A stretch of DNA of 46,471 bases from a virus. Shown here one piece after another: positions 1 to 46,471 of this stretch. The translations under genes were made by a program, and so were the position numbers. Every line of letters starts with the position of its first letter. Position 1 is the first letter of the stretch. The stretch is from IMG/VR virus record IMGVR_UViG_3300026522_000008; one strand, written 5' to 3'. The notes under the pieces are model-generated. The model did not search any database, was not told the origin of the DNA, and saw nothing but the letters and a program-made list of their open reading frames with translations.

Positions 1-127
1 TAGGAGAATTCGTCTCCGTCATCTTCGTAGTTGGTGTGGAATTCATGGATGGCATCCATAACTCTTCCGAGTGCTGTCAGGTAGTCTTTGTAAATTCCGC
101 AGCAGAAGATTCCATCGCCCTGGTCAT
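1..127. repeat. Terminal direct repeat copy 1 (circular-assembly overlap)
   Basis: Bases 1-127 are identical to 46345-46471 by direct reading. An ORF reads in frame through the join. Confidence 0.95.
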
Positions 128-365
128 TAATGACCACCCATCTGTCGTATTCAGTTGCGGGTTTCTTCAGGTCCTGAACTTTGTTTTTGAGCTCTTCTAT
201 AAGCCAGTCCTCCATTTTCTTTTTCTCTTCTTCAGAGGAGTACTGGTATTTTTTGTTTCTGAAAATTTGTACCAGCGTGGAGAGTTGCTGCAGGGCGGTG
301 TCGTCCCGGTTGTTCTCTCTGAAATAAATCATGTCTCGATTCATACAGGCGGTTCCTTCTTTCAT
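1..365 (-). CDS. Hypothetical early protein, N-terminal part of a junction-spanning gene (continues at 46344..46206, about 167 aa in total)
   Basis: ATG at 365 (minus) lies 3 nt after the stop of 368..745. MKEGTACMNRDMIYFRENN...GRVMDAIHEFH runs off base 1 and is in frame with the 46206..46403 ORF via the repeat (365+139 nt = 168 codons). It is missing from the ORF track only because it hits the window edge. Confidence 0.8.
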   Translation of the reverse strand, partial: MKEGTACMNRDMIYFRENNRDDTALQQLSTLVQIFRNKKYQYSSEEEKKKMEDWLIEELKNKVQDLKKPATEYDRWVVINDQGDGIFCCGIYKDYLTALGRVMDAIHEFHTNYEDDGDEFS

Positions 366-367
366 TC

Positions 368-745
368 CTATTGTTTCCTCTGGTTTCCTAAAACCTCCGC
401 TGGGTCTACCAGTCCGAATTCCACCAGTGCCATGTCCGCGGCTCTGATCTGGTGCTTGTAGAGGCTTCCTTTGATCGGGAAGTGTACCAGTGGCTTCGGG
501 TCCTTCTCCGTCCGGAGCTTGTCGACCGCTTCCTGCGTGTCCGCGAGTTTCTTTCGCAGCTGTTCCGCTGTTGGTGACAGCGTCGTGATCCTTGCGAGCT
601 TTTCTAAAAGCTCAAGGCTCACCGGGCCCTCCATCCATTTCTTTGCTCGGACGTATCGAAGCGTTCCCCAGGAACGCATCACTCCGTACTGGGTGTCGTC
701 GAACTCGATCAGGTAGATCCGACCGTCCTTGATAGCCATTCTCAT
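368..745 (-). CDS. Hypothetical protein whose C-terminus resembles the Q-motif segment of SNF2 helicases
   Basis: 125-aa ORF with ATGA overlap to the upstream gene. The C-terminal SLYKHQIRAADMAL resembles the L-x-x-(H/Y)-Q...A signature that normally lies about 20 aa before the GxGKT loop of phage SNF2 helicases. Confidence 0.7.
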   Translation of the reverse strand: MRMAIKDGRIYLIEFDDTQYGVMRSWGTLRYVRAKKWMEGPVSLELLEKLARITTLSPTAEQLRKKLADTQEAVDKLRTEKDPKPLVHFPIKGSLYKHQIRAADMALVEFGLVDPAEVLGNQRKQ

Positions 746-942
746 TCGCTCTGCCTCCGGTCTCTGGTCACCAGCTCCGTTCTCTGGATGATGTCCGTGC
801 GGATCGAGGCGACTCCGGCGGCGGCGATTGCCAGGAGGCCCGCTTCCGGTCCTCCGATCCGGAAAGCCAGAAAGACCAGGATGATTTCGACTCCAGCCTT
901 TGTCATCGCAGCGATGCGGATTCTTCTTTTCCTTGCATACAT
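742..942 (-). CDS. Small membrane protein (66 aa)
   Basis: ATG at 942 with AAAGGAG 8 nt upstream. Hydrophobic core VEIILVFLAFRIGGPEAGLLAIAAAGVA. Confidence 0.6.
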   Translation of the reverse strand: MYARKRRIRIAAMTKAGVEIILVFLAFRIGGPEAGLLAIAAAGVASIRTDIIQRTELVTRDRRQSE

Positions 943-1064
943 GTGGTTACTCCTTTCAGTTGTCGTTCTGCCTTCCTGCGTTCCAGCGCTTTCAGGCATG
1001 CTTCGGTGAAGCGCTTCTCGTACCCTGCCGAGAACTCAACTCTCACCTTGATTTGTTTCTTCAT
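903..1064 (-). CDS. Small basic hypothetical protein (53 aa)
   Basis: ATG at 1064 in ATGA overlap with the stop of 1061..1252. It overlaps the next gene by 40 nt, so it is less certain. Confidence 0.45.
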   Translation of the reverse strand: MKKQIKVRVEFSAGYEKRFTEACLKALERRKAERQLKGVTTCMQGKEESASLR

Positions 1065-1252
1065 TCGTCTTCTTCCTCGAAGTAGTAGGCTTTGCGGATC
1101 CGGTCGTAGATCGCGATCCAGGCTCCGCATGCCAGAATTCCGATCATGCAGATCTTTGTTCCGGCAGGGTCCGGGCTGTCGATTCCGCTTGCGAAAAGCA
1201 GAACCATGCAGATCGCGATTCCTGTGATTCCATCCAGGATCTTGTGCAGCAT
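1061..1252 (-). CDS. Small two-TM membrane protein (63 aa)
   Basis: ATG at 1252 with GGAGG upstream. Two hydrophobic segments (ITGIAICMVLLFASGI and ICMIGILACGAWIAIY). Confidence 0.65.
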   Translation of the reverse strand: MLHKILDGITGIAICMVLLFASGIDSPDPAGTKICMIGILACGAWIAIYDRIRKAYYFEEEDE

Positions 1253-1273
1253 ACAGGTGTCACCTCCTTTTCT

Positions 1274-1459
1274 TTAGGCTTTTTTCAGCTGCTTCCGGCT
1301 GGGCTGCTTCTGAAAGTTTTCCATGGCGACTGCTCCGTCGAGGTAAGCATTCATCCAAAGAAGAACGCTCTGTCTTTTTTCCGGCGGGAGCTTGTGGAGC
1401 TCTTTCATCATTCGGTCCGCTTCTGCGATCTGCTCTGTCGTGTACTTTTTCTCGCTCAT
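1274..1459 (-). CDS. First gene of the leftward early operon, hypothetical 61 aa
   Basis: ATG at 1459 with AAAGGAG upstream, directly downstream of the leftward promoter. No HTH recognised. Confidence 0.7.
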   Translation of the reverse strand: MSEKKYTTEQIAEADRMMKELHKLPPEKRQSVLLWMNAYLDGAVAMENFQKQPSRKQLKKA

Positions 1460-1506
1460 GTGTATTCTCCTTTCCGGGCTTGTCTCTTTTTGTTGCCTCT
1501 GCGATT

Positions 1507-1535
1507 ATTCTACTCTCTCAACGCGATAATGTCAA
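1507..1535 (-). promoter_or_regulatory. Leftward early promoter (TTGACA-17-TAGAAT)
   Basis: The minus strand reads TTGACA (1535..1530), a 17-nt spacer, then TAGAAT (1512..1507), about 45 nt upstream of the 1459 start. Confidence 0.7.
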
Positions 1536-1567
1536 TAAAATAATGCGAAGTGCGATATTTTATTGAC
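1531..1567. promoter_or_regulatory. Perfect 12-bp inverted repeat (operator candidate) spanning both -35 boxes
   Basis: gtcaataaaata (1531-1542) and tattttattgac (1556-1567) are exact reverse complements separated by 13 nt. Each arm contains the TTGAC of one divergent promoter. Confidence 0.7.
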
Positions 1568-1591
1568 GTTGCGCGCACTTTGTTGTAAAAT
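1563..1591 (+). promoter_or_regulatory. Rightward lysogeny promoter (TTGACG-17-TAAAAT)
   Basis: TTGACG at 1563-1568, a 17-nt spacer, TAAAAT at 1586-1591, then AAAGGAGG and ATG at 1614. Confidence 0.7.
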
Positions 1592-1613
1592 GAGGCTTGA
1601 AAGGAGGTCAATT

Positions 1614-2147
1614 ATGGAAGTAACCGATATCGGTAAAAGAATTAAAATGCTCCGGGCTTTTCTTGGATTGAATCAGACCGATTTTGCCGAGAAAATTGGA
1701 AGCGCCCAGAATACGATCACTGGATATGAATCTGGTCGTCGGAACCCTTCAGGCCAGGTTATCGCTTTGATCTGCAGAACGTTCGGGGTGAATAAGGAAT
1801 GGTTGGAAAACGGAACCGGTGAAATGATGCAGCCGAAGCCGGCGGATGAGCTGGACGCTTTGGCTAAGCGCTATGATATGAACAATCTCGAATACGTTGT
1901 TCTTGAAAAGTATCTAAACTCTCCAGCGGGATTTCGCCAGCAGTTCTGTCGTCTTGCGATGGACGTCATGGCTGCGACCGCCGACATCGATCCGACCGCT
2001 TTGCCTGATGGAACTCCGGCTGACGATGATTCTTCTGAAGATCTGCACCGTCTTCTGGATCAAGAGCTCGACGCTCAGAAAAAAGTGGCGGGCGAGTACA
2101 CATCTTCGAATTCTTCCGACGGGTCAGAAACCCGCGGCGCTGGGTGA
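1614..2147 (+). CDS. XRE-family HTH transcriptional repressor (CI-like), 177 aa
   Basis: ATG at 1614 lies 6 nt after AAAGGAGG. GKRIKMLRAFLGLNQTDFAEKIGSAQNTITGYESGRRNPS is a classic HTH_3 signature. No S24 peptidase domain is visible. Confidence 0.85.
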   Translation: MEVTDIGKRIKMLRAFLGLNQTDFAEKIGSAQNTITGYESGRRNPSGQVIALICRTFGVNKEWLENGTGEMMQPKPADELDALAKRYDMNNLEYVVLEKYLNSPAGFRQQFCRLAMDVMAATADIDPTALPDGTPADDDSSEDLHRLLDQELDAQKKVAGEYTSSNSSDGSETRGAG

Positions 2148-2184
2148 TTCTCATCCAGCGAAGTCTTTTTGGCAAATAAAAAGA

Positions 2185-2210
2185 GCCGCCAGCGCTGGAA
2201 CGCTGACGGC
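2185..2210 (+). terminator. Hairpin between repressor and integrase (terminator or attenuator; part of a larger imperfect palindrome)
   Basis: gccgccagcg / cgctgacggc pair at 9 of 10 positions with loop ctggaa. The hairpin is flanked by aaataaaaag upstream and ctttatttct downstream. Confidence 0.45.
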
Positions 2211-2294
2211 CGCTGCCTTTATTTCTAAAGGGCTTCCACCTGTATGCATCTTCTATTTTAACGCGGAATGCCCTTTTTTACAAGGAGGGTATTT

Positions 2295-3869
2295 ATGCGC
2301 TTTTTTTGTTATGGCAGGAAATCTGTTTATTCCGATCACTCGGATTCTGTCGATAATCAGGAGGGAATGTGCCGGGATTATGTTTCCTCCCGCTTTCCTG
2401 GTGAGGTCGACTCTTTTATCTGCTTCCAGGACGAGGATTTCTCTGGCGCGAACACGGACCGTCCGGGCCTTAAAGAAATGATGCGGCGGGTTCGGGCGCG
2501 GGAGTGCGACGCCCTGGTTGTCTACCAGCTGGATCGGCTTTCTCGGAACGTCCGGGATTTTTCCAATCTGTACGCGGAGCTTGATTCGCTCTCGGTGAAA
2601 TTTATCTCATTGAAGGAAAACATCGACACCGCCACCCCGATCGGACGCGCGATGATGTACGTGACCGTGATTTTTGCTCAGATGGAGCGGGAGACGACGG
2701 CGGTTCGGGTCCTGGATAATATGCGCGGCCTGTCTAAAAAAGGATACTGGACCGGCGGGAATCCTCCAACCGGGTACGTCCGCCAGCGCGTCGTGGAAGA
2801 CGGGCGGAAGCACGTGATCATCGTTCCGGATCCGGACGGCGTCGCCTATGTCCGGAAGGTCTTCTCCGATTTCTTGTCGATGAACTGCTCCCTCCAGCAC
2901 ATGGAGACCGCTTATCGTGATGCCGGCGTTCGCACGATCACCGGGAAGTTCTTCTCGTCGACACAGCTTTATAAAATCCTCACGATGCCTTTTTGTGTCG
3001 AAGCGACGCCGGAGGTCTATGATTTTTATGCCGCGAAAGGCTGCCAGATGGATCCTGGCTCCCCGCGCTCTGCGTGGGACGGTTCCGTCGGTGTCATGAT
3101 CTACGGCCGGTCGACCGAACGGAACAAAAAGCACGAGCTCCAGCCTCCGTCAGAATGGATCGTCTCTCTCGGGCGGCAGGAGCCATTTATTCCAGCCTCG
3201 GAATGGCTGGAGGTTCAGTCTCGGTTTACCCATAATAAGTGCATCAAAGACTCGCGCTGGCCGGTTCCTCTTCTGAAGGGCGTGCTCCGCTGCGGGAAAT
3301 GCGGAACGCTCATGCAGGTCGCCAGGAAGGCCCGGGTTGATGGCTCCTGCAGTTCGTGGTATTACTGCCGGAAGCGGATGAGGGAGGGCGCGGATGTCTG
3401 TGACATGCGGCACATCAAATGCGAGATCCTGGACGACCGGGTTCTGGAGGTTTTCCGCGGCATCGCTGCGGATCCGGATCTGATTCAGAAATACGTTGAA
3501 AGATCCGAGCCTGCTGCCGGGCCGGATCTTGCTGCCATCAACCAGAAGATCGCGGCGCAGGAGCGGAAAATTGAAAAGCTCGCAGCCTCCCTCGCTCTGG
3601 CGGACGGATCCTCTGCGGCTCGGTACATCATCTCCGAGATGGAATCCCTGGACGCTGGTCTTTCCTCCCTTCGCCAGGAAGCCACGGCTGCCGAGGCTGC
3701 GGTCCGTGAAAAACGCGCGGCGGCTGCCTCCGCAAAGGAAAAAGCCGAAGAAATCCGGAGGCTTATTTCCGGTCTGGATGGTTTTACTCCCAAGGAGCGG
3801 AACGAGATCGTCCGCTCCGTCGTGAAATCCTGCGCCTGGGACGGGGAGACGCTTTTTCTTTCGCTCTAA
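2295..3869 (+). CDS. Large serine recombinase (phage integrase), 524 aa
   Basis: ATG at 2295 after AAGGAGGG. The N-terminal resolvase domain reads YGRKSVYSD...VVYQLDRLSRN...ENIDTATPIGRAMM. It is followed by a recombinase domain, a Cys-rich zinc ribbon (CGKCGTLM...YYC) and an Ala-rich coiled coil. Confidence 0.92.
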   Translation: MRFFCYGRKSVYSDHSDSVDNQEGMCRDYVSSRFPGEVDSFICFQDEDFSGANTDRPGLKEMMRRVRARECDALVVYQLDRLSRNVRDFSNLYAELDSLSVKFISLKENIDTATPIGRAMMYVTVIFAQMERETTAVRVLDNMRGLSKKGYWTGGNPPTGYVRQRVVEDGRKHVIIVPDPDGVAYVRKVFSDFLSMNCSLQHMETAYRDAGVRTITGKFFSSTQLYKILTMPFCVEATPEVYDFYAAKGCQMDPGSPRSAWDGSVGVMIYGRSTERNKKHELQPPSEWIVSLGRQEPFIPASEWLEVQSRFTHNKCIKDSRWPVPLLKGVLRCGKCGTLMQVARKARVDGSCSSWYYCRKRMREGADVCDMRHIKCEILDDRVLEVFRGIAADPDLIQKYVERSEPAAGPDLAAINQKIAAQERKIEKLAASLALADGSSAARYIISEMESLDAGLSSLRQEATAAEAAVREKRAAAASAKEKAEEIRRLISGLDGFTPKERNEIVRSVVKSCAWDGETLFLSL

Positions 3870-3882
3870 ACCTCACTTTTTT

Positions 3883-3909
3883 ATTATGCGTTCGCTCCGG
3901 CCGCATAAT
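3883..3909 (+). terminator. Hairpin after integrase stop
   Basis: attatgcg (3883-3890) and cgcataat (3902-3909) form an 8-bp stem with an 11-nt loop. The flanks are A/T-rich, with no clean T-run. Confidence 0.35.
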
Positions 3910-3976
3910 GAAATAGTGAACAAATAATGCGCCGTTTTATGGTTATAAAATTGTTAAACTTATAGTTATAAAAAAC

Positions 3977-4005
3977 TTGTACTTTGTGGCTGGCAGAGCT
4001 AATAT
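3977..4005 (+). promoter_or_regulatory. Candidate promoter of accessory operon (TTGTAC-17-TAATAT)
   Basis: TTGTAC at 3977-3982, a 17-nt spacer, TAATAT at 4000-4005, about 50 nt upstream of ATG 4056. Confidence 0.45.
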
Positions 4006-4055
4006 ACAGACAGTTAAAGGAACGGCGGAAAGCCTGAATCAAGGAGGACAAAATC

Positions 4056-4490
4056 ATGATGAACATTTTCGAAGAAACCTATAATCGCGTTCAGGAAGCG
4101 AAGAAAGCCTACAAGGAAGCCGCAACTGCCGAGGGCAGGGATGCCGCAAGAGAAGCCGCGAAGGCGGCCGAGGACAAGATCGACGAGATGGGCGACATCG
4201 CCTGGAAGATCTGGAGGGCCTACGAGAAATCGAGAGACAACGAGAACGAAATTCTCGACTTCGATGACATCATCTGGGATCGGGATGTGGAAGCCCTCGC
4301 CGCCTGCATGAGGGAGAACGGCATCAAGGCCTTCACCTATTCCTGCCGGGCAACGGACGCGATCGAGACGCTTTGGCTTTTCAAAGAGGCAGGCTGCAAG
4401 GTCGGCGAGATGGTCGAGGTCAACCTCCGGAAGGACTTTTTCGGAAAAGGCTACGAAAAGGGGCACGCCTTCAAGATGATCCTGAACTGA
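4056..4490 (+). CDS. Hypothetical protein (144 aa), lysogeny-module accessory gene
   Basis: AAGGAGG lies 8 nt before the ATG. The N-terminus is helical and Ala/Lys/Glu-rich. No family recognised. Confidence 0.75.
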   Translation: MMNIFEETYNRVQEAKKAYKEAATAEGRDAAREAAKAAEDKIDEMGDIAWKIWRAYEKSRDNENEILDFDDIIWDRDVEALAACMRENGIKAFTYSCRATDAIETLWLFKEAGCKVGEMVEVNLRKDFFGKGYEKGHAFKMILN

Positions 4491-4517
4491 ACTTAGCGGG
4501 TAGCGGAAGGAGCGGAA

Positions 4518-4883
4518 ATGAAAAAAGCGAGAAATGTAAAGATTGGCGATGTGGTCCAGTTCCCCGCGTACCAATACGGGCATCGAGATTATGAATGGCT
4601 TTACAGGGCGGGAATCATTGAAGGCTTCGGAATCAGCAAAAAGACCGGCGAAAAGGTCGCAAAAGTACGCTATTGCTGGCGTTTGGCCGGCAGATATCAA
4701 TTGCTGCCGAATGAAGAGCGCACAAAATGGATCAAGCTCAAATTCCTATATGAATTTGATGTTAAGCGCGCGCAAACGCTTTATAAAGAATTTCGGGAAT
4801 ACGAAAAGAACGGGGAGCCAGTTTGCTGGGACGAAGATACGGCGCTCTTGCTCCATCATGGGATAATTATGGAGGAGAAATGA
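4518..4883 (+). CDS. Hypothetical protein (121 aa), lysogeny-module accessory gene
   Basis: GGAAGGAG precedes the ATG at 4518. No family recognised. Confidence 0.75.
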   Translation: MKKARNVKIGDVVQFPAYQYGHRDYEWLYRAGIIEGFGISKKTGEKVAKVRYCWRLAGRYQLLPNEERTKWIKLKFLYEFDVKRAQTLYKEFREYEKNGEPVCWDEDTALLLHHGIIMEEK

Positions 4884-5188
4884 AAACAAAAACTGAAATG
4901 CTAAAATTCGACCACGATCTCCTGGAAGCAAAAATAAAGGCTGCAGGTGAGACGCACGCCTCGCTCGCGCGGTATCTCGGAATGTCAAAGACGAATATGT
5001 CCGCGATCTGGGCTGACCGGACGGGCTGGCAAATGAAACACGTCGCTCCGCTCGCAGCCTTCCTGAAGCTCTCGGCAGAGGATGTGTGGAATATTTTTTT
5101 TATCCAAGACTTCGCGTTCTGGAGCTCCGTTCAGTTCTCTCCGGCGGACCAGAAAGAAAAACAAAAAAAGAGGGCCCTGGAGGATTGA
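4880..5188 (+). CDS. Small HTH-like protein (102 aa)
   Basis: ATG at 4880 in ATGA overlap with the previous stop. THASLARYLGMSKTNMSAIW looks like a helix-turn-helix. Confidence 0.65.
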   Translation: MKTKTEMLKFDHDLLEAKIKAAGETHASLARYLGMSKTNMSAIWADRTGWQMKHVAPLAAFLKLSAEDVWNIFFIQDFAFWSSVQFSPADQKEKQKKRALED

Positions 5189-5200
5189 TTCCTCCAGGGC
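5157..5200 (-). terminator. Intrinsic terminator for the long minus-strand (late/lysis) transcript
   Basis: Perfect 10-bp stem gccctggagg / cctccagggc (5174-5183 and 5191-5200). On the minus strand it is followed by CTTTTTTTGTTTTTC. Confidence 0.7.
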
Positions 5201-5211
5201 GATCTCTTTCG

Positions 5212-5241
5212 ACCGGACATATACGTGTCCGGTTCTTTTTA
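5212..5241 (+). terminator. Intrinsic terminator for the plus-strand accessory operon
   Basis: accggaca / tgtccggt form an 8-bp stem with loop tatacg, followed by tcttttta. Confidence 0.75.
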
Positions 5242-6759
5242 TGCCTTGTGGCCGTAGCGGGTGTCGAGGCTGATCCATCCGGCCCCGGATTTCAGTTTAC
5301 CCCAGCCGCCGGACTGCTCCGTGATGGTGAATGTTCCCCTCCCGGTGTATTTTCCGGTCAGAGCTCCGCCGGGCGCCTTCCGAATCCGGAGATCGGGGAC
5401 GGTCACGGTCCACTTGAATTCTCCGGACGGCTTTGCCGCTGCCGCGGTTCCTCCGTTGACCTTGTGTCCGTATTCCGTCGAGAGGTTGATCCATCCGGCT
5501 CCGCTCTTAAGCCTTCCCCAGTTTCCGCTCTGCTGGACGATCGTGAAGGTTCCTTTTCCGGTCTGTCCCACGATGCCATAGTTTGTTCCGGGGCCTTTTC
5601 TGATATTTAGGTCAGAAATGGTCACCTGCCACTGAAAGTTCGCGGCGGTTCCGGCCGCTGCGCTTGCGCCGTTCCCGGTCGTGGCTGCAGTCATGGTCCC
5701 GCCGCTGCCGAGGCGCTTTTTAAACGCAAACCACGCGGATTCGTCTCCGCTGTCTGCGTTCCATCCTCTGATTCCAGGACAGGGCTTTCCGTTGACATCG
5801 TAGTGGCGGATTACTCTGTCTGCCGGGATTCCGTATTTCTGCATCAGGTACTTCGCCAGGGCGACCGCGTTGTTTACGGCTGCGTTGGTGAAGTAAAAAT
5901 TGCCATCGTTCGGGCTGGTAACTCTTCCGGTTCGGTTTGTGCTGCAGATCTCGATGGAGATGCAGTTCTTGTTGTTTGCGACTCCGTAAAGTCTGCCGCC
6001 TTTGTTGTTGTACTTTCCTCCGCCGACAGCCCAGCATGCGTGGGTCTTCGGGTCTGGGTTGTACTGGACCATTTCCGAATCATCGACGATGAAGTCCGCG
6101 GTTCCGCCTGCCTTCGGGTTTGCGAACCAGGAAGCGGTGTTTCTCGCGGATCCGGGCTTGCTGGTTACTCCGGCGGTGTAATGAATCACGAGGTACTTGA
6201 TTTCTCTCGCTCCGACGTACATTCCATGCGTTCCGGTTTTCATAATGATGTTCATGGCTTTTTCTCCTTCTTTGTCGTATTCCGTCAGGTTCCACTTCTC
6301 GATCACGGCGAGCAGGTTCTGGACGTAGGTCGGGCTCGTTGCGTAGCCTCCGGCCTTGATAATTTTCACGGCTCGCTCCGGGTTCTTTTCTCCAGCGAGA
6401 CCTGCATATCTCAGGCCGGTTCCTTTTTTCGCTCCGGTCAGGTAGTCCGAGTGGTCCTTGATGCTCTCCGCATCGGTCCTATATTTACGAAAAGCGGCCG
6501 ATATCGTAATGTATCGACCGTTTTCCCATTCCTTCGTATTCTTCGTGTAGGTGTCTCCGGTCCAGGAGGATTCCCAGTTGTTTCCGGAAAGGTTCGCCTT
6601 CATTCCGAATAAATTATGAGCGTTTTTCGCAAGCTCCGAGCTTCCGTATCCGGATTCCAGGATTGCCTGCGCCGCCGTGATCGAGGCAAGCACTCCGCTC
6701 CGTTTCATGTCTTCCCTTGCGAGCGGTCCGATATACTCCACGAATTGCTTTTCTGTCAA
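5239..6759 (-). CDS. Bifunctional endolysin: glucosaminidase + N-acetylmuramoyl-L-alanine amidase + 2 SH3 wall-binding repeats
   Basis: ITAAQAILESGYGSSELAKNAHNLFGMKA is the glucosaminidase signature. IKYLVIHYTAG...ISIEICS is Amidase_2-like. Two about 60-aa repeats (W.VT..DL.IRK.PG...G.FTI..QSG.WG.LKSGAGWI.L) follow. The start is probably TTG at 6759, 9 nt after AAGGAG. Confidence 0.9.
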   Translation of the reverse strand: MTEKQFVEYIGPLAREDMKRSGVLASITAAQAILESGYGSSELAKNAHNLFGMKANLSGNNWESSWTGDTYTKNTKEWENGRYITISAAFRKYRTDAESIKDHSDYLTGAKKGTGLRYAGLAGEKNPERAVKIIKAGGYATSPTYVQNLLAVIEKWNLTEYDKEGEKAMNIIMKTGTHGMYVGAREIKYLVIHYTAGVTSKPGSARNTASWFANPKAGGTADFIVDDSEMVQYNPDPKTHACWAVGGGKYNNKGGRLYGVANNKNCISIEICSTNRTGRVTSPNDGNFYFTNAAVNNAVALAKYLMQKYGIPADRVIRHYDVNGKPCPGIRGWNADSGDESAWFAFKKRLGSGGTMTAATTGNGASAAAGTAANFQWQVTISDLNIRKGPGTNYGIVGQTGKGTFTIVQQSGNWGRLKSGAGWINLSTEYGHKVNGGTAAAAKPSGEFKWTVTVPDLRIRKAPGGALTGKYTGRGTFTITEQSGGWGKLKSGAGWISLDTRYGHKA

Positions 6760-6765
6760 ATTCGA

Positions 6766-7059
6766 TCACTCCTTTTTGATCTGGGAGATTGTCTGCACTA
6801 CTTTGTCGTATCCCGTCATCGCGCAGATCCACGACAGCGCGATCAGGCAGATCGCGTAGACGATCGTGTCCTGGTTCGCTGGTGTCTTCGTGAGCGTGCA
6901 ATAGCCGACGCTCACAAAAATTCCGACGATGATGGCGACGATCCCGGCGAGGATGTTTTTGCTGTACTCAGTCTTTACCGGGATCACTTTCTTCACCGCC
7001 TCTGTCGCCAGAGTCGTCAGCGCTGAAGTCAGCGCTAGAAGCGCTAATACTGTTTCCAT
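6766..7059 (-). CDS. Holin-like membrane protein (97 aa)
   Basis: ATG at 7059 lies 8 nt after AAAGGAGA. Three hydrophobic segments, immediately upstream of the endolysin. Confidence 0.75.
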   Translation of the reverse strand: METVLALLALTSALTTLATEAVKKVIPVKTEYSKNILAGIVAIIVGIFVSVGYCTLTKTPANQDTIVYAICLIALSWICAMTGYDKVVQTISQIKKE

Positions 7060-7255
7060 CTTTTGGGTCTCCTTTCAACTTGAAAATTTTAATCAGGGCG
7101 CACATCAAGACCTCGCCGCCGAATGCTCCGAAGAAGCAGGTGGTGAGCGTCGACAGCTCACTCCCGCCGGTCCGGATCGCGATCAGCTGCGAGATAATCG
7201 TGTAGGTGATGAGCGCCGCAAAAGAAAAAACTACAAATTTTGTCAGCGATTTCAT
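6968..7255 (-). CDS. Two-TM membrane protein with acidic tail (second holin or antiholin candidate)
   Basis: ATG at 7255. The segments FVVFSFAALITYTIISQLIAI and TTCFFGAFGGEVLMCALIKIF are hydrophobic. The 3-prime 92 nt overlap the next gene out of frame. Confidence 0.6.
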   Translation of the reverse strand: MKSLTKFVVFSFAALITYTIISQLIAIRTGGSELSTLTTCFFGAFGGEVLMCALIKIFKLKGDPKDGNSISASSADFSADDSGDRGGEESDPGKD

Positions 7256-7264
7256 CCTCCCACC

Positions 7265-7603
7265 TCATTTCTGGATCAGGTATTCCTGCATCCGGCTCTC
7301 CGCCTCCCGCAGCTGGTCGAGGTTGTTGCCGTCGATCGCGTGGCGCATCAATGCCAGGATGGACTGCTGTGTGATCCGGTTCCCCTTCTCGATCTCCTGC
7401 AGTCTTTTGTTGTCGTTGTCCAGGTGTTTTTCGATCACGGTTGTTCTCGCCTCCAGCGATGTGATTCTTTCGTCCTGCCGGACGTTCGGGGATTTCAGTT
7501 TTGATACCACTGTGGAAATGATGTTTCCGACCGTCCACGCGAGGTTGGTCAGGGTCATGATGATGATGGCCGTCTGCATGGCCTCCATAGCTTCTGGGTT
7601 CAT
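7265..7603 (-). CDS. N-terminally membrane-anchored coiled-coil protein (112 aa), function unknown
   Basis: ATG at 7603 in ATGA overlap with the previous stop. A TM segment TAIIIMTLTNLAWTVGNIISTVV is followed by heptad-like helices. Confidence 0.7.
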   Translation of the reverse strand: MNPEAMEAMQTAIIIMTLTNLAWTVGNIISTVVSKLKSPNVRQDERITSLEARTTVIEKHLDNDNKRLQEIEKGNRITQQSILALMRHAIDGNNLDQLREAESRMQEYLIQK

Positions 7604-7752
7604 TGGGCTATCCTCTTTTCTACTTCTTCTAGCTTCTTTTCCTCTTCCTCGATGTCTGTGTACTGACGCAAGATCGCGATCAGCCTGCAAACCTGAGAGT
7701 GCAGGGTTGTGATGATCTCCGCCTGTTCCAGACAGAGGCTCTCATAAATCAT
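7600..7752 (-). CDS. Small 50-aa protein translationally coupled to the DGR RT
   Basis: ATG at 7752 in ATGA overlap with the RT stop (7749-7751). Sequence MIYESLCLEQAEIITTLHSQVCRLIAILRQYTDIEEEEKKLEEVEKRIAQ. Confidence 0.6.
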   Translation of the reverse strand: MIYESLCLEQAEIITTLHSQVCRLIAILRQYTDIEEEEKKLEEVEKRIAQ

Positions 7753-8852
7753 GCTGCTTCTCCTTCCTTTGGCTGCCTGGTCAGGACGAATCCTCCGAGG
7801 ACTTTGTCTCTCAAAGCGTCGCAGTCGCAATCCTCCAGGATCGCCTTGTAGCACATGTAAACCTCGCGGGCCTCTGAAATCGTGACGTCTCCGTTCCGGT
7901 AGTCGCTCTCGATCTTTACGAGGTACCGCTTCATGTGCTTCGCGCTGCTCTTTCGGATCGTCGTGTATCCAGGCCAGATCCTGTACCCGATGAACTCGAT
8001 TCCTTGCGAAACCGGACGGATGCAGGTCTTTTGGTTTAGATCAAGGTGCAGGTTCCCCTTCAGGAACGCGCGGATGCTTTCCTCCCATTCGTGCAGCTCT
8101 GCCTTGCTTTCAGAAAACGCCAGGCCGTCATCCATGTATCGGATGAATATCCGGATCCGGAGCTTCCTCTTGCAGAACTGATCGAGTTCGTTGAGGTAAA
8201 AATTCGCGAAGATCTGGCTCATCAGGTTCCCGATCGGCATCCCTACGTCGTAGAGCCGCTCCTCCATCGGGACCTCTCCGGGTTCTTTCCCTGGCGGAAG
8301 TCCGAAAGGCGTATGCTCGCAGTGAATGATGCCCGCCATCAGGTCGCAGAGCCTTGCGTCGCTGATTCTCTTCCTGAGAAGCGATTCCAGGATGTCGTGG
8401 TCGACGCGGTAAAAATATTTACTGATATCGAATTTCAGGTAGTAGAGTTTCTGGTTCTTTTGCTCTGCTCCGTCCAGCCAGTATCGGACGCGCTTCACAG
8501 CTTTTTGCGCTCCGCGCCCCGGGATGCATCCGTAGGTGTCGTCGATGTATCCCTGAACCAGCAGCGGGTGGATTTTTTGATAAATGCACCACTGAACGAT
8601 CCGGTGTTTGAAGGCGATCGACATGATCATCCTCTTCTTCGGCTCCCGAATGTAGAAGATGTGGTATTGGTCAACCGTGTACCTGCCGGAGTAGATTTCT
8701 TCCTGCAGCTCCTTCAGCTTCCGGTACGCGTCCAGGTTCCATCGCAGGACTTCCGGGTCGTAGCGTCTCCCTTTGCTCGCGTTCTTCAATGCTTCGAGCA
8801 TCGACTCCATCGAGAAGACCTCGTCAAAGGTCACCTTGATCTTGTTGCTCAT
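7749..8852 (-). CDS. DGR reverse transcriptase (367 aa from ATG 8852)
   Basis: PIGNLMSQ matches the DGR-clade (I/L)GxxxSQ motif. A YMDD catalytic box and FDISKYF (motif A-like) are also present. It lies downstream of TR. A TTG at 8942 would add 30 aa but lacks a correctly placed SD. Confidence 0.92.
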   Translation of the reverse strand: MSNKIKVTFDEVFSMESMLEALKNASKGRRYDPEVLRWNLDAYRKLKELQEEIYSGRYTVDQYHIFYIREPKKRMIMSIAFKHRIVQWCIYQKIHPLLVQGYIDDTYGCIPGRGAQKAVKRVRYWLDGAEQKNQKLYYLKFDISKYFYRVDHDILESLLRKRISDARLCDLMAGIIHCEHTPFGLPPGKEPGEVPMEERLYDVGMPIGNLMSQIFANFYLNELDQFCKRKLRIRIFIRYMDDGLAFSESKAELHEWEESIRAFLKGNLHLDLNQKTCIRPVSQGIEFIGYRIWPGYTTIRKSSAKHMKRYLVKIESDYRNGDVTISEAREVYMCYKAILEDCDCDALRDKVLGGFVLTRQPKEGEAA

Positions 8853-9111
8853 AAAAAAATAAAAAACACCGTGCGTCGCGGCTTTGTGCTCCTTCTCCCG
8901 GAGCGTACTCGCAGCTTCTTTTCCGCGGTTCACCTCCTTCAAAAATTCACGGCTGCCTCTGGTTTTGTTTGTCTCCGCCAGCGCGGCCTGCGGTACTATC
9001 GCCGCAGGTCTTTGTTTTTCGGCTTCGGTGCTTGACCGAGCCGTGGGAGCAGACTCCTTTATTCCCTATGCCGCGCGTCGTCCATGGACTTTCGCCTTCT
9101 GAATGGGAGTG
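8853..9111 (-). ncRNA. DGR spacer region between TR and RT (expected part of the DGR template/priming RNA)
   Basis: 259 nt with no credible ORF. It is GC-rich with hairpins, for example CCTGCGG-cgatagta-CCGCAGG on the minus strand (plus 8976-8997). The role is inferred by analogy with the BPP-1 Sp region. Confidence 0.5.
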
Positions 9112-9229
9112 AAGCGGAACGGAAGCCGAGGTTGTCGTTCGAGTTCGACCGCGGGTTGTTCAAGTTGACGTTGAAGACGCCCGCATTGCCGCCATTGTTC
9201 CAATTGCCACCGCAGTTCGCCACGCGCTT
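9112..9229 (-). repeat. DGR template repeat (TR)
   Basis: A 118-bp gap-free match to 9774-9891 at offset 662. It contains 27 coding-strand adenines, mostly in AAC codons (for example AAC GAC AAC). Confidence 0.93.
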
Positions 9230-9251
9230 CCCTACAGCCTGTTCCCGGTGT

Positions 9252-9695
9252 TTATTTCCTTTTCTTTAGATTTTTGTTTGCTTGTTGCTTCGGGTCTTCC
9301 GCCAGTTCCGGATAGACGTACTTGTAATAGCCGCCGATCAGCTTTCCAATCTCTTCGGATTGCCGGCTCCATTCTGCGAAATTCGAAGGCCCGCGCAGGC
9401 AGCCTGCGGTGAATGCCACCTGAATCAAATCGTGCATCGTGTGGTTTCTCATGTCGAGGTTCTTGAGCGCGCTCTTCTTTTGCCAGGAATACTGCAGCTC
9501 GTTCGCGTCGGCTACCATTTGGTGCATCAAGTTGGCCATAAAATCTCCGAGGAGTTTCTGATTTTTCACGCTCCAGCCACCTATCAGACCGAGGCCGTAA
9601 ACTTCCATATCCACGATTCTTTGTCGGATTGTGAAGTTTTGGTCTTCTTCCTCTTTTGATTCTATCGTCGGGTTCTTTTCTTCCGTCATGTACAT
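9252..9695 (-). CDS. avd: Accessory variability determinant (Avd-like four-helix-bundle protein)
   Basis: It sits between the target gene and TR. A helical protein of about 145 aa with a basic tail, ending EEIGKLIGGYYKY like the IGKMLGGWIK-type Avd motif. The start is ATG 9695 or, with better SD spacing, 9689. Confidence 0.75.
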   Translation of the reverse strand: MYMTEEKNPTIESKEEEDQNFTIRQRIVDMEVYGLGLIGGWSVKNQKLLGDFMANLMHQMVADANELQYSWQKKSALKNLDMRNHTMHDLIQVAFTAGCLRGPSNFAEWSRQSEEIGKLIGGYYKYVYPELAEDPKQQANKNLKKRK

Positions 9696-9714
9696 CTATC
9701 CTTCTCTGTCGGAT

Positions 9715-9739
9715 TGCGGCCGTGCTGCCGCAGGCCGCA
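9715..9739 (-). promoter_or_regulatory. GC-rich hairpin just 3-prime of VR (DGR target-recognition hairpin candidate)
   Basis: tgcggcc (9715-9721) and ggccgca (9733-9739) form a 7-bp stem with an 11-nt loop, about 20 nt past the target gene stop codon. Confidence 0.6.
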
Positions 9740-9759
9740 TCAGTTACTCAGTCGCCGGT

Positions 9760-10800
9760 TTACAGTTCGCAAAAAGCGGAACGGAAGCCGAGGGCGGCGC
9801 CCGAGTTCGACCGCGGGCCGCTCAAGCTGACGTTGAAGACGCCCGCACGGCCGCCATCGGACCAATTGCCACCGCAGTACGCCACGCGCTCGCCGCTCGT
9901 GTTCCAGCCGTGGTAATCGCCGCCATAATCGCCTCCGGCTTCTGCAGGGTAAAGGATCAGCTCTTTTGCGATCTCCGGTGCGGTCAGCCCGCTTGCGAGA
10001 GTCATTGCGCTGAAGCTCTCCCATCTTCCGGAATCGGTCGGGGTGACTGTCGTCGCCAGCTGGTTCGCGCTGTTCGAATACTTCAGGGTTCCGGAAGTTC
10101 CGGGCTCTACGAGGGAGCCATCTGAAGCGATAGCTTTCCAGCTTGTGCTCGCGGTTCCGAGGCTTGTTTCCTGCAGCATTGAATTGCAATAAGGGATAAT
10201 CTGGATTTCTCCGTCAACCAGACGGAGTCCTGCGTTCCACTCCCAGATGTTTCCATTCAAGTCTGCAATGCCGGCGCCGGTTCCATCATGGTTCCATGTC
10301 TCCGGTCCGGATCCGGTCGCGGTTCTTCTTTCCTTCTTTGCGGAGCTGTCGTAATAAGTGCCGACGCCATTTTCGAGCGGGTAGCTCGCGTCGGATCCGT
10401 AGTTGTTGTTGCCGTGCGGCATTGTTCCGTTTGCCCTGCAGAAAAGTGCAATTTCAGCCCAGAGGGCGAACGGGATAAGTCCCCAGCCTTTTCCTTTGGC
10501 TCTCGCGTACTGGACCGCCTGGTCGAAGTTTACGTATGTCGCCGGGTCTCTCATCGGCAGGGAGTAGCCTCTGCCTCCGTAGACGATGTCCTGGAACTTG
10601 TCGACGTACATCACGGATTTTTCAACTCCGTTTACGATGTGGCCGCTGTGGGTCTGGTCGCTTCCTCCGAAGAGTTCCTTATTGGTGTGCTTCGGAAATG
10701 CAACGACGACAGACGGGAGTCCTGCGTCATCAAGCAGGACGGTGTTCTTGCCTCCGGTCAAGGACTCGACCGCGAGCTTCATGTCATCAAAATTTGCCAT
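9760..10800 (-). CDS. DGR target: tail receptor-binding protein with C-terminal C-type-lectin/FGE-like variable domain (346 aa)
   Basis: AAAAGGAGG precedes ATG 10800. GIADLNGNIWEW and the C-terminal GGNWSDGGRAGVFNVSLSGPRSNSGAALGFRSAFCEL are typical of DGR variable proteins. VR occupies the last about 43 codons. Confidence 0.9.
   Translation of the reverse strand: MANFDDMKLAVESLTGGKNTVLLDDAGLPSVVVAFPKHTNKELFGGSDQTHSGHIVNGVEKSVMYVDKFQDIVYGGRGYSLPMRDPATYVNFDQAVQYARAKGKGWGLIPFALWAEIALFCRANGTMPHGNNNYGSDASYPLENGVGTYYDSSAKKERRTATGSGPETWNHDGTGAGIADLNGNIWEWNAGLRLVDGEIQIIPYCNSMLQETSLGTASTSWKAIASDGSLVEPGTSGTLKYSNSANQLATTVTPTDSGRWESFSAMTLASGLTAPEIAKELILYPAEAGGDYGGDYHGWNTSGERVAYCGGNWSDGGRAGVFNVSLSGPRSNSGAALGFRSAFCEL
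9774..9891 (-). repeat. DGR variable repeat (VR)
   Basis: It differs from TR at 16 positions, all TR adenines on the coding strand. The 3-prime 21 nt (9774-9794, CCTCGGCTTCCGTTCCGCTT-type GC-rich block) are identical to TR, giving an IMH-like end. Confidence 0.93.
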
Positions 10801-10817
10801 TTTCTATTTCCTCCTTT

Positions 10818-11174
10818 TCAGATCGCGAAAAGACGAACGGTGCACTTTTCGATGTCGAACGGCACGGCTGTCTTGGTTGTGATCGTTTTCTGATTCATTG
10901 CGCTCTCTTCCTGATCCGGATCATAGTTCGGGTTGTCCTTGGTCTCGAGCGTGTACTGCCTTGCAGGGATTTCAATCTGCACGACGATGTGCTGGGAGTC
11001 GGTGTCGTATCCGAGCATCAGGTTTTTGTCGCGGTCGTAGTAAATGTCAATCGTGACGTCTTCGTCGGCTTCTCTTTTCTGGAGGTTCACCGAGATGTCG
11101 TCATCGATGGTGATCGATTTCTTGGTGTGGGTGTACTCCAGGTATTCGCCTTCGTTCATGTGAACTTCAATCAT
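10818..11174 (-). CDS. Hypothetical tail-fibre-module protein (118 aa)
   Basis: ATG at 11174 with a GGAGA-type SD. Located between baseplate genes and the DGR target. Confidence 0.7.
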   Translation of the reverse strand: MIEVHMNEGEYLEYTHTKKSITIDDDISVNLQKREADEDVTIDIYYDRDKNLMLGYDTDSQHIVVQIEIPARQYTLETKDNPNYDPDQEESAMNQKTITTKTAVPFDIEKCTVRLFAI

Positions 11175-11177
11175 TTT

Positions 11178-11348
11178 TTATCTCCTTTCCATCTGTCTTC
11201 CGAGTGCTGCGGCTTCTTCGGTTCTTCGGGAGATTACCTCGACGGCTTCTTTCTGTTCCGCGGTCGCGCTCTCTCCGATTCCGAAGCAGTGAGCTGCGTA
11301 GCGCTCGGCTTCCTGTCTCTCTTCGGATTTAATAATCACGTTTGCCAT
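11178..11348 (-). CDS. Small hypothetical protein (56 aa), not in the ORF track
   Basis: ATG at 11348 overlaps the TAA of the upstream gene (TAATG). It reads MANVIIKSEERQEAERYAAHCFGIGESATAEQKEAVEVISRRTEEAAALGRQMERR and stops 3 nt before the next ATG, filling an otherwise empty 170-nt gap. Confidence 0.5.
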   Translation of the reverse strand: MANVIIKSEERQEAERYAAHCFGIGESATAEQKEAVEVISRRTEEAAALGRQMERR

Positions 11349-11857
11349 TAATATCCTCCCTGGACGTAGCAGTCCACGGTGACCGCTGTCGCGGCTCCGC
11401 TGTAGCTGATCTTGAAGGCGTTATCCACGCGGTCTGTGATTCGAATGTCTCCGACTCCGCCTCCGGTGCTGGAGATCACTTCGACCAGCACGGTGTAGTT
11501 GGTCTTGTTCCTTCTCTTTGCGAGGGTGATTGTCTTCTCCGAATTATTGAACGGGTATTTCTGCGTGTTCGTCAGATTTACGCGGATGACTTCGCCTTCG
11601 ATCGCATCGACGTGGTCCCTTGTCTGTCTCTCAAGATTTGCGACAAATTTTGAAATCTGCAGGGCTTCCCATCCGGACTGGTCCATTGCGTTCAGGTTGT
11701 CATCATCGATCGGAGTTCCTTCCTGGATCGTCTCTCCGGGCTCCGGTGTGATGATGTAGATCGTTCTGCCGCTGGAGTTCTGCTCTCCGCTGTCGACAAT
11801 CGTGAAATGATTCGGATTCTCGACGACTTCGTTCAGCCAGCTTATTAAATCTCGCAT
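11348..11857 (-). CDS. Hypothetical tail-fibre-module protein (169 aa)
   Basis: GGAGG precedes ATG 11857. No family recognised. Confidence 0.75.
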   Translation of the reverse strand: MRDLISWLNEVVENPNHFTIVDSGEQNSSGRTIYIITPEPGETIQEGTPIDDDNLNAMDQSGWEALQISKFVANLERQTRDHVDAIEGEVIRVNLTNTQKYPFNNSEKTITLAKRRNKTNYTVLVEVISSTGGGVGDIRITDRVDNAFKISYSGAATAVTVDCYVQGGY

Positions 11858-11874
11858 GCTTTATCCTCCTTTCC

Positions 11875-12189
11875 TTATTCCGCTTCCTGGACGACGTGAA
11901 TCGTGAAACGGTACAGGAATCCCTGAGCACTCTTTGTTTTTGTGAGGTTCAGGTCTGTACTTTCCGCCCAGATCCGCCCGTCCTGACCGTAGAGTCGGAT
12001 TCCGTTGATCGTGTTCGGCGCGTCTTTCCCGAACTGCACGTAGATTCCGACGCGGTCTCCGGACAGCTGCCGGATGTCCTTGATCGTCGTCTTGTTCCAG
12101 GAGCCGCCGGACAAATAGGTAGCGTAGCTCACGTCACGGGCGATGAACGCCTTGATGTTTGCTATGCCGTTTTTGATCGTCATTGCCAT
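11875..12189 (-). CDS. Hypothetical tail-fibre-module protein (104 aa)
   Basis: GGAGG precedes ATG 12189. Confidence 0.7.
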   Translation of the reverse strand: MAMTIKNGIANIKAFIARDVSYATYLSGGSWNKTTIKDIRQLSGDRVGIYVQFGKDAPNTINGIRLYGQDGRIWAESTDLNLTKTKSAQGFLYRFTIHVVQEAE

Positions 12190-12201
12190 GGCTTTTCCTC
12201 C

Positions 12202-13107
12202 TTACTGTTTCGGGCGAACATTTTCGCCCGGTTTCATTGCTGGGTGGGCACCAGAAGCCTCGGCCTTCCGGTTTGCTATGCTCACGCTGTCAAGCGCTGC
12301 AGCCGTTGAAACTGTGGGCGTAGTTCCTGCGACTGCTTTATCTGAAGGCATGAGAACTGTCCTCTCTGCCGAGACTTCTTTTGTTTTTGCTGCGATGGCG
12401 GTTCTTTCGGCCGCTCCGAATTCGGAAGTATGCGGATGTGTTCCGGCTGTTGTTATGCTTCCGGGTTCCGTAAGGTTTGCCGCTGCCGTGATGGCCTTCT
12501 TCTTCAGGATCAGGTCCTGCGTGTGCTGCTTTCCTACGGCTGCCGGGTACGGAAGGGTTCCGCACTTCGGCACATTGTATCCGTATGCGGTGTCGTCGTT
12601 CGTCTTCAGCTTCAGTGCTTTTTCGTCCTGGAATGTCAGCCCGGCGTAATGGCTCCGGACGTTCTTTATCCATTCCAGGATGTTTGTGATTTTTTCAATG
12701 TCTCCGGATTCCGCCTGACTGGAATTCAGAACGACTTCGAACGTGTCCACGTCTCCGCCGTTCTGGTACCATTCCTCAAGCTCTCCGGATCCGAATACCG
12801 TATTTATGACTTCCTGGACGGCTCCGCTTGTTCCGGCTTTCGCCCTCCAAACGAGAGCGCTTTTCACGAGCTCACGCTTCTTTTCTATCGGGAGGCTTTG
12901 CTCGTAATAGGGCGCCTTCAGCTCAAGTGCCAGATAATCGAGAATCCCTTCATCCAGTCCGTCGATGTCGTAGGAAATTCCTACTTTCGACGCTTTTAAG
13001 ATGATATCCGCCAGGCGGAGCTTAATCGCGTAGCTGATCGATAAAAACTCCGGGCTGGTTTCGTCAGGCCAGAGGTCTTTCAGCTCTCCGGTGTTTATAT
13101 CAATCAT
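12202..13107 (-). CDS. Baseplate/tail protein, P2 gpI-like (301 aa)
   Basis: It follows the gpJ-like gene with an 8-nt overlap. The N-terminal part (LALELKAPYYEQSLPIEKKRELVKSALVWRAKAGTSGAVQEV) resembles the Tail_P2_I / XkdU family. Confidence 0.65.
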   Translation of the reverse strand: MIDINTGELKDLWPDETSPEFLSISYAIKLRLADIILKASKVGISYDIDGLDEGILDYLALELKAPYYEQSLPIEKKRELVKSALVWRAKAGTSGAVQEVINTVFGSGELEEWYQNGGDVDTFEVVLNSSQAESGDIEKITNILEWIKNVRSHYAGLTFQDEKALKLKTNDDTAYGYNVPKCGTLPYPAAVGKQHTQDLILKKKAITAAANLTEPGSITTAGTHPHTSEFGAAERTAIAAKTKEVSAERTVLMPSDKAVAGTTPTVSTAAALDSVSIANRKAEASGAHPAMKPGENVRPKQ

Positions 13108-14239
13108 CTTCTACACCTCCGTAGGTCACGGTTTTCGATGCGAGGTTTGCGACTCCTGTCTCTGGTACCTTTGTAAATGCTGGAGAGGCGATTTCCACTC
13201 GCTTCGCTCCGGCTGCCGTTACTCGCTTGATCAGCTCCGATGGATTGATGTCTCTTCCGATCTTTGCGTGCTGCCATTCCACGTAGTCGCTCACCGCGGA
13301 TTCCACGGCGCTCTGAATGGTCTGCACTTGGTCGCTGTCGGAGCGATTGATGTAATACGTCAGGTTGATCGTGTAGTCTTGTGCGGTCGGCGCGGAAACG
13401 ACGACCTTGTCTGAAAGCGGCTTGATCTCCGGGTCCTCGATGTAGCTCTGGAGTCCTTTGACGTCTGCTTCCTTCGGAATTTCTCCATTTACTAAAAATG
13501 AAATATCGACCTCTCCGGGTGTTGAGCTGGTTATCAAAACGTCCGAGATGTTCTGGCTGTACGTCTCCACCCAGTACTGGTAGCTTTCTTTTGTTCCGCA
13601 GGTTGAATTCCTGGACGGCGCTATGAAGATTCTATCTCTCAGGCTTTCGTCGGATTCCGTGTCAGCTCCGCCGGCGGATTCGTCGGTGTTCGTCACGCTT
13701 GCGACGTATGGGATCGGGTCTACCAGTGAATCGATGGCTCCGGTCATGATTCCGTTGCTGTCTTCTCCGGCTTCAATGGCGGAGCATGCCACCTCGACTT
13801 CGGTGTCTCCGGCGAGGATTTCCGCGTAGGCGTTGGTTGCGAAGTAGACGGATCCGTCCGTCACTCTGGTTCCCTTCGGGATTGCCACGACTCCGCTCTG
13901 AGGCGCGGAAAGCGTGAACTTCATCGTGACGGTTGCCGTCGTGGCTGCCGTACGTGTTATTCCTTTTAGTGCCGCGAGGTTATCCAGCGCATCTCCCTCT
14001 GCGTACTTCAGAAGGTTCTCTTTGCCGGCTTTGTCGATGTAGAGGTACATCTGAAAAAGCTGGACGGCGCAGGCGTACAAAATCAGGCTGATCGGCTCGC
14101 CTCGGACGAGGCTTGTGGTCTCTCCGGTCAGTTCCAGGTATTTTTCCTGGTAATCGTGGACCATCTGTGATTCGACTTCCGGCAGCGACATGTCGTCCGT
14201 GAAGCTGATCTCCGGAAGGTTTTCTATCTCTGTTATCAT
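13100..14239 (-). CDS. Baseplate J-like protein (379 aa)
   Basis: Its size, position after the gp25/W-like gene and motifs of the Baseplate_J family are seen by eye, for example the GETTSLVRGEPISLILYA... region. Confidence 0.75.
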   Translation of the reverse strand: MITEIENLPEISFTDDMSLPEVESQMVHDYQEKYLELTGETTSLVRGEPISLILYACAVQLFQMYLYIDKAGKENLLKYAEGDALDNLAALKGITRTAATTATVTMKFTLSAPQSGVVAIPKGTRVTDGSVYFATNAYAEILAGDTEVEVACSAIEAGEDSNGIMTGAIDSLVDPIPYVASVTNTDESAGGADTESDESLRDRIFIAPSRNSTCGTKESYQYWVETYSQNISDVLITSSTPGEVDISFLVNGEIPKEADVKGLQSYIEDPEIKPLSDKVVVSAPTAQDYTINLTYYINRSDSDQVQTIQSAVESAVSDYVEWQHAKIGRDINPSELIKRVTAAGAKRVEIASPAFTKVPETGVANLASKTVTYGGVEDD

Positions 14240-14551
14240 TTATGCACCTCCTAGGTAAATCTTCAGGCCGAGCATTCCGTCGGTTCCGGTGGCTGTCGGC
14301 TCCACTTTGGTGATCTGGACCTCCGGAGCGTATTTCGCGAGCTGTTCTGCGAGGTCCACGGTGATCAGGTTGATTGCGTCGTGGCTCGGTGCGTCCAAGA
14401 ACATTCCGGGGAGTCCGAAGCTCCGGCTTCCGGGGATAGTTCCCTGCCTTGTGACGAGGAGGGCCTGCACGATCTGATCTATGGTCTGCAGTCGCTCCGG
14501 GTCGAGGACGCTATCGGTGTCGATGATTTCCTGCAATGTTAAATATGCCAT
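14240..14551 (-). CDS. Baseplate wedge protein, gpW/gp25-like (103 aa)
   Basis: A 103-aa protein with the QALLVTRQGTIPGSRSFGLP motif typical of the GPW_gp25 family, sitting upstream of the J-like gene. Confidence 0.75.
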   Translation of the reverse strand: MAYLTLQEIIDTDSVLDPERLQTIDQIVQALLVTRQGTIPGSRSFGLPGMFLDAPSHDAINLITVDLAEQLAKYAPEVQITKVEPTATGTDGMLGLKIYLGGA

Positions 14552-14563
14552 CTGCGTCCTCCT

Positions 14564-15319
14564 TTACCAGTACTCTTCGAATGTCAAGTCAAGTGTCGCC
14601 TTGACCAGCTCGCCCTTGTTGTAGATCCGGTCCCATGTTTGCGATGCTCCGGTGATCGCCCATTTATGTCCCCAGCCATATATCTTCCCTCCGAGGACGA
14701 GGTATTCCACGTCTCCGTTCCGGATCATCCTCTCAATGTTTGCGATCGAGGTCCGGGGCGCGACTCCGTGCTCCGCGGAAAGCGTCACAGTCATGGTGGT
14801 TTCTGTTCGGTCGGGACCGAGGAATTCTGAACGCGGGGCCTTGTTTAAGATTTCATGCGTCGCCCATCTGCCGTTCTGGGTTCTTTTCCAGTTCTTTGCG
14901 GGCAGAACTCTTCGGGAGCTCACCTCAAAGATCAGGCTGGTTCCGAATGAGGCGAGCTTTCCGGCGCGTTGCGCTTTTGCTCTTTCCTCCGCTTGCTGCT
15001 TTGCAAGGGCTCTCGCTTTAGCTGCAGCCGCCGCCGCGGCCTTCTTTGCCGCTTCGTTATTTGCTTTCGTGTTTGTCTTCGGTTTGCTCGCTATCTTTAC
15101 GATGGACGGCTTTGTCTCTCCGATTTTGTTCAGGTAGGAACCGTAGCTCCAGCCCCACTTTCCATTCCACTGGATGTGAACCCATCCGTTCTGCGTTTTT
15201 CCGTCTCCGGTGACGTTTCTCCCGCACGGGATCGCCGGTCCGGTTTTTCCGTATCCGGTTCCTGGGCCTTTTCTATGGTTCAGCCCGATGCGGGGAGTGA
15301 CTCTGTATGTTACGCTCAT
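14564..15319 (-). CDS. SH3-domain + P2 gpU-like tail protein (251 aa)
   Basis: The N-terminus reads YRVTPRIGLNHRKGPGTGYG...GWVHIQWNGKWGWSYGSYL (SH3_3-like). An Ala/Lys linker follows. The C-terminal half (RWATHEILNKAPRSEFLGPDRTETTMTVTL...LDLTFEEY) resembles Phage_P2_GpU. Confidence 0.65.
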   Translation of the reverse strand: MSVTYRVTPRIGLNHRKGPGTGYGKTGPAIPCGRNVTGDGKTQNGWVHIQWNGKWGWSYGSYLNKIGETKPSIVKIASKPKTNTKANNEAAKKAAAAAAAKARALAKQQAEERAKAQRAGKLASFGTSLIFEVSSRRVLPAKNWKRTQNGRWATHEILNKAPRSEFLGPDRTETTMTVTLSAEHGVAPRTSIANIERMIRNGDVEYLVLGGKIYGWGHKWAITGASQTWDRIYNKGELVKATLDLTFEEYW

Positions 15320-15333
15320 TCGTCTTCACCTCC

Positions 15334-15759
15334 TTAGCAGTTCGGGCAGCTCATGCACTTCCGAACCTGGGCGATGATTTGGGAGACGGTCATCGAGTCT
15401 CCGGATACTGAGAGCGTGATCTCCGGTGCGTGAATCGTGAGGTTTCCCTTTGCTAGCTCCATGAACGCGGTCCCGATGGCCGTGGCCACGAAGTCTTTTC
15501 TGTAGTAGCCAGCTCCGGATCCGGGCGGGGTGTTCTCTGCGTTCCAGTAAGTTCCGAGCGCGATTCCTGCAGCTTGTCCGTTTGATAAATGCAGGACGAG
15601 CACGTCCGCGCCGATCGGCGGCATCTCGTACTCGCAGTTAAATGTTGCAAACGGCAGGTCATCGGTGACAGTGTTGTCGAGGTCCGGGTAGACCACTTTG
15701 ATCATGCCGTGCTTGTAATCAATGGAGGAGACGTTTCCGATGCGTATGTTTCTATCCAT
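15334..15759 (-). CDS. Baseplate spike, gpV-like (141 aa)
   Basis: ATG at 15759 follows AAAAGGAGG. IRIGNVSSIDYKHGMIKVVYPDLDN...LPF is typical of the Phage_base_V OB-fold. The C-terminus carries a Cys motif, CMSCPNC. Confidence 0.75.
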   Translation of the reverse strand: MDRNIRIGNVSSIDYKHGMIKVVYPDLDNTVTDDLPFATFNCEYEMPPIGADVLVLHLSNGQAAGIALGTYWNAENTPPGSGAGYYRKDFVATAIGTAFMELAKGNLTIHAPEITLSVSGDSMTVSQIIAQVRKCMSCPNC

Positions 15760-15772
15760 TTTCTTCCTCCTT

Positions 15773-17074
15773 TTAATCGAATGTTCCTTCGTCGACCCAT
15801 CCGTAAACATTGGACGAGCCATCGACGTGAATCAGGTGCCAAGGGTGCGCGTGTCCGTTTCCTCTGCAGTTCGGTCCGAGGGTGATTCTTGCTTTTCCAG
15901 CTCTCGCATTGTATCCGCGGGCGGATGCGTAGCTTGATACGTAGTGCTTTCCTCCGTGGAAGTTCACGATGTCGCCCACCTTGTAGTCCTTCTTCTTTGC
16001 CGGCGCTGCGGCTGCCGGTTTCGGCGCAGGTGCTTTGCACTTCTTTTGGATTTTGTGGAGCGTGATTGACTGAGTCGTTCCGCTCCGCGGGTCCACTTTT
16101 GTCTTTACTTCATCGACGAAATACTTTGTATCGGCTTTTCCGAATCCCTCCAGCGTGATCACGATTCCTGCGACCAGCTTCGGGTTTGCCCAGACGGTTC
16201 CGGTCAGCGTGCAGGCTTTTTCGTTCGCGTTGTTCACGGCCGCCTGGATAATTGCTATGGCGTCCGATTCGTTCGCGGCCTGTTCCGAAACTTTAAGGGT
16301 ACGGGCCCCTGCGGCATTTTCTCCGGATCCGACGTAGACAGAGATTTCATTGTTTGTCGAACTCTTCTTTTTGCTGTTATTCGACTTGTAAGAGCACCGG
16401 CCTCCGGTGTAGGTATGTTCCAGTGTGTCGGTCCATTCCCAGTCGTCTCCGATAAAATCCGACCGGTGCAATGTCAGGACAGAGCTCTTTGCCTCGTACT
16501 CGTTCTTTCCGTACAGAATGATCTTCGTCTTGTAGATTTTCATTCCGAGTCCGTACTTTTTCGCGAGCTCGTATAAAAAATCCGAATCAGACCGGTCTGT
16601 CTGTTCCAGGGATTCGATTGCGTGGTTCGGGCCGTCGTAGGTGTACTTCAGTCCGTACTTCTTTGCAATCTCCGCGCCGATTTGTTTAATCGTCGTATTT
16701 TTCCATGTTTTGGTTCTGTTCGTTGTCTTGATAGACGAGTCTGTCGGCAGGCTGATTCCTTCAAGGTCTGCCGTCAGTGGTCCTCCGCTCATCTTCATGG
16801 AATCCAGGAGGAAATCTCCGCAGTCAAGGTTTCGATTGTCTCCTTCCTGATTCCAGTCGGTGAACTTAATTTTTGCCGTTATCCTGTCTCCCTTTTTCGG
16901 AAGCCAGGCCTTCATCCACTTCATGTTCTCGTTGTAAACCGTGAGGGCGATGGTGTCGCTCGCTCCGGATGCCACATCATCGTAGCTGAACGATTCGAGG
17001 TAGTCCGCGAGGGAAGTGTTCACGTCTTTGCCATTGAAGTGGAGGTCCGGGACGGCTCGCCTTGCTTTGCTCAT
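15773..17074 (-). CDS. Late-control gene D-like baseplate hub protein with extra C-terminal domain (433 aa)
   Basis: Position and length match P2 gpD / XkdQ. The family-like block reads SDSDFLYELAKKYGLGMKIY. After a Pro/Ala linker, a roughly 75-aa C-terminal domain follows. Confidence 0.75.
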   Translation of the reverse strand: MSKARRAVPDLHFNGKDVNTSLADYLESFSYDDVASGASDTIALTVYNENMKWMKAWLPKKGDRITAKIKFTDWNQEGDNRNLDCGDFLLDSMKMSGGPLTADLEGISLPTDSSIKTTNRTKTWKNTTIKQIGAEIAKKYGLKYTYDGPNHAIESLEQTDRSDSDFLYELAKKYGLGMKIYKTKIILYGKNEYEAKSSVLTLHRSDFIGDDWEWTDTLEHTYTGGRCSYKSNNSKKKSSTNNEISVYVGSGENAAGARTLKVSEQAANESDAIAIIQAAVNNANEKACTLTGTVWANPKLVAGIVITLEGFGKADTKYFVDEVKTKVDPRSGTTQSITLHKIQKKCKAPAPKPAAAAPAKKKDYKVGDIVNFHGGKHYVSSYASARGYNARAGKARITLGPNCRGNGHAHPWHLIHVDGSSNVYGWVDEGTFD

Positions 17075-17319
17075 TCCTCATCCTCCGCTCCGGCGATTCC
17101 GGCGTCGTAATCATCCGAAGATCTCCACGGCGGGAGACCTTCGGTGTCTTTTTCTGAAATGTCCGGGATATTGATCTCCGTCCCGGCGGAGAAGACGAGC
17201 GTGCTGATCAGAGGCCAGTTGGCCTCGATCAGTTGCTTCATGTATTTCTCGTCTCCGAGTTGTGAGAAGGCGATCTTGTCCCAGGTGTCGCCTTGCTCTG
17301 TGTAGTAAGTGCTCGCCAT
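17071..17319 (-). CDS. Tail protein X-like (LysM-like, 82 aa)
   Basis: YYTEQGDTWDKIAFSQLGDEKYMKQLIEAN...GTEINIP matches the gpX / XkdP LysM-like pattern. ATGA coupling links it to the D-like gene. Confidence 0.75.
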   Translation of the reverse strand: MASTYYTEQGDTWDKIAFSQLGDEKYMKQLIEANWPLISTLVFSAGTEINIPDISEKDTEGLPPWRSSDDYDAGIAGAEDEE

Positions 17320-17334
17320 CAGATTCCGCCTCCT

Positions 17335-20300
17335 TTATGCGAATGCCCGACGGCCTTCCGTCCGCAGGTACTCGCGCATCATCTTCTTGAAGTCTTCCTG
17401 GCTCATCTTGTTCGCCTGGACCATGTCTTCCTTGGACGGGGCTCCGCCCTCGAAGCGATAGGTTGGACTGAATACAAAGGTTTCGCCTCCGGTCGACTGT
17501 TGTTTCTGGGTTCCGGCTCCGCCGCCAGCCATTCGGTTCACGGTGTCCGGGATAACGCTTGAGCTTGCGTTCTGATCGAACGTCGGGGTCTCAAGCACGG
17601 CGCTCTGCGATGCCTGCGCGGCTATCGGCTGAGCGAGGTATTTGCTTGCGCTGTTCTGAACCAGTCCGGTTTCGTTCTTCAAACCTTCCGCGAGGCCCAT
17701 GCCTGCGAACTGTCCGGATTGCATCAAAACCTTAGACGGCGAGTGAATTTTCAGCGCGGAGTTGACTGTCGATGCCACCTGGTTCGCGATGTTCCGGGCT
17801 TGCGCTATTGCGCTTGCTCCGGCGCTTGCGATTCCGGCTCTGAGTCCGTTCATCGCCTGAGAACCTGCCGAGAACATGGATCCGTAAAGTCCCGCGAATG
17901 CGGAGACCATTTGCGCCGCGGTGCTCCGGCATGCTGCCGTTGCCTGCGAGCCTCCGGATCTTATTGCTGCGACGAATGCGACCATAGCCGCCGTCACGGT
18001 TGCGTTCATCTGGGTCATTCCACTCTGAGTTGCCGTGTTCATCTGCGTCACGCCTTGCTGAGTTGCTGCCGTGCTCTGCGTCATGGCGTTCTGAATTGCA
18101 AGGACAAATTGCTGCATTGCCATCGCCGCGGCTGGTCCCATCTGGCCGAGCATTGCGACCGAAACAATCAACGATGCGGAAAGTGCCGCCATTCCGGCTG
18201 CCGCGGTGATCGTTGCTCCGGAGAATACCAGCATTGCCGTTGCCGCCATCGCAAGCGGAACTGCCGCCGCGGTCACATTTGCGGAGAACGGCAGGATTGC
18301 TGCCGCCAGCATGGTAAACGCTGCAGCCGCCGGTGTTGCTACTGCCGGCAGCCCTGTCAGTGCCATTTTCAGAAGTGCGATGCTTCCGCTTGTTAGAGTC
18401 AGGGCTCCGGAAAAAAGAGCGACCGCTGCCGCCAGCGCGGTGAATGCCGCCGCGCCTCCGAGAGTTGCAGCTGCAAGTGCCGCCATTCCGGCTGCCGTTG
18501 CTACGGCTACTGCCGCGAGCGGTGTTAAGGCCGCCGCAAGCGGTACGGCTCCGGCTGCGATGACAGCCATCTTTGCCGCGGTTCCTGCTGCTCCCGATGC
18601 GAGGGATTTCAGAGCCGATCCGGCCGCCTTGGCGCTTCCTTCAATCGTTACGACTGAGGCTGCGACAATTGCCGCTGCCGCTGCGAGCGGAACCATTCCG
18701 GCTGCCGCCGCTACGGTTCCGGCTGCGAGGACGACCATTGCTGCTCCAAGTGCGAGTGTTGGCGCTGCCGCTGCGAGGGAAGCTGCCGCGAACGGGATAA
18801 ATGCCGCGGTCAACATTGTCATCGGCGCTGCCGCTGTTATGGCTCCAGCTGAGAACATTCGGATTGCTGCGGAAAGCGCGAGAAGTGCCGCACTTCCTAC
18901 TGCCGCTCCGGCTGCGATCAGCGCCGTTGCCGCTGCGAGGATCGCTGCCGCCGCTCCGGCCGCTATGATTCCAGCCGCGGCTGCGAGTGCTCCGGCTGCG
19001 AGTGCAGCCATTGCCGCCGCTGCCGCGATAGCTCCTGCGCTTCCTACCGCTGCCATTGCTCCGAATGCGGTTATTGCCGCCCCGAGCGTCAAAAGCGCAG
19101 CCGCCGCGGAAGGTCCCGCGGAGCTGATCAGCGGAAGGCTTGACGCCATCAGGGTGATACCGGCACTTGCGAGCGCGACTCCAGCTCCGACCATTGTAAT
19201 CGCAGCTCCAAAGGCAAGCATCCCTGGCGTTGCCACCAGAAGTGCCGGTCCGAGCAGTGCAAAAACTCCGGCGAGTGCGGCGATGCCTACGGCCATTGCA
19301 GCCATGGCTACTTGCGCTCCGGTTCCGGCCTGTGAGAGCTGAATTGCCGAATTAGCAAGCAGGGCGAATCCTGCAGATGCCATCAGGATTGCAGCTCCGA
19401 ATGCGAGAAGCCCTGCAGCTCCAGCTGTGAGCGCCGGTCCCAATGCTCCGGCTACTGCAAGGAGTGCGATCATTCCGCCTTCCATTAATGCGAGCGCTGC
19501 AAATGCAGCAGGCCCAGCTGCCGCTACCTGTGTTGCCGCCATAGCCATGAGGCTCATGCCTCCAGCCGCCATCAATACGGCGCCTCCGAAGGCGAGAAGT
19601 CCTGTCGCTCCGGCTGTGAGTTGTGGTCCGAGCGCTCCGGCGATTGCCATAAGCGCTGCGATTCCTCCGGTCATCAACGCAAGCGAACCGACCGCGAGTG
19701 GTCCGGCATTTGCTAACTGAATAGCCGCGAGGGTCATTAATGCCATGCCTCCGGCCGCCATCAGGATTGCTCCGCCCAATGCCAGGAGTCCGGTTGCGGA
19801 TCCTTGGACTGTCGGGGCGAGTTGTGCGATGACCGCCATGAATGCCGCGAGCCCGATTCCGAGTCCGACCAGCGCGATTTGTGCCTGCGGTCCCGCCTTG
19901 GCGATATCCTTTGCCGCCTGGACGAGGATCCATGCTCCAGCTGCAGCCAGTGCAAGTCCTCCACCGAATCCGAGCGCGTTCTTTGCTGCCGCACTCATCG
20001 CTGTAGATGCCTGGGATGTCGGTGCGGCTACTCCTTTTGCCTTGCTGACAAGATTTCCGATAGCTCCGCCGACTTTTCCGAACACTCCGACGATGCTTCC
20101 GGCAATTTTGAAAAGTCGCCCGACGATTAAGAGAACCGGTCCGGCTGCCGCGGCCATCATCACCCATTTGACGATGTTTTTCTGCATCGCCGGGTCGAGG
20201 CCGTTGAATTTATCAATGAGCCCGGTGATCTTGTCTACGAAAGGCTGTAAAACTTCGCCCACAATTCCGCCGACGTTGTATTTCAAAACGTCGAAGGAAG

Positions 20301-21354
20301 AGCTTAATTTTTCAAGCGATCCACCCATTCCGGACATGAGGGCGTCCGCCATGCTCTGCGAAGCTCCAGCTGCGTCGTTCAGCGACGCACTGTACTTTTG
20401 TACTTGCTCCGGGCTCGCATTGATCAGTGCCATCCACTTTTCCATCTGGTTTTTTCCGAAGATTGCGGATGCTGCCTGCAGCTGTTCTTCCTGCGTCAAA
20501 CCTGCGAATGCATTGTGCAGCTGTTCCTGGACGTTGACCATGCTCTTCATGGTTCCGTCCGCGTTGAAAATGTTCAGCCCGAGCTTTTTCATCCACACGG
20601 CTCCGTCTTTTGCCGGGGACGCCAGTCTTGCGAGTCCGGTCTTCAGGGCTGTAGCTCCTTCGGATCCGCTGATTCCCGCGTCGCCCAGAACATCGGTAAT
20701 CGTTGCGAGGTCTTGCATGTTCCATCCGACCTTTGCGACGATTGGTCCCGCGGTTGCCATTGCTTCGAACAAGTCCGATGTGGTCGTGTTCGCCTGAGCC
20801 TGCGCCTTTGCCAGAATGTCTGCAGCTGTCGTTGCATAGTCAGAATTCTTACCGAACATTTTCAGCGCGTTTCCGAGTCCACTGGTTACTTCCGACAGGT
20901 CTGTTTCGGTTCCGGCTGCAAGGTTTAAGGCTGGAGTGATCATGTTTCCTGCTTCGGCCGCGGTGAAACCTTGGCGGGCGAAGTTCAGGGTGGCGTCAGC
21001 TGCGTCCTGCATTCCGAATACGGAATTGGCAGCGGCTGTCTTGAGCGATGCGGCCAGCTTTGCCGCTTCTTCGTCCGTGGATCCCATTGTTGCCTGAACG
21101 AGTCGCAGGGTTTTGTCCACGTCTCCGAATTCCTTCACGCTGGTTCCGGCGAGGCCGACGATCGGCATCGTGACTCCGGCCGTGAGGCTGGTTCCTACTG
21201 TCGTGAGGGTATTTCCGATGGTGGTTAATCCCTGCGAGATCGACTGGCTTTTGCTTAATCCCTGTAGCTGCTTCTGCGCTCCGGAAATGGCGGAAGAGAG
21301 GGATTTATCAAGTTGTCCGGCGATCTTTATCGCGATTTCATATTCACTTGCCAT
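17335..21354 (-). CDS. Tail tape measure protein (1339 aa) with long uncharged Ala/Gly/Leu/Met repeat core
   Basis: It is the largest gene and lies after the chaperone pair. The N-terminal TP901-type TMP domain reads NFARQGFTAAEAGNMITPALNLAAGT. The central part holds at least 4 tandem units of about 63 aa. Confidence 0.92.
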   Translation of the reverse strand: MASEYEIAIKIAGQLDKSLSSAISGAQKQLQGLSKSQSISQGLTTIGNTLTTVGTSLTAGVTMPIVGLAGTSVKEFGDVDKTLRLVQATMGSTDEEAAKLAASLKTAAANSVFGMQDAADATLNFARQGFTAAEAGNMITPALNLAAGTETDLSEVTSGLGNALKMFGKNSDYATTAADILAKAQAQANTTTSDLFEAMATAGPIVAKVGWNMQDLATITDVLGDAGISGSEGATALKTGLARLASPAKDGAVWMKKLGLNIFNADGTMKSMVNVQEQLHNAFAGLTQEEQLQAASAIFGKNQMEKWMALINASPEQVQKYSASLNDAAGASQSMADALMSGMGGSLEKLSSSFDVLKYNVGGIVGEVLQPFVDKITGLIDKFNGLDPAMQKNIVKWVMMAAAAGPVLLIVGRLFKIAGSIVGVFGKVGGAIGNLVSKAKGVAAPTSQASTAMSAAAKNALGFGGGLALAAAGAWILVQAAKDIAKAGPQAQIALVGLGIGLAAFMAVIAQLAPTVQGSATGLLALGGAILMAAGGMALMTLAAIQLANAGPLAVGSLALMTGGIAALMAIAGALGPQLTAGATGLLAFGGAVLMAAGGMSLMAMAATQVAAAGPAAFAALALMEGGMIALLAVAGALGPALTAGAAGLLAFGAAILMASAGFALLANSAIQLSQAGTGAQVAMAAMAVGIAALAGVFALLGPALLVATPGMLAFGAAITMVGAGVALASAGITLMASSLPLISSAGPSAAAALLTLGAAITAFGAMAAVGSAGAIAAAAAMAALAAGALAAAAGIIAAGAAAAILAAATALIAAGAAVGSAALLALSAAIRMFSAGAITAAAPMTMLTAAFIPFAAASLAAAAPTLALGAAMVVLAAGTVAAAAGMVPLAAAAAIVAASVVTIEGSAKAAGSALKSLASGAAGTAAKMAVIAAGAVPLAAALTPLAAVAVATAAGMAALAAATLGGAAAFTALAAAVALFSGALTLTSGSIALLKMALTGLPAVATPAAAAFTMLAAAILPFSANVTAAAVPLAMAATAMLVFSGATITAAAGMAALSASLIVSVAMLGQMGPAAAMAMQQFVLAIQNAMTQSTAATQQGVTQMNTATQSGMTQMNATVTAAMVAFVAAIRSGGSQATAACRSTAAQMVSAFAGLYGSMFSAGSQAMNGLRAGIASAGASAIAQARNIANQVASTVNSALKIHSPSKVLMQSGQFAGMGLAEGLKNETGLVQNSASKYLAQPIAAQASQSAVLETPTFDQNASSSVIPDTVNRMAGGGAGTQKQQSTGGETFVFSPTYRFEGGAPSKEDMVQANKMSQEDFKKMMREYLRTEGRRAFA

Positions 21355-21840
21355 ATTTTCTGCGTTCCTCCCTTGTCACTTCTTTCAAGTCCTCGCAGAG
21401 GTCTATCAGGTCAAAAATTCTCATGTTTAAAAAATAATCAATGCCTGAATTTAAATTCAAACTTAAAGTCAGGCAACACTTCCGGACGTCCGCGAAGTCT
21501 GCGGGGTTTAATCCTCGCCGTATAAAAAATTTGTCACACGGTTTTTCACCTTGAGGGAGTCCTTTGCCTTCAGCTGCTGGAAAAATTCAAGCGGAAGGTG
21601 AGAAACGCTCGCGGCCAGAATGATTGCGTATTCCAGGGTAATCTCCGGAACCGTCGCGAGGTTTCCGTTCGTCGTGAATACCTTGTTTGCCTTGACGAGG
21701 TCATCGGCGGTAAGGTCCTCAAGTCCGGAAAGATCAACCTCTTTGATTTTTCTTCCTTCAAATTCGTATTCTTTTGAAAAAACGGCTTTCAGGGAGTCGT
21801 CTTCTTTTTTCTGGATTTCTATGATTTTGGAATCTGCCAT
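21344..21840 (-). CDS. Tail assembly chaperone, -1 frameshifted long form (about 165 aa)
   Basis: The slippery heptamer T_TTT_TTA lies in the zero frame (AAT TTT TTA) 5 codons before the stop. The -1 frame stays open for 59 codons (IRRGLNPADF...EERRKYGK) and ends at 21344, just inside the tape measure start. Arithmetic: 497 nt + 1 = 166 codons. Confidence 0.75.
21508..21840 (-). CDS. Tail assembly chaperone, short form (110 aa)
   Basis: ATG at 21840 follows GGAGG. The gene sits between the tube and tape measure genes, as for gpE/gpG-type chaperones. Confidence 0.8.
   Translation of the reverse strand: MADSKIIEIQKKEDDSLKAVFSKEYEFEGRKIKEVDLSGLEDLTADDLVKANKVFTTNGNLATVPEITLEYAIILAASVSHLPLEFFQQLKAKDSLKVKNRVTNFLYGED
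21523..21529 (-). promoter_or_regulatory. Programmed -1 ribosomal frameshift slippery site TTTTTTA
   Basis: Read directly on the minus strand: cgt gtg aca aat ttt tta tac ggc gag gat taa. Confidence 0.75.
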
Positions 21841-21925
21841 TTTGTTTTCCTCCGATATGAAAAACAAGCGGCCGGGCCTTTTAAGCCACGGCCGCCAGCT
21901 CATGCTTGTGCTTCCTTCTTTGGTA

Positions 21926-22444
21926 TCAGCACTGTGATCTGATGTCGGCCATGAGGTCTACTCCGCGTACCTTGTACACGAAGTTCAGCTTGTCGAGCTC
22001 GACGAGCTCTTCGTTGTTTACCTCGATCTTGATGTACAGGATTTCGAGCTCTACCTCCGGCTCCATCTTTTTGCCCTTCTGCATTGAGCCGTTGGTGATT
22101 GTCTTCGCTTTTCCGCGGAGGACCACCTTGCACGGCTGGTAGACCGTCTTTCCGGTGGACGGATCAATGACCTGCTCTGAACCTCTGAGGGTCAGGAGGG
22201 CAGATTCGTTCACGTTGCAGATGTCGTACACGGATGTGTGCAAGATCGCAAAAGGGATTTTTACAGTCATTGACTCGAACTGGCCGGTCGCCGGGTCCTC
22301 GATTTCACCGAGGACTCCGGTTCCCTCCAGTGTGTCTGTGATGGACGAAAACTCCGGAAGTTCAACCTCTCCAGAAACGCCCACCAGTTTTTCGGCTGAG
22401 TTGTAAACGTTGTAGTGGTTCAAAAGGGAAGGGATTTCTGCCAT
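21926..22444 (-). CDS. Tail tube protein (P2 FII-like, 172 aa)
   Basis: TAATG overlap with the sheath gene. Size and position are typical of contractile-tail tube proteins. Confidence 0.8.
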   Translation of the reverse strand: MAEIPSLLNHYNVYNSAEKLVGVSGEVELPEFSSITDTLEGTGVLGEIEDPATGQFESMTVKIPFAILHTSVYDICNVNESALLTLRGSEQVIDPSTGKTVYQPCKVVLRGKAKTITNGSMQKGKKMEPEVELEILYIKIEVNNEELVELDKLNFVYKVRGVDLMADIRSQC

Positions 22445-23898
22445 TATGAATTACCTCCTAACGCTGCCTGCAGGGTGTCGATGTCGTAATTGATCACGTT
22501 TTCGATATCCTGTGCAGGTGTGTATGGTGCGATGTGCTGTCTGAACGTAATCTTGCCGGCGAGGATGTCCGTGATCGGGTTGTCGTCGCTTCGGTATTCG
22601 ATGGACGCTCCGGCCCACTTGTCCGGTGCATATGAATTGCAGCGGATGTTCTCGCTGTCGACAATGTTCTGAATCAGGATCTGGTTCATCGGGTTATCCA
22701 CTTTGCTGAAGTAGGTATTGATGAAGTTGTTTCCTTGCCAGTTGAACATGCAGCGAACCGGCAGCCAGATGTCTTTCGCGTCTCCGCTTGACGGGTAGGC
22801 GTTGGTGTAGTTGCCCCAGAGTCTCCAGCCGTCCTGGTTCAGGGCGGTGATAATTCCGTAGCCATTCACGGTGTTCGCCTGGTCCTGATCGAGCAGGACT
22901 TCGGTTCCGTCTGCGAGGCACTCTCCGGTTGTTCCCATCATATGGTTGGACGGGCTTGCGGACGGTACGTCGTCGTTTCCTGCGTCGAGGTACTGCTTCA
23001 GGCAAGCTGCGACTGCACTCTTTGCGAAGATGTACTCTCCGATTCGGCTGCAAGGCCAGAAGGACGCGCTGAACGGAGAAGTGTATCCGCTGTCTTCCTT
23101 CACCTGCTTTGTGTCGGTGTACTTCTTTGCCTTCGTGGTGTCGATATCAAGGAATGCCATAGCCTTGTAGACGCCATTGGTCAGGGTGGCCTTCGCGGTG
23201 AGCGCGAGGCCGACTTCCGGAATCTGGGACCAGCCCGGCGCGAGGATAATTCCAGGCACGATTCCGAGCTTAGGGTAAACCTGGCGGATGACCTGGATTC
23301 CTGTCTCTTTTCCGGTGTCCGGATCCACTGCCCCGATGATATCGGTCTTGGTGACCTTGGCCGGGTCGAGGGCGGTTGCTGCGGCTGTGACAGTTGTCGC
23401 GTCTGCGAGCTTTCCTCCGGCCACGAGGGTGACCACTGCGTATCCGGTCTCTGCGTCGAATGAAACGGTGTAGTCCGTTCCATATGTTCCGGTTGTATCT
23501 GTTCCGCTCTTCACGGTGACGGTATCACGCAGGACGCCTTCCTCTTCAATGGTGAACTGCTTCTTGTTCACCTGGTAGCTCTTGCTCGCGATATCCTTGG
23601 TGTGCTTCGCCGGGTCCAGGACGTTAATGAAAACAATCGGGCCGACCGGGAACGCGTTCGCGGCCAGGTACATCGACTGGCAAAGGGTGAACTTTGAAAA
23701 ATCGGAAGAATAGCCGAGCTCCGTCTCTGCTTCCGTTGCGGAATTTGCGAGAATCGGAACGTTTACAGCCGCTGCGGGGTCTTCCGCCATGTTGACGGGA
23801 GCGGTTCCGACGATGACCTGAACTGAAGACGAGCCTGTCTTCGGAACGGTTACGGCTGTGGCTTCTTCCTGGATATAAATGCCATGCTTTATAGCCAT
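22444..23898 (-). CDS. Tail sheath protein (484 aa)
   Basis: The N-terminus MAIKHGIYIQEEATAVTVPKTGSSSVQVIVGTAPV is the characteristic sheath start. Size and gene order agree. Confidence 0.88.
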   Translation of the reverse strand: MAIKHGIYIQEEATAVTVPKTGSSSVQVIVGTAPVNMAEDPAAAVNVPILANSATEAETELGYSSDFSKFTLCQSMYLAANAFPVGPIVFINVLDPAKHTKDIASKSYQVNKKQFTIEEEGVLRDTVTVKSGTDTTGTYGTDYTVSFDAETGYAVVTLVAGGKLADATTVTAAATALDPAKVTKTDIIGAVDPDTGKETGIQVIRQVYPKLGIVPGIILAPGWSQIPEVGLALTAKATLTNGVYKAMAFLDIDTTKAKKYTDTKQVKEDSGYTSPFSASFWPCSRIGEYIFAKSAVAACLKQYLDAGNDDVPSASPSNHMMGTTGECLADGTEVLLDQDQANTVNGYGIITALNQDGWRLWGNYTNAYPSSGDAKDIWLPVRCMFNWQGNNFINTYFSKVDNPMNQILIQNIVDSENIRCNSYAPDKWAGASIEYRSDDNPITDILAGKITFRQHIAPYTPAQDIENVINYDIDTLQAALGGNS

Positions 23899-23901
23899 CT
23901 T

Positions 23902-24216
23902 TTATGCCTCCTTCTTTTCTCTTAATTTCCACGCTTCCTTGTAGGCTTCGTAAACGTAGCCCTTCTGGGAGCGGATCATCTCATCGGCGGCTCCGTACTC
24001 TCTCACGGGTACGAAAAGGTTCAGGAACTGCGGAGCGTTTGCTCTGATTTCCTTTGCCTGCGTCGGGATGGTTGTGTATACGGTTCCGTATGTGGCCACG
24101 CCTTTAATGGTCGGGCCTACGTACATGACCGGTTCTGGTTTCGCCTCCGGTTTTACTGCCGGAGCTTTTGTTGCGGTTGTCTCAGCAGCCGCAGTCTTTT
24201 TGTTTGTGTCGCTCAT
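23902..24216 (-). CDS. Hypothetical structural protein (104 aa)
   Basis: 4-nt overlap coupling with the upstream gene, in the neck/tail region. Confidence 0.65.
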   Translation of the reverse strand: MSDTNKKTAAAETTATKAPAVKPEAKPEPVMYVGPTIKGVATYGTVYTTIPTQAKEIRANAPQFLNLFVPVREYGAADEMIRSQKGYVYEAYKEAWKLREKKEA

Positions 24217-24698
24217 GCGTACTCATCGCTCCTTCCTTGTTTCGGCACCAGAAAGTGCATTTCTATGCCTCCAAAATAAAACGGGTATGTGTCCTCATCG
24301 AGGAGTTCCCAGTCCATTTTCTGTCGCGCCCTGAAGGCGTTATCGAGGAGCGGGTACTCCGTGAATCGATCGGTGATTTTCTGGATCATGGTCAGCAGCT
24401 GCCGGTGTCCTTTGCCTTCCTTCGAATCATCAAAGACTCCGAGCTGGATGATTACTGAAACGCTCCAGGCGTCGTACTCATCCTCTTCGGCTTCCGAATC
24501 AAGGGAGCCATTCTCCAACTGCACGATAAAATACGGGAAGAACTGAGAGGCTTCCTCTTCGTCTTCCGTCAGCTTCGGCAGCCGCTGTTCATATCCAGTT
24601 ATTTCTGCGTTCTCTCCGGACGAGTTCTTCAGCTCAACTCCGGCCAGAATGTTTGCGATTTCTTTCAGCAGGGATTGCTGCAGATCAAAAGCTGTCAC
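24213..24698 (-). CDS. Hypothetical neck/tail-terminator candidate (161 aa)
   Basis: It lies between the gpZ-like and sheath genes. No family recognised. Confidence 0.65.
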   Translation of the reverse strand: MTAFDLQQSLLKEIANILAGVELKNSSGENAEITGYEQRLPKLTEDEEEASQFFPYFIVQLENGSLDSEAEEDEYDAWSVSVIIQLGVFDDSKEGKGHRQLLTMIQKITDRFTEYPLLDNAFRARQKMDWELLDEDTYPFYFGGIEMHFLVPKQGRSDEYA

Positions 24699-24701
24699 GC
24701 A

Positions 24702-25262
24702 TTAGCCTCCTTTTCCGACCAGCACGGCGATTTGCTGTTCCATGTAATGGTGCAGGTTCGTCTCGATGCTCGGCTCGACCACTCCGTAGACCTTCTCTTC
24801 GTTTCCGATCATCTTCGGAATCGAGTTCGAGGACAATTTCTTGATCGGGAGTCTTGCTTTGCTCCGACGCTGGAACATCTGACCGTTCGGTCCTTTGAAG
24901 GCTTTAATGTTTCCGCTATAGACCAGCGCTTTCAGGCCTCCGCCTTTTATAATGTTCGCCTTGCCTCCGGATTTCTTCGGCGCTGTCGTGTGAAATTTCA
25001 CGATGCTCAGAGGTTTTCCGGCGGAATGAATCTCTGCGACAAGATTTCCGCTGTTCGCCTTCCGGATCGTCATATCCTTCTTAAAGCCTCCGGTTTTGAC
25101 CGTATAGGTTGCCTGGGCTTTTTCTGCGAGGTCTCCGCGGGCGGTCGTTGCAGTTTTGTTCAGAGCTCTGGAGATTACCGTCGGGGCTTTCCCTTTCAGC
25201 TCTCCGAGTTTCGCTTGAACTTCAGCCAGCATTTTTTGATCGACTTCATACGTGATTGCCAT
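24702..25262 (-). CDS. Tail completion protein, lambda gpZ-like (186 aa)
   Basis: The architecture resembles lambda gpZ as recalled from memory: N-terminal ALNKTATTARGDLAEKA, a central basic G-rich stretch, and QRRSKARLPIKKL. Confidence 0.55.
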   Translation of the reverse strand: MAITYEVDQKMLAEVQAKLGELKGKAPTVISRALNKTATTARGDLAEKAQATYTVKTGGFKKDMTIRKANSGNLVAEIHSAGKPLSIVKFHTTAPKKSGGKANIIKGGGLKALVYSGNIKAFKGPNGQMFQRRSKARLPIKKLSSNSIPKMIGNEEKVYGVVEPSIETNLHHYMEQQIAVLVGKGG

Positions 25263-25269
25263 TTTTTCA

Positions 25270-25596
25270 TCAGCTCCTGTTCGCCTCCAGCGTTATCGAG
25301 TAGACTCCGCCTTCGTCGATCGCGTCGGTGACCGTATAAATTCTTCCGTCGAGGTTGAAGATGGTTCCCTGCTTCGGCAGCTTTCCGAAATCAGAAGCGG
25401 CCACGTAGACAAGCATCTGTTTCGTGTAGATTCCGTCCATGTGCTGGTTCAGTCTCTTCTCTCGCTCGATCTGTTCGTTGTTATCGATTTGGATCGGCAT
25501 CTCCGTGCCGTTCACTTTGTGGATGTCCGAGAATTCGTCCTTGTCTATGAACGTGGTTTTGATGTCATCCTGCAGGACGTCTTTGAACAAACTCAT
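25270..25596 (-). CDS. Putative head-tail connector/adaptor protein (108 aa)
   Basis: Position in the head-completion cluster, with a C-terminal FNLDGRIYTVTDAIDEGGVYSITL motif. Confidence 0.5.
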   Translation of the reverse strand: MSLFKDVLQDDIKTTFIDKDEFSDIHKVNGTEMPIQIDNNEQIEREKRLNQHMDGIYTKQMLVYVAASDFGKLPKQGTIFNLDGRIYTVTDAIDEGGVYSITLEANRS

Positions 25597-25883
25597 ACGG
25601 TCTTTTTCCTTCTTGGTTTCGGTTTTTCTCTCAGAGGATCCTTCGGAACTTTCCCGACGAGGTCCTCCGGGTTCCCGGTTGTACTGAGTCCGGTGATTCC
25701 GGGTTCAGCGGTTACCGGGATTGCTTTCGCCGCCGGGGTCGTCTGGCCATCCTCTTTCCAGATCGCTGCTCCGGTGTCCAGCCATGTCTCGGTCATGCCG
25801 GTGTCCTCTGGGAGAACGTCTCCGACCTCGTACTGGTATGCTCCACACAAAATTGGGAGCACTGCGATCAGGCGCTTCGTCAT
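25593..25883 (-). CDS. Hypothetical head-completion protein (96 aa)
   Basis: ATGA coupling on both sides. Confidence 0.6.
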   Translation of the reverse strand: MTKRLIAVLPILCGAYQYEVGDVLPEDTGMTETWLDTGAAIWKEDGQTTPAAKAIPVTAEPGITGLSTTGNPEDLVGKVPKDPLREKPKPRRKKTV

Positions 25884-26218
25884 GCGTTGATCTTAACCAG
25901 CACGGTTGCGTCTGCCGTGTCCGCAGCACTGACCGCGAAACCGGCGAGGATGGTGCTGTCTCCGGATGTCACGGTGATTGTGCTATCCGAAGAATCGAAG
26001 TAGACCTCCGCGCCCTCGGTGATAGCTTCGGTGGTCTTCTTCGCGAACTTGTAGATACCTTCTACGTTTACGGAGTATTTCGCTCCGGGCAGAGCTCTTG
26101 TTGCGACGACTCCGATTCTCTTTCCGATCACCTGGATGGTTCCGGGCTCGATGGTATCCGAGCCAGAATTGGTGCGGTCGATCGTCTCGCCTCTCTGCCA
26201 GAAATTAGCTGTTGCCAT
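25880..26218 (-). CDS. DUF2190-like head decoration/cement protein (112 aa)
   Basis: GTIQVIGKRIGVVATRALPGAKYSVNVEGIYKFAK...GAEVYFD matches the DUF2190 pattern. It lies immediately after the capsid gene. Confidence 0.65.
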   Translation of the reverse strand: MATANFWQRGETIDRTNSGSDTIEPGTIQVIGKRIGVVATRALPGAKYSVNVEGIYKFAKKTTEAITEGAEVYFDSSDSTITVTSGDSTILAGFAVSAADTADATVLVKINA

Positions 26219-26236
26219 GGTTATTCCTCCTTTCTA

Positions 26237-27808
26237 TCACGCGAGCTTGAGCTTCGTGTCGACTTTGACGCCAGGGTTCTTGACGATGCCTCTGTAGTCC
26301 ATCACGCTGATACCCCAATCGAGGTAAATATCCCAGACGAATCCGAGAGTTCCAGGTGTTTCCATTCTGCGGATGTTCGGGATTTCCTGTCCGTTCAGGT
26401 AGTCGACCTCGATGCCGTCGGTGTCGCTCTGATCTCCGAAAAGGAACCACGGCATGACGTTGCCGAATCCTCCGCAGAGAACGTTGATGGTCGGGTCTTC
26501 TACGACCTGGATGCTATCGCGGTATTCATAGAGCGGGTTCACTGCCTGGGTGTTATCGCTCGTGTTAATTGTCGGGCTGAAGAACAGGGTGTACATGTCG
26601 AACTTCATTCCGGAAGGAACGACGATGGTTGCCGGACGGATGATGATGGCCTCTTCGAACTGGTCCTTCTGGTTTGAAAGAGCCATGATCATGGTCTGCA
26701 TTGCTTCCTGAGTGATTCCGGTTCCAGTTGCGAGCATGTTCTTGTGCTCCGTTCCGAAAAGTTTAGCGCCATCGTAGATGGTGTTGTTGTTTACGAGGAT
26801 TTCGTAGACCTGCTTGTTGATGGTTTTCCTTGCGCTTGCTGCGTAGCGGGCAGGGATGGAAGTCACGAGGCCGATGTCGTCATCGATGAAGGCCTTCCGG
26901 CTCAGGGTGAACTGGCGGCCGTAGGTCTTCAGCTGTCTCTGAGGCAGGTGCGCATCCTCGAATACGTCATGCTTGAGCTCTCCGTTCTCCGGAACTTCGA
27001 GGAACTCTCCGACCGGTCCTGCGAGATAGTAGTTGTCATGCTTCTTAAAATCGCGGAGCGATCCCTTCTTGGTGAATCGGTCAAATGTAACCGGCGCCTT
27101 GTTGTAGCCTTCCTTGTACGCCTTCTCGATCGTCTGGTCCAGGATTGCCGGGAATGCGGACTCCGGATTGTAGAAAGCTCTCTTTGCTACGATGTCGTAG
27201 ATTTCTTCCGGTCCTTTTCTTAAAAGGGAGCCGTCCTGATAGCCGTCTCTCTGCAGGCACTCGATAGCGAGGTCTCTTAAAGACATACCTGTCAGACTTC
27301 TTGCGCCTTCCTCCGGGTGGTCGAGCGTCATGCCGGATCTCATCACGAGGGAATCGGAAGCCATGCGACGGAATCTGTCGTTTTCATCATCGACCTGGGT
27401 GATGTGGCTCGCAACCGGTGCGCTCTGTCTGGTGAGGTGGTCAATCACGGCGGTTCTCACCTGATCCTCTGTGGATCCGTTGTTGATAAATTCAGCCGGG
27501 TCCATGTCGAACTGTCGGCAGAGGCTCTGAATGTGGAGAACTCTTTCTCTCTCAGCCTGTGCGGCTCTTGTCTCTGCTTCGGGATCCGGATTTGCTGTCT
27601 GAGATGCAGACCTCTGTCCTTCTCCCTCTGTGCTGGTGCTTGCGGGAGCCGGATTCGCGTGAGCGGAACCGGCAGCCTGTCTTGCATCTGCAATCTGGCG
27701 CTGGAGCCTTTCGTACTCTGCAGATTCGTCTGCGTTGAGGTCACGATGTTCAGCTCTTGCAGCGTCCACCAGCTGCTGCTGGCGTGCGATCATCTGTTCA
27801 ATCGTCAT
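26237..27808 (-). CDS. Major capsid protein (Mu gpT-like HK97 fold) with N-terminal coiled-coil/low-complexity scaffold-like extension (523 aa)
   Basis: It follows the prohead protease. The C-terminal 300 aa resemble gpT-type major head subunits. The first about 130 aa are helical plus a Pro/Ala/Ser-rich linker. Confidence 0.85.
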   Translation of the reverse strand: MTIEQMIARQQQLVDAARAEHRDLNADESAEYERLQRQIADARQAAGSAHANPAPASTSTEGEGQRSASQTANPDPEAETRAAQAERERVLHIQSLCRQFDMDPAEFINNGSTEDQVRTAVIDHLTRQSAPVASHITQVDDENDRFRRMASDSLVMRSGMTLDHPEEGARSLTGMSLRDLAIECLQRDGYQDGSLLRKGPEEIYDIVAKRAFYNPESAFPAILDQTIEKAYKEGYNKAPVTFDRFTKKGSLRDFKKHDNYYLAGPVGEFLEVPENGELKHDVFEDAHLPQRQLKTYGRQFTLSRKAFIDDDIGLVTSIPARYAASARKTINKQVYEILVNNNTIYDGAKLFGTEHKNMLATGTGITQEAMQTMIMALSNQKDQFEEAIIIRPATIVVPSGMKFDMYTLFFSPTINTSDNTQAVNPLYEYRDSIQVVEDPTINVLCGGFGNVMPWFLFGDQSDTDGIEVDYLNGQEIPNIRRMETPGTLGFVWDIYLDWGISVMDYRGIVKNPGVKVDTKLKLA

Positions 27809-28412
27809 TTTTCTTTACCTCCATTCGGTTTTTGTTTATTTGAAGTTGCCTCTCTGCGAGTCCGATTGGGATCGTCTCCCTATCTTCCGATTCCGGTTTC
27901 ATATCCCTTCCGACTCCTACTGTCGGGTCGGCAGGTACGGAGACGATGCTTATCTCGTAAGGCGCCCACTTCCTCGCGATCGAGCACGGTCCGGTGAACC
28001 GTCCATCTTCTGACTGCTTTCCAGGCATTACTTCCTCCCAGTCATCTACCACGTAGCCTACGGAGACTCCCTTCAAGGTTTCCCCTTTGACCTTCTGGTA
28101 GATTGTTTCGGATTCCGCGTCGGTATCAAATTCGATTTCTGCCTTGCCGCGGTTTCCTTCGATCCAGGCGCGGTTAATCTTTCCGATGACCGCGTCGCGG
28201 TTATGGTTGTATAGGACGACTCCGATTTCGTTCAGCCTGCTTAGGTCGACGCATCCGTCCGCATGGTCCAGAATCTCTGGGCCGAACCATCTATCATAGG
28301 GTTCCTCGCTTGAGAAGGAGAGCTCGAATTTTCTTTCGTTTCCTTCTCCGTCGAGGGCTCGAATACTTCCGGCTCCGAAAGCACGGAAGCCTTGATTTTT
28401 ATTCTTTGGCAT
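27798..28412 (-). CDS. Prohead serine protease, HK97 family (204 aa)
   Basis: ATG at 28412 lies 8 nt after GGAGG. FELSFSSEEPYDRWFGPEILDH...VVLYNHNRDAVIGK...GVSVGY matches the S78/U35 prohead protease pattern. Confidence 0.85.
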   Translation of the reverse strand: MPKNKNQGFRAFGAGSIRALDGEGNERKFELSFSSEEPYDRWFGPEILDHADGCVDLSRLNEIGVVLYNHNRDAVIGKINRAWIEGNRGKAEIEFDTDAESETIYQKVKGETLKGVSVGYVVDDWEEVMPGKQSEDGRFTGPCSIARKWAPYEISIVSVPADPTVGVGRDMKPESEDRETIPIGLAERQLQINKNRMEVKKNDD

Positions 28413-30048
28413 CTTTGTTTCCTCCGTCATCTCCGGCGCCGCTCTCTCCAGAGCTTTCCTCGCCTTCAGTTCCGCTGTCATCTGAGCCAGAATCATCGGC
28501 GTTGCCTTCAGCCACGGCTGCAGGATCTGAGCCTTGATTGCTTCCGTTCTGGCCTGTTCCATCGCCAGCTTCTTCCTCTTCTTCTTTTTCTGCCGCAAGT
28601 TTGCCATCGTATATAACACCTCCGATGTCGTATCCTTTTTTCTTCGCGTACTCGATCACTTCGATGTTGTCGTCGATTTGCTGTCTCCAGTCGCGGCCGT
28701 TCTCCGCAGCCACTTCTTTGAAGGTCTTTTGTCCTGTGTTGAGTGCGGTCTTTGTCGCGCTGGTTTCCTTCAGTGGATCAATCCACTTCTTCGGCGCCTT
28801 AATCCAGGAATGTTCGAAGAATTCATCCTTCTTTGCGAAAAAGTCCCCGCGGACCTTGATCTTTCCGGCGAGGTAGCAGCTGATCACGAAGGTCTCGTAT
28901 ATTTCGTCGAGGATGGCCATGATCTGTTCGATCTCTTCCTGGAATGTCAGCTCATCCTCGATCATTCCCTGCCGTGCCGAGCTATAGTTGGTCTCGCTCA
29001 TGTCTCGGCTGGTTGCTTCGTAGGAGAGTCCCTGCCCGGCTCCGATCATCCTTTGCTGCAGCTTCGTGAAGCTGGTCGCGTCGGATCCTTGTCCGGTCGG
29101 GTTTACCACCTGGACGTCGTCGCCGGCGTTCAGCTCTTTAATCATTCCGGGTGTCAGGGTTTTGCCATCGTACTCGTGCTTTGCTGCGTTCTCCGTCGCT
29201 GCATTTCTTCCGATGCCGACGGTCGGGACGGTTTTCTTTATGAAAACGGAAAGGCAGGCCGCGATTCTTTCCTTCACGGAGACCGCGGTCATGAATTCGT
29301 TCGTGTCGCGGATCCGCGTCATCGTCGGCGCCATGTCGCTCATCTCTCTGATCTGGGACGGCCGGCGCTTCGTGTAATAAAAAATCACATCATCCGCTTT
29401 GACGTACCTGGGCTCTTCGAGTGTGAAGCCGTCGATTCCGTATTGCCGGATGTAATATCCGACCGGGCGGTTGTATCGGTTGTACTCAATCCCTCCGATG
29501 ACTCGATTTCCTTCCGCGGTGGCACTGGTCCTCATCGTATCCAGCTCATCGACTTCGACCATCTGAATCTGAAACGGAATCATGCCGCTGTCGGTGTAGC
29601 ATTTTATAAAAAGGATTCCTCCGTCGACCTTCTTCCGGACGACCGCCATTCGCAACATCTGCGTCAGGCTTTGCTGCCCAGTGACGTCGCAGTTCCGGGC
29701 TTTGCACCACTTTTTCCAGAGGGTTTCGAGGTCCTTGTTCAGGCTTGCGTTTTTTGTTTTGGCCTGCAATGCGTACCCTCCGCCGATCACGTTCCTTTTG
29801 TACGCAGAAAGCAGGGAGTTTTCGATGTCGCTGTTTCTTTCAAGGTCTCGCGCCCTTGCGCGGACGATGTCCCGGCTTGGACGGTCAGTCATCTCTGCCG
29901 ATGCGTTTGAAATCCGCCATCCAGCATTCAGTCTTGATCCGGATCCTGCGTCGTAATTCCGAAGTTCGTTATATGTCGCTCTCCACGCGGCACGTTCCGC
30001 TCCGGCTTTCGGGCTGATCCATGCGATCAGGTTGTCTATCCAGCTCAC
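28399..30048 (-). CDS. Portal protein, lambda gpB family (549 aa)
   Basis: AERAAWRATYNELRNYDAGSGSRLNAGWR...RARARDLERNSDI is the lambda-type portal N-terminus. The start is GTG 30048, 8 nt after GGAGG. The C-terminal tail is acidic. Confidence 0.9.
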   Translation of the reverse strand: MSWIDNLIAWISPKAGAERAAWRATYNELRNYDAGSGSRLNAGWRISNASAEMTDRPSRDIVRARARDLERNSDIENSLLSAYKRNVIGGGYALQAKTKNASLNKDLETLWKKWCKARNCDVTGQQSLTQMLRMAVVRKKVDGGILFIKCYTDSGMIPFQIQMVEVDELDTMRTSATAEGNRVIGGIEYNRYNRPVGYYIRQYGIDGFTLEEPRYVKADDVIFYYTKRRPSQIREMSDMAPTMTRIRDTNEFMTAVSVKERIAACLSVFIKKTVPTVGIGRNAATENAAKHEYDGKTLTPGMIKELNAGDDVQVVNPTGQGSDATSFTKLQQRMIGAGQGLSYEATSRDMSETNYSSARQGMIEDELTFQEEIEQIMAILDEIYETFVISCYLAGKIKVRGDFFAKKDEFFEHSWIKAPKKWIDPLKETSATKTALNTGQKTFKEVAAENGRDWRQQIDDNIEVIEYAKKKGYDIGGVIYDGKLAAEKEEEEEAGDGTGQNGSNQGSDPAAVAEGNADDSGSDDSGTEGEESSGESGAGDDGGNKDAKE

Positions 30049-30062
30049 TTTGCATTCCTCCT

Positions 30063-30320
30063 TTACCTCGGGCCTTCAAAAAATGCCACGTAGGTATTGT
30101 CAAGGAGCGAGCTGTCGCCCTCTGCCGCCACCTCCGCCTGCAGTTCTTCCTTCAGCTTCCGGAGCTGATAAAGGTCCGCCCTTGTCAGCTTTCGGGATCC
30201 GATCTGGTATCTCTGGCCTCCGATCAGAATCTTTCGGATTGCGGTGGTGACCTCCGTCAAAAGTTCCGCCGCGGTTATGTCTCCGGAGAGAATGTCGCTC
30301 TTGTTTGTCTCTTCACTCAT
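30063..30320 (-). CDS. Head-tail joining protein, lambda gpW-like (85 aa)
   Basis: A small ORF between terL and the portal, as in lambda (A-W-B order). The GGQRYQIGSRKLTRADLYQL motif is present. Confidence 0.7.
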   Translation of the reverse strand: MSEETNKSDILSGDITAAELLTEVTTAIRKILIGGQRYQIGSRKLTRADLYQLRKLKEELQAEVAAEGDSSLLDNTYVAFFEGPR

Positions 30321-30332
30321 GGCTCTTCCTCC

Positions 30333-32189
30333 TTATAGCCAGTTTTCGTTCTGCTTTATCCAGTTTTCTTCGGGAGTGTATTCTTCCGATTGCTCCGACC
30401 TCTTGGTTTTTTCTTTGATCGCTTCTTCATCCTGAAGATGGAAGGAGCGGACGCCCAGGGTATCGGCCGCCGCCAGCGAGTAGACCTCTGCGTCGAGGTA
30501 GTGGTTATCGATGTGGCTCCGTTTCGGTACCCATCTCTGAACCACTCGCCCTCCGGCGGTTTTGACGTTGACCTTGTGCTCCGCTGTGACCTGTTCTGCG
30601 TATTCCCGGTCGCAGCCGGCATAAACCATCCAGCTGCCGCGGCCGTTTGGTTTCTTCATCCTTCCGGCGATCATGTCTTTGTACTTATCACCGTCTACGA
30701 GAACGAGGTTCATTCCGTAGGCTTGCGATCCGGGCTTATTGATTTTCGACAGTTTGAAGTGCGAGAGCATCGGGTTGCTCACGCCCTTGGTCGGGAGCGC
30801 CCATTCCGCGTTCAATGCGCAGAAGTCATAGGTGGCGTCTGCGTCGTATCCGGAATCGACCAGGCAGAGATTTACGACCATTTGCTCTCCGTCTTCTCTG
30901 AAGTACGGGGTGTTCATGATCCTCTCGATGTCCTGGAAAGATAACGCTTGTCCGTGCGCAATGTTCTGACTGGTTATGTAGCTGCCCCACGCTCGAATGG
31001 TCCAGTAGAGGCTGGTTTGCTGAACGTCCACGCCTCCGGTCAGGATCTTCGCCCAGTTCGGGACGGTGAATTCCGGCCGCTCCGTCTGTCTCTGAAGAAC
31101 AACATCCGCGCTGGTTTTCAGCGTGGTGTCTTCCCACGGCTCTGCGAGCCATGAGTTCGTGAAGTTCTGGAGCTTCTCCGGGTCATCCTTTGAATCCAGG
31201 AATTCCTTCACGATTTCTGAAAAACGGACGAACGGGCTATAAAGCGTATTCATCCAGTAACCGATCTTCCGGTTGTACTTTCCGTTCTGCCGGACGGGTT
31301 GCCATTCGCCCTGCCGGAGCATTTGGTCTTTATCCTGATCGGTGATCTTCTCTCCGCAGTTCTGGCAAATGTAGACCGCCATGTCGGCACGATCCTGATT
31401 CGACAGGTCGTCTCCGGATGGGAATTTCAGCTGTTTAAATTTCAGCTCGATCATCTCTCCGCAGTGTGGGCACGGCACGAAGAAGTGTTTCTCCACGTCG
31501 CAGTCCATCAAGGCTTTCCAAATCTGTCCGGTGGAAAGCGTCGGAGTTGACGTCATGTAGATCTTCCGGTTTCTGAAGGTCTTCGTTCTTTCCTTTGCCA
31601 GGGAGATTGGGTCCGACTCCTTTTTGCTGCTTCCTGGGTACTTGTCCACCTCATCTAAAAAGAGGTATTTAATGGCTTTTGATGCCAGGGAGCTCGGGCT
31701 GTTCGATCCGGCGAGGGTTAGGTACATTCCGTCGAACTGCATTTCCAACTTCGAGGATTCGGTTTCCTTGTAAAGTTTCAGGAGGCTCCGGTTCGCCTTG
31801 ATCATCGGCTCGATTCGGTTTTCGCTGATCGATTCTGTCAGTTTGTCTGTCGGGTAGACGATCATGGCAGGCGACGGGTCTTGCATAATCACGTAGCCCA
31901 GCATATTCTGGAGGGCTTCGGTTCCTCCGACCTGCGTCGGCTTGCAGAAGACGATTTCTTCCGTCTCGTAGTTGGTCAGCTCATCCATGATGTCGACGAG
32001 GTACGGGGTCTTGTCGTTTCTCCATGGTCCGGGAAGTGCGGAGGTCTTGGTGTCCAGCACTCGGTATTTCTCCGCCCATTCCGATACGGTGATGTCCTCC
32101 GGCGGTCTTAAAAGACGGAGGGCATCAGCCTGGTACTTCGTTAGCTGATACTTTCGTATCCTTATTCGTTTGTGTTTTAAGGGTTCCAT
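30333..32189 (-). CDS. terL: Terminase large subunit, lambda GpA family (618 aa)
   Basis: VSEWAEKYRVLDTKTSALPGPWRNDKTPYLVDIMD...CKPTQVGGTE (Walker A-like) is typical of Terminase_GpA. A zinc-ribbon-like CPHCGE...CQNCGE is also present. Confidence 0.92.
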   Translation of the reverse strand: MEPLKHKRIRIRKYQLTKYQADALRLLRPPEDITVSEWAEKYRVLDTKTSALPGPWRNDKTPYLVDIMDELTNYETEEIVFCKPTQVGGTEALQNMLGYVIMQDPSPAMIVYPTDKLTESISENRIEPMIKANRSLLKLYKETESSKLEMQFDGMYLTLAGSNSPSSLASKAIKYLFLDEVDKYPGSSKKESDPISLAKERTKTFRNRKIYMTSTPTLSTGQIWKALMDCDVEKHFFVPCPHCGEMIELKFKQLKFPSGDDLSNQDRADMAVYICQNCGEKITDQDKDQMLRQGEWQPVRQNGKYNRKIGYWMNTLYSPFVRFSEIVKEFLDSKDDPEKLQNFTNSWLAEPWEDTTLKTSADVVLQRQTERPEFTVPNWAKILTGGVDVQQTSLYWTIRAWGSYITSQNIAHGQALSFQDIERIMNTPYFREDGEQMVVNLCLVDSGYDADATYDFCALNAEWALPTKGVSNPMLSHFKLSKINKPGSQAYGMNLVLVDGDKYKDMIAGRMKKPNGRGSWMVYAGCDREYAEQVTAEHKVNVKTAGGRVVQRWVPKRSHIDNHYLDAEVYSLAAADTLGVRSFHLQDEEAIKEKTKRSEQSEEYTPEENWIKQNENWL

Positions 32190-32757
32190 CTCTCTTCACG
32201 TCCTTTGGTCCAACTTGGCCGGCGACCACGAACGATTCCAGGAGGTGATTCGTCTCAGCGGCGAGCTCCTTCTCGCATCGTCTGAGGTCGGCTGGCTCCA
32301 TCTGCCCTGAAAGCATCCCGGTCAGCCTTGCGGGGAGGCTCGTGGCGAATTTCTTAAAAACAATAAAAAACCGGGCGTAGTCCAGCTGCACCTCTTCGAT
32401 GCTTATGTACTGTCCGGTAGCTATTTCCGTCTTCAGCTTGTGCAGCTCTCCCTGGGATTCTTTCAGGGCGATGTCTGCCTGCATTTTTTTCTCGCGCAGT
32501 TCGATTTCTTTGTCGGTCCGGTGCGCTTTTCCGTAGGCCTTGTCCGATAGGTATTTGACGTATGCCTGAATGGTCGGGACGAGGTCGTACCTCCGGACGG
32601 TGTGGGTGTGGCCTTTTTCGTCGGTTTCCAGGACGGCGGTTGTTTTGATAACGCCATCCTGCGTCAGCTGCTGGACGCGCCGGGTACTTACTCCGAAAAG
32701 CTGCGCGATGACTTCGACGCGGTACATGCCTTTAGCTTCGGTTCCGCTACTGCTCAT
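32125..32757 (-). CDS. terS: Terminase small subunit, Nu1-like with MerR-type HTH (210 aa)
   Basis: IAQLFGVSTRRVQQLTQDGV forms the HTH. It is followed by YDL..TIQAYVKYL and a coiled coil, as in Nu1. The gene overlaps terL by 65 nt. Confidence 0.8.
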   Translation of the reverse strand: MSSSGTEAKGMYRVEVIAQLFGVSTRRVQQLTQDGVIKTTAVLETDEKGHTHTVRRYDLVPTIQAYVKYLSDKAYGKAHRTDKEIELREKKMQADIALKESQGELHKLKTEIATGQYISIEEVQLDYARFFIVFKKFATSLPARLTGMLSGQMEPADLRRCEKELAAETNHLLESFVVAGQVGPKDVKRDGTLKTQTNKDTKVSANEVPG

Positions 32758-32764
32758 GACTGTA

Positions 32765-32774
32765 CCCCCCCCCC
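32765..32774 (-). repeat. Homopolymer G10 (minus strand) in the terS ribosome-binding position
   Basis: The plus strand reads tgta-cccccccccc-taaaat. On the minus strand this is TTTTAGGGGGGGGGGTACAGTCATG, leaving 7 nt between the tract and the terS ATG. Confidence 0.9.
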
Positions 32775-32803
32775 TAAAATTTCAGAGAGGATTTCGTATG
32801 GAC

Positions 32804-34135
32804 TCATAGCGTCACCTCCAGCTTCTGGGCCTTCTCTGCCTTCCGGCCGGTGAAGTCTTCCCAGCGCTTCACAATGACGTCGCAGAACTTTTCGTCCAGC
32901 TCCATCAGGTAGGCGTTCCGGCCGAGCTGTTCCGCAGCCATCAGCGTGGATCCGGAACCTCCGAAAAGGTCCAGGACGTTCCAGTCGGGCTTGCTGCTAT
33001 TTTTCATCAGTCTGCCGACTAGCGAGATCGGTTTCATCGTCGGGTGCAGGTCGTTCTTTGTCGGTTTGTTTTCAAAAAGGACCGTGGTCCGGTTCTTGTA
33101 GCTGTCGCGGATCTGGTTGATGTATGTGATAAGGTCTTCCTTCTTCATACTCTGGAAGTCCAGCTCATCCTCGAGGAGGACGGTGTCCTGACTCCGATCG
33201 TCGATGAAGTAGTGCGCGGCTCCTTCTTTCCAGCCGTACAGGATCGGTTCGTGTCTCCACTGGTAATCCTGCCGGCCGAGGACAAAGCTATTCTTTTCCC
33301 AGATCAGGCATTCCGCCAGCTTGAATCCGGAATCGTTGAACGCCCGGCGGAAAGCGAGGCCTTCACTGTCTGCGTGGAAAACGTAGGCCGCGGCTCCCTC
33401 TCGCATCGCGTCAAACATGCATCCGAAGGCTTCATCTAGGAATTGCTCGAAGGTGTCCTCCGCCATGTTGTCGTTCTTGATTTCTCCGTCTTTGTAGTTC
33501 ACGTTGTACGGCGGGTCCGTGATCACGAGGTCCGCCTCGGCTCCCTGAAGAAGGGCGCTCACGTCGGTCGGGTCTGTCGAATCTCCGCACATCAGCCTGT
33601 GGTCTCCGAGGATCCAGATGTCTCCGCGTTTCGTGACGGGGTCCGTGATTTCATCGTAGGCTTCGTCCGCGTCGAAGTTGTCCTCTTCGGGTTCCACGGT
33701 GTCCAGCTTCAGGACGAGGTCCTCGACCTCCGAAGAAGTGAAGCCGGTTTTTGTCAGGTCGTAATCGTTCAGGTCAAGGTCCATGAGGGCTGCTTTCAGC
33801 TTTTCCTCATCCCAGTCACCGCTGATTTTGTTCAGGGCAATGTTCAGGGCTTTCTCGGTCTGCTTGTCTACGTCGGTCACGAGGACGCGAGCCTTTGTGT
33901 AGCCGAGGTCTTTTAATACCTTGTACCTCTGGTGACCTCCGATGATGGTTCCGTCCTTGTTGATTAAGATCAGCCCGACGTAGCCGTTGTCTTCAATGCT
34001 CCGCTTCAGAGCTTCGTAGTCCGGGTCGCCGGGCTGGAGGTCCTGCCGGGGATTGTATTCGGCTGGATGGATATCCGAAAGGCTGACGATCCTTGTGTCG
34101 GCGTCGGCTATCTTATCCTTGACGTCTTGCTGCAT
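32804..34135 (-). CDS. ParB-like nuclease domain fused to N6A/N4C DNA methyltransferase (443 aa)
   Basis: The N-terminus reads IVSLSDIHPAEYNPR...DGTIIGGHQRYKVL (ParB/Srx). It is followed by ITDPPYNVNY (motif IV) and LDLFGGSGSTLMAAEQLGRNAYLMELD (motif I). ATG 34135 is preferred over the upstream alternative start. Confidence 0.9.
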   Translation of the reverse strand: MQQDVKDKIADADTRIVSLSDIHPAEYNPRQDLQPGDPDYEALKRSIEDNGYVGLILINKDGTIIGGHQRYKVLKDLGYTKARVLVTDVDKQTEKALNIALNKISGDWDEEKLKAALMDLDLNDYDLTKTGFTSSEVEDLVLKLDTVEPEEDNFDADEAYDEITDPVTKRGDIWILGDHRLMCGDSTDPTDVSALLQGAEADLVITDPPYNVNYKDGEIKNDNMAEDTFEQFLDEAFGCMFDAMREGAAAYVFHADSEGLAFRRAFNDSGFKLAECLIWEKNSFVLGRQDYQWRHEPILYGWKEGAAHYFIDDRSQDTVLLEDELDFQSMKKEDLITYINQIRDSYKNRTTVLFENKPTKNDLHPTMKPISLVGRLMKNSSKPDWNVLDLFGGSGSTLMAAEQLGRNAYLMELDEKFCDVIVKRWEDFTGRKAEKAQKLEVTL

Positions 34136-34167
34136 GTTCCTCTTCCTTCCTTGTCGTTCAGAGCGCG

Positions 34168-34194
34168 TTCCGGCGGGTTCCGGAGGCCTTCCGG
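34168..34194 (-). promoter_or_regulatory. Three helically phased CCGGAA boxes upstream of the ParB-methyltransferase gene
   Basis: ttccgg occurs at 34168-34173, 34178-34183 and 34189-34194 (spacing 10 and 11 bp), 33-59 nt upstream of ATG 34135. The same hexamer forms the core of the 34805-34982 array. Confidence 0.5.
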
Positions 34195-34277
34195 GGCCCT
34201 GGCGTAACGAAACGCGATAAAAAATTGAGTTCAAATCCGGGAAAGCGTCGGGCTTTCCTCGCCCCGCTTGTGAAATA

Positions 34278-34317
34278 TGCACAAAGTAGTACCTACGAAA
34301 TGTGCAGGTTGCACAAA
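34278..34317 (-). promoter_or_regulatory. TTTGTGCA direct repeat plus TGTGCA/TGCACA hairpin (operator or promoter-region candidate)
   Basis: tgcacaaa occurs at 34278-34285 and 34310-34317, 32 bp apart. tgtgca-ggt-tgcaca at 34301-34315 is a 6-bp-stem palindrome. Confidence 0.4.
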
Positions 34318-34440
34318 TAAAAAGGGCCGGTCCGCAGCGAGGTTCGAACCAGTCCTTCTTCGTGTGTGTAGGTCTCAGTGAACGGGCTGTCTCGACCGCC
34401 TCGCTCCTGATCTCTTAGTCTTTCGACTCTATCATTGTAT

Positions 34441-34982
34441 CATGTGCGCATGGGACACGGTGGGACATCTTGCTCTTGTCTTCCGATGATGTCCTGTCTC
34501 CGAGGTCTCGCCTCGTGTGCTCGTGCCGCCCGGCCTAGTGCTCTCGCTCGCTCGCGCTCTCGCGTCCTTGCTCTTGAGCCCTTGCCTTGTGTGCCCTCAT
34601 GCCCTCGTGCCCGCGGGTCTGCCGCGCTGGCCGTGGTCTGTCTTGCTCTTGTCTCGTGCGTTCATGTTTCTTTCCTTCTCTCAAGCCCTCGGCAGCAGGC
34701 CTCCCTTGTCTGCCGCCCGTCTCTGCTATCCCGCTTTTGCCCCTTCTATTTTTGCCGGCCCTTTAAGGCCGCCCTTGCAGAGCTTCTTATATTTCTAACT
34801 TTTTGCCGCCCGTTTTCCGGTTTAATTTCCGGGTCTTATTCTCTGGTTTTTGTATCCCGGTTTTATTTTCTGGATTTATTTTCCGGGCTTTCGTCTCCGG
34901 TTTTTCTTTCCCTGAAATTTTCCGGCCGATTTTTTTCCGGCTTTATTTTTCCGGATAATTTTTTCGAGTTATTTTTTCGGGT
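34441..34982 (-). other. A-depleted (plus strand), purine-rich-sense non-coding region
   Basis: A hand count gives about 44 A in 540 nt on the plus strand, with about 5 A in 34501-34680. There is no credible ORF with an RBS. Short motif repeats occur: tcttgctcttgtc x2, tgccgcccg x3, tgggaca x2. Confidence 0.85.
34805..34982 (-). repeat. Array of about 13 degenerate 13-14-bp direct repeats (minus-strand consensus roughly A-CCGGAAAA-TAA)
   Basis: The GG of the (c/t)c(c/t)gg cores fall at about 34820, 34832, 34846, 34860, 34873, 34886, 34900, 34914, 34925, 34940, 34954, 34968 and 34980. Intervals are 11-15 bp, each followed by a T-tract on the plus strand. Confidence 0.8.
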
Positions 34983-35534
34983 TTATTCATCGGCCTCTGA
35001 ATTCCGGAGCTCTTCCTGCCGTCTCCGCTTTTCTCTTCGCATATCTGCGATGGCTGCGCATTGCTCGTAGTGCGGGGCTTCGTCGCGGATCCGAATCTGA
35101 ACCCATTCGTTTTCCAGTAAATAATCGAGCGCTGCGTTCTTCTTCCGCTGGCATTGTTTCGTGGAAAAATGGAGGATGTCCGCGATCTCTTCCCATCTCT
35201 TCCGGTCCAGATATCTCAGCTCGCAGACCTCTCGCTCTTCCGACTTCGTCGGGAGGATGTCCAGGATTTCTGTAATCGCGACAAGTGAATCTGCGATCTC
35301 TCGCTTTTGGTCGAGGAGTTTTTCTTCGACATCTGAAATCTTGAAAAGAATACCAGCAGCTCCGTCGCCTTCTCCGGATCCGTGCGGCATCGGGTCGTAT
35401 CCGAGCGCCTTGATTGGATCTCCTTTTTCTTCGTTCAGCCGGATCAGGCGAGCCTGCAGCTCTGCCTTCCGGCGCGTCGCTCTTACATATCTCGAGAGCA
35501 TCCAGTCTAAGATTTCGCGGCCCTCATAATCCAT
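34983..35534 (-). CDS. Sigma-70 region-4-like phage transcriptional regulator (DUF1492/late-activator-like, 183 aa)
   Basis: EREVCELRYLDRKRWEEIADILHFSTKQCQRKKNAALDYLL resembles sigma-70 region 4. GGAGG precedes ATG 35534. Confidence 0.7.
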   Translation of the reverse strand: MDYEGREILDWMLSRYVRATRRKAELQARLIRLNEEKGDPIKALGYDPMPHGSGEGDGAAGILFKISDVEEKLLDQKREIADSLVAITEILDILPTKSEEREVCELRYLDRKRWEEIADILHFSTKQCQRKKNAALDYLLENEWVQIRIRDEAPHYEQCAAIADMRREKRRRQEELRNSEADE

Positions 35535-35940
35535 TTTCTTTCCTCCATTCCTCGATTGTTTCTATTGCTTCCTCTGGCCAGCGGACGACCGCCGCCGTTC
35601 CTCCAGCCTTTTCGATCAGGCGGATCGTTCGGCGCTGGATGTCCGAAAGCCTCCCGACCAGCGGGCGCTTGACCTCAAATCCGAAGTAGTGACCTTCGTA
35701 AATGAATAAAAGGTCCGGGATTCCAGCTTCGGCGTAGACGCCCTGGCTGATTTTTCTGCAGAATCCTTCCGGGTATTTCTGCTTCAGCCTTTTCCGGATT
35801 TTGTCCTGGAAGTATGGCTCCTTCGGGATTTTCTTCCGGGCGATCGCGAGGGCTTGCTCTTTAGTCCTGCTTTTCGTCTGGGTCTGAATGGCCGCGATAG
35901 CGCTCTCTGTGCTGAAGTTTTCGATGTAATTTTCGAGCAT
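35524..35940 (-). CDS. VRR-NUC domain nuclease (138 aa)
   Basis: ATG at 35940 follows AAAAGGAGG. GIPDLLFIYEGHYFGFEVKRPLVGRLSDIQRRTIRLIEKAGGTAAVV carries the PD-(D/E)xK VRR-NUC signature. Confidence 0.85.
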   Translation of the reverse strand: MLENYIENFSTESAIAAIQTQTKSRTKEQALAIARKKIPKEPYFQDKIRKRLKQKYPEGFCRKISQGVYAEAGIPDLLFIYEGHYFGFEVKRPLVGRLSDIQRRTIRLIEKAGGTAAVVRWPEEAIETIEEWRKENGL

Positions 35941-36133
35941 TCTTTTCCTCCTTTTGCTTCCGGTATTCTTCCAGGTACTCGAGCTGTTCTTCGTCGTCAA
36001 GCTCCCGCATGTATCTCCGGGCTTCCGCGATGTTCCGCATCTCTTCTTCGTCCCAGTTTTCGTCTCCGACGGCTGCGTCTCTTAAAATCAAAACTGCGAG
36101 CAGGACGATGATTGCGATGGTGATGGCTATCAT
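35861..36133 (-). CDS. Small N-terminally anchored acidic protein (90 aa)
   Basis: ATG at 36133 in ATGA overlap. The TM segment is IAITIAIIVLLAVLIL. Its 3-prime 80 nt overlap the VRR-NUC gene, so the end is uncertain. Confidence 0.55.
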   Translation of the reverse strand: MIAITIAIIVLLAVLILRDAAVGDENWDEEEMRNIAEARRYMRELDDEEQLEYLEEYRKQKEEKNARKLHRKLQHRERYRGHSDPDEKQD

Positions 36134-36351
36134 TTGTACTCCTTTCCGGTTGTCTTATCCTTAAATTCGACGCGGTTCGTGATTTCGAATCCGAAGCCTC
36201 GCGCCATGGCTTTTAAGGCTTTCGTCATGATTTTAATCTTGTACTCCGCATCGCGGTCCGGATCCGCTGCACGTTCTTCCTTGGCTACTCTTCCGATGGC
36301 GATTGATGCTGTCGGGTCCGGATATCCTTCACAGTTTTTTCCGCTTTTCAT
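36130..36351 (-). CDS. Hypothetical protein (73 aa)
   Basis: ATG at 36351 in ATGA overlap with the upstream stop. Sequence MKSGKNCEGYPDPTASIAIGRV... Confidence 0.6.
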   Translation of the reverse strand: MKSGKNCEGYPDPTASIAIGRVAKEERAADPDRDAEYKIKIMTKALKAMARGFGFEITNRVEFKDKTTGKEYK

Positions 36352-36971
36352 GAAGCCTCCTTCTTTTCTTTTGCTTCGAGCTCCTTCATCCATTTTTCGA
36401 AGGATTCCCGGTCCTCATTCTTTTCCTTGTCGATCAGTTCCTGTGTCGGCGGGAGCTTAACGGTCCAGCATGGATTTCCTTCTTCGGTCTTTCCTTCCCA
36501 GAGGTTATGTTCCGGGTCCCAGACCATTCCGTCGAGCAGGTCGTTCGTGATCTTTCCGTTCTCGGTTCTGCAATTCTTAAGCCAGTAAGGCGCGTAGACT
36601 TCGTAGTGAATCCGGTTCGTCAATGTCTCGCAGACCAGCGTTTCGAATTCCCGCATGTCCATGTGCCGGTAGATCGCTCTTCCGAGAAGTTTCGGCAGCC
36701 CCTTGGCTTCCTCTTCCTGGTAGATCTTCTCGATCTGTTCCCGCCAGACGGGGATCAGGTCGTCCTTGTCTTTTTTCAAGACCTCGTAAATTCCGAGGAA
36801 TGCAAGCTGCCTCACGTACCATTGCAACTCTTCCTTCAGCTTCAGCTTCAGAGCCTCGTATGGTTTCTGGTATTTTGTCTTCAATGTCTCGAGCGGGACG
36901 TTCTGTCGGTTCTTCTTGTACCGCTCGAAGTCCTGCATCATGGCCTCGTATTGGTTGTTATTCTGGATCAC
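36348..36971 (-). CDS. Hypothetical protein (207 aa)
   Basis: GTG at 36971 lies 6 nt after GGAGG. It is the first gene downstream of the origin region. Confidence 0.7.
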   Translation of the reverse strand: MIQNNNQYEAMMQDFERYKKNRQNVPLETLKTKYQKPYEALKLKLKEELQWYVRQLAFLGIYEVLKKDKDDLIPVWREQIEKIYQEEEAKGLPKLLGRAIYRHMDMREFETLVCETLTNRIHYEVYAPYWLKNCRTENGKITNDLLDGMVWDPEHNLWEGKTEEGNPCWTVKLPPTQELIDKEKNEDRESFEKWMKELEAKEKKEAS

Positions 36972-37003
36972 TTAGTCCTCCTTTCCGATGGCTTTCTGGT
37001 TGC

Positions 37004-37316
37004 GTCCCCACTTTGTCCCCATTTTTAGTGGGTACACTTTTTTCCTCAGAAAAGGCTTATTTCCGGGCTTTTTCGGAGGTGTCCCCACTGTCCCCACTTT
37101 TTTTGGAATATACACTCACTTTTTTTAAGATTTTTTCCTTCGAGTGTTCCAGAGAAGGAAAAAAATTAAAAAACAGTTTAGCAATAATATTTAGTGGGTA
37201 CAGTGGGTACAAGTGGGTACAGATGTCTGAAAGCCTTGATTTTGCGGCATTTTCGCGTCCCCACTTTTGTCCCCACTTTTGTCCCCACTTTTCTCTGAAA
37301 CGTTAAAAGTGGGTAC
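37004..37316. repeat. Origin-of-replication iterons: GTCCCCAC(TTTT) and its near-complement AGTGGGTAC
   Basis: gtccccac occurs at 37004, 37081 and 37090, with gtccccat at 37015. The triple tandem gtccccactttt lies at 37257-37292. agtgggtac occurs at 37027, 37193, 37202, 37212 and 37308. The surrounding spacers are AT-rich. Confidence 0.8.
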
Positions 37317-37324
37317 AGATTCTT

Positions 37325-37368
37325 TGTGGAAATGTGGATAACTCGTCAAAAATTGTGGATAACTCGTC
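37325..37368. promoter_or_regulatory. Two perfect DnaA boxes (TGTGGATAA) within a duplicated 15-mer, plus one degenerate box
   Basis: tgtggataactcgtc occurs at 37333-37347 and 37354-37368, and tgtggaaa at 37325-37332. TGTGGATAA is the reverse complement of the TTATCCACA consensus. Confidence 0.75.
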
Positions 37369-37403
37369 GGGAAATTGTTCAAGTTTTTTATTACCTCATT
37401 TTT

Positions 37404-40070
37404 TCAAAACGGAAGTGCTTCTTCAACTTCTTTTGAAATTGGTTCGAAGTCATCCGCAGCGCTTTCGACGTCGTCTTCATTGTCGCCTTCCATGTGGATT
37501 TCGATCATCCTGGTCTTGGCTCCGTTAAATCGGCGCTGCACGCTCATGTGCTTTCCGTCTTTGTCCATCTTTAGAATTCCCCTGTCGGCCATGTATTTCA
37601 GAGTTTTCCTCGGACTGAATCCGGCTTTTTTCAGAGCTTCGGTCAGCAAAGAAGGGTAAATCCAGGCAATGCTCGCACTCTCATTGATATCTCCGAGGCA
37701 GGTTCCGATGGCTTTTTCCCCGAAGTATCCCTTGTTCGAGAGTACCCAGTCTGTTATAAACTGGACGGCGTTTTCATTTACGTCGGCTGCTTCTGAGTCG
37801 ATCTGCGCTTTCAGAATGGATTCCGCCATGCGCTTTGCTCGCTCCCAGCTCTCAGGCTTGATTTCCAGACTCTTCTCCTGACCTTCCGGCTCATCTTCCG
37901 CTGCCGGTGCGTCTTCCGAGAAGATCCAGGTGTCGATCATGGCATCAGCCAGAGCGACCGCGGAGATCCCTGCGATGTGTGATCCGCTTTTTCCTTTGGC
38001 TATTCCGTTCACGTATTTGAGCATATCGCTGTATTTTTCCTGAATGCTGGATTCCGTGACCTGGAAAAGCCGCCGGACGAATTCTGGACCAGCGTATCCG
38101 AAGTTCTCCATACATTGCTGGTGCATCAGCCCCGCCTGCTGCTCGCTGTCGAATGGGCCGCCGTAAATCTCAAGAACTCGGGAGCTGACACCGGTCTGCG
38201 TTGTTTCGGTTGAGAGCGGTTCCTCTCCGGTCGCCAGGGCCGCGGTCCTCCATTGGCTTGTGGTTTGGAGACCTCCGCCCTTCGCTCCCCTGATCTTCCC
38301 GGTTCCGGATGAGATCATGTAGACGATCTTCTCCAGTGAGTCCTGATTCTTTCCGGCGAGCTGCCGTTCGTCGATGCCGAGTGGCAGATCGCAGTAAAAT
38401 GCGGCGATCCGTTCCAGCCCGACCTGCGTCGCGTTAAAATTTACCATCAGTCGTTCCGGATCTCCCCAGGCGGAGAGCGCTGCTTTAAGGCCAGCCGTCT
38501 TTCCTCCTTTACTGGATCCCCAGTTATAAACGAAGAATATTCTTTGTTTTATGATCCGCAGGAGAGGCGCCGCAAAGCTCGCAGCCATAATAAACCGGAA
38601 GGTGTCGCGCTCTCTGTGCGGTCTCATGGTTTCGACCCACCCTTCGAGCGTTCCGGTTTGGCAGTAAGCTGCGGCCATTCCTCTCTGCGATGGGTCTATG
38701 TCCAGAACAATTCCTTTGTCGTGTCCTGGGATGAACCTTTTTCCCGGCTGCCATCCGAATGTGGACGTGGCGTCGGATTTCTGTATAATATCTATGTTCT
38801 CTGCTTCGAGTGCGGAAAGAAAGCGCACCAGCATCTTCGCGTTTTCGGACGTTACCGTGCACCCAAGGTCCGCGAGGACCGTGATTGAGCGCGCCGTGAA
38901 AATGGTCGAACGCTGGAAGATCGCGGTTTTCCATTCTCCGTCGCGCTTGAATGCAATTTCAATTTTTTCTTCTCCGGTCTCCAGGCTTTTCAGTCTCTGC
39001 GTTAAAATGATCGGGGTCCGGCAGACCAGCACGGGCCCGTAGGTTTTCTCATCGATGTGACTGATTCCCTGGTCTGAGTAGATCCATCCTTCCGGCTGTC
39101 TGAGATTCACCGGTGCTCCGCTGATTGCTTCGGGGACAGCTGTTTCCGGTTTACTCAGGTCGATTTCCTTTGCTCCTTCGAGGAGCTTTAGAATTTTCTG
39201 CCCGGCCTTCTCTGCTCCGAGTTCCATGTATAATTCGCTCGGGTCCTTGTGTCCGCCGATCGCGCTGCACTGGAATTTGTAAACCTTACCAATGAATCCG
39301 CCCTTGATCAGTCCTTCGGTCACCTTTTGCAGGAATGTCTGACCGCCCTGGTCCGGTTCCTGATGAATGTATACCTTCAGGTCTTGGAGCTTGTCCGCCA
39401 TGTTCGGCTTGAACATGGACGCTCCGGGAATTCCGAGGCAGCTGATTCCCATCTGCCACATGCTTTGGCTGTCGGACTCTCCCTCGACCAGGCACACGTA
39501 GCCTGCCTTCCGGATCTTCTCGAGCTGCCACTCGCCGTACATGATGATCTTTCCGCTGGATCCGTAACGCCATCTGAATTCCTTATTTGCGTAGCGCTTC
39601 CGGTACGTTGCCAGCGTTCCGTCTTCCTTCAGGTACGGTATTTTCATCCATGTGGTTCCGTCTTTGTCTTTTTCGTCAGAAATGTGGCAGGAATTGCGGA
39701 GCCAGTCTTCCGGAAGGTGTTTCTGGAAGGCGTACTGCTTAACCGAAAAGCTCCGCTGACTTACGCGCCTTTTTTCCTTGTCTTCGGGCGTCGGCATTAA
39801 AATGTTGTACTTTTCGCATATCTGCTTGTAGGCTTCCTTTGTATCCGTGTTGTAAACTTTAGCCCAGAAGTCTATAAAATTGCCGCCGATGTCCTCTGCG
39901 AAGCAGTGCCATTTTCCTGTCTTCAGGTCGACTGAGAAGGAGGCGTTCCTATCGTCGTGGAATGGGCAGATTCCGGTCATGTTGTCTCCGGAAACCTTCG
40001 CCTTCTTCACGTACGGCTCGTATTCCATTCTGTAGTCGACAATGCTGTCGAGGTCTACTGCTTCAACCAT
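37404..40070 (-). CDS. Bifunctional DNA primase-helicase (CHC2 zinc finger + TOPRIM + DUF927-type P-loop helicase, 888 aa)
   Basis: CPFHDDRNASFSVDLKTGKWHCF is the CHC2 zinc finger. LVEGESDSQSMWQMG is the TOPRIM motif. NWGSSKGGKTAGL is the Walker A motif. Confidence 0.92.
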   Translation of the reverse strand: MVEAVDLDSIVDYRMEYEPYVKKAKVSGDNMTGICPFHDDRNASFSVDLKTGKWHCFAEDIGGNFIDFWAKVYNTDTKEAYKQICEKYNILMPTPEDKEKRRVSQRSFSVKQYAFQKHLPEDWLRNSCHISDEKDKDGTTWMKIPYLKEDGTLATYRKRYANKEFRWRYGSSGKIIMYGEWQLEKIRKAGYVCLVEGESDSQSMWQMGISCLGIPGASMFKPNMADKLQDLKVYIHQEPDQGGQTFLQKVTEGLIKGGFIGKVYKFQCSAIGGHKDPSELYMELGAEKAGQKILKLLEGAKEIDLSKPETAVPEAISGAPVNLRQPEGWIYSDQGISHIDEKTYGPVLVCRTPIILTQRLKSLETGEEKIEIAFKRDGEWKTAIFQRSTIFTARSITVLADLGCTVTSENAKMLVRFLSALEAENIDIIQKSDATSTFGWQPGKRFIPGHDKGIVLDIDPSQRGMAAAYCQTGTLEGWVETMRPHRERDTFRFIMAASFAAPLLRIIKQRIFFVYNWGSSKGGKTAGLKAALSAWGDPERLMVNFNATQVGLERIAAFYCDLPLGIDERQLAGKNQDSLEKIVYMISSGTGKIRGAKGGGLQTTSQWRTAALATGEEPLSTETTQTGVSSRVLEIYGGPFDSEQQAGLMHQQCMENFGYAGPEFVRRLFQVTESSIQEKYSDMLKYVNGIAKGKSGSHIAGISAVALADAMIDTWIFSEDAPAAEDEPEGQEKSLEIKPESWERAKRMAESILKAQIDSEAADVNENAVQFITDWVLSNKGYFGEKAIGTCLGDINESASIAWIYPSLLTEALKKAGFSPRKTLKYMADRGILKMDKDGKHMSVQRRFNGAKTRMIEIHMEGDNEDDVESAADDFEPISKEVEEALPF

Positions 40071-40083
40071 TTATCTCGCTCCT

Positions 40084-40719
40084 TTATTCGTTCATTTCTT
40101 CGATTTTGGAGATGTTTATGTACTCCGGCTCCATTCCGTGTTCGATCGCGTGCTCAATCTCCGTCGTCATCCCTTTGGAGATCGCCGGCGCGTCTTCGTC
40201 GACGTCGTTCTTGATCACCAGCATCCTGTCGCAGTGATCCAGGAGAAAAAGTCCGTATTCAACGCCGAGGTCTCTTTCCTCTTCCTTGTAATCGTTCAGG
40301 AATTTTCCGAAGTAAAGATGCGGCGCGACCGGGAGGTCTCCGCTTTTGATGATCATCCGGCAGACGGTTCGTGCTCTCTGGACATTCGTCCACATTCTCT
40401 TCGGGTCGTCGTTTCTATATGCGCTGCAAACGAAGACCATCCTTGCGTGCGCCGGGGCGCGGTTTTCGAGAGGGTTGTCTGTCGTGGCTTCTCCGATGTA
40501 TTCCCACGGTGTTCTTTTGTTCTTGCGGTAGATGGTCTGTCTGAGTCCGGTGTTTCCGCATGTGCTTGAGCAGTAGTCGTCCTGGACGGCTCCGGTCTGG
40601 TCTTCGATGTCCATTGTGCTCGTGAGGAAAGTCGCGAGCTGGTAATCGATCAGGTCTCCGGTCTTCAGGTAGTTATCCGGGTATCCGAGCGCCTTGTATT
40701 CGTCGAGTGTTTTTGGCAT
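40084..40719 (-). CDS. Protein with C-terminal nucleoside 2-deoxyribosyltransferase-like (DUF4406-like) domain (211 aa)
   Basis: FVCSAYRNDDPKRMWTNVQRARTVCRMIIKSGDLPVAPHLYF...LLDHCDRMLVI...SKGMTTEIEHA fits the DUF4406 pattern recalled from memory. Confidence 0.5.
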   Translation of the reverse strand: MPKTLDEYKALGYPDNYLKTGDLIDYQLATFLTSTMDIEDQTGAVQDDYCSSTCGNTGLRQTIYRKNKRTPWEYIGEATTDNPLENRAPAHARMVFVCSAYRNDDPKRMWTNVQRARTVCRMIIKSGDLPVAPHLYFGKFLNDYKEEERDLGVEYGLFLLDHCDRMLVIKNDVDEDAPAISKGMTTEIEHAIEHGMEPEYINISKIEEMNE

Positions 40720-40738
40720 TTTTCGCTCCTTCTATAAT

Positions 40739-40766
40739 GGCCGCAGGGGCTTTCGCCTCCGCAGCC
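40739..40766 (-). other. Intergenic RNA hairpin with GAAA tetraloop (minus-strand specific)
   Basis: The minus strand reads GGCUGCGGAGGC-GAAA-GCCCCUGCGGCC, with 11 of 12 positions paired including two G-U pairs. On the plus-strand RNA those would be C-A mismatches. No U-run follows. Confidence 0.5.
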
Positions 40767-40793
40767 ATGAATTTATTTTCAATGTTCAAAGTT

Positions 40794-41660
40794 TTATTCA
40801 AACGGCAGGGCTTCGTCTACCCCTTCTGGGATATTCATGAATCCGTCCTGGCCTGCCGGGCCTGCTGCCGGCTCCTGCTTTGCCGCGTCTGCAGGTGCCT
40901 GCTCCGGCTGCGCGTAGTCTCCGGAGGTGATAGCTACGGATTCGTAGCTCTTTTTCAGCTCCGCGCGGAGCGCCTGGGTTACCGGGAAGAGGTTGTCCGG
41001 AAGGAGCGCCTTCTTCTCAAGACTTACGCGGCTGTACTTGATCTTGTCCTTGCTTTCCGCGACGGAAAGTTTAAAGGTCACGATCTGTCTTGTGTACGGC
41101 GTCTTGGTCTTTCCCATCAGTGCTTTCAGCGCCTTGTTGATATCCTTAAGGGATGTTGGCGGAACCGTGAGCAGGTAGACGTCCGGCTTTCCGTCTCTTA
41201 AAATGTAAAGGCGGCGCATGTTCTTGCAGGCTTTTCCTGCTCCTTCGGATCCGAACTGGTTAAACGGGCAGGTCGCGCAGTCTCTGATTTCTCCGGTCTC
41301 TCTCATGAGCCCGCTCTTTCCGTCCATGGAGCTGCAGTCCGGGATCTTGTTTGTGTTTCCGTCTTCGTCTGTCTCTCCGAACTTGTGAGCCCAGTAGGCG
41401 TTCATGCGGTGGGTGAAAATAATCACGCCATCGACTTCCTTCAGGACCTCTGGGTCTTCCGGATCGTCGGTCTCAACCTCGAAGGCCTTTCCGCCTCCGG
41501 ACGGGATCTTGATGTGCTTCGCGTCGATGCCGGTGTCTTCGTCGAGGTCGTCCATCTCATCCTCGAGCTCTGCCTTCAGGTCTTCGTCCATTTCCTCGTA
41601 TCCTGTGACGATCTGGAAATTGTCGACGGTTGCGACCTCATTCTTCTTTTCTGTAGCCAT
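40794..41660 (-). CDS. Hypothetical replication/recombination-module protein with Cys cluster (288 aa)
   Basis: The N-terminus is acidic. The central part reads PDCSSMDG...CATCPFNQFGSEGAGKACKNMRRLYIL. The family was not identified by eye. Confidence 0.7.
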   Translation of the reverse strand: MATEKKNEVATVDNFQIVTGYEEMDEDLKAELEDEMDDLDEDTGIDAKHIKIPSGGGKAFEVETDDPEDPEVLKEVDGVIIFTHRMNAYWAHKFGETDEDGNTNKIPDCSSMDGKSGLMRETGEIRDCATCPFNQFGSEGAGKACKNMRRLYILRDGKPDVYLLTVPPTSLKDINKALKALMGKTKTPYTRQIVTFKLSVAESKDKIKYSRVSLEKKALLPDNLFPVTQALRAELKKSYESVAITSGDYAQPEQAPADAAKQEPAAGPAGQDGFMNIPEGVDEALPFE

Positions 41661-41663
41661 GGT

Positions 41664-42155
41664 TTAGTCCTCCTTTTCATCCGCGTCGTCTGCGGCTTCT
41701 TCCTCGGTTTCTTCTGCCTCTTCGAAGCTCTCATCATTTAAGCTGTCCGCGTACTCTTCGAGGGGCGTCTTGGTTGCTCCGACCTCTTCGTAGAGGTCAT
41801 TCATGATCCGATCGGCGTGTGCTGCCAGGAGCACCGCTGCCAGCACGAGCTTGCTTGCTGAATTTTTGAGGCTTGCCGCCGATTCGATTCCCTTGTCTTC
41901 GCTCGTGGGAAGAATCGCCAGGAAAGTTTTCATCGCCTGCTCGACCTCTTTCATCGCGACCTTGACCGTGCAGAGGCGCTCAGAGGCGATGCCGTAGCCG
42001 TCGTAGCGGCTCGTGACCTTCGGCGGATTCTCGCTGGCGATCTGGTGGCAGGTGAACTCGATCGCTGCCGCGACGTTTTCTTCGACGTTCCGTTCTGATT
42101 CCAGGCGGGTGTCAAACATGATCTGCCCGTCTTCCTGTTCAAAGTATTCTCCCAT
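41664..42155 (-). CDS. Hypothetical protein with acidic C-terminus (163 aa)
   Basis: ATG at 42155, tightly packed between its neighbours. Confidence 0.7.
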   Translation of the reverse strand: MGEYFEQEDGQIMFDTRLESERNVEENVAAAIEFTCHQIASENPPKVTSRYDGYGIASERLCTVKVAMKEVEQAMKTFLAILPTSEDKGIESAASLKNSASKLVLAAVLLAAHADRIMNDLYEEVGATKTPLEEYADSLNDESFEEAEETEEEAADDADEKED

Positions 42156-42157
42156 GG

Positions 42158-42616
42158 TTATTCTCCTTTCTTTGCTCTGGCCTTTTTAGCGGCCTTGTTT
42201 GAAGCCTTGCGCCTCGAGATGTCGGTGTAATCGTAGGAGGACACAATCTCCGCGAGCTCTTCCGGGAGCTCTCCGTCGTTTTCCTCTGCCGCTGCTGCCA
42301 TTGTGCTCTGGAGCGTGTTGGCGTTGACGGTCTCTTTGATGATGTCTCCGTATCCCTGCGATCTCAAAACCTCGAAGAAGTCCAGGCCCTTTGCCGCCAG
42401 CTTCTCTTCTCCGATCTTTGCGTACTTTGTTTTCTCCTGCAGGCTGTAGGTGTAGTTGCCGACGGCGATCTGCGGGATGTCCTGGTCGACCATCTCGTTT
42501 TCGATCTCCTCCTTGAGGGTGTCGATCAAGGCGTTGTTGTCTTTGGTTGCCGTGGCGAGTTCGTCCTTTTTGGCGAGGAGTTCCTCATACTTCGTGAACA
42601 TTTCAGTAAGTTCCAT
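42158..42616 (-). CDS. Hypothetical coiled-coil protein (152 aa)
   Basis: ATG at 42616. The N-terminus is a coiled coil and the C-terminal tail is basic. Confidence 0.7.
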   Translation of the reverse strand: MELTEMFTKYEELLAKKDELATATKDNNALIDTLKEEIENEMVDQDIPQIAVGNYTYSLQEKTKYAKIGEEKLAAKGLDFFEVLRSQGYGDIIKETVNANTLQSTMAAAAEENDGELPEELAEIVSSYDYTDISRRKASNKAAKKARAKKGE

Positions 42617-42643
42617 AGGTGGTAAGTCCTTTCTATTGCTGTC

Positions 42644-42672
42644 GCCCGGCCGCGCTCCGGGCTTTTGTTGTT
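42644..42672 (+). terminator. Plus-strand intrinsic terminator-like hairpin in an otherwise minus-strand region
   Basis: gcccgg (42644-42649), loop ccgcgct, then ccgggc (42657-42662), followed by ttttgttgtt on the plus strand. On the minus strand only an upstream A-run is present. Confidence 0.45.
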
Positions 42673-42747
42673 ATGTATTGGTCTATCTCTCAAATAGGAG
42701 GTTGCGCGACATGGCGGTCGCTATGCTAAAAGCGCGGTTTTTAGCCC

Positions 42748-42942
42748 TTATCGGGTTCTTTTCTCGAAGTTTTCGCAGAAATCTCTGTATTCCGTGTAAT
42801 CTGCGTAGCAGTCGGAGTCCGGGTTGTCGCACACCCAGTCGTCTTCTTTTTTGTGGTACTTGCAGGTTCCGCAGCATTCCGGCTTCTTTTCTCCGAGATC
42901 CAGATGCGTATATCCATAGGTTCCGTATTTCAGGTTTCTCAT
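42748..42942 (-). CDS. Small Cys-rich protein (64 aa)
   Basis: ATG at 42942 in ATGA overlap with the helicase stop. PECCGTCKYHKKEDDWVCDNPDSDCY is the Cys-rich segment. Confidence 0.6.
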   Translation of the reverse strand: MRNLKYGTYGYTHLDLGEKKPECCGTCKYHKKEDDWVCDNPDSDCYADYTEYRDFCENFEKRTR

Positions 42943-44303
42943 GTGAAGAAGTTCCTCCAATCATCGACCACGGTTTTGGCCATGTCCTCTTTTTTCGCCA
43001 GGGCGGTTTCTACGTTTTCATCGACCGTCTTTTCCGCGATCAGGCTTATGTATGTGCAGGTGTTCCTCTGCCCGATCCTGTGGATTCGGCTCAGCGACTG
43101 AGAAAAAGTAGCGTAGTTAAAATTTTTACTGTAGTAGACGCAAGTGTCCGCTGCCGTCAGGGTGACTCCGACGCCCAGCGTGTCGATCTGCCCGACGATC
43201 ACCGTCGTCTTCGGGTCTTCCTGGAATTGCCGGATGATTTCTCCGCGCTCCTCCTTCTTGATCGCTCCGTAGATCGCCACCTTCCGCATCCCGGTTCCTT
43301 TGAAGAGCCCCGCGATCACGTTCTGGATCTCATGGACCTCCGGAATAAATCTAGCGAAAATCACCAGCTTCTTCTTCCCGTCGATTACGTAGTCCTGGAT
43401 AATGTCTGCGAGCGCGTCGAGCTTTGACCGGTTCACAAGCTCCGGCTTTTCGTTGTCGTCTGTCACCAGGAATCCTCCGGCGAGCTGCTGCAGTCGGAGG
43501 AGCTTTGTCAGCACTGTTGTGGCTGTGATTGTTTCTCCGTTAATCAGTTCTGCGTAGCTGGAGCGCTTGATTTGCTGGTATAGATCCGCGGTCTTTTTGT
43601 CGAGCTCGACTCTTCGTGTTATGAAGGTCTGCTCCGGCAGGTCGATGGCTTCTTCCTTCGTGATTCTGAAGGCTATCGAGTGCTCTTTTTTAATCAGGCC
43701 GTCGAGGTCTCTGTATCCTACAATCTGCTTCCGGTTAAAGCCTCCCATGATGGCGTACCGGTTCCGAAACTTGTAGAAGTTGTCTCCGAATACGGTTTTG
43801 TCCAGGAATCGGTACTGACTCCAGATGTCTATCGCGTCATTCTGGACTGGGGTTCCGGAAAGAATCAGCTTGTACCTTGCCTTGTCTCCGAGCTCGTGCA
43901 TCGCTTTCGACTGCTTTGCGTCGTGGGTCTTGATCCTCTGGCTTTCGTCGCAGACGATCATGTCCGCGTCGTATTTCTTGAGCTCCTCGAATACGTCCTC
44001 TCGCCATGTGGACTCGTAGTTTATGACCGCGACCTTCATGGCTTTGAACGGGAATTTTTCGAGGTCGTCGAGCATCTTGAGCCTTTGGTTCTTGGTCCCC
44101 AGGAGCGCCCGGCATGTTACCCTGAAGTCCGCGACCTCCGCGATCTCCTTAGGCCAAACCGAAACGACCGAGGTCGGTGCGACTACCAGAACGCGCTGGA
44201 CGGCTCCGAGGCTGTATGCCGCTCCGGCTATGGCTATGGCGGTTCTTGTTTTTCCGCAGCCCATTTCAAATAAAAGGCCGAACCCTTTATTGATGGCTGT
44301 CAT
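42939..44303 (-). CDS. SNF2-family helicase lacking the usual N-terminal Q-motif segment (454 aa)
   Basis: AAAGGAGG, 8 nt, then ATG at 44303. Helicase motifs read FEMGCGKT (I), VCDESQRIK (II), LILSGTPVQN (III) and QSLSRIHRIGQ (VI). Only about 13 aa precede motif I. Confidence 0.9.
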   Translation of the reverse strand: MTAINKGFGLLFEMGCGKTRTAIAIAGAAYSLGAVQRVLVVAPTSVVSVWPKEIAEVADFRVTCRALLGTKNQRLKMLDDLEKFPFKAMKVAVINYESTWREDVFEELKKYDADMIVCDESQRIKTHDAKQSKAMHELGDKARYKLILSGTPVQNDAIDIWSQYRFLDKTVFGDNFYKFRNRYAIMGGFNRKQIVGYRDLDGLIKKEHSIAFRITKEEAIDLPEQTFITRRVELDKKTADLYQQIKRSSYAELINGETITATTVLTKLLRLQQLAGGFLVTDDNEKPELVNRSKLDALADIIQDYVIDGKKKLVIFARFIPEVHEIQNVIAGLFKGTGMRKVAIYGAIKKEERGEIIRQFQEDPKTTVIVGQIDTLGVGVTLTAADTCVYYSKNFNYATFSQSLSRIHRIGQRNTCTYISLIAEKTVDENVETALAKKEDMAKTVVDDWRNFFT

Positions 44304-44610
44304 CGGTTCCACCTCCTTTATGACTCGCTTTTGCGTAGCTGTTTATTAATTCGAAGATCATTTCTGCAATCGGACCACTTATGTTTCTAACCTGTACTTC
44401 TTCCGGGTAGGCGTAATTGTAAATTCTTCGGTAGAGCTCCTTTACGTAGTAGCTGTCCGGAATTGTGGCCTCGTTTATTGCGTGGTGTTTGCGTACGATA
44501 ATGTCGAACGTATCAGGTTCCTTTAGTCGTTCGTCCTCTTCCGGTGTGACCGCTTTATCTAGGACTCTTTCGCCGTTTTCCCATTTGTATCTCAGAAGTT
44601 TTATCCTCAT
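44287..44610 (-). CDS. Hypothetical protein (107 aa)
   Basis: ATG at 44610 in ATGA overlap with the upstream stop. It overlaps the helicase start by 17 nt. Confidence 0.65.
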   Translation of the reverse strand: MRIKLLRYKWENGERVLDKAVTPEEDERLKEPDTFDIIVRKHHAINEATIPDSYYVKELYRRIYNYAYPEEVQVRNISGPIAEMIFELINSYAKASHKGGGTDDSHQ

Positions 44611-44882
44611 TTGGCTATCCTTTCCGCGATCTCTCCGGCGCAGGCTGCGTATCCGGCGAGATCGATGTAGCTGTCGGTCTTCTTCGGGTCCGCCTTCACT
44701 CTCGCAATCTTGAGGAGTGCCATCATCATGGCTACGTCCGTTGCTGTGATCTGGGTCCCGGTGTAAAGGCTCCAAAGAGCCGCGATGTTCGTGAAGTTGT
44801 TCTCAGGGGTTCCGTAATGGTGATCGCGGTCTCCGCTTACGCACTTCTTTGCTGCTTCCAGGATGTTTTCTCTCGCTGTCAT
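44607..44882 (-). CDS. DUF6378-like protein (91 aa)
   Basis: ATG at 44882 follows GGAGG. ILEAAKKCVSGDRDHHYGTPENNFTNIAALWSLYTG...ALLKIARV...DSYIDLAGYAAC matches the DUF6378 pattern recalled from memory. Confidence 0.65.
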   Translation of the reverse strand: MTARENILEAAKKCVSGDRDHHYGTPENNFTNIAALWSLYTGTQITATDVAMMMALLKIARVKADPKKTDSYIDLAGYAACAGEIAERIAK

Positions 44883-44893
44883 TTCTTTTCCTC

Positions 44894-45457
44894 CTATGCC
44901 ATAAATCTGCAGCCGCAGCTGTCGCAGTGACCGCTTTTGTGTCCGTTGTAGCTGCTGATCATTATCGTGATAGGCTTTCCGCAGTTCGGGCACCTTCCTT
45001 GCTCCGTCTTCGGGGTGTCGTATTCCTTTGTTTCCTTGTCTTGAATAAAATGCTGGCCGCACCAGTGGCATTGCTGCAAACTGTAGGGCATTTCTCCGCA
45101 GACCGGGCATTCCGGGCTTCTTCCGTATCCGTCAAATACGAATCTGATCTTTATCGGCGGTTTGTTCTGGTATTTCTCCCAGAGCTCTTTTCTTCTCCGT
45201 TTGGCGGTCACGTTCTTTTCGTATTCCTCGAATTCTCTTCTATCCCAGTAGTATTCGCAGGCCTTGTCTTCCGGATGGATATCGTGGTCGAATGGCTGCA
45301 TTGTGCAGTGGTATCCGGATTTCTCTGGAAACCCGCCGGCAGCTCTCGTTTCGCATCGGTAGCATCTTTCGCAGGTTTTTCCTTCGAGCTCTTCCGGTGT
45401 CAGCTTTTTTGTGTAGTCATATTCCGGATCCTGAATTCCGTCGCTGAACATTGTCAT
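44894..45457 (-). CDS. Multi-zinc-ribbon protein (187 aa)
   Basis: ATG at 45457 in ATGA overlap with the exonuclease stop and 9 nt after GGAGG. Cys pairs read CERCYRC, CPVCGE...CHWCGQ, CPNCGK and CDSCGC. Confidence 0.7.
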   Translation of the reverse strand: MTMFSDGIQDPEYDYTKKLTPEELEGKTCERCYRCETRAAGGFPEKSGYHCTMQPFDHDIHPEDKACEYYWDRREFEEYEKNVTAKRRRKELWEKYQNKPPIKIRFVFDGYGRSPECPVCGEMPYSLQQCHWCGQHFIQDKETKEYDTPKTEQGRCPNCGKPITIMISSYNGHKSGHCDSCGCRFMA

Positions 45458-46206
45458 TTCTGTGTTCCTCCTTTGGAAATTCCGACCTTCTTCGGGAAGA
45501 TGTCGCACGGCATCGTGATATTCACGGAGTAGCGGATGTTTTGCGGTCCGTAGGTTACCTTCTTGAATTTCGAGCCGCTCACTCCGTACTTTTCGTTGAA
45601 TCCGAAGATATTCACGTATTGGTCGAGGTCGTCTCTTTCCTCTGCCATCGCTTCAAAAACTGCCGCCAGCGCTTTCGCGTCATCGATCGCTCTGTGCGTG
45701 TTCTCTACTTTTCCGTCGAGGCCGTAGTGCGTGATTGCATCCTTCAGCTTGTGCGGGAATCCTGCGCGGTCCTTGTAAACCGTCAACGTGTCCAGGTAGT
45801 CGGCCTGCGTGAAGCTCCGGATCGGATCGTATCCGGTCTCTTTGATGTGGCGGATATAGGTCTCGGCTATGAAGTTTAGGTCGAACTGTGCGTTGTGTGC
45901 GATCAGGAGAACTTTTCCGTTTTCTTTGGCCGGGGTGAACATTCTAGTCATGAGGTCGAGGGGCTTTCGCTCGCTGATTCCTGTCGCGCACTGGAGAGCT
46001 GTGATTCCTGTGATATCAGTGATTTTTTCTGGGATGTCAGGCTCGATCTCCAGCTGCACGTAGGTGTCGATCGGCTCTCCCGGTCCTTCCTTGGAGTAAT
46101 TCAGCGCTGCGTATTCGATGATCTGATTCTTCTTTGCGTCGAATCCTGTAGTCTCCGTGTCCAGGAAGACCAGGTGCTCGTATTCGTCAAAAAGTTTTGA
46201 ATTCAT
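45454..46206 (-). CDS. DEDDh 3-prime-5-prime exonuclease (DnaQ/PolIII epsilon-like, 250 aa)
   Basis: ExoI is FLDTETTG, ExoII is AHNAQFDLNF and ExoIII is HRAIDDAKA. Confidence 0.9.
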   Translation of the reverse strand: MNSKLFDEYEHLVFLDTETTGFDAKKNQIIEYAALNYSKEGPGEPIDTYVQLEIEPDIPEKITDITGITALQCATGISERKPLDLMTRMFTPAKENGKVLLIAHNAQFDLNFIAETYIRHIKETGYDPIRSFTQADYLDTLTVYKDRAGFPHKLKDAITHYGLDGKVENTHRAIDDAKALAAVFEAMAEERDDLDQYVNIFGFNEKYGVSGSKFKKVTYGPQNIRYSVNITMPCDIFPKKVGISKGGTQK

Positions 46207-46471
46207 TACCAGAATCCTCCTTCCTTGTGTTCACGGGCTTCGAGGATGTAGTAGTTCTCGGTTCGTGCCTTTTCCCAGCTTTTTGCTTTGAATGTAACTG
46301 TGATTCCGTATCCGCCATCGCCTCCGGTTTCCCATGGATCCGTGTAGGAGAATTCGTCTCCGTCATCTTCGTAGTTGGTGTGGAATTCATGGATGGCATC
46401 CATAACTCTTCCGAGTGCTGTCAGGTAGTCTTTGTAAATTCCGCAGCAGAAGATTCCATCGCCCTGGTCAT
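46206..46471 (-). CDS. C-terminal part of the junction-spanning hypothetical gene (same gene as 1..365)
   Basis: It stops at 46206 (TAATG overlap with the exonuclease start). The reading frame stays open to the window end and continues at base 365 via the repeat. Confidence 0.8.
   Translation of the reverse strand, partial: DQGDGIFCCGIYKDYLTALGRVMDAIHEFHTNYEDDGDEFSYTDPWETGGDGGYGITVTFKAKSWEKARTENYYILEAREHKEGGFW
46345..46471. repeat. Terminal direct repeat copy 2
   Basis: Identical to bases 1-127. Confidence 0.95.

Follow-up and report, generated by a model that had tools for sequence, protein, structure and literature searches.

The presence of a reverse transcriptase (RT) gene beside two closely similar repeats in a viral genome raises the question whether a complete diversity-generating retroelement (DGR) is encoded, which protein it diversifies and whether the element is still at work. 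This question is posed by the window, the whole stretch of 46,471 nucleotides of viral DNA analysed here (IMG/VR record IMGVR_UViG_3300026522_000008), for which an earlier note had claimed a complete, recently active DGR of canonical BPP-1 layout in a complete phage genome. A terminal overlap of 127 bp bears out that the genome is complete and circular; it encodes a large serine recombinase, a terminase, a portal and a P2-type baseplate, finds no match at the nucleotide level in the phage collection, and probably belongs to a phage of a Gram-positive gut anaerobe. As every defining part of a DGR has been found on the minus strand, in the previously described order of target, avd, template repeat (TR), spacer and RT that is the gene order of BPP-1, a complete DGR of this gene order can be assigned with high confidence to a temperate phage with a contractile tail, about 46.3 kb in genome size and derived from gut/rumen metagenomes.

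Template and variable repeats

The TR (9112-9229, minus strand) and the variable repeat (VR; 9774-9891, minus strand), which covers in frame codons 304-342 of the 346-codon open reading frame 9760-10800(-), were aligned by computed comparison over 118 nt at offset 662 with zero gaps, which agrees to the base with the alignment previously proposed, and an independent repeat search recovered the same pair (9112-9228 / 9774-9890, 87% identity). All 16 mismatches (16/16) are located at a plus-strand T of the TR, equivalent to an adenine on the coding minus strand, with zero non-adenine mismatches and 27 template adenines in total, the very counts given before. The adenine-confined differences by which a DGR is recognized are thus found, the hypergeometric chance of 16/16 mismatches falling on 27 of 118 positions being 5.6e-13. 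The codons holding TR adenines comprise 9 AAC, 3 AAT, 1 GAC and 1 AAG, so that the earlier statement that the adenines lie in AAC codons holds for the nine and has to be widened for the remainder; equally, the quoted example of AAC GAC AAC in the TR and GCC GCC GGC in the VR is right in plus-strand order, the same VR codons reading GGC GCC GCC in coding order. The first mismatch at position 9229 (AAG in the TR, GAG in the VR, K/E304) is fixed, with A in the TRs and G in the VRs of all relatives, and probably falls outside the homed segment, which leaves effectively 15 changed among 25 adenines in 12 AAY codons and 1 GAC codon. These codons allow about 5e14 possible proteins, while a stop codon is impossible. 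The remote VRs for which the earlier note had proposed a search were sought on both strands of the whole window with any base allowed at the TR adenines, and no further VR was found.

Reverse transcriptase and Avd

The RT gene (7749..8852, minus strand, ATG at 8852, 367 aa) starts after the previously reported gap of 259 nt from the TR, and no Shine-Dalgarno sequence precedes its ATG. The protein matches RVT_1 (E 7.6e-19) and has as its best PDB match 8UB7 chain A, the BPP-1 bRT whose partner chain is named Avd (E 6.5e-39), with group II RTs following at E 1e-14 or weaker. The motifs IGNLMSQ (equivalent to bRT I181-G182...S186-Q187) and YMDD are present as had been noticed, together with the catalytic Asp in LKFD; the bRT template-contact residues F66, R74, I76, I181, G182 and Q187 are kept in the alignment, in which residue 8 aligns with bRT residue 8 at the N-terminus. 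RTs of the DGR clade are distinguished by a motif 4 of the form [I/L/V]GxxxSQ, not the group II QGxxxSP, plus YxDD, and the window RT is placed among them by these motifs and by bRT as the closest solved structure.

The Avd homologue (9252..9695, minus strand, 147 aa) is divergent, its matches to Pfam bAvd PF22296 (E 2.2e-6, 28.6 bits, cut-off 40) and to NCBIfam DivGenRetAVD (E 2.2e-7) both being below the respective cut-off, and the window protein alone finds no direct PDB sequence match. PF22296 is matched by 32/32 syntenic Avd family members (best 8.5e-37), of which the window protein is the most divergent scorer, and the family profile has as top PDB matches 4DWL (Bbp7, the BPP-1 Avd, E 9.7e-4) and 8UB7 chain B 'Avd'. 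The Avd-like protein recognized earlier between target and TR is thus substantiated as a homologue of BPP-1 Avd beside the TR at the level of the family, the window protein alone staying sub-threshold.

Spacer RNA

The non-coding spacer (Sp) RNA of 259 nt (8853..9111, minus strand, as are all its elements) was analysed for covariation in an alignment of 38 DGR RNAs from relatives using RNAalifold and pair counts. The helix H1 is formed by a 5′ strand between the avd stop codon and the TR (9236..9247) and a 3′ strand in the spacer (9044-9055); its 12 pairs are paired to 93.6%, with changes on both sides at 9/12. A stem-loop H2 with the tetraloop CAUG (9075-9095), a stem-loop H3 (9040-9043 with 9020-9023) followed by an A-rich run (9012-9019), a further 7-bp hairpin (8983-9006) and a T-run before the RT ATG (8853-8868) complete the folded elements and tracts. 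Taken over three helices, 91.2% of the cells are paired versus 71.5% after shuffling and 37-52% when the partners are slid, and 211 double-change cells were observed versus 68; the observed values were reached by 0/500 shuffles. A candidate primer helix, consisting of CUCCC as candidate template strand (9105-9109) and AGGGA (9063-9067), has weaker support than the three helices (p = 0.009 when the duplex energies of cognate and non-cognate pairs are compared); near it lies the near-invariant AAAGG (9056-9060; AAGG invariant) with the candidate priming adenosine. In the phage family, the TR/VR homology ends exactly where the candidate primer helix with CUCCC starts, two nucleotides past the TR.

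The order of tetraloop stem-loop, primer-side segment, upstream:spacer duplex and short stem-loop followed by adenosines is the order of the Sp elements in BPP-1 (bioRxiv 10.1101/2023.10.23.563531). H1 matches the BPP-1 avd:Sp 'cPRT Stop' duplex and H2 the Avd-binding stem-loop as analogues; the stem-loop, the Stop duplex and the stem-loop with adenosines that belong to a DGR RNA are represented by covarying helices, with their roles assigned by analogy.

Elements at the target site

The 3′ 20 nt of the VR (9774-9793, CCTCGGCTTCCGTTCCGCTT) contain no adenine, are identical to the TR and resemble the GC-rich part of an IMH. IMH/IMH* mismatches are absent within the repeat of the window, and in sister lineages the difference is limited to the last position. 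Downstream, a putative target-recognition hairpin/cruciform (9715..9739, minus strand), identified by DNA folding and by its equivalents in relatives, has a GC-rich stem of 10 bp, in which one C is bulged, is capped by the 4-nt loop GGCA (9726-9729) and starts 34 nt past the end of the TR/VR homology and 20 nt past the stop codon. An equivalent hairpin occurs in 45/45 distinct relatives with differing stem sequences and the loops GGUA, GAUA, GGCA, GAAA or GGAA. The hairpin agrees with the consensus in the literature, where a GC stem of 7-10 bp carries a GRNA loop and lies 4-34 bp from the VR (PMC3240598), so that both target-site elements of a DGR, the A-free 3′ VR end and the GRNA-loop hairpin, are in place. 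The GRNA-loop hairpin and the conserved helices of the DGR RNA go beyond what the earlier reader had noticed.

The target protein

The target gene (9760..10800, minus strand, 346 aa) encodes a protein which aligns over its full length (residues 5-343) with the variable protein of a Thermus DGR, TaqVP (PDB 5VF4, E 2.9e-56), the VR falling in the alignment on the TaqVP VR (residues 341-374); in addition, it matches Pfam FGE-sulfatase at 24.2 bits (cut-off 23.3) and phrog_2889 (E 2e-116). As an AlphaFold model of the target is poor (pLDDT 48), the fold assignment rests on sequence homology to 5VF4, by which the target is a TaqVP-like protein of a single-domain FGE-type C-type lectin fold, with the VR at the 3′ end of its reading frame as in a DGR. 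Membership of the Mtd family, which is characterized by an N-terminal beta-prism and by beta-sandwich trimerisation domains ahead of the C-type lectin (CLec) domain, together with sequence similarity to Mtd, was considered and rejected, since phmmer, run on the full set of PDB chains with an E threshold of 1, returned TaqVP and no match to Mtd. The suggestion of an Mtd/TvpA-type lectin thus stands for the C-type lectin fold and falls for the likeness to Mtd in sequence; the FGE-type CLec superfold is common to the target and Mtd.

The target gene closes the tail/baseplate module, 3′ of homologues of baseplate J and P2 gpI. This synteny, weak PHROG tail matches and the annotation of homologues suggest that its product may be a tail receptor-binding protein, as had been proposed. 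Alternatively, in a genuine DGR the target could be another kind of ligand binder, such as a decoration protein, a mucus/surface adhesin or a non-structural protein, in line with the missing sequence match to Mtd among PDB chains, a best PHROG of unknown function and the Hoc-like decoration proteins at which other gut-phage DGRs aim (PMC5883640). This alternative is rather unlikely given that the co-oriented block of baseplate J, P2 gpI, four small open reading frames and the target is kept in this order in Clostridium phage Saumur and all relatives, that a weak match to phrog_5302 'tail protein' exists (E 3.5e-12) and that the annotations of target homologues in several phages read antireceptor, virion structural protein or Mtd-like.

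Variation among relatives and activity

More than 250 relatives are present in IMG/VR, about 60 of which possess adenine-specific TR/VR pairs; in some relatives (L004, L010) a few TR/VR differences are at other bases than adenine. Three sister contigs from different samples (L013, L015, L016) share the same sequence across 9,047 bp apart from 14-18 differences, all of them at TR-adenine positions of the VR, and the lineage is therefore demonstrably active. Equally, in 15 relatives of 90-96% identity the hypervariable codons coincide with the TR AAY codons and variation occurs almost solely there, and in 8 close relatives the TR is nearly invariant while every VR is different. The claim of recent activity thus holds for the lineage; in the clone of the window itself, the DGR is probably working.

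That the cassette might look intact yet be silent in this clone, with the VR as a frozen record of past homing, has a low probability. The exact VR of the window with its flanks was recovered unchanged from three datasets (L001-L003), which may, however, sample one population consensus. Frozen VRs do occur in the lineage, since one relative, L011, has kept a diversified VR after loss of avd, the TR and most of the RT gene; the divergence of the window Avd and the RT start after a T-run without a Shine-Dalgarno sequence would also suit a silent element. On the other hand, all reading frames are intact with the catalytic and template-contact residues of the RT kept, all cis elements, from the hairpin and the RNA helices to the 3′ homology free of adenine, are present and the TR is 98-100% identical to the TRs of sister genomes that differ at adenine-templated sites only. 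An ordinary duplication diverged by random mutation without a retroelement, for which nothing but the existence of a direct repeat speaks, is refuted by the computed alignment with 16/16 mismatches at template adenines (p about 6e-13), by the precise placement of RT, Avd, hairpin and RNA elements at the sites required for a DGR and by sister genomes differing at those adenine positions only, and its probability is negligible.

Relation to known systems

Beyond the gene order, the element resembles the prototype DGR of BPP-1 (mtd-avd-TR-brt) in a target with C-type lectin fold whose gene holds the VR at its 3′ end, the AAY-rich TR, the IGxxxSQ and YMDD motifs of an RT with bRT as closest solved structure, the Avd homologue, the GC-rich hairpin that follows the VR and has a GRNA loop of 4 nt, and the order of spacer elements. 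It differs from BPP-1 in a target without the beta-prism or beta-sandwich trimerisation domains of Mtd, a spacer of 259 nt versus 140 nt, a Stop duplex whose 5′ strand is located between avd and the TR instead of inside avd, the distance of 34 nt between VR and hairpin and the probable Gram-positive gut anaerobe as host. Furthermore, the candidate primer helix is situated just outside the TR/VR homology, and hence no IMH* stretch differing from IMH is found inside the repeat.

The Thermus aquaticus prophage DGR has the same avd-TR cassette layout (PMC6328139) and a variable protein, TaqVP, which shares the single-domain FGE-type CLec fold with N-terminal wrap and is described as monomeric, unlike Mtd; phylum, environment and the length of the target (385 aa in TaqVP, 346 aa in the window) differ. 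The closest cultured relatives are Clostridium phage Saumur (ON453901, Enterocloster clostridioformis) and Faecalibacterium phage FP_Lagaffe, with target identities of 45.7% and 43.0% and RT identities of 45.5% and 39.3%, respectively, so that protein identity to the window phage is just about 40-46%. The Saumur genome of 47 kb is similar in size, shares the local gene order from baseplate to endolysin apart from different small open reading frames and carries an adenine-specific TR/VR pair (14/14 mismatches), while for Lagaffe the DGR, its FGE-type target, Avd and VR read variability have been published, this DGR type being common and known from gut Clostridia phages (PMC5883640). The myovirus-like DGR phages Vibrio phage VHML, VP585 and BalMu-1 show the same order (target 31-40%, RT 36-41%) but are more distant in sequence and have mostly proteobacterial hosts; VHML belongs to those phages whose DGR has a GRNA hairpin (PMC3240598).

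Proposed mechanism

A transcript over the avd-TR junction, the TR and the spacer would fold into a ribonucleoprotein with the RT and an Avd pentamer, a step in which the RNA helices are given by covariation and the protein binding is transferred from BPP-1. The stem-loop at the spacer 5′ end would bind Avd, the helix of the first post-TR nucleotides with the segment before AAAGG would set a spacer adenosine as cis-primer, and reverse transcription would begin at the 3′ edge of the TR. As in BPP-1, the RT would copy the TR with misincorporation at adenines, and the upstream:spacer duplex would halt synthesis at the 5′ edge. The cDNA would subsequently take the place of the VR at the 3′ end of the target gene. 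The 3′ homology of 20 nt without adenine and the hairpin with GRNA loop, situated 34 nt downstream, would act as guides; both sequence elements are in place, and this function is ascribed to them. Thereby, 12 AAY codons and one GAC codon would be randomised on the ligand-binding face of the TaqVP-like C-type lectin domain. The adenine-specific outcome is observed in this genome and as the sole differences between otherwise identical sister genomes; its role, judged from synteny and the Mtd of BPP-1, is likely to vary the receptor/ligand specificity of the phage.

Significance

No new principle is added by this finding, and this kind of DGR has been well characterized in gut phages before. The element is, however, an unusually clean example with all known cis and trans elements placed to the base in an uncultured gut/rumen phage and with natural population data on adenine-restricted variation in otherwise identical genomes, which together make it a useful reference case. 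As such it can serve the benchmarking of DGR finders, the explanation of assembly breaks at the VR and TR in this phage family, the comparison of DGR RNA architecture in Gram-positive phages and the choice of samples for the measurement of DGR activity by read mapping.

The end of the homology at the primer helix and the long spacer with extra conserved hairpins raise the speculative prospect, to which little likelihood is given, that in the phage family cis-primed reverse transcription and homing follow a variant course for which no IMH* is needed in the TR, and that the extra spacer RNA has a further role such as control of RT translation, as the RT ATG follows a T-run without a Shine-Dalgarno sequence. 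If this were true, deletion variants such as L011 would constitute a ready-made test of the cost of a frozen receptor-binding tip to a gut phage.

Template and variable repeats at the end of the target gene

The template repeat (TR, 9112-9229) and the variable repeat (VR, 9774-9891) of the diversity-generating retroelement (DGR), which is encoded on the minus strand, align over 118 nt without gaps at an offset of 662, and by direct comparison all of their 16 mismatches (16/16) coincide with a plus-strand T in TR, which reads as adenine on the coding (minus) strand. The hand alignment of the earlier note, which had placed every mismatch at one of 27 template adenines, is thus reproduced by computation. 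With 27 adenines within the 118 nt of TR, the chance of such a distribution is 5.6e-13, and the pair has also been recovered by an independent repeat search of the window. The genome-wide search for further TR-like copies suggested in the same note has been run on both strands of the window with the full-length TR and 40-nt sub-windows, any base being allowed at adenines; no remote VR was found, as only TR and VR match the non-adenine positions of TR. An exact-pattern scan of IMG/VR with N at the adenines gave 0 matches, the pattern being too strict over 114 nt.

In frame, VR covers codons 304-342 of the 346-codon target ORF (9760-10800, minus strand), and the codons that hold TR adenines are nine AAC, three AAT, one GAC and one AAG, with the adenines at codon positions 1 and 2. 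The first mismatch at 9229 (AAG in TR, GAG in VR) is unchanged across every relative examined and is probably a fixed difference just beyond the homed segment. Without this codon, 15 changes at 25 adenines remain, and the variable codons, 12 AAY and one GAC, can give rise to about 5e14 proteins, with stop codons being impossible.

The 3'-terminal 20 nt of VR (CCTCGGCTTCCGTTCCGCTT) match TR exactly and contain zero adenines. On the minus strand, a hairpin at 9739-9715 with a 10-bp GC-rich stem, one bulge and the loop GGCA is located 34 nt past the end of the TR/VR homology and 20 nt past the stop codon. As the folding energy of the hairpin window is not significant for the single sequence (z = -1.5), the case for this element rests on its conservation: it is found at the equivalent place in 45 of 45 distinct relatives, with stems that differ in sequence and the 4-nt loops GGUA, GAUA, GGCA, GAAA and GGAA. 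In BPP-1, where it has been defined experimentally, and in other phage DGRs, a GC-rich stem of 7-10 bp with a 4-nt GRNA loop occurs 4-34 bp from VR, the requirement being for structure in the stem and for sequence in the loop (PMC3240598). The window hairpin corresponds to this element. A search for promoters and terminators near the cassette gave nothing informative above shuffled expectation.

The target protein

The target matches TaqVP, the variable protein from the DGR of a Thermus aquaticus prophage (PDB 5VF4; PMC6328139), with an E-value of 2.9e-56 across residues 5-343. TaqVP is monomeric with a single-domain FGE-type C-type lectin fold and carries its VR at residues 341-374 (PMC6328139), the segment onto which the window VR aligns. 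The Pfam FGE-sulfatase family is matched barely above cut-off. Of the Mtd/TvpA-type lectin comparison proposed in the earlier note, homology to a lectin fold has been borne out by 5VF4, but no entry of Mtd, the major tropism determinant of BPP-1, was matched in the PDB sequence search. Modelled with AlphaFold2 from 19 aligned sequences, the target gave a mean pLDDT of 48 and a pTM of 0.44, too poor for use, so the fold assignment rests on the 5VF4 sequence match. The target had also been called a tail receptor-binding protein; its position in the tail block, a weak PHROG tail match and the annotations of its homologues make a receptor-binding role plausible, and it is from these that we infer it.

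Reverse transcriptase and Avd

The reverse transcriptase (RT, 7749-8852, minus strand; 367 aa) matches RVT_1, and its chosen ATG aligns with the N-terminus of bRT, the RT of BPP-1. Among all solved structures, its closest is 8UB7 chain A (E 6.5e-39), and the next-best, RTs of group II intron and retron type, score 1e-14 or weaker, in agreement with the DGR-like RT claimed earlier on the basis of IGNLMSQ and YMDD. Since chain A is named Reverse transcriptase and chain B Avd, and a preprint describes the bRT-Avd structure by cryo-EM, 8UB7 is taken as the bRT-Avd-RNA complex (bioRxiv 10.1101/2023.10.23.563531). The bRT residues that contact the template and the incoming nucleotide, F66, R74, I76, I181, G182 and Q187 (bioRxiv 10.1101/2023.10.23.563531), are all kept in the window RT in the 8UB7 alignment, likewise the catalytic aspartates (LKFD, YMDD), and IGNLMSQ corresponds to the DGR-type motif [I/L/V]GxxxSQ. 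The ATG at 8852 is without a Shine-Dalgarno sequence. Within 8853-8942, ahead of this ATG, TTTTTTATTTTTTT precedes it, and AAGGAGG is found at a distance of about 80 nt, at a start that some gene callers choose for the RT (393-394 aa).

The accessory variability determinant (Avd, 9252-9695, minus strand; 147 aa) scores against Pfam bAvd at E 2.2e-6 and against NCBIfam DivGenRetAVD at E 2.2e-7, in both cases under the curated cut-off, and no direct PDB match was found for it. Syntenic proteins at the Avd position were gathered from 31 relatives, 32 with the window. Because PF22296 is matched by 32 of these 32 proteins (best 8.5e-37) and the top two PDB matches of the family profile are the BPP-1 Avd entries 4DWL (9.7e-4) and 8UB7_B (6.8e-3), the window protein is a genuine though divergent family member, which sustains at the family level the Avd-like assignment made before.

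The DGR RNA

Three helices are backed by RNAalifold and by an explicit pair count in an alignment of 38 non-identical relatives that spans TR together with 40 nt ahead of it and 150 nt of spacer. On the minus strand, H1 is a 12-bp long-range duplex (9247-9236 with 9055-9044), its 5' strand following right after the avd stop codon and its partner lying in the spacer, H2 (9095-9075) is a tetraloop-capped stem-loop and H3 is a short stem-loop directly after H1 (9043-9040 with 9023-9020), followed by an A-rich run. In H1-H3, 91.2% of cells are paired, compared to 71.5% in shuffles and 37-52% with partners slid by 1-3 columns, double-change cells number 211 versus 68 expected, and compensatory change occurs in 20 of 24 pairs.

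The spacer holds, in order, a stem-loop, a primer-side segment, a strand of the Stop duplex, a short stem-loop and adenosines. This is the same sequence of elements as in the BPP-1 spacer RNA (Sp), namely an Avd-binding stem-loop (Sp3-33), a primer strand (Sp47-56) ending at A56, the Stop duplex formed by Sp59-70 and the 3' end of avd, a stem-loop (Sp71-78) and unpaired adenosines; the same elements have been predicted in 207 other DGRs, Bacillota included (bioRxiv 10.1101/2023.10.23.563531). A fourth, candidate primer helix on the minus strand pairs CUCCC (9109-9105), the first nucleotides after TR, with AGGGA (9067-9063), which stands just before a near-invariant AAAGG (9060-9056; AAGG is invariant). 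Many lineage-specific compensatory variants of this helix occur, e.g. CUCUC/GAGAG, CCCUA/UAGGG, GCCACA/UGUGGC and CCUCC/GGAGG, and the statistical support from cognate versus non-cognate duplex energies is modest (permutation p = 0.009). As an adenosine of AAAGG lies 2-3 nt before the Stop-duplex strand, like A56 of BPP-1, it may be considered a candidate priming site by analogy of position, with reverse transcription predicted to begin at 9110-9112.

In the distal spacer, an additional 7-bp hairpin (CCUGCGG...CCGCAGG; 8983-9006, minus strand) and a conserved motif, GGAGACA(A/C)ACAAA, at alignment columns ~318-375 recur in many relatives with stems differing in sequence, the alignment being gappy there; these may be counterparts of the thumb-ring and bRT-binding elements of BPP-1. 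Folded as a single sequence, TR plus spacer has a z of -1.2, and its minimum free energy structure pairs the TR 3' end with the AAGGAGG region upstream of RT, a pairing left unsupported by RNAduplex against shuffles over 30 relatives (mean z only -0.5). Rfam at gathering thresholds and ARAGORN found nothing over the whole window.

Diversification among relatives

A protein search recovered 2,981 homologues of the target, and in the nearest 15 of them, at 90-96% identity, departures from the window protein are almost confined to TR-AAY codons. In the DNA of eight of these 15, TR is nearly invariant and VR different in each, with 12-21 adenine mismatches per pair. The most direct evidence comes from a sister lineage (Avd 99.5% and TR 98.3% identical to the window; carried by SRR948136, SAMN02302790, SAMN02302788 and JGI 3300011977), of which three metagenome contigs from three different samples (L013, L015, L016) are identical over 9,047 bp save 14-18 differences, all inside VR and all at TR-adenine positions. 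The adenine-restricted population variation that the earlier note had proposed to look for is hence observed in this lineage and backs the recent activity that it had claimed; for the window clone itself, whose VR sequence was recovered identically from three datasets (SRR7971120, SRR7690870 and JGI 3300025804), we infer current activity from the intactness of the cassette. In IMG/VR, 254 contigs encode relatives, and about 60 of 80 fetched contigs hold a TR/VR pair of ~116 nt with mismatches almost all at TR adenines. No confirmed relative came out of scanning JGI metagenome contigs with Avd. The target family clearly has a wide distribution in public metagenomes. Three proteins 61% identical to the target (P0034, P0045 and P0076) belong to 90%-identity clusters with 661, 7,557 and 2,996 distinct members, sizes to be expected of a very abundant phage population with a hypervariable VR.

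Individual contigs of relatives deviate from this pattern. In L011, a close relative (logan contig SRR22355981, 5097-5150), a deletion of ~1.7 kb joins window ~9672 to ~7985. It takes out TR and spacer and leaves ~8 codons from the start of avd fused to the final ~75 of RT. The target gene and the hairpin persist, as does a VR diversified at 15 adenine sites relative to the window TR; the contig is either misassembled or a naturally occurring 'frozen' variant that has lost its DGR. There are two TR alleles in circulation, ...AAC CCG CGG TCG AAC... and ...AAC ACC CGC GGC AAC..., and in L004 (4985-4993 versus 5647-5655) TR is of the former allele and VR of the latter; in L010, TR and VR differ at two non-adenine sites (VR positions 20 and 75; T>G, C>A). 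Strain recombination, chimeric assembly or rare non-adenine errors are possible causes. Many metagenome contigs of the phage family (L002, L003, L004, L005, L012 and L014) terminate within or beside VR, avd or TR, consistent with assembly breaks from the repeat and VR microdiversity.

The phage genome

The first and last 127 bases of the window (1-127 and 46345-46471) are an exact direct repeat, the signature of a circular assembly with k = 127, so the phage genome is complete, as had been claimed, with 46,344 unique bp. It encodes a gpA-type terminase, a lambda-type portal, a capsid protein, a P2-type baseplate with gpJ and gpI homologues, a tape measure protein (17335-21354; 1,339 aa), a DUF927 primase, an SNF2 helicase, a DNA methylase and, for lysis, a glucosaminidase-amidase-SH3 endolysin. 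A large serine recombinase (2268-3869, plus strand; Resolvase, Recombinase and Zn_ribbon_recom domains), opposite in strand to the structural genes, indicates that the phage is probably temperate; a prophage copy was not found in the genome collection, with only distant identity (31-34%) among the matches listed. A co-oriented tail block of baseplate J, gpI and four small ORFs ends with the target, which is followed by avd, TR, spacer, RT and the lysis genes, in the cassette order previously described.

Within the tape measure gene, 18000-20000 has a GC content of 0.63 versus ~0.53 elsewhere, an AT skew near zero and two short imperfect tandem repeats. An intergenic, low-GC cluster of short tandem repeats at 37193-37378, beside the DUF927/CHC2 primase gene (37404-40070), consists of AGTGGGTAC in three copies, GTCCCCACTTTT in three exact copies and a 21-mer in 2.4 copies, the first two units being near reverse complements of one another; the cluster is a candidate origin of replication with iterons.

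Relation to known systems

The 5-kb region has no nucleotide match in 50,697 phage records. The closest cultured relative is Clostridium phage Saumur of Enterocloster clostridioformis (target 45.7%, RT 45.5% identical), with essentially the same local gene order, although some small ORFs differ; other close relatives at the protein level are Faecalibacterium phage Lagaffe, Bacillus phage BalMu-1 and the Vibrio phages VHML and VP585. That DGRs are a known class, as already acknowledged, is illustrated by the published DGR of Lagaffe with an FGE-type target, Avd and raised VR read variability, and by DGRs in 10 of 18 Faecalibacterium phages (PMC5883640).

The BPP-1 layout, previously termed canonical, holds for gene order and the order of RNA elements but differs in detail: the target is of the TaqVP type instead of the Mtd type, the spacer has 259 nt compared to 140 nt in BPP-1, the Stop duplex has its 5' strand between avd and TR instead of within avd, and the primer helix lies just outside the TR/VR homology. 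The initial observation is confirmed and its interpretation as a DGR supported. The window DGR belongs to an already well-known kind, and none of these four differences is at odds with the known mechanism.

Follow-up and report, generated by a model that had tools for sequence, protein, structure and literature searches.

Late transcription in phages of Gram-positive bacteria is governed by the Ltr-type activators RinA, ArpU, LtrA, LtrB and LtrC, whose members of the LtrA family carry a sigma70_r4 domain (Quiles-Puchalt et al., 2013; PMC3753634). Binding takes place at 7-nt direct repeats situated just distal to the activators' own genes, and the ltr-terS intergenic region contains both a terminator and the terS promoter. 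In S. aureus phages, the terminator located between ltr and the terS promoter has been demonstrated experimentally (PMC3753634).

The locus described here belongs to IMG/VR virus record IMGVR_UViG_3300026522_000008, which we refer to as the window (the whole stretch of DNA that was analyzed, 46,471 nt). It is a complete circular assembly of 46 kb, with positions 1-127 identical to positions 46345-46471. Nearly all of its genes lie on the minus strand and the region is thus read 5' to 3' on that strand, where it is poor in T. The sequence-only reading that had drawn attention to positions 34441-34982, a stretch almost devoid of A on the plus strand, held that no standard feature class explains it. 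That view was not supported, as the context fits an Ltr-type late-control region and the composition is that of a genome-wide strand asymmetry. As in the Ltr-type regions, a small gene for a sigma region-4-like activator stands last in the early cluster, short direct repeats specific to the phage lie between this gene and the late promoter, and a candidate promoter is found upstream of the packaging genes. The activator gene is followed by genes for a methyltransferase, terS and terL, with the same gene order and synteny in the cultured Faecalibacterium phage FP_Epona, in which the corresponding gap of 718 bp is unannotated. On the minus strand, the proposed order of elements would be activator gene, tandem array, T-poor block, 7-nt repeats and late promoter, and downstream of that promoter a terminated leader, the cos-like end, the methyltransferase, terS and terL (Table 1). 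The interval that had been treated as a single feature is composed of two different elements, the tandem array and the core block, together with the -35 zone of the promoter.

Table 1. Features of the putative late-control and packaging region of the window
Feature	Coordinates	Strand	Basis or remark
Late-gene activator candidate, 183 aa	34983..35534	-	PHROG 36, PHROG 248; last gene of early/replication cluster
Tandem array, ~13 units of 12-15 nt	34808..34981	-	TRF, repeat families D1-D3
Low-complexity core, A/C/G almost only on minus strand	34469..34748	-	Composition
Two 7-nt direct repeats TGTCCCA, 10 nt apart, -35 zone; candidate operator	34451..34467	-	Read from sequence
Extended -10 element TGATACAAT	34442-34434	-	Conserved pattern
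Second -10-like hexamer TAGAGT, 2 nt after TGATACAAT	34431-34426	-	Same promoter region, 34426..34442
Leader RNA with predicted intrinsic terminator	34315..34425	-	Hairpin ~34360-34324, T-run 34323-34315
Cos-like genome-end region	34202..34296	-	Three invariant elements and contig starts
Invariant GTAGGTACTAC	34296-34286	-	Cos-like region
Invariant GGGCGAGGAAAGCCCG	34264-34249	-	Cos-like region
Invariant TTTCGTTACGC	34212-34202	-	Cos-like region, after GGGCGAGGAAAGCCCG
ParB-N / N6-adenine DNA methyltransferase	32804..34135	-	Pfam N6_N4_Mtase (E 4e-32), ParB_N (E 1e-4); first gene past cos-like end
terS	32125-32757	-	PHROG 57 terminase small subunit
terL	30333-32189	-	In row after methyltransferase and terS

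The hand counts on which the sequence-only reading was based were exact when repeated: there are 44 A in the 540 nt at 34441-34980 (8.1%; also 44 A in the 542 plus-strand nt at 34441-34982) and 5 A in the 180 nt at 34501-34680 (2.8%). The 847-bp gap it described, at 34136-34982, is also correct and contains no credible gene. The lowest A content of any 540-nt segment in the 46,471 nt is found here, with a minimum of 7.6% at 34490-34498; the mean for segments of this size genome-wide is 17.0% (SD 3.1%) and the next independent minimum is 11.5%. The minimum also falls here at segment sizes of 100, 180 and 300 nt, and the longest A-free run of the genome (64 nt, at 34600) lies inside the stretch. 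Relative to the genome-wide frequency of A the poverty is marked (P = 1.5e-9), whereas relative to the baseline of four-fold degenerate sites the mean over the 540 nt does not differ significantly (P = 0.06). The core, which on the minus strand has 13 T in 280 nt, 63% G+C and 71% purine, does fall below that baseline, with P = 1.4e-4 for the 5/180 count and a Fisher P of 1.8e-3 for 13/280 vs. 439/4303. A local minimum therefore exists as claimed, but, the core apart, it is not exceptional against the unconstrained sites of the same genome, so that a condition named in the sequence-only reading as refuting it is satisfied in part.

The tandem array starts directly after the activator stop codon and has the minus-strand consensus CCGGAAAA(T)AAA. 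TRF returned periods of 13, 14 and 27, and 11 distinct unit starts, spaced 12-15 nt, were located by pattern, with two more recognized by eye at ~34912 and ~34899. Within the window CCGGAAAA occurs 12 times vs. 3.6 expected, and 5 of these occurrences are in the array. The copy number differs among relatives via indels of 27 nt and longer. Units of the CCGG/A-tract type reappear in inverted orientation beside the cos-like end (34236-34245).

For the candidate activator, PHROG 36 ("transcriptional regulator") was matched at E 1e-16 and PHROG 248 ("transcriptional activator") at E 9e-9. Two sigma-factor families were matched below threshold, Pfam Sigma70_r4_2 (E 0.0037; 17.3 bits, under the 25.7-bit cut-off) and NCBIfam sigma70-ECF (E 1e-5, under the cut-off), and the protein annotated as "RNA polymerase sigma factor" in FP_Epona is 30% identical. 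The candidate activator is 43% identical to its equivalent in L003, in which the putative recognition helix is different. The repeats equivalent to TGTCCCA likewise vary between phages (ATGCGAC/ATGCACC in L003, TGAGACA in L035, GAGACT in L017 and TGTACA in L036), and in L017 the direct repeats come straight after the activator stop codon, as in the published systems (PMC3753634). As both the 7-mers and the recognition helix differ between the window and L003, while the CCGG/A-tract array is common to the two, we infer that the promoter-proximal 7-mers, rather than the array, are the likelier operator of the activator.

Downstream of these repeats, the pattern TGnTAnnAT-NN-TAGCRT is kept at 11 otherwise diverged loci (the window, L003, L006, L035, L017, L020, L021, L036, L078, L077, and Epona), and so are the leader/terminator and the cos elements. 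The extended -10 element is our candidate for the late promoter. The leader of ~110 nt has a predicted MFE of -45.9 kcal/mol (z = -3.56, with 1/200 shuffles folding equally well) and its terminator segment (TGGTCTCTTTTGCTTT / CCGGCCCTTTTTATTT) is kept among relatives. A tRNA/tmRNA scan found none, and GGTTCGAACC in the leader belongs to the terminator hairpin.

Five independent IMG/VR contigs (L005, L007, L034, L038, and L039) start at most 2 nt from GGGCGAGGAAGGCCCG at GGGCGAGGAAAGCCCG, and the three cos-like elements are conserved in every relative, Epona included. The contig starts suggest that a physical genome end is located at the cos-like site, with GGGCGAGG as the candidate end sequence (window ~34264). 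When viral contigs were scanned for exact matches to the 15-mer cos motif, most matches were due to chance, the flanking cos elements being present at only 12 of 120 loci. The idea that the A-poor stretch is a packaging region holds in part: it lies within a control/packaging region just upstream of the terminase genes, but the cos-like end is ~200 bp further downstream, outside 34441-34982.

To compare the locus among relatives we used the methyltransferase as query, which gave 73 viral loci and 14 genome loci; a DNA search of GenBank phages in near and distant modes produced no match. A T-depleted block (2-6% T over 250-300 nt) occupies the equivalent place in several groups, comprising L002 (the same phage), L003/L004/L011, L006/L008-L015/L046, L035, and L062, and in prophages of Clostridium sp. 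OF03-18AA, Agathobacter sp. LCP21S3_B2 and Blautia ammoniilytica. Its length is 240-280 nt in the window, L003, L006, and L035. Short blocks of ~110-150 nt are present in L020 and FP_Epona, and the more distant L017, L021, and L077 have no block, the same promoter directly adjoining the activator gene or another gene in these phages. What is conserved of the block in L003, L006, L035, L020, and Epona is the composition and not the sequence. Between the L003 and L006 groups, for instance, the block is barely alignable and the flanks are 95-100% identical. The genomes of these relatives are mosaic in other places too.

The rate at which the block changes could be estimated from six close relatives, any two of which differ on average by 5.4% in the block, by 6.7% at four-fold sites and by 0.44% at codon positions 1+2. 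Because the value for the block is near that for four-fold sites and far above that for codon positions 1+2, the block sequence drifts at the synonymous rate and is essentially unconstrained.

A further claim of the sequence-only reading, that neighboring coding DNA has no comparable skew, was wrong. In 20 minus-strand genes, the four-fold sites consist, on the minus strand, of 27.9% A, 32.2% C, 29.6% G and 10.2% T. In the L003/L006 group the depletion is stronger, with 31.4% A, 31.7% C, 31.7% G and 5.2% T at the four-fold sites of the methyltransferase and terL genes, and ~5% T in the block of that group; related phages without the block have 16-29% T at four-fold sites. On the minus strand, the window has an A:T ratio of ~3:1 at such sites and the L003/L006 group one of ~6:1. 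The A/T strand asymmetry of bacterial chromosomes is far smaller than that of the window phage. Genes of opposite orientation mirror the skew: the four-fold sites of the plus-strand recombinase gene (2268-3869) have 5.3% A and 22% T, those of all four plus-strand genes pooled have 9.2% A and 22.4% T, and the opposite-strand genes of FP_Epona mirror the main-strand skew likewise. The skew would therefore track the DNA strand, whichever way a gene is transcribed, which argues against selection on mRNA, weakening U-avoidance in mRNA as its cause, and favors a strand-linked DNA process. The mirrored skew could instead reflect host-like codon usage of the lysogeny genes.

Two observations concern whether this background accounts fully for the core. 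At four-fold sites, the per-site polymorphism rate away from T is ~9-fold that toward T, and these rates predict ~10% T at equilibrium, with a similar estimate for the block. With polarization by majority rule only, the block has 12 polymorphisms toward T and 5 away from T, the four-fold sites have 26 and 13, respectively, and the combined count of 38 vs. 18 (binomial P ~0.01 by rough estimate) hints that T is held below its mutational equilibrium. In addition, T is 2-6 times scarcer in the core than at four-fold sites in each of four lineages (4.6 vs. 10.2% in the window, P 1.8e-3; 1.2 vs. 10.2% in L003, P 1.7e-7; 3.3 vs. 7.2% in L006, P 0.026; 2.5 vs. 14.5% in L035, P 2.6e-9), and the background does not explain all of this. 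The extra depletion may stem from slippage of T-free oligomers, from mild selection against T, or from a residual codon constraint at four-fold sites.

What else the block might be was assessed by several independent approaches. Since every frame is nearly open, with plus-strand ORFs of 211 aa at 34435-35070 and 93 aa at 34517-34798, the block could be taken for a low-complexity protein gene. These long ORFs are, as the sequence-only reading had proposed, artefacts, because stop codons are scarce in DNA skewed in this manner. A protein-coding gene is contradicted by the absence of codon periodicity (period-3 power in the block of 0.39 (0.3-0.9) vs. 5.6 for the coding control), by frame-breaking indels of 1 and 7 nt that separate near-identical relatives within the block, and by the absence of credible Pfam or PHROG matches for the ORFs of the stretch, the sole match, DUF3112, being not significant (E 0.057; 13.3 vs. 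a 23.3-bit cut-off). By the same three lines of evidence the stretch is non-coding, as had been supposed. A 22-codon ORF on the minus strand (34665-34597), which by eye has the Shine-Dalgarno-like GAAGGAAAG, is not kept in relatives. A structured or sponge RNA, suggested previously, is also contradicted: Rfam searches of the whole window plus a permissive local scan gave nothing at the gathering threshold (best E 0.23, far below threshold), the folding z-scores of the two strands are insignificant (-1.5, for which 15/200 shuffles fold equally well, and -0.2), the alifold covariation term is unfavorable (+3.42) with most consensus pairs broken in the L003 type, and there is no motif beyond dinucleotide bias. 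A gene or non-coding RNA is already largely refuted and we consider it barely credible. An element that forms an R-loop, triplex or G-quadruplex, for example in origin priming or transcriptional control, we judge to be very improbable. The RNA-like strand of the window is U-poor and purine-rich with a GC skew of +0.23, and one relaxed G4 motif (GGG-N5-GGG-N5-GGG-N12-GGG) can be found by eye. However, the G excess that would favor an R-loop, also seen in L035 (+0.17), is reversed in L003 (-0.08), L006 (-0.10), and L020 (-0.15). As regards a triplex, the minus strand is only 60-71% purine, the longest purine run in the block is 16 nt and does not exceed the top ten runs elsewhere in the genome (16-23 nt), and there is no homopurine mirror repeat in the block, the only mirror repeat with arms of at least 8 nt (CGAGAGCGCGAGCGAGCGAGAGC) not being homopurine. 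As an iteron-rich, origin-like region adjoins the primase-helicase gene at 36990-37300, the block is also unlikely to be a replication origin. No oligomer in the block is enriched beyond dinucleotide-preserving shuffles, and an iteron or operator array within it was rejected on this ground and for want of periodicity. Nor is there a second copy of the block in the genome. The phage has a DGR pair (9112-9228 and 9774-9890) that mutates minus-strand adenines, and the block was rejected as a variable region of this system as a template copy of it is lacking and the strand of the depleted base is the wrong one, the minus strand of the block being A-rich and T-poor. Two repeats were also recorded: CAAGAGCAAG occurs three times in the window, and a 21-nt segment of the CACACAGCCCACCCACACAG type recurs, read by eye, in the L003 core. 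Literature searches on T- or U-free phage regions returned nothing relevant.

Two further explanations give the block an active role. In one, the U-free untranslated block would be a selected Rho-loading zone that ends the early (activator) transcript before the late promoter, replacing the intrinsic terminator of the staphylococcal ltr-terS region. That terminator has been demonstrated in S. aureus phages (PMC3753634), whereas the minus strand from 34983 to 34440 contains no predicted intrinsic terminator, and none could form without T. The RNA would be untranslated and weakly structured (z = -1.5), the T depletion exceeds the four-fold-site level, and the best 78-nt C/G ratio in three relatives is in the top 2% of their own loci (1.75 in L003, 1.55 in L006, and 1.94 in L020). 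The window block is G-rich, however, and its maximum 78-nt C/G of 0.93 (C 25, G 27) equals the genome median and falls short of the C excess of a Rho site; the value for L035 is just 1.12. What is shared between the phages is the missing T and not the C excess that defines rut. With the block drifting neutrally and related phages having the same promoter without a block, we regard a Rho zone as unlikely. In the other, which we think more doubtful still, the block would be a DNA element tied to the genome end, acting in packaging termination, in binding of the terminase or the ParB-methyltransferase, or in shielding the entering end by means of a Chi-like cluster on the 3'-ending strand. The block is 200-480 bp from a terminus that would be the last to be packaged and the first to be injected, its position is conserved, the T-free strand is the one that would end 3' at that terminus (34249-34264, as deduced from the five contig starts), and the inverted CCGG/A-tract units are beside it. 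Set against this are the lack of sequence conservation, the existence of related phages with the same cos elements and no block, and the behavior of even the top oligomer, CAGGGCA, which has 13 occurrences vs. 4.9 expected, does not rise above the dinucleotide-preserving shuffles and is found in just four of five cores.

The explanation that we favor, and to which we give somewhat more belief than doubt, is that the block is a weakly constrained non-coding spacer of an Ltr-type late-control region, that its A-poverty displays the genome-wide strand asymmetry, and that it may serve as a signal-free insulator. The A-poverty would then simply be the make-up of unconstrained sites on this strand, with A, C and G each at ~30% of the minus strand and T at 5-10%. 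As coding constraint is absent in the spacer, the genome-wide skew would be unopposed there, and slippage amplifying T-free oligomers probably sharpens it. Over longer times the block would be gained, resized or lost. Its function would be at most that of a passive spacer or insulator. Because T is missing on one strand and A on the other, neither direction of such a block would offer a -10 hexamer, a U-tract terminator, an ATG start or a stop codon. In early transcripts extending beyond the activator gene, the block would form part of a U-poor untranslated tail that reaches the terminator downstream of the late promoter. One feature counts against a weakly constrained spacer: a block of 240-280 nt persists across lineages whose methyltransferases are just 63-78% identical, which is unusual for useless phage DNA.

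A bolder proposal, which we put forward as speculation with little weight, is that these phages represent a DGR-bearing gut phage clade in which one strand has been purged of adenine genome-wide (to 5-10% at unconstrained sites) by a strand-specific process that acts irrespective of gene orientation. The spacer would be the purest readout of this process and would also be kept free of T/U by selection, as an early-to-late insulator proof against promoters, terminators and ORFs. If the extra T depletion of the core is selected, the composition of a regulatory spacer, and not its sequence, would be the target of selection, which would be unusual. More generally, the locus illustrates how a conspicuous local skew in base composition can arise as a by-product. 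What is surprising is then less the 540-bp element than the A/T asymmetry of the whole genome, which comes with almost no GC skew, is found in a group of temperate phages of Lachnospiraceae and Faecalibacterium, and may merit its own study. The analysis also provides a usable late-control and cos map for the phage group, human-gut Epona-like phages included.

In comparison with the described Ltr-type regions, the locus differs in having a 13-unit A-tract array and a ~280-bp T-free block between the activator gene and the putative operator and promoter, and in that no intrinsic terminator is possible in the block of the window. Furthermore, the promoter is separated from the first late gene by a leader with a predicted terminator and by a cos-like end, and that gene encodes a ParB-methyltransferase and not terS. 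There is in addition a resemblance, by analogy and seen only at the level of sequence, to the late control of lambdoid phages (Q/pR'/6S RNA/tR'), where a short leader ending in a terminator separates the late promoter from the late genes, cos is crossed by transcription, and a second -10-like hexamer lies beside the -10; the candidate regulator here is sigma-r4-like, however, and not Q-like. Lambda is not known to have a comparable spacer between Q and pR'. Like rut sites, the block would give rise to a long, untranslated and weakly structured RNA downstream of a stop codon, but in the window it lacks an excess of C over G, and relatives share with it the U depletion only. The composition itself can be compared with replication-associated strand asymmetry (GC/AT skew; Charneski et al., 2011; PMC3174206). 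Both have an A/T imbalance tied to the strand that is visible at four-fold sites and mirrored in genes of opposite orientation, and the asymmetry of this phage differs in that it is accompanied by almost no GC skew (-0.02 overall).

The reverse complement of window 34249-34264 is GGGCGAGGAAGGCCCG, and the starts of five independent IMG/VR viral contigs (L005, L007, L034, L038, and L039) fall no more than 2 nt from this sequence. Within the cos-like region in which it lies (window 34202-34296), between the leader terminator and the ParB-methyltransferase gene, GGGCGAGGAAGGCCCG is flanked by the invariant sequences GTAGGTACTAC and TTTCGTTACGC. The region is probably the cos site, common to a broad range of Clostridia phages, FP_Epona among them. 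Just within the cos-like left end, at 34236-34245, is an inverted CCGG/A-tract unit, TCCGGGAAAG, the single recurrence of the unit that forms the tandem array at 34808-34981. Conceivably, the array and the inverted unit would share a binding protein, for instance TerS or the ParB-methyltransferase.

A non-coding region with origin-like character (36990-37300, minus strand) adjoins the primase-helicase gene. Its iterons are (AAA)GTGGGGAC, present in 6 copies vs. 0.97 expected, and (T)GTACCCAC, with 4 or 5 copies as counted by eye. Reverse-complemented, the first iteron reads GTCCCCAC; the promoter-proximal repeat TGTCCCAC (34450-34467), the candidate activator operator beside the predicted late promoter, is one base shorter. 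Two related contigs, L036 (3100-3700) and L078 (2100-2650), have an iteron-rich origin-like region with GAGTGGGAAC or AGTGGCAAC repeats upstream of the late promoter/cos module. In both, a mildly T-poor stretch of ~250 nt, and no activator gene, lies between the two.

Inside the block, the T-poor low-complexity core upstream of the predicted late promoter, there is a 22-codon ORF, MNARDKSKTDHGQRGRPAGTRA (34597-34665, minus strand), with a Shine-Dalgarno-like sequence, GAAGGAAAG; the ORF is not kept in the L003, L006, or L035 relatives.

Elsewhere in the window, the longest ORF presumably encodes the tape-measure protein, and at 18189-19791 it contains a number of direct repeats, each 44-86 nt long and spaced by multiples of 21, 42, and 189 nt. 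The window also carries a complete diversity-generating retroelement (DGR; 7749-10800, minus strand), and all mismatches between the two copies of its 117-nt repeat are at template adenines.

Coordinates of the longest ORF and of the DGR components in the window
Feature	Position	Strand	Remark
1339-aa ORF, longest	17335-21354	minus	candidate tape-measure gene
FGE/Mtd-like target gene	9760-10800	minus	part of DGR
Variable repeat	9774-9890	minus	inside FGE/Mtd-like target gene
bAvd-like gene	9252-9695	minus	part of DGR
Template repeat	9112-9228	minus	part of DGR
Reverse transcriptase gene	7749-8942	minus	part of DGR

The two ends of the window are identical over 127 nt (1-127 and 46345-46471), so the window represents a complete genome of ~46.3 kb that assembled as a circle. 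The plus strand contains 29.3% T and 17.0% A, and at four-fold sites the minus-strand A:T ratio is ~3:1, rising to ~6:1 in the L003 and L006 relatives. This A/T strand asymmetry is very strong genome-wide, with almost no GC skew, and is mirrored in oppositely oriented genes, both in the window and in Faecalibacterium phage FP_Epona (L210).

Follow-up and report, generated by a model that had tools for sequence, protein, structure and literature searches.

Several described systems place proteins along DNA at short and regular intervals. In parC/tubC-type centromeres (ParR-parC of plasmid R1, and TubR-tubC of Bacillus and Clostridium plasmids and phages), tandem direct repeats of 11–12 bp are coated by an adaptor to form a helical array. 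Protein p6 of phage phi29 binds every 12 bp and the p6 of phage GA-1 every 11 bp; p6 recognises a bendability pattern instead of a sequence and nucleates near the genome ends; the superhelix that it forms is right-handed, and it has a part in the early–late switch (PMC10899789). Known sites of the small terminase subunit (TerS) also contain A-tracts, and the HK97 minimal site has one (PMC11331095).

The stretch analysed here, hereafter the window, is 46,471 nt long (IMG/VR record IMGVR_UViG_3300026522_000008) and comes from a temperate, Epona-like phage of gut Clostridia whose terminase is of the lambda (gpA) type. Epona-like phages are common gut temperate phages of Faecalibacterium, Oscillospiraceae and Lachnospiraceae, and to our knowledge their control regions have not been studied so far. 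The large terminase subunit (TerL) of the window was 66% identical to that of Faecalibacterium phage FP_Epona, and relatives of this phage occur as integrated prophages (PMC5883640). The control region comprises 850 bp of non-coding DNA. Along the minus strand, the order was regulator gene, repeat array, T-poor stretch, late promoter, leader with terminator, cos, methyltransferase, TerS and TerL (Table 1). The regulator showed weak similarity to sigma-70 region 4, with a TIGR02937 match under the cut-off of that model. The methyltransferase fusion carries only the N-terminal domain of ParB and is likely adenine-specific; the NCBIfam models for adenine methyltransferases matched it below their cut-offs. 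No ParA, ParM, TubZ or other partition NTPase was found in 30.3–46.4 kb, where the sole ParB_N domain is that of the methyltransferase fusion.

Table 1. Coordinates of the control-region features and flanking genes in the window.
Feature	Position	Strand	Basis or remark
Terminase large subunit, lambda gpA type (cos packaging)	30333..32189	-	PF05876 1.6e-79; PF20454 5.7e-72
Terminase small subunit (TerS), 210 aa	32125..32757	-	phrog_57 4e-22
ParB_N-domain / N6_N4 DNA methyltransferase fusion, 443 aa	32804..34135	-	PF01555 4e-32; PF02195 1e-4; phrog_498
Three CCGGAA(C/G) copies, 10-11-bp spacing	34167..34194	-	Only in the window's own sublineage
TTTCGTTACGC, nearly invariant, ~40-60 nt downstream of the cut, after an A/T-rich block	34202..34212	-	Lineage alignment
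GGGCGAGGAAAG, inferred 12-nt cohesive end (cosN)	34253..34264	-	Contig ends in relatives
GTAGGTACTAC, invariant cos-block element upstream of the cut	34286..34296	-	Alignment of 24 lineages
Leader, ~115 nt, closed by an intrinsic terminator (hairpin + T-run, 34355-34315)	34315..34430	-	Fold
TGATACAAT, extended -10 element of the putative late promoter	34434..34442	-	TGnTAnnnT conserved in position across all lineages
Direct repeats TGTCCCA-N3-TGTCCCA at the -35 position	34451..34467	-	Sole two copies on the strand
T-poor A/C/G low-complexity stretch, ~5-9% T, non-periodic, up to the promoter repeats	34468..34808	-	
AAAATTTCAGGGAAAG, local copy of the TTTTCAG(A/G) motif	34906..34921	-	Seen by eye
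13-unit array	34809..34983	-	Unit parsing, TRF, Fourier analysis
Late transcriptional regulator, 183 aa, RinA/DUF722-like	34983..35534	-	phrog_36 1e-16; PF05263 on homologues

The array consists of 13 contiguous head-to-tail units, which span 175 nt and measure 12–14 nt each (mean 13.46). Each unit comprises a G/C cluster of 4–6 bp, mostly CCGG-like, followed by an A-rich spacer of 7–9 bp, and the layout repeats every 13.25–13.5 bp, although the mean pairwise identity between units was only 0.53. Six exact copies of CCGGAAA occurred inside 140 nt of the array. The periodicity was far above chance and unique within the window. Fourier analysis of the G/C indicator over 195 nt gave a power of 30.6 at 13.25 bp, against shuffle maxima with a mean of 4.5 and a 99th percentile of 8.1; the signal of G/C against A/T peaked at 13.25–13.5 bp with a power of about 31–42; and a scan of the full window gave 38.7 at the array versus at most 11.0 in 4,580 other windows of 180 nt. 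The signal continued for ~2–3 units within the 3′-terminal part of the regulator ORF. The first-pass annotation had described about 13 tandem units with a mean of about 13.5 bp directly after the regulator stop, and this was borne out by unit parsing, by the full-window scan and by the Fourier comparison with shuffles and with the rest of the window, in which the periodicity was statistically supported. Tandem Repeats Finder, which it had proposed as a check, did detect the repeat, but in fragments and not as one array (period 13–14 at 34932–34987, period 27 at 34826–34912).

No spectral power of the array was found at 10–11 bp or at 27 bp; values at 10–11 bp were 1.1–3.5, compared with 17–31 at 13.25–13.5 bp. 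Classical phased curvature was rejected on the lack of power at 10–11 bp. RNA folding of the array was unremarkable on both strands (z about −1.5), which also led us to reject a structured RNA. Rfam gave no match at gathering thresholds and, at an E-value threshold, one chance-level match (E = 0.2, 21 bits vs 88), and a tRNA/tmRNA scan returned nothing. Nor is the array a repeat within a coding sequence or a tail added to the regulator by read-through, since 13.3 is not a multiple of 3 and the open frame of 38 codons past the stop is lost in a close lineage (L001). A plus-strand ORF of 211 aa (34435–35070) was dismissed as an artefact of A-free composition. Tandem antisense terminators were likewise rejected: weak CCGG hairpins with T-runs exist on the plus strand, but lineages with GGGGC/TATATA units cannot form them.

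The array was compared among 38 non-redundant lineages that have the cos block in common. In 25 of the 38, which are related by descent and therefore do not represent 25 independent observations, the strongest periodicity fell at 12.5–14.25 bp with a power above the null maximum of 11, and it always lay ~380–780 bp upstream of the cos block. The period was 13.26 ± 0.41 bp across the 22 lineages analysed in detail. The sequence of the units turned over while the 13.3-bp period stayed constant: the core was CCGG, GGCC, GGGGC, CCCC or CAGGG depending on the lineage, and the spacer became TATATA or ATTTT. Copy number shifted by whole units, with indels of 13, 27 and 80 nt among close relatives, and changes of 1–2 nt in A-run length also occurred. 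Because unit-sized indels keep the phase automatically, phase coherence alone is no proof of selection. The expectation that relatives would retain the array at varying copy number held in many lineages, not in all. The regulator stop lies directly against the promoter in MT835543.1, while small ORFs occupy the gap in two other lineages (L049 and L043); since some relatives have none, the array is dispensable. Periodic units suspected downstream of cos in MT835543.1 were rejected, as the signal there peaked at 8.25 bp. Outside the family, none of 112 other IMG/VR matches contained CCGGAAA arrays with 13–14-nt spacing; 106 of them had spacings of 12/12 or 15/15, as coding repeats would give, and a 13-bp signal was present in none. 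It was noticed by eye that a TTTTCAG(A/G) motif recurs within the arrays of most lineages.

The array diverged as fast as the adjacent regulator gene, or faster, and could not be aligned at divergences where the methyltransferase gene was still 95% identical. Against lineage L004, the methyltransferase was 95% and the regulator 74% identical, giving a clear mosaic junction. The array showed no clear covariation with the neighbouring proteins. Arrays of the CCGGAAAA class spanned regulators that were 25–100% identical; one strong CCGGAAAA array occurred in L044 despite a methyltransferase reduced to a 92-aa remnant, and L008 had an array and no methyltransferase gene. In L036 the array and the T-poor stretch sit after a different upstream gene, which indicated that they belong with the promoter and cos side and not with the regulator gene. 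In several lineages the periodic pattern overlies the 3′ coding end of the regulator. The bias of A over T on one strand was not universal, with T-runs or TATATA in L002, L035, L064, L078 and L068. Since the strand bias is unconserved, and the alternation of G/C and A/T is equal on either strand, a property of double-stranded DNA is favoured.

Downstream of the array, the T-poor stretch had a G content of 25–38% and a C/G ratio of 0.69–1.46. It contained no shared Chi-like motif, and its enriched words were only of low complexity (CACAG, CAGGGC). The late regulator probably binds the TGTCCCA direct repeats that follow. Between lineages, the −35 repeats covaried with the regulator (TGTCCCA, TGTCGCA, TGTCACAC, CGGACAC, ATAAGACA and others), and such repeats were absent from the array. 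A scan for consensus promoters found no −35/−10 pair at the inferred late promoter, as expected because this promoter would be activator-dependent. The leader folded at −43.2 kcal/mol (z = −3.4), and a hairpin with T-run was found at the same position in every lineage. Transcription is predicted to begin ~7 nt past TGATACAAT and to end at 34315.

The ends of contigs from relatives pointed to the cohesive end. Three contigs from different lineages stopped exactly after GGGCGAGGAAAG and one exactly before it, five began exactly with it, and two more began within 2 nt of it or with a variant. We infer from ten such contig ends, together with the gpA type of TerL, that the cohesive end is 34264–34253, a predicted 12-nt 5′ overhang; the array therefore lies 545–730 bp upstream of the right genome end. 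The nearly invariant TTTCGTTACGC is a candidate TerS (cosB-type) site, and its placement resembles that of the HK97 TerS site, 15–29 nt downstream of the cut (PMC11331095).

The first-pass annotation had further proposed that the hexamer of the array recurs upstream of the next gene. Three copies are real, with their 5′ C at 34194, 34183 and 34173 (spacing 11 and 10), 38–59 nt ahead of the ATG at 34135. The link that the shared hexamer would provide between array and triple is weak: the triple was present in L001, L002 and L004 only and missing from all other array-bearing lineages, and the word is common, with 112 copies on the coding strand of the window. CCGG was over-represented window-wide (458 observed vs 233–387 expected), and a triple as tight as this one is expected ~0.16 times by chance, as estimated from word counts.

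The same annotation had suggested that the tandem A-tract array is coated by protein, and had offered a parC/tubC-like centromere, a pac box and an activator array as forms of this, with the regulator, the ParB-methyltransferase or TerS as the binder. The general idea still gives the best reading, whereas these particular proposals fail. Iterons of a specific sequence do not fit units of ~53% identity whose core and spacer change between lineages while the period stays. A centromere is contradicted by the lack of a conserved core and of an adjacent partition operon in 30.3–46.4 kb. For a pac or cosB box, the cut lies 545–730 bp downstream of the array, outside ~200 bp, and the conserved cos block and candidate TerS site are at or after the cut. 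The two covarying −35 repeats are better sites for the regulator than the array, which lacks them. The ParB-methyltransferase is not required, as shown by the arrays that accompany a remnant or no gene. A loading site for this enzyme or a CCGG methylation target was rejected for the same reason, and also because the enzyme looks adenine-specific and CCGG is common genome-wide. We therefore consider it very improbable that the array consists of sequence-specific CCGGAA iterons bound by one of the three proteins, with the triple as extra sites. The local enrichment of CCGGAAA and the retention of the CCGGAAC triple at 10–11-bp spacing in three lineages speak for it. However, the core is unconserved, the triple is missing from the other array-bearing lineages, CCGGAA is common, only the N-terminal domain of ParB is present, no partition NTPase was seen in 30.3–46.4 kb, and the regulator and TerS have their likely sites at the promoter and at cos.

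The reading that we tentatively prefer, at somewhat less than even confidence, is that the array is a low-specificity platform read by its periodicity, on which a DNA-binding protein oligomerises in the manner of phi29 p6. The array would act as double-stranded DNA: what is recognised would be the shape and spacing of its stiff, narrow-groove A/T blocks and of the G/C blocks that alternate with them. A DNA-binding protein that oligomerises could be deposited at one subunit per unit; host HU-like proteins or a small phage protein are candidates. Scans with Pfam, PHROG and NCBIfam found no histone-like, p6-like or HU-like protein among the early-region proteins. With a period of 13.3 bp, longer than the helical repeat, each unit is rotated by ~94° against the last and four units correspond to ~five helical turns, so that the complex would be a helical filament, probably right-handed, and not a planar bend. 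In this way phi29 p6 exploits its bendability pattern of 12 bp close to the genome ends. Such a coat could plausibly keep early-operon read-through away from the late promoter and cos, or give structure to the genome end that is packaged last. It counts against this geometry that the superhelix would have to be very tight or steep at 13.3 bp, a period without exact precedent. A bolder version, which we hold to be rather unlikely, extends to the whole family of gut-Clostridia cos phages: independent of sequence and kept near the right end, which is packaged last, the 13.3-bp lattice would nucleate a right-handed p6-like filament and, together with the T-free stretch, serve as a directional insulator, or as a switch, at the boundary of early transcription with the late promoter and cos.

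Another explanation, also rather unlikely, is that the array is a rapidly evolving minisatellite that has little function in itself, if any, a spacer at the early/late junction shaped by slippage or unequal recombination and serving at most as microhomology for module exchange among phages. The low identity of the units, the whole-unit indels in close relatives, the absence of the array from some relatives, a divergence at least that of the regulator gene, the mosaic junction against L004 and the genome-wide commonness of the G/C core words all agree with this. However, unrelated motifs share the same non-integer period at the same place in many lineages, changes of 1–2 nt in the A-runs would erode the phase in the absence of selection, the 3′ end of the regulator's coding sequence follows the pattern in several lineages, and 200–400 bp of pure filler is rarely kept by compact phage genomes. 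A packaging signal seems improbable. In that case the lattice would be met by terminase or a TerS oligomer 545–730 bp before the terminal cos and would slow the motor or make it ready to recognise and cut cos, in an extended cosQ-like way. The array is always upstream of cos, the side that a lambda-type terminase reaches last, and never downstream; the family is defined by a common gpA-type terminase and cos block; and a conserved TerS (56–85% identical across lineages) facing variable motifs fits recognition of shape. Against this, the known TerS sites of cos phages sit at the cut or a short way downstream of it (HK97, 15–29 nt; PMC11331095), where this phage has its own almost invariant candidate TTTCGTTACGC; promoter, leader and terminator intervene between array and cos; the distance between them is loose, about 400–560 bp; and relatives with the same cos block and terminase manage without an array.

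Slightly more improbable again is an action as RNA, in which the array would be the 3′ untranslated tail of the early/regulator transcript and a Rho-loading, stability or sponge element by which early transcription is halted or buffered ahead of the late promoter. The array begins at the stop codon with no terminator between, so it would be transcribed together with the regulator, and the U-poor context has few start and stop codons. Its period is near the 78 nt per Rho hexamer, or 13 nt per protomer, with a C every 11–13 nt (PMC6407284); at 13.25–13.5 it is at or just beyond the upper bound of that spacing, and the array is untranslated in the window and partly coding in relatives. However, C/G was below 1 in the window (C 0.18, G 0.22) and in most lineages, where G equals or exceeds C, and some arrays reached 33% G. 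A Rho utilisation site was rejected on this composition despite a spacing close to the rule, and the T-poor stretch, given its G content and C/G ratio, is also unfit as one. The unconserved strand bias, the folding z of about −1.5 on both strands and the lack of an Rfam match stand against RNA in general.

The analysis provides a concrete map of the control region, with cohesive end, cos block, activator sites, late promoter, and leader with terminator, and singles out one element, a phased 13.3-bp lattice whose pattern is kept while its sequence turns over. A literature search for 13-bp periodicity returned nothing relevant. If the array is coated by protein, it would be the second phage example, after phi29 p6, of a bendability code instead of a sequence code, and would offer a handle on how these prophages time late gene expression and packaging. 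If the bolder reading of a filament that insulates or switches is true, it would represent an architectural control element of a new class, and its period would be unlike that of any described protein–DNA lattice. Even a neutral minisatellite would be useful as a strain marker with variable copy number.

The known systems differ in how closely they resemble the array. Phased A-tract curved DNA shares the A4–A8 runs separated by G/C-rich segments, but the phasing of the array is 13.3 bp, so that planar curvature cancels over four units. Rut sites are similarly untranslated after a stop codon and spaced near 13 nt (RhoTermPredict, PMC6407284); however, they need C > G and low G, whereas C/G is < 1 in the array and the transcribed strand is rich in G in several lineages. 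Like the TerS sites of lambda (cosB R elements), HK97 and SPP1 (pacL/pacR), the array is non-coding and near packaging genes, here with a gpA-type terminase, but those sites are at or just downstream of the cut, while the array is upstream, beyond promoter and terminator, and shows no clear covariation with TerS. With parC/tubC it has tandem direct repeats in common; theirs are sequence-specific and beside a partition NTPase operon, whereas the array is degenerate, shifts its motif and has no adjacent ParA, ParM or TubZ gene. Compared with phi29, the early-region proteins of the window include no recognisable p6 homologue; the array lies 545–730 bp from the end, in contrast to 46–125 bp for p6 sites; and the array phage is a cos phage with a circular intermediate, whereas phi29 is a protein-primed linear replicon. 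The two are nevertheless alike in a period above the helical repeat (12 bp for p6, 11 bp for GA-1 and 13.3 bp for the array), in a pattern that would be read without sequence specificity, in a location towards the end of a linear phage genome, and in their setting, as p6 acts in the early-to-late switch and the array is found between the early operon and the late promoter.

The genes around the array all lie on the minus strand (Table). The nearest named phage was Faecalibacterium phage FP_Epona (66% TerL identity), a temperate myovirus for which no cos site had been determined (PMC5883640), and prophage relatives were found in genomes of Faecalibacterium prausnitzii, Oscillospiraceae, Lachnospiraceae, Agathobacter and related Clostridia. 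Iteron-like repeats immediately 3′ of the primase-helicase gene, at 36975-37403 (GTCCCCAC(TTTT) as three tandem copies, three copies of AGTGGGTAC, plus TGTCCCCAC), are probably the replication origin.

Table. Features of the window from the early operon to the terminase genes.
Feature	Position	Strand	Description
DUF927 primase-helicase	40070-37404	minus	
VRR-NUC nuclease		minus	between primase-helicase and late regulator
Late regulator	35534-34983	minus	RinA/DUF722-like; weak sigma-70 region-4 similarity
Gap			850 nt; between late regulator and methyltransferase genes
Array	34983-34809	minus	175 nt; gapless parse into 13 units of 12-14 nt, mean 13.46
T-poor A/C/G stretch	34468-34808	minus	4-9% T; abuts promoter repeats
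Activator-type late promoter	34434-34467	minus	two -35 direct repeats plus extended -10; same place in lineages L002-L078
Leader	34315-34430	minus	~115 nt with intrinsic terminator; immediately upstream of cos
Inferred 12-nt cohesive end, GGGCGAGGAAAG	34264-34253	minus	from contig termini
Methyltransferase	34135-32804	minus	ParB_N/N6_N4 fusion; resembles adenine methyltransferases
TerS (phrog_57)		minus	after methyltransferase
TerL		minus	lambda gpA-type; after TerS

The array begins at the TAA stop of the regulator gene (34985-34983) with the units AACCCGAAAAAAT, AACTCGAAAAAATT, ATCCGGAAAAATAA and AGCCGGAAAAAAAT, and its final unit is ACCGGAAAACGGG. Unit-to-unit identity was only 53%, and Tandem Repeats Finder split the array into a part of period 13-14 (34932-34987) and a part of period 27 (34826-34912). 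Fourier analysis of a G/C-versus-A/T indicator gave a normalised power of 30.6 at 13.25 bp and none at 10-11 or 27 bp, while the maxima of shuffled arrays had a mean of 4.5 and a 99th percentile of 8.1; in a scan of the whole window, the power was 38.7 at the array and did not exceed 11.0 in 4,580 other windows. The first-pass annotation therefore described the tandem array correctly, and chance falls far short of explaining it. The three additional CCGGAA copies that it had pointed to are also real (34194, 34183, and 34173), but the coding strand carries 112 copies of the hexamer and CCGG is over-represented genome-wide, so that sharing it is weak evidence for a shared binder. On the antisense strand (34816-34900, plus), adjacent CCGG clusters form weak 5-6 bp hairpins followed by T-runs, with four terminator-like matches inside the array, and these could damp antisense transcription in the window's lineage only. 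A 211-aa ORF on the plus strand (34435-35070) was rejected as spurious, since that strand is almost without A there and several of its frames therefore lack stop codons.

With the conserved cos block as query, 47 IMG/VR and 19 GTDB loci were retrieved; they represented 38 non-redundant lineages. In 25 of these, which share descent and are not independent counts, the 900 nt preceding cos had their strongest periodicity at 12.5-14.25 bp, with a power above the null maximum of 11 and a position 380-780 bp upstream of this block. The period was 13.26 ± 0.41 bp in the 22 lineages analyzed in detail, and the array spanned 120-400 bp. The motif differed by lineage: one class had CCGG plus AAAAATAA, and others had GGCC, GGGGC plus TATATA, CAGGG plus TAAAAA, or CCCC/GGCC plus A- or T-runs. 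The pattern began within the regulator ORF in several lineages, encoding Lys-rich tails at its 3′ end, and in L036 the array was preceded by a different gene. Runs of 7-9 A inside the 3′ coding ends of the regulator genes of L044, L029, and L055 (about -720 to -650 from the cos block) could cause transcriptional or translational slippage and thus variable Lys-rich C-terminal tails. Outside this phage family, no CCGGAAA triples at 13-14-nt spacing were found; among 112 other viral matches, 106 were spaced 12/12 or 15/15, the pattern to be expected of coding repeats, and none had a 13-bp signal. The motif TTTTCAG(A/G) occurred inside or at the end of arrays in the window (34906-34921) and in L002, L008, L014, L026, L029, L044, L055, and L011, often between short complementary G/C clusters; the motif region matches the 15-bp CodY box at about 10 of 15 positions, a weak resemblance.

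The expectation that relatives would keep the array with a varying copy number held for many of them, and indels among close relatives were whole units (13, 27, and 80 nt), but the array was absent from the unannotated record MT835543.1, in which the regulator adjoins the promoter, and from L049 and L043, in which ORFs occupy the gap. Between the window and L004, identity was 95% in the methyltransferase gene, 88% in the cos block, 82% in the promoter and leader, and 74% in the regulator, and the array and T-poor stretch could barely be aligned. As judged from these mosaic identities, the non-coding region is a recombination boundary between early and late modules. A minisatellite or recombination linker that is largely neutral would suit such indels, absences and mosaicism, and the near-constant period stands on the other side; we consider this explanation unlikely.

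The gap was kept at 840-856 nt in relatives whose regulators were 93, 76, and 61% identical. A single 12-mer within it coincided with ten contig ends from independent assemblies. Contigs L006, L012, and L215, from different lineages, ended exactly at ...GCGGGGCGAGGAA(A/G)G, and contig L007 ended exactly 12 nt before that point; five contigs started exactly at GGGCGAGGAA(A/G)G, and two more started within 2 nt of the 12-mer or with the variant GGTCCGAGGAAAG. The ends of MT835543.1 also fell inside the cos block. Filled-in 12-nt 5′ cohesive ends would give exactly this pattern, and such ends are consistent with a gpA-type terminase. The first five bases of the window's cohesive end are also those of the lambda cohesive end. 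Another candidate cos, CGGGCGGCA, was contradicted by the contig-end mapping. Alignment of 24 lineages gave the conserved order GTAGGTACTAC, ~17 nt, GCGGGGCGAGGAAGGCCCGA, an A/T-rich segment and then TTTCGTTACGC, 40-60 nt downstream of the cut. The last element has a location typical of cos-phage TerS sites and is a candidate TerS site; that of HK97 lies 15-29 nt downstream of the cut (PMC11331095).

The elements upstream of cos came in one order in all lineages: two direct repeats of 7-8 nt, 10-11 nt apart, an extended -10 element (TGnTAnnnT), and the leader closed by a hairpin and T-run, which in the window folded at -43.2 kcal/mol (z = -3.4). The repeat was TGTCCCA in the window and TGTCGCA, TGTCACAC, TCGGACA, ATAAGACA, ATGCGAC, or AGGACT in other lineages. 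These repeats vary together with the regulator, which makes them the likely regulator sites. Late transcripts must cross the leader terminator, implying an antitermination step; alternatively, the unit may produce a small RNA, as lambda pR'-6S-tR' does. Between the array and the promoter repeats, at least 20 lineages had a T-poor stretch of 100-320 nt that always ended at the promoter; it was enriched in CACAG, GCACA, and CAGGGC, had a C/G ratio of 0.69 to 1.46, and showed no periodicity.

The regulator, the ParB-methyltransferase and TerS had been proposed as possible binders of CCGGAA-core iterons. Array strength and motif class did not track the regulator or the methyltransferase, and apparently not TerS: regulators were 25-100% identical to that of the window within the CCGGAAAA class, and TerS was 56-85% identical throughout. 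L044 retained only a 92-aa methyltransferase remnant, yet its array was among the strongest; the gene was absent from L008, and in L036 and L042 it was present with CCGG almost absent. Of ParB, the methyltransferase carries just the N-terminal domain, and its similarity is to adenine-specific enzymes; no partition NTPase or histone-like protein was found among the early genes. With better candidate sites elsewhere for the regulator and TerS, sequence-specific iterons are very improbable, although the tandem units themselves are real. Judging from the order of elements and the cos position, the array in the virion would be 545-730 bp away from the last-packaged right end. This place would fit a terminase-related signal preceding the terminal cos; the candidate TerS site just past the cut speaks against such a signal, which is improbable.

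An RNA-level element is slightly more doubtful still. The spacing used by RhoTermPredict (78 nt per hexamer, C every 11-13 nt; PMC6407284) is near the array period and made a Rho loading site an attractive idea, but in most lineages, and in the window itself, the array had a C/G ratio under 1, and G made up one-third of some arrays; in the T-poor stretch such a site was rejected at 25-38% G. The sense-strand excess of A over T was not common to all lineages, the G/C-versus-A/T alternation reads identically on both strands, and RNA folding of either strand was unremarkable. Taken together, this speaks for a double-helix property.

At a helical repeat of 10.5 bp, a 13.25-bp period turns ~94 degrees per unit, and about five helical turns are completed over four units (53 bp), so that planar curvature is cancelled. 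This rotation would suit a helical filament of protein in which each unit takes one subunit. In the nucleosome, the period is below the helical repeat and the path is left-handed; by analogy with it and with phi29 p6, a filament on the array would be right-handed. The array has the early-operon end on one side and the late promoter and cos on the other. Our preferred, tentative reading is a platform of low specificity for nucleation or coating, recognized by its periodicity and probably insulating or organising. The closest precedent is phi29 p6, which binds every 12 bp in a right-handed form (every 11 bp in GA-1), reads a bendability pattern and not a sequence, nucleates near the genome ends, and assists the switch from early to late transcription (PMC10899789).
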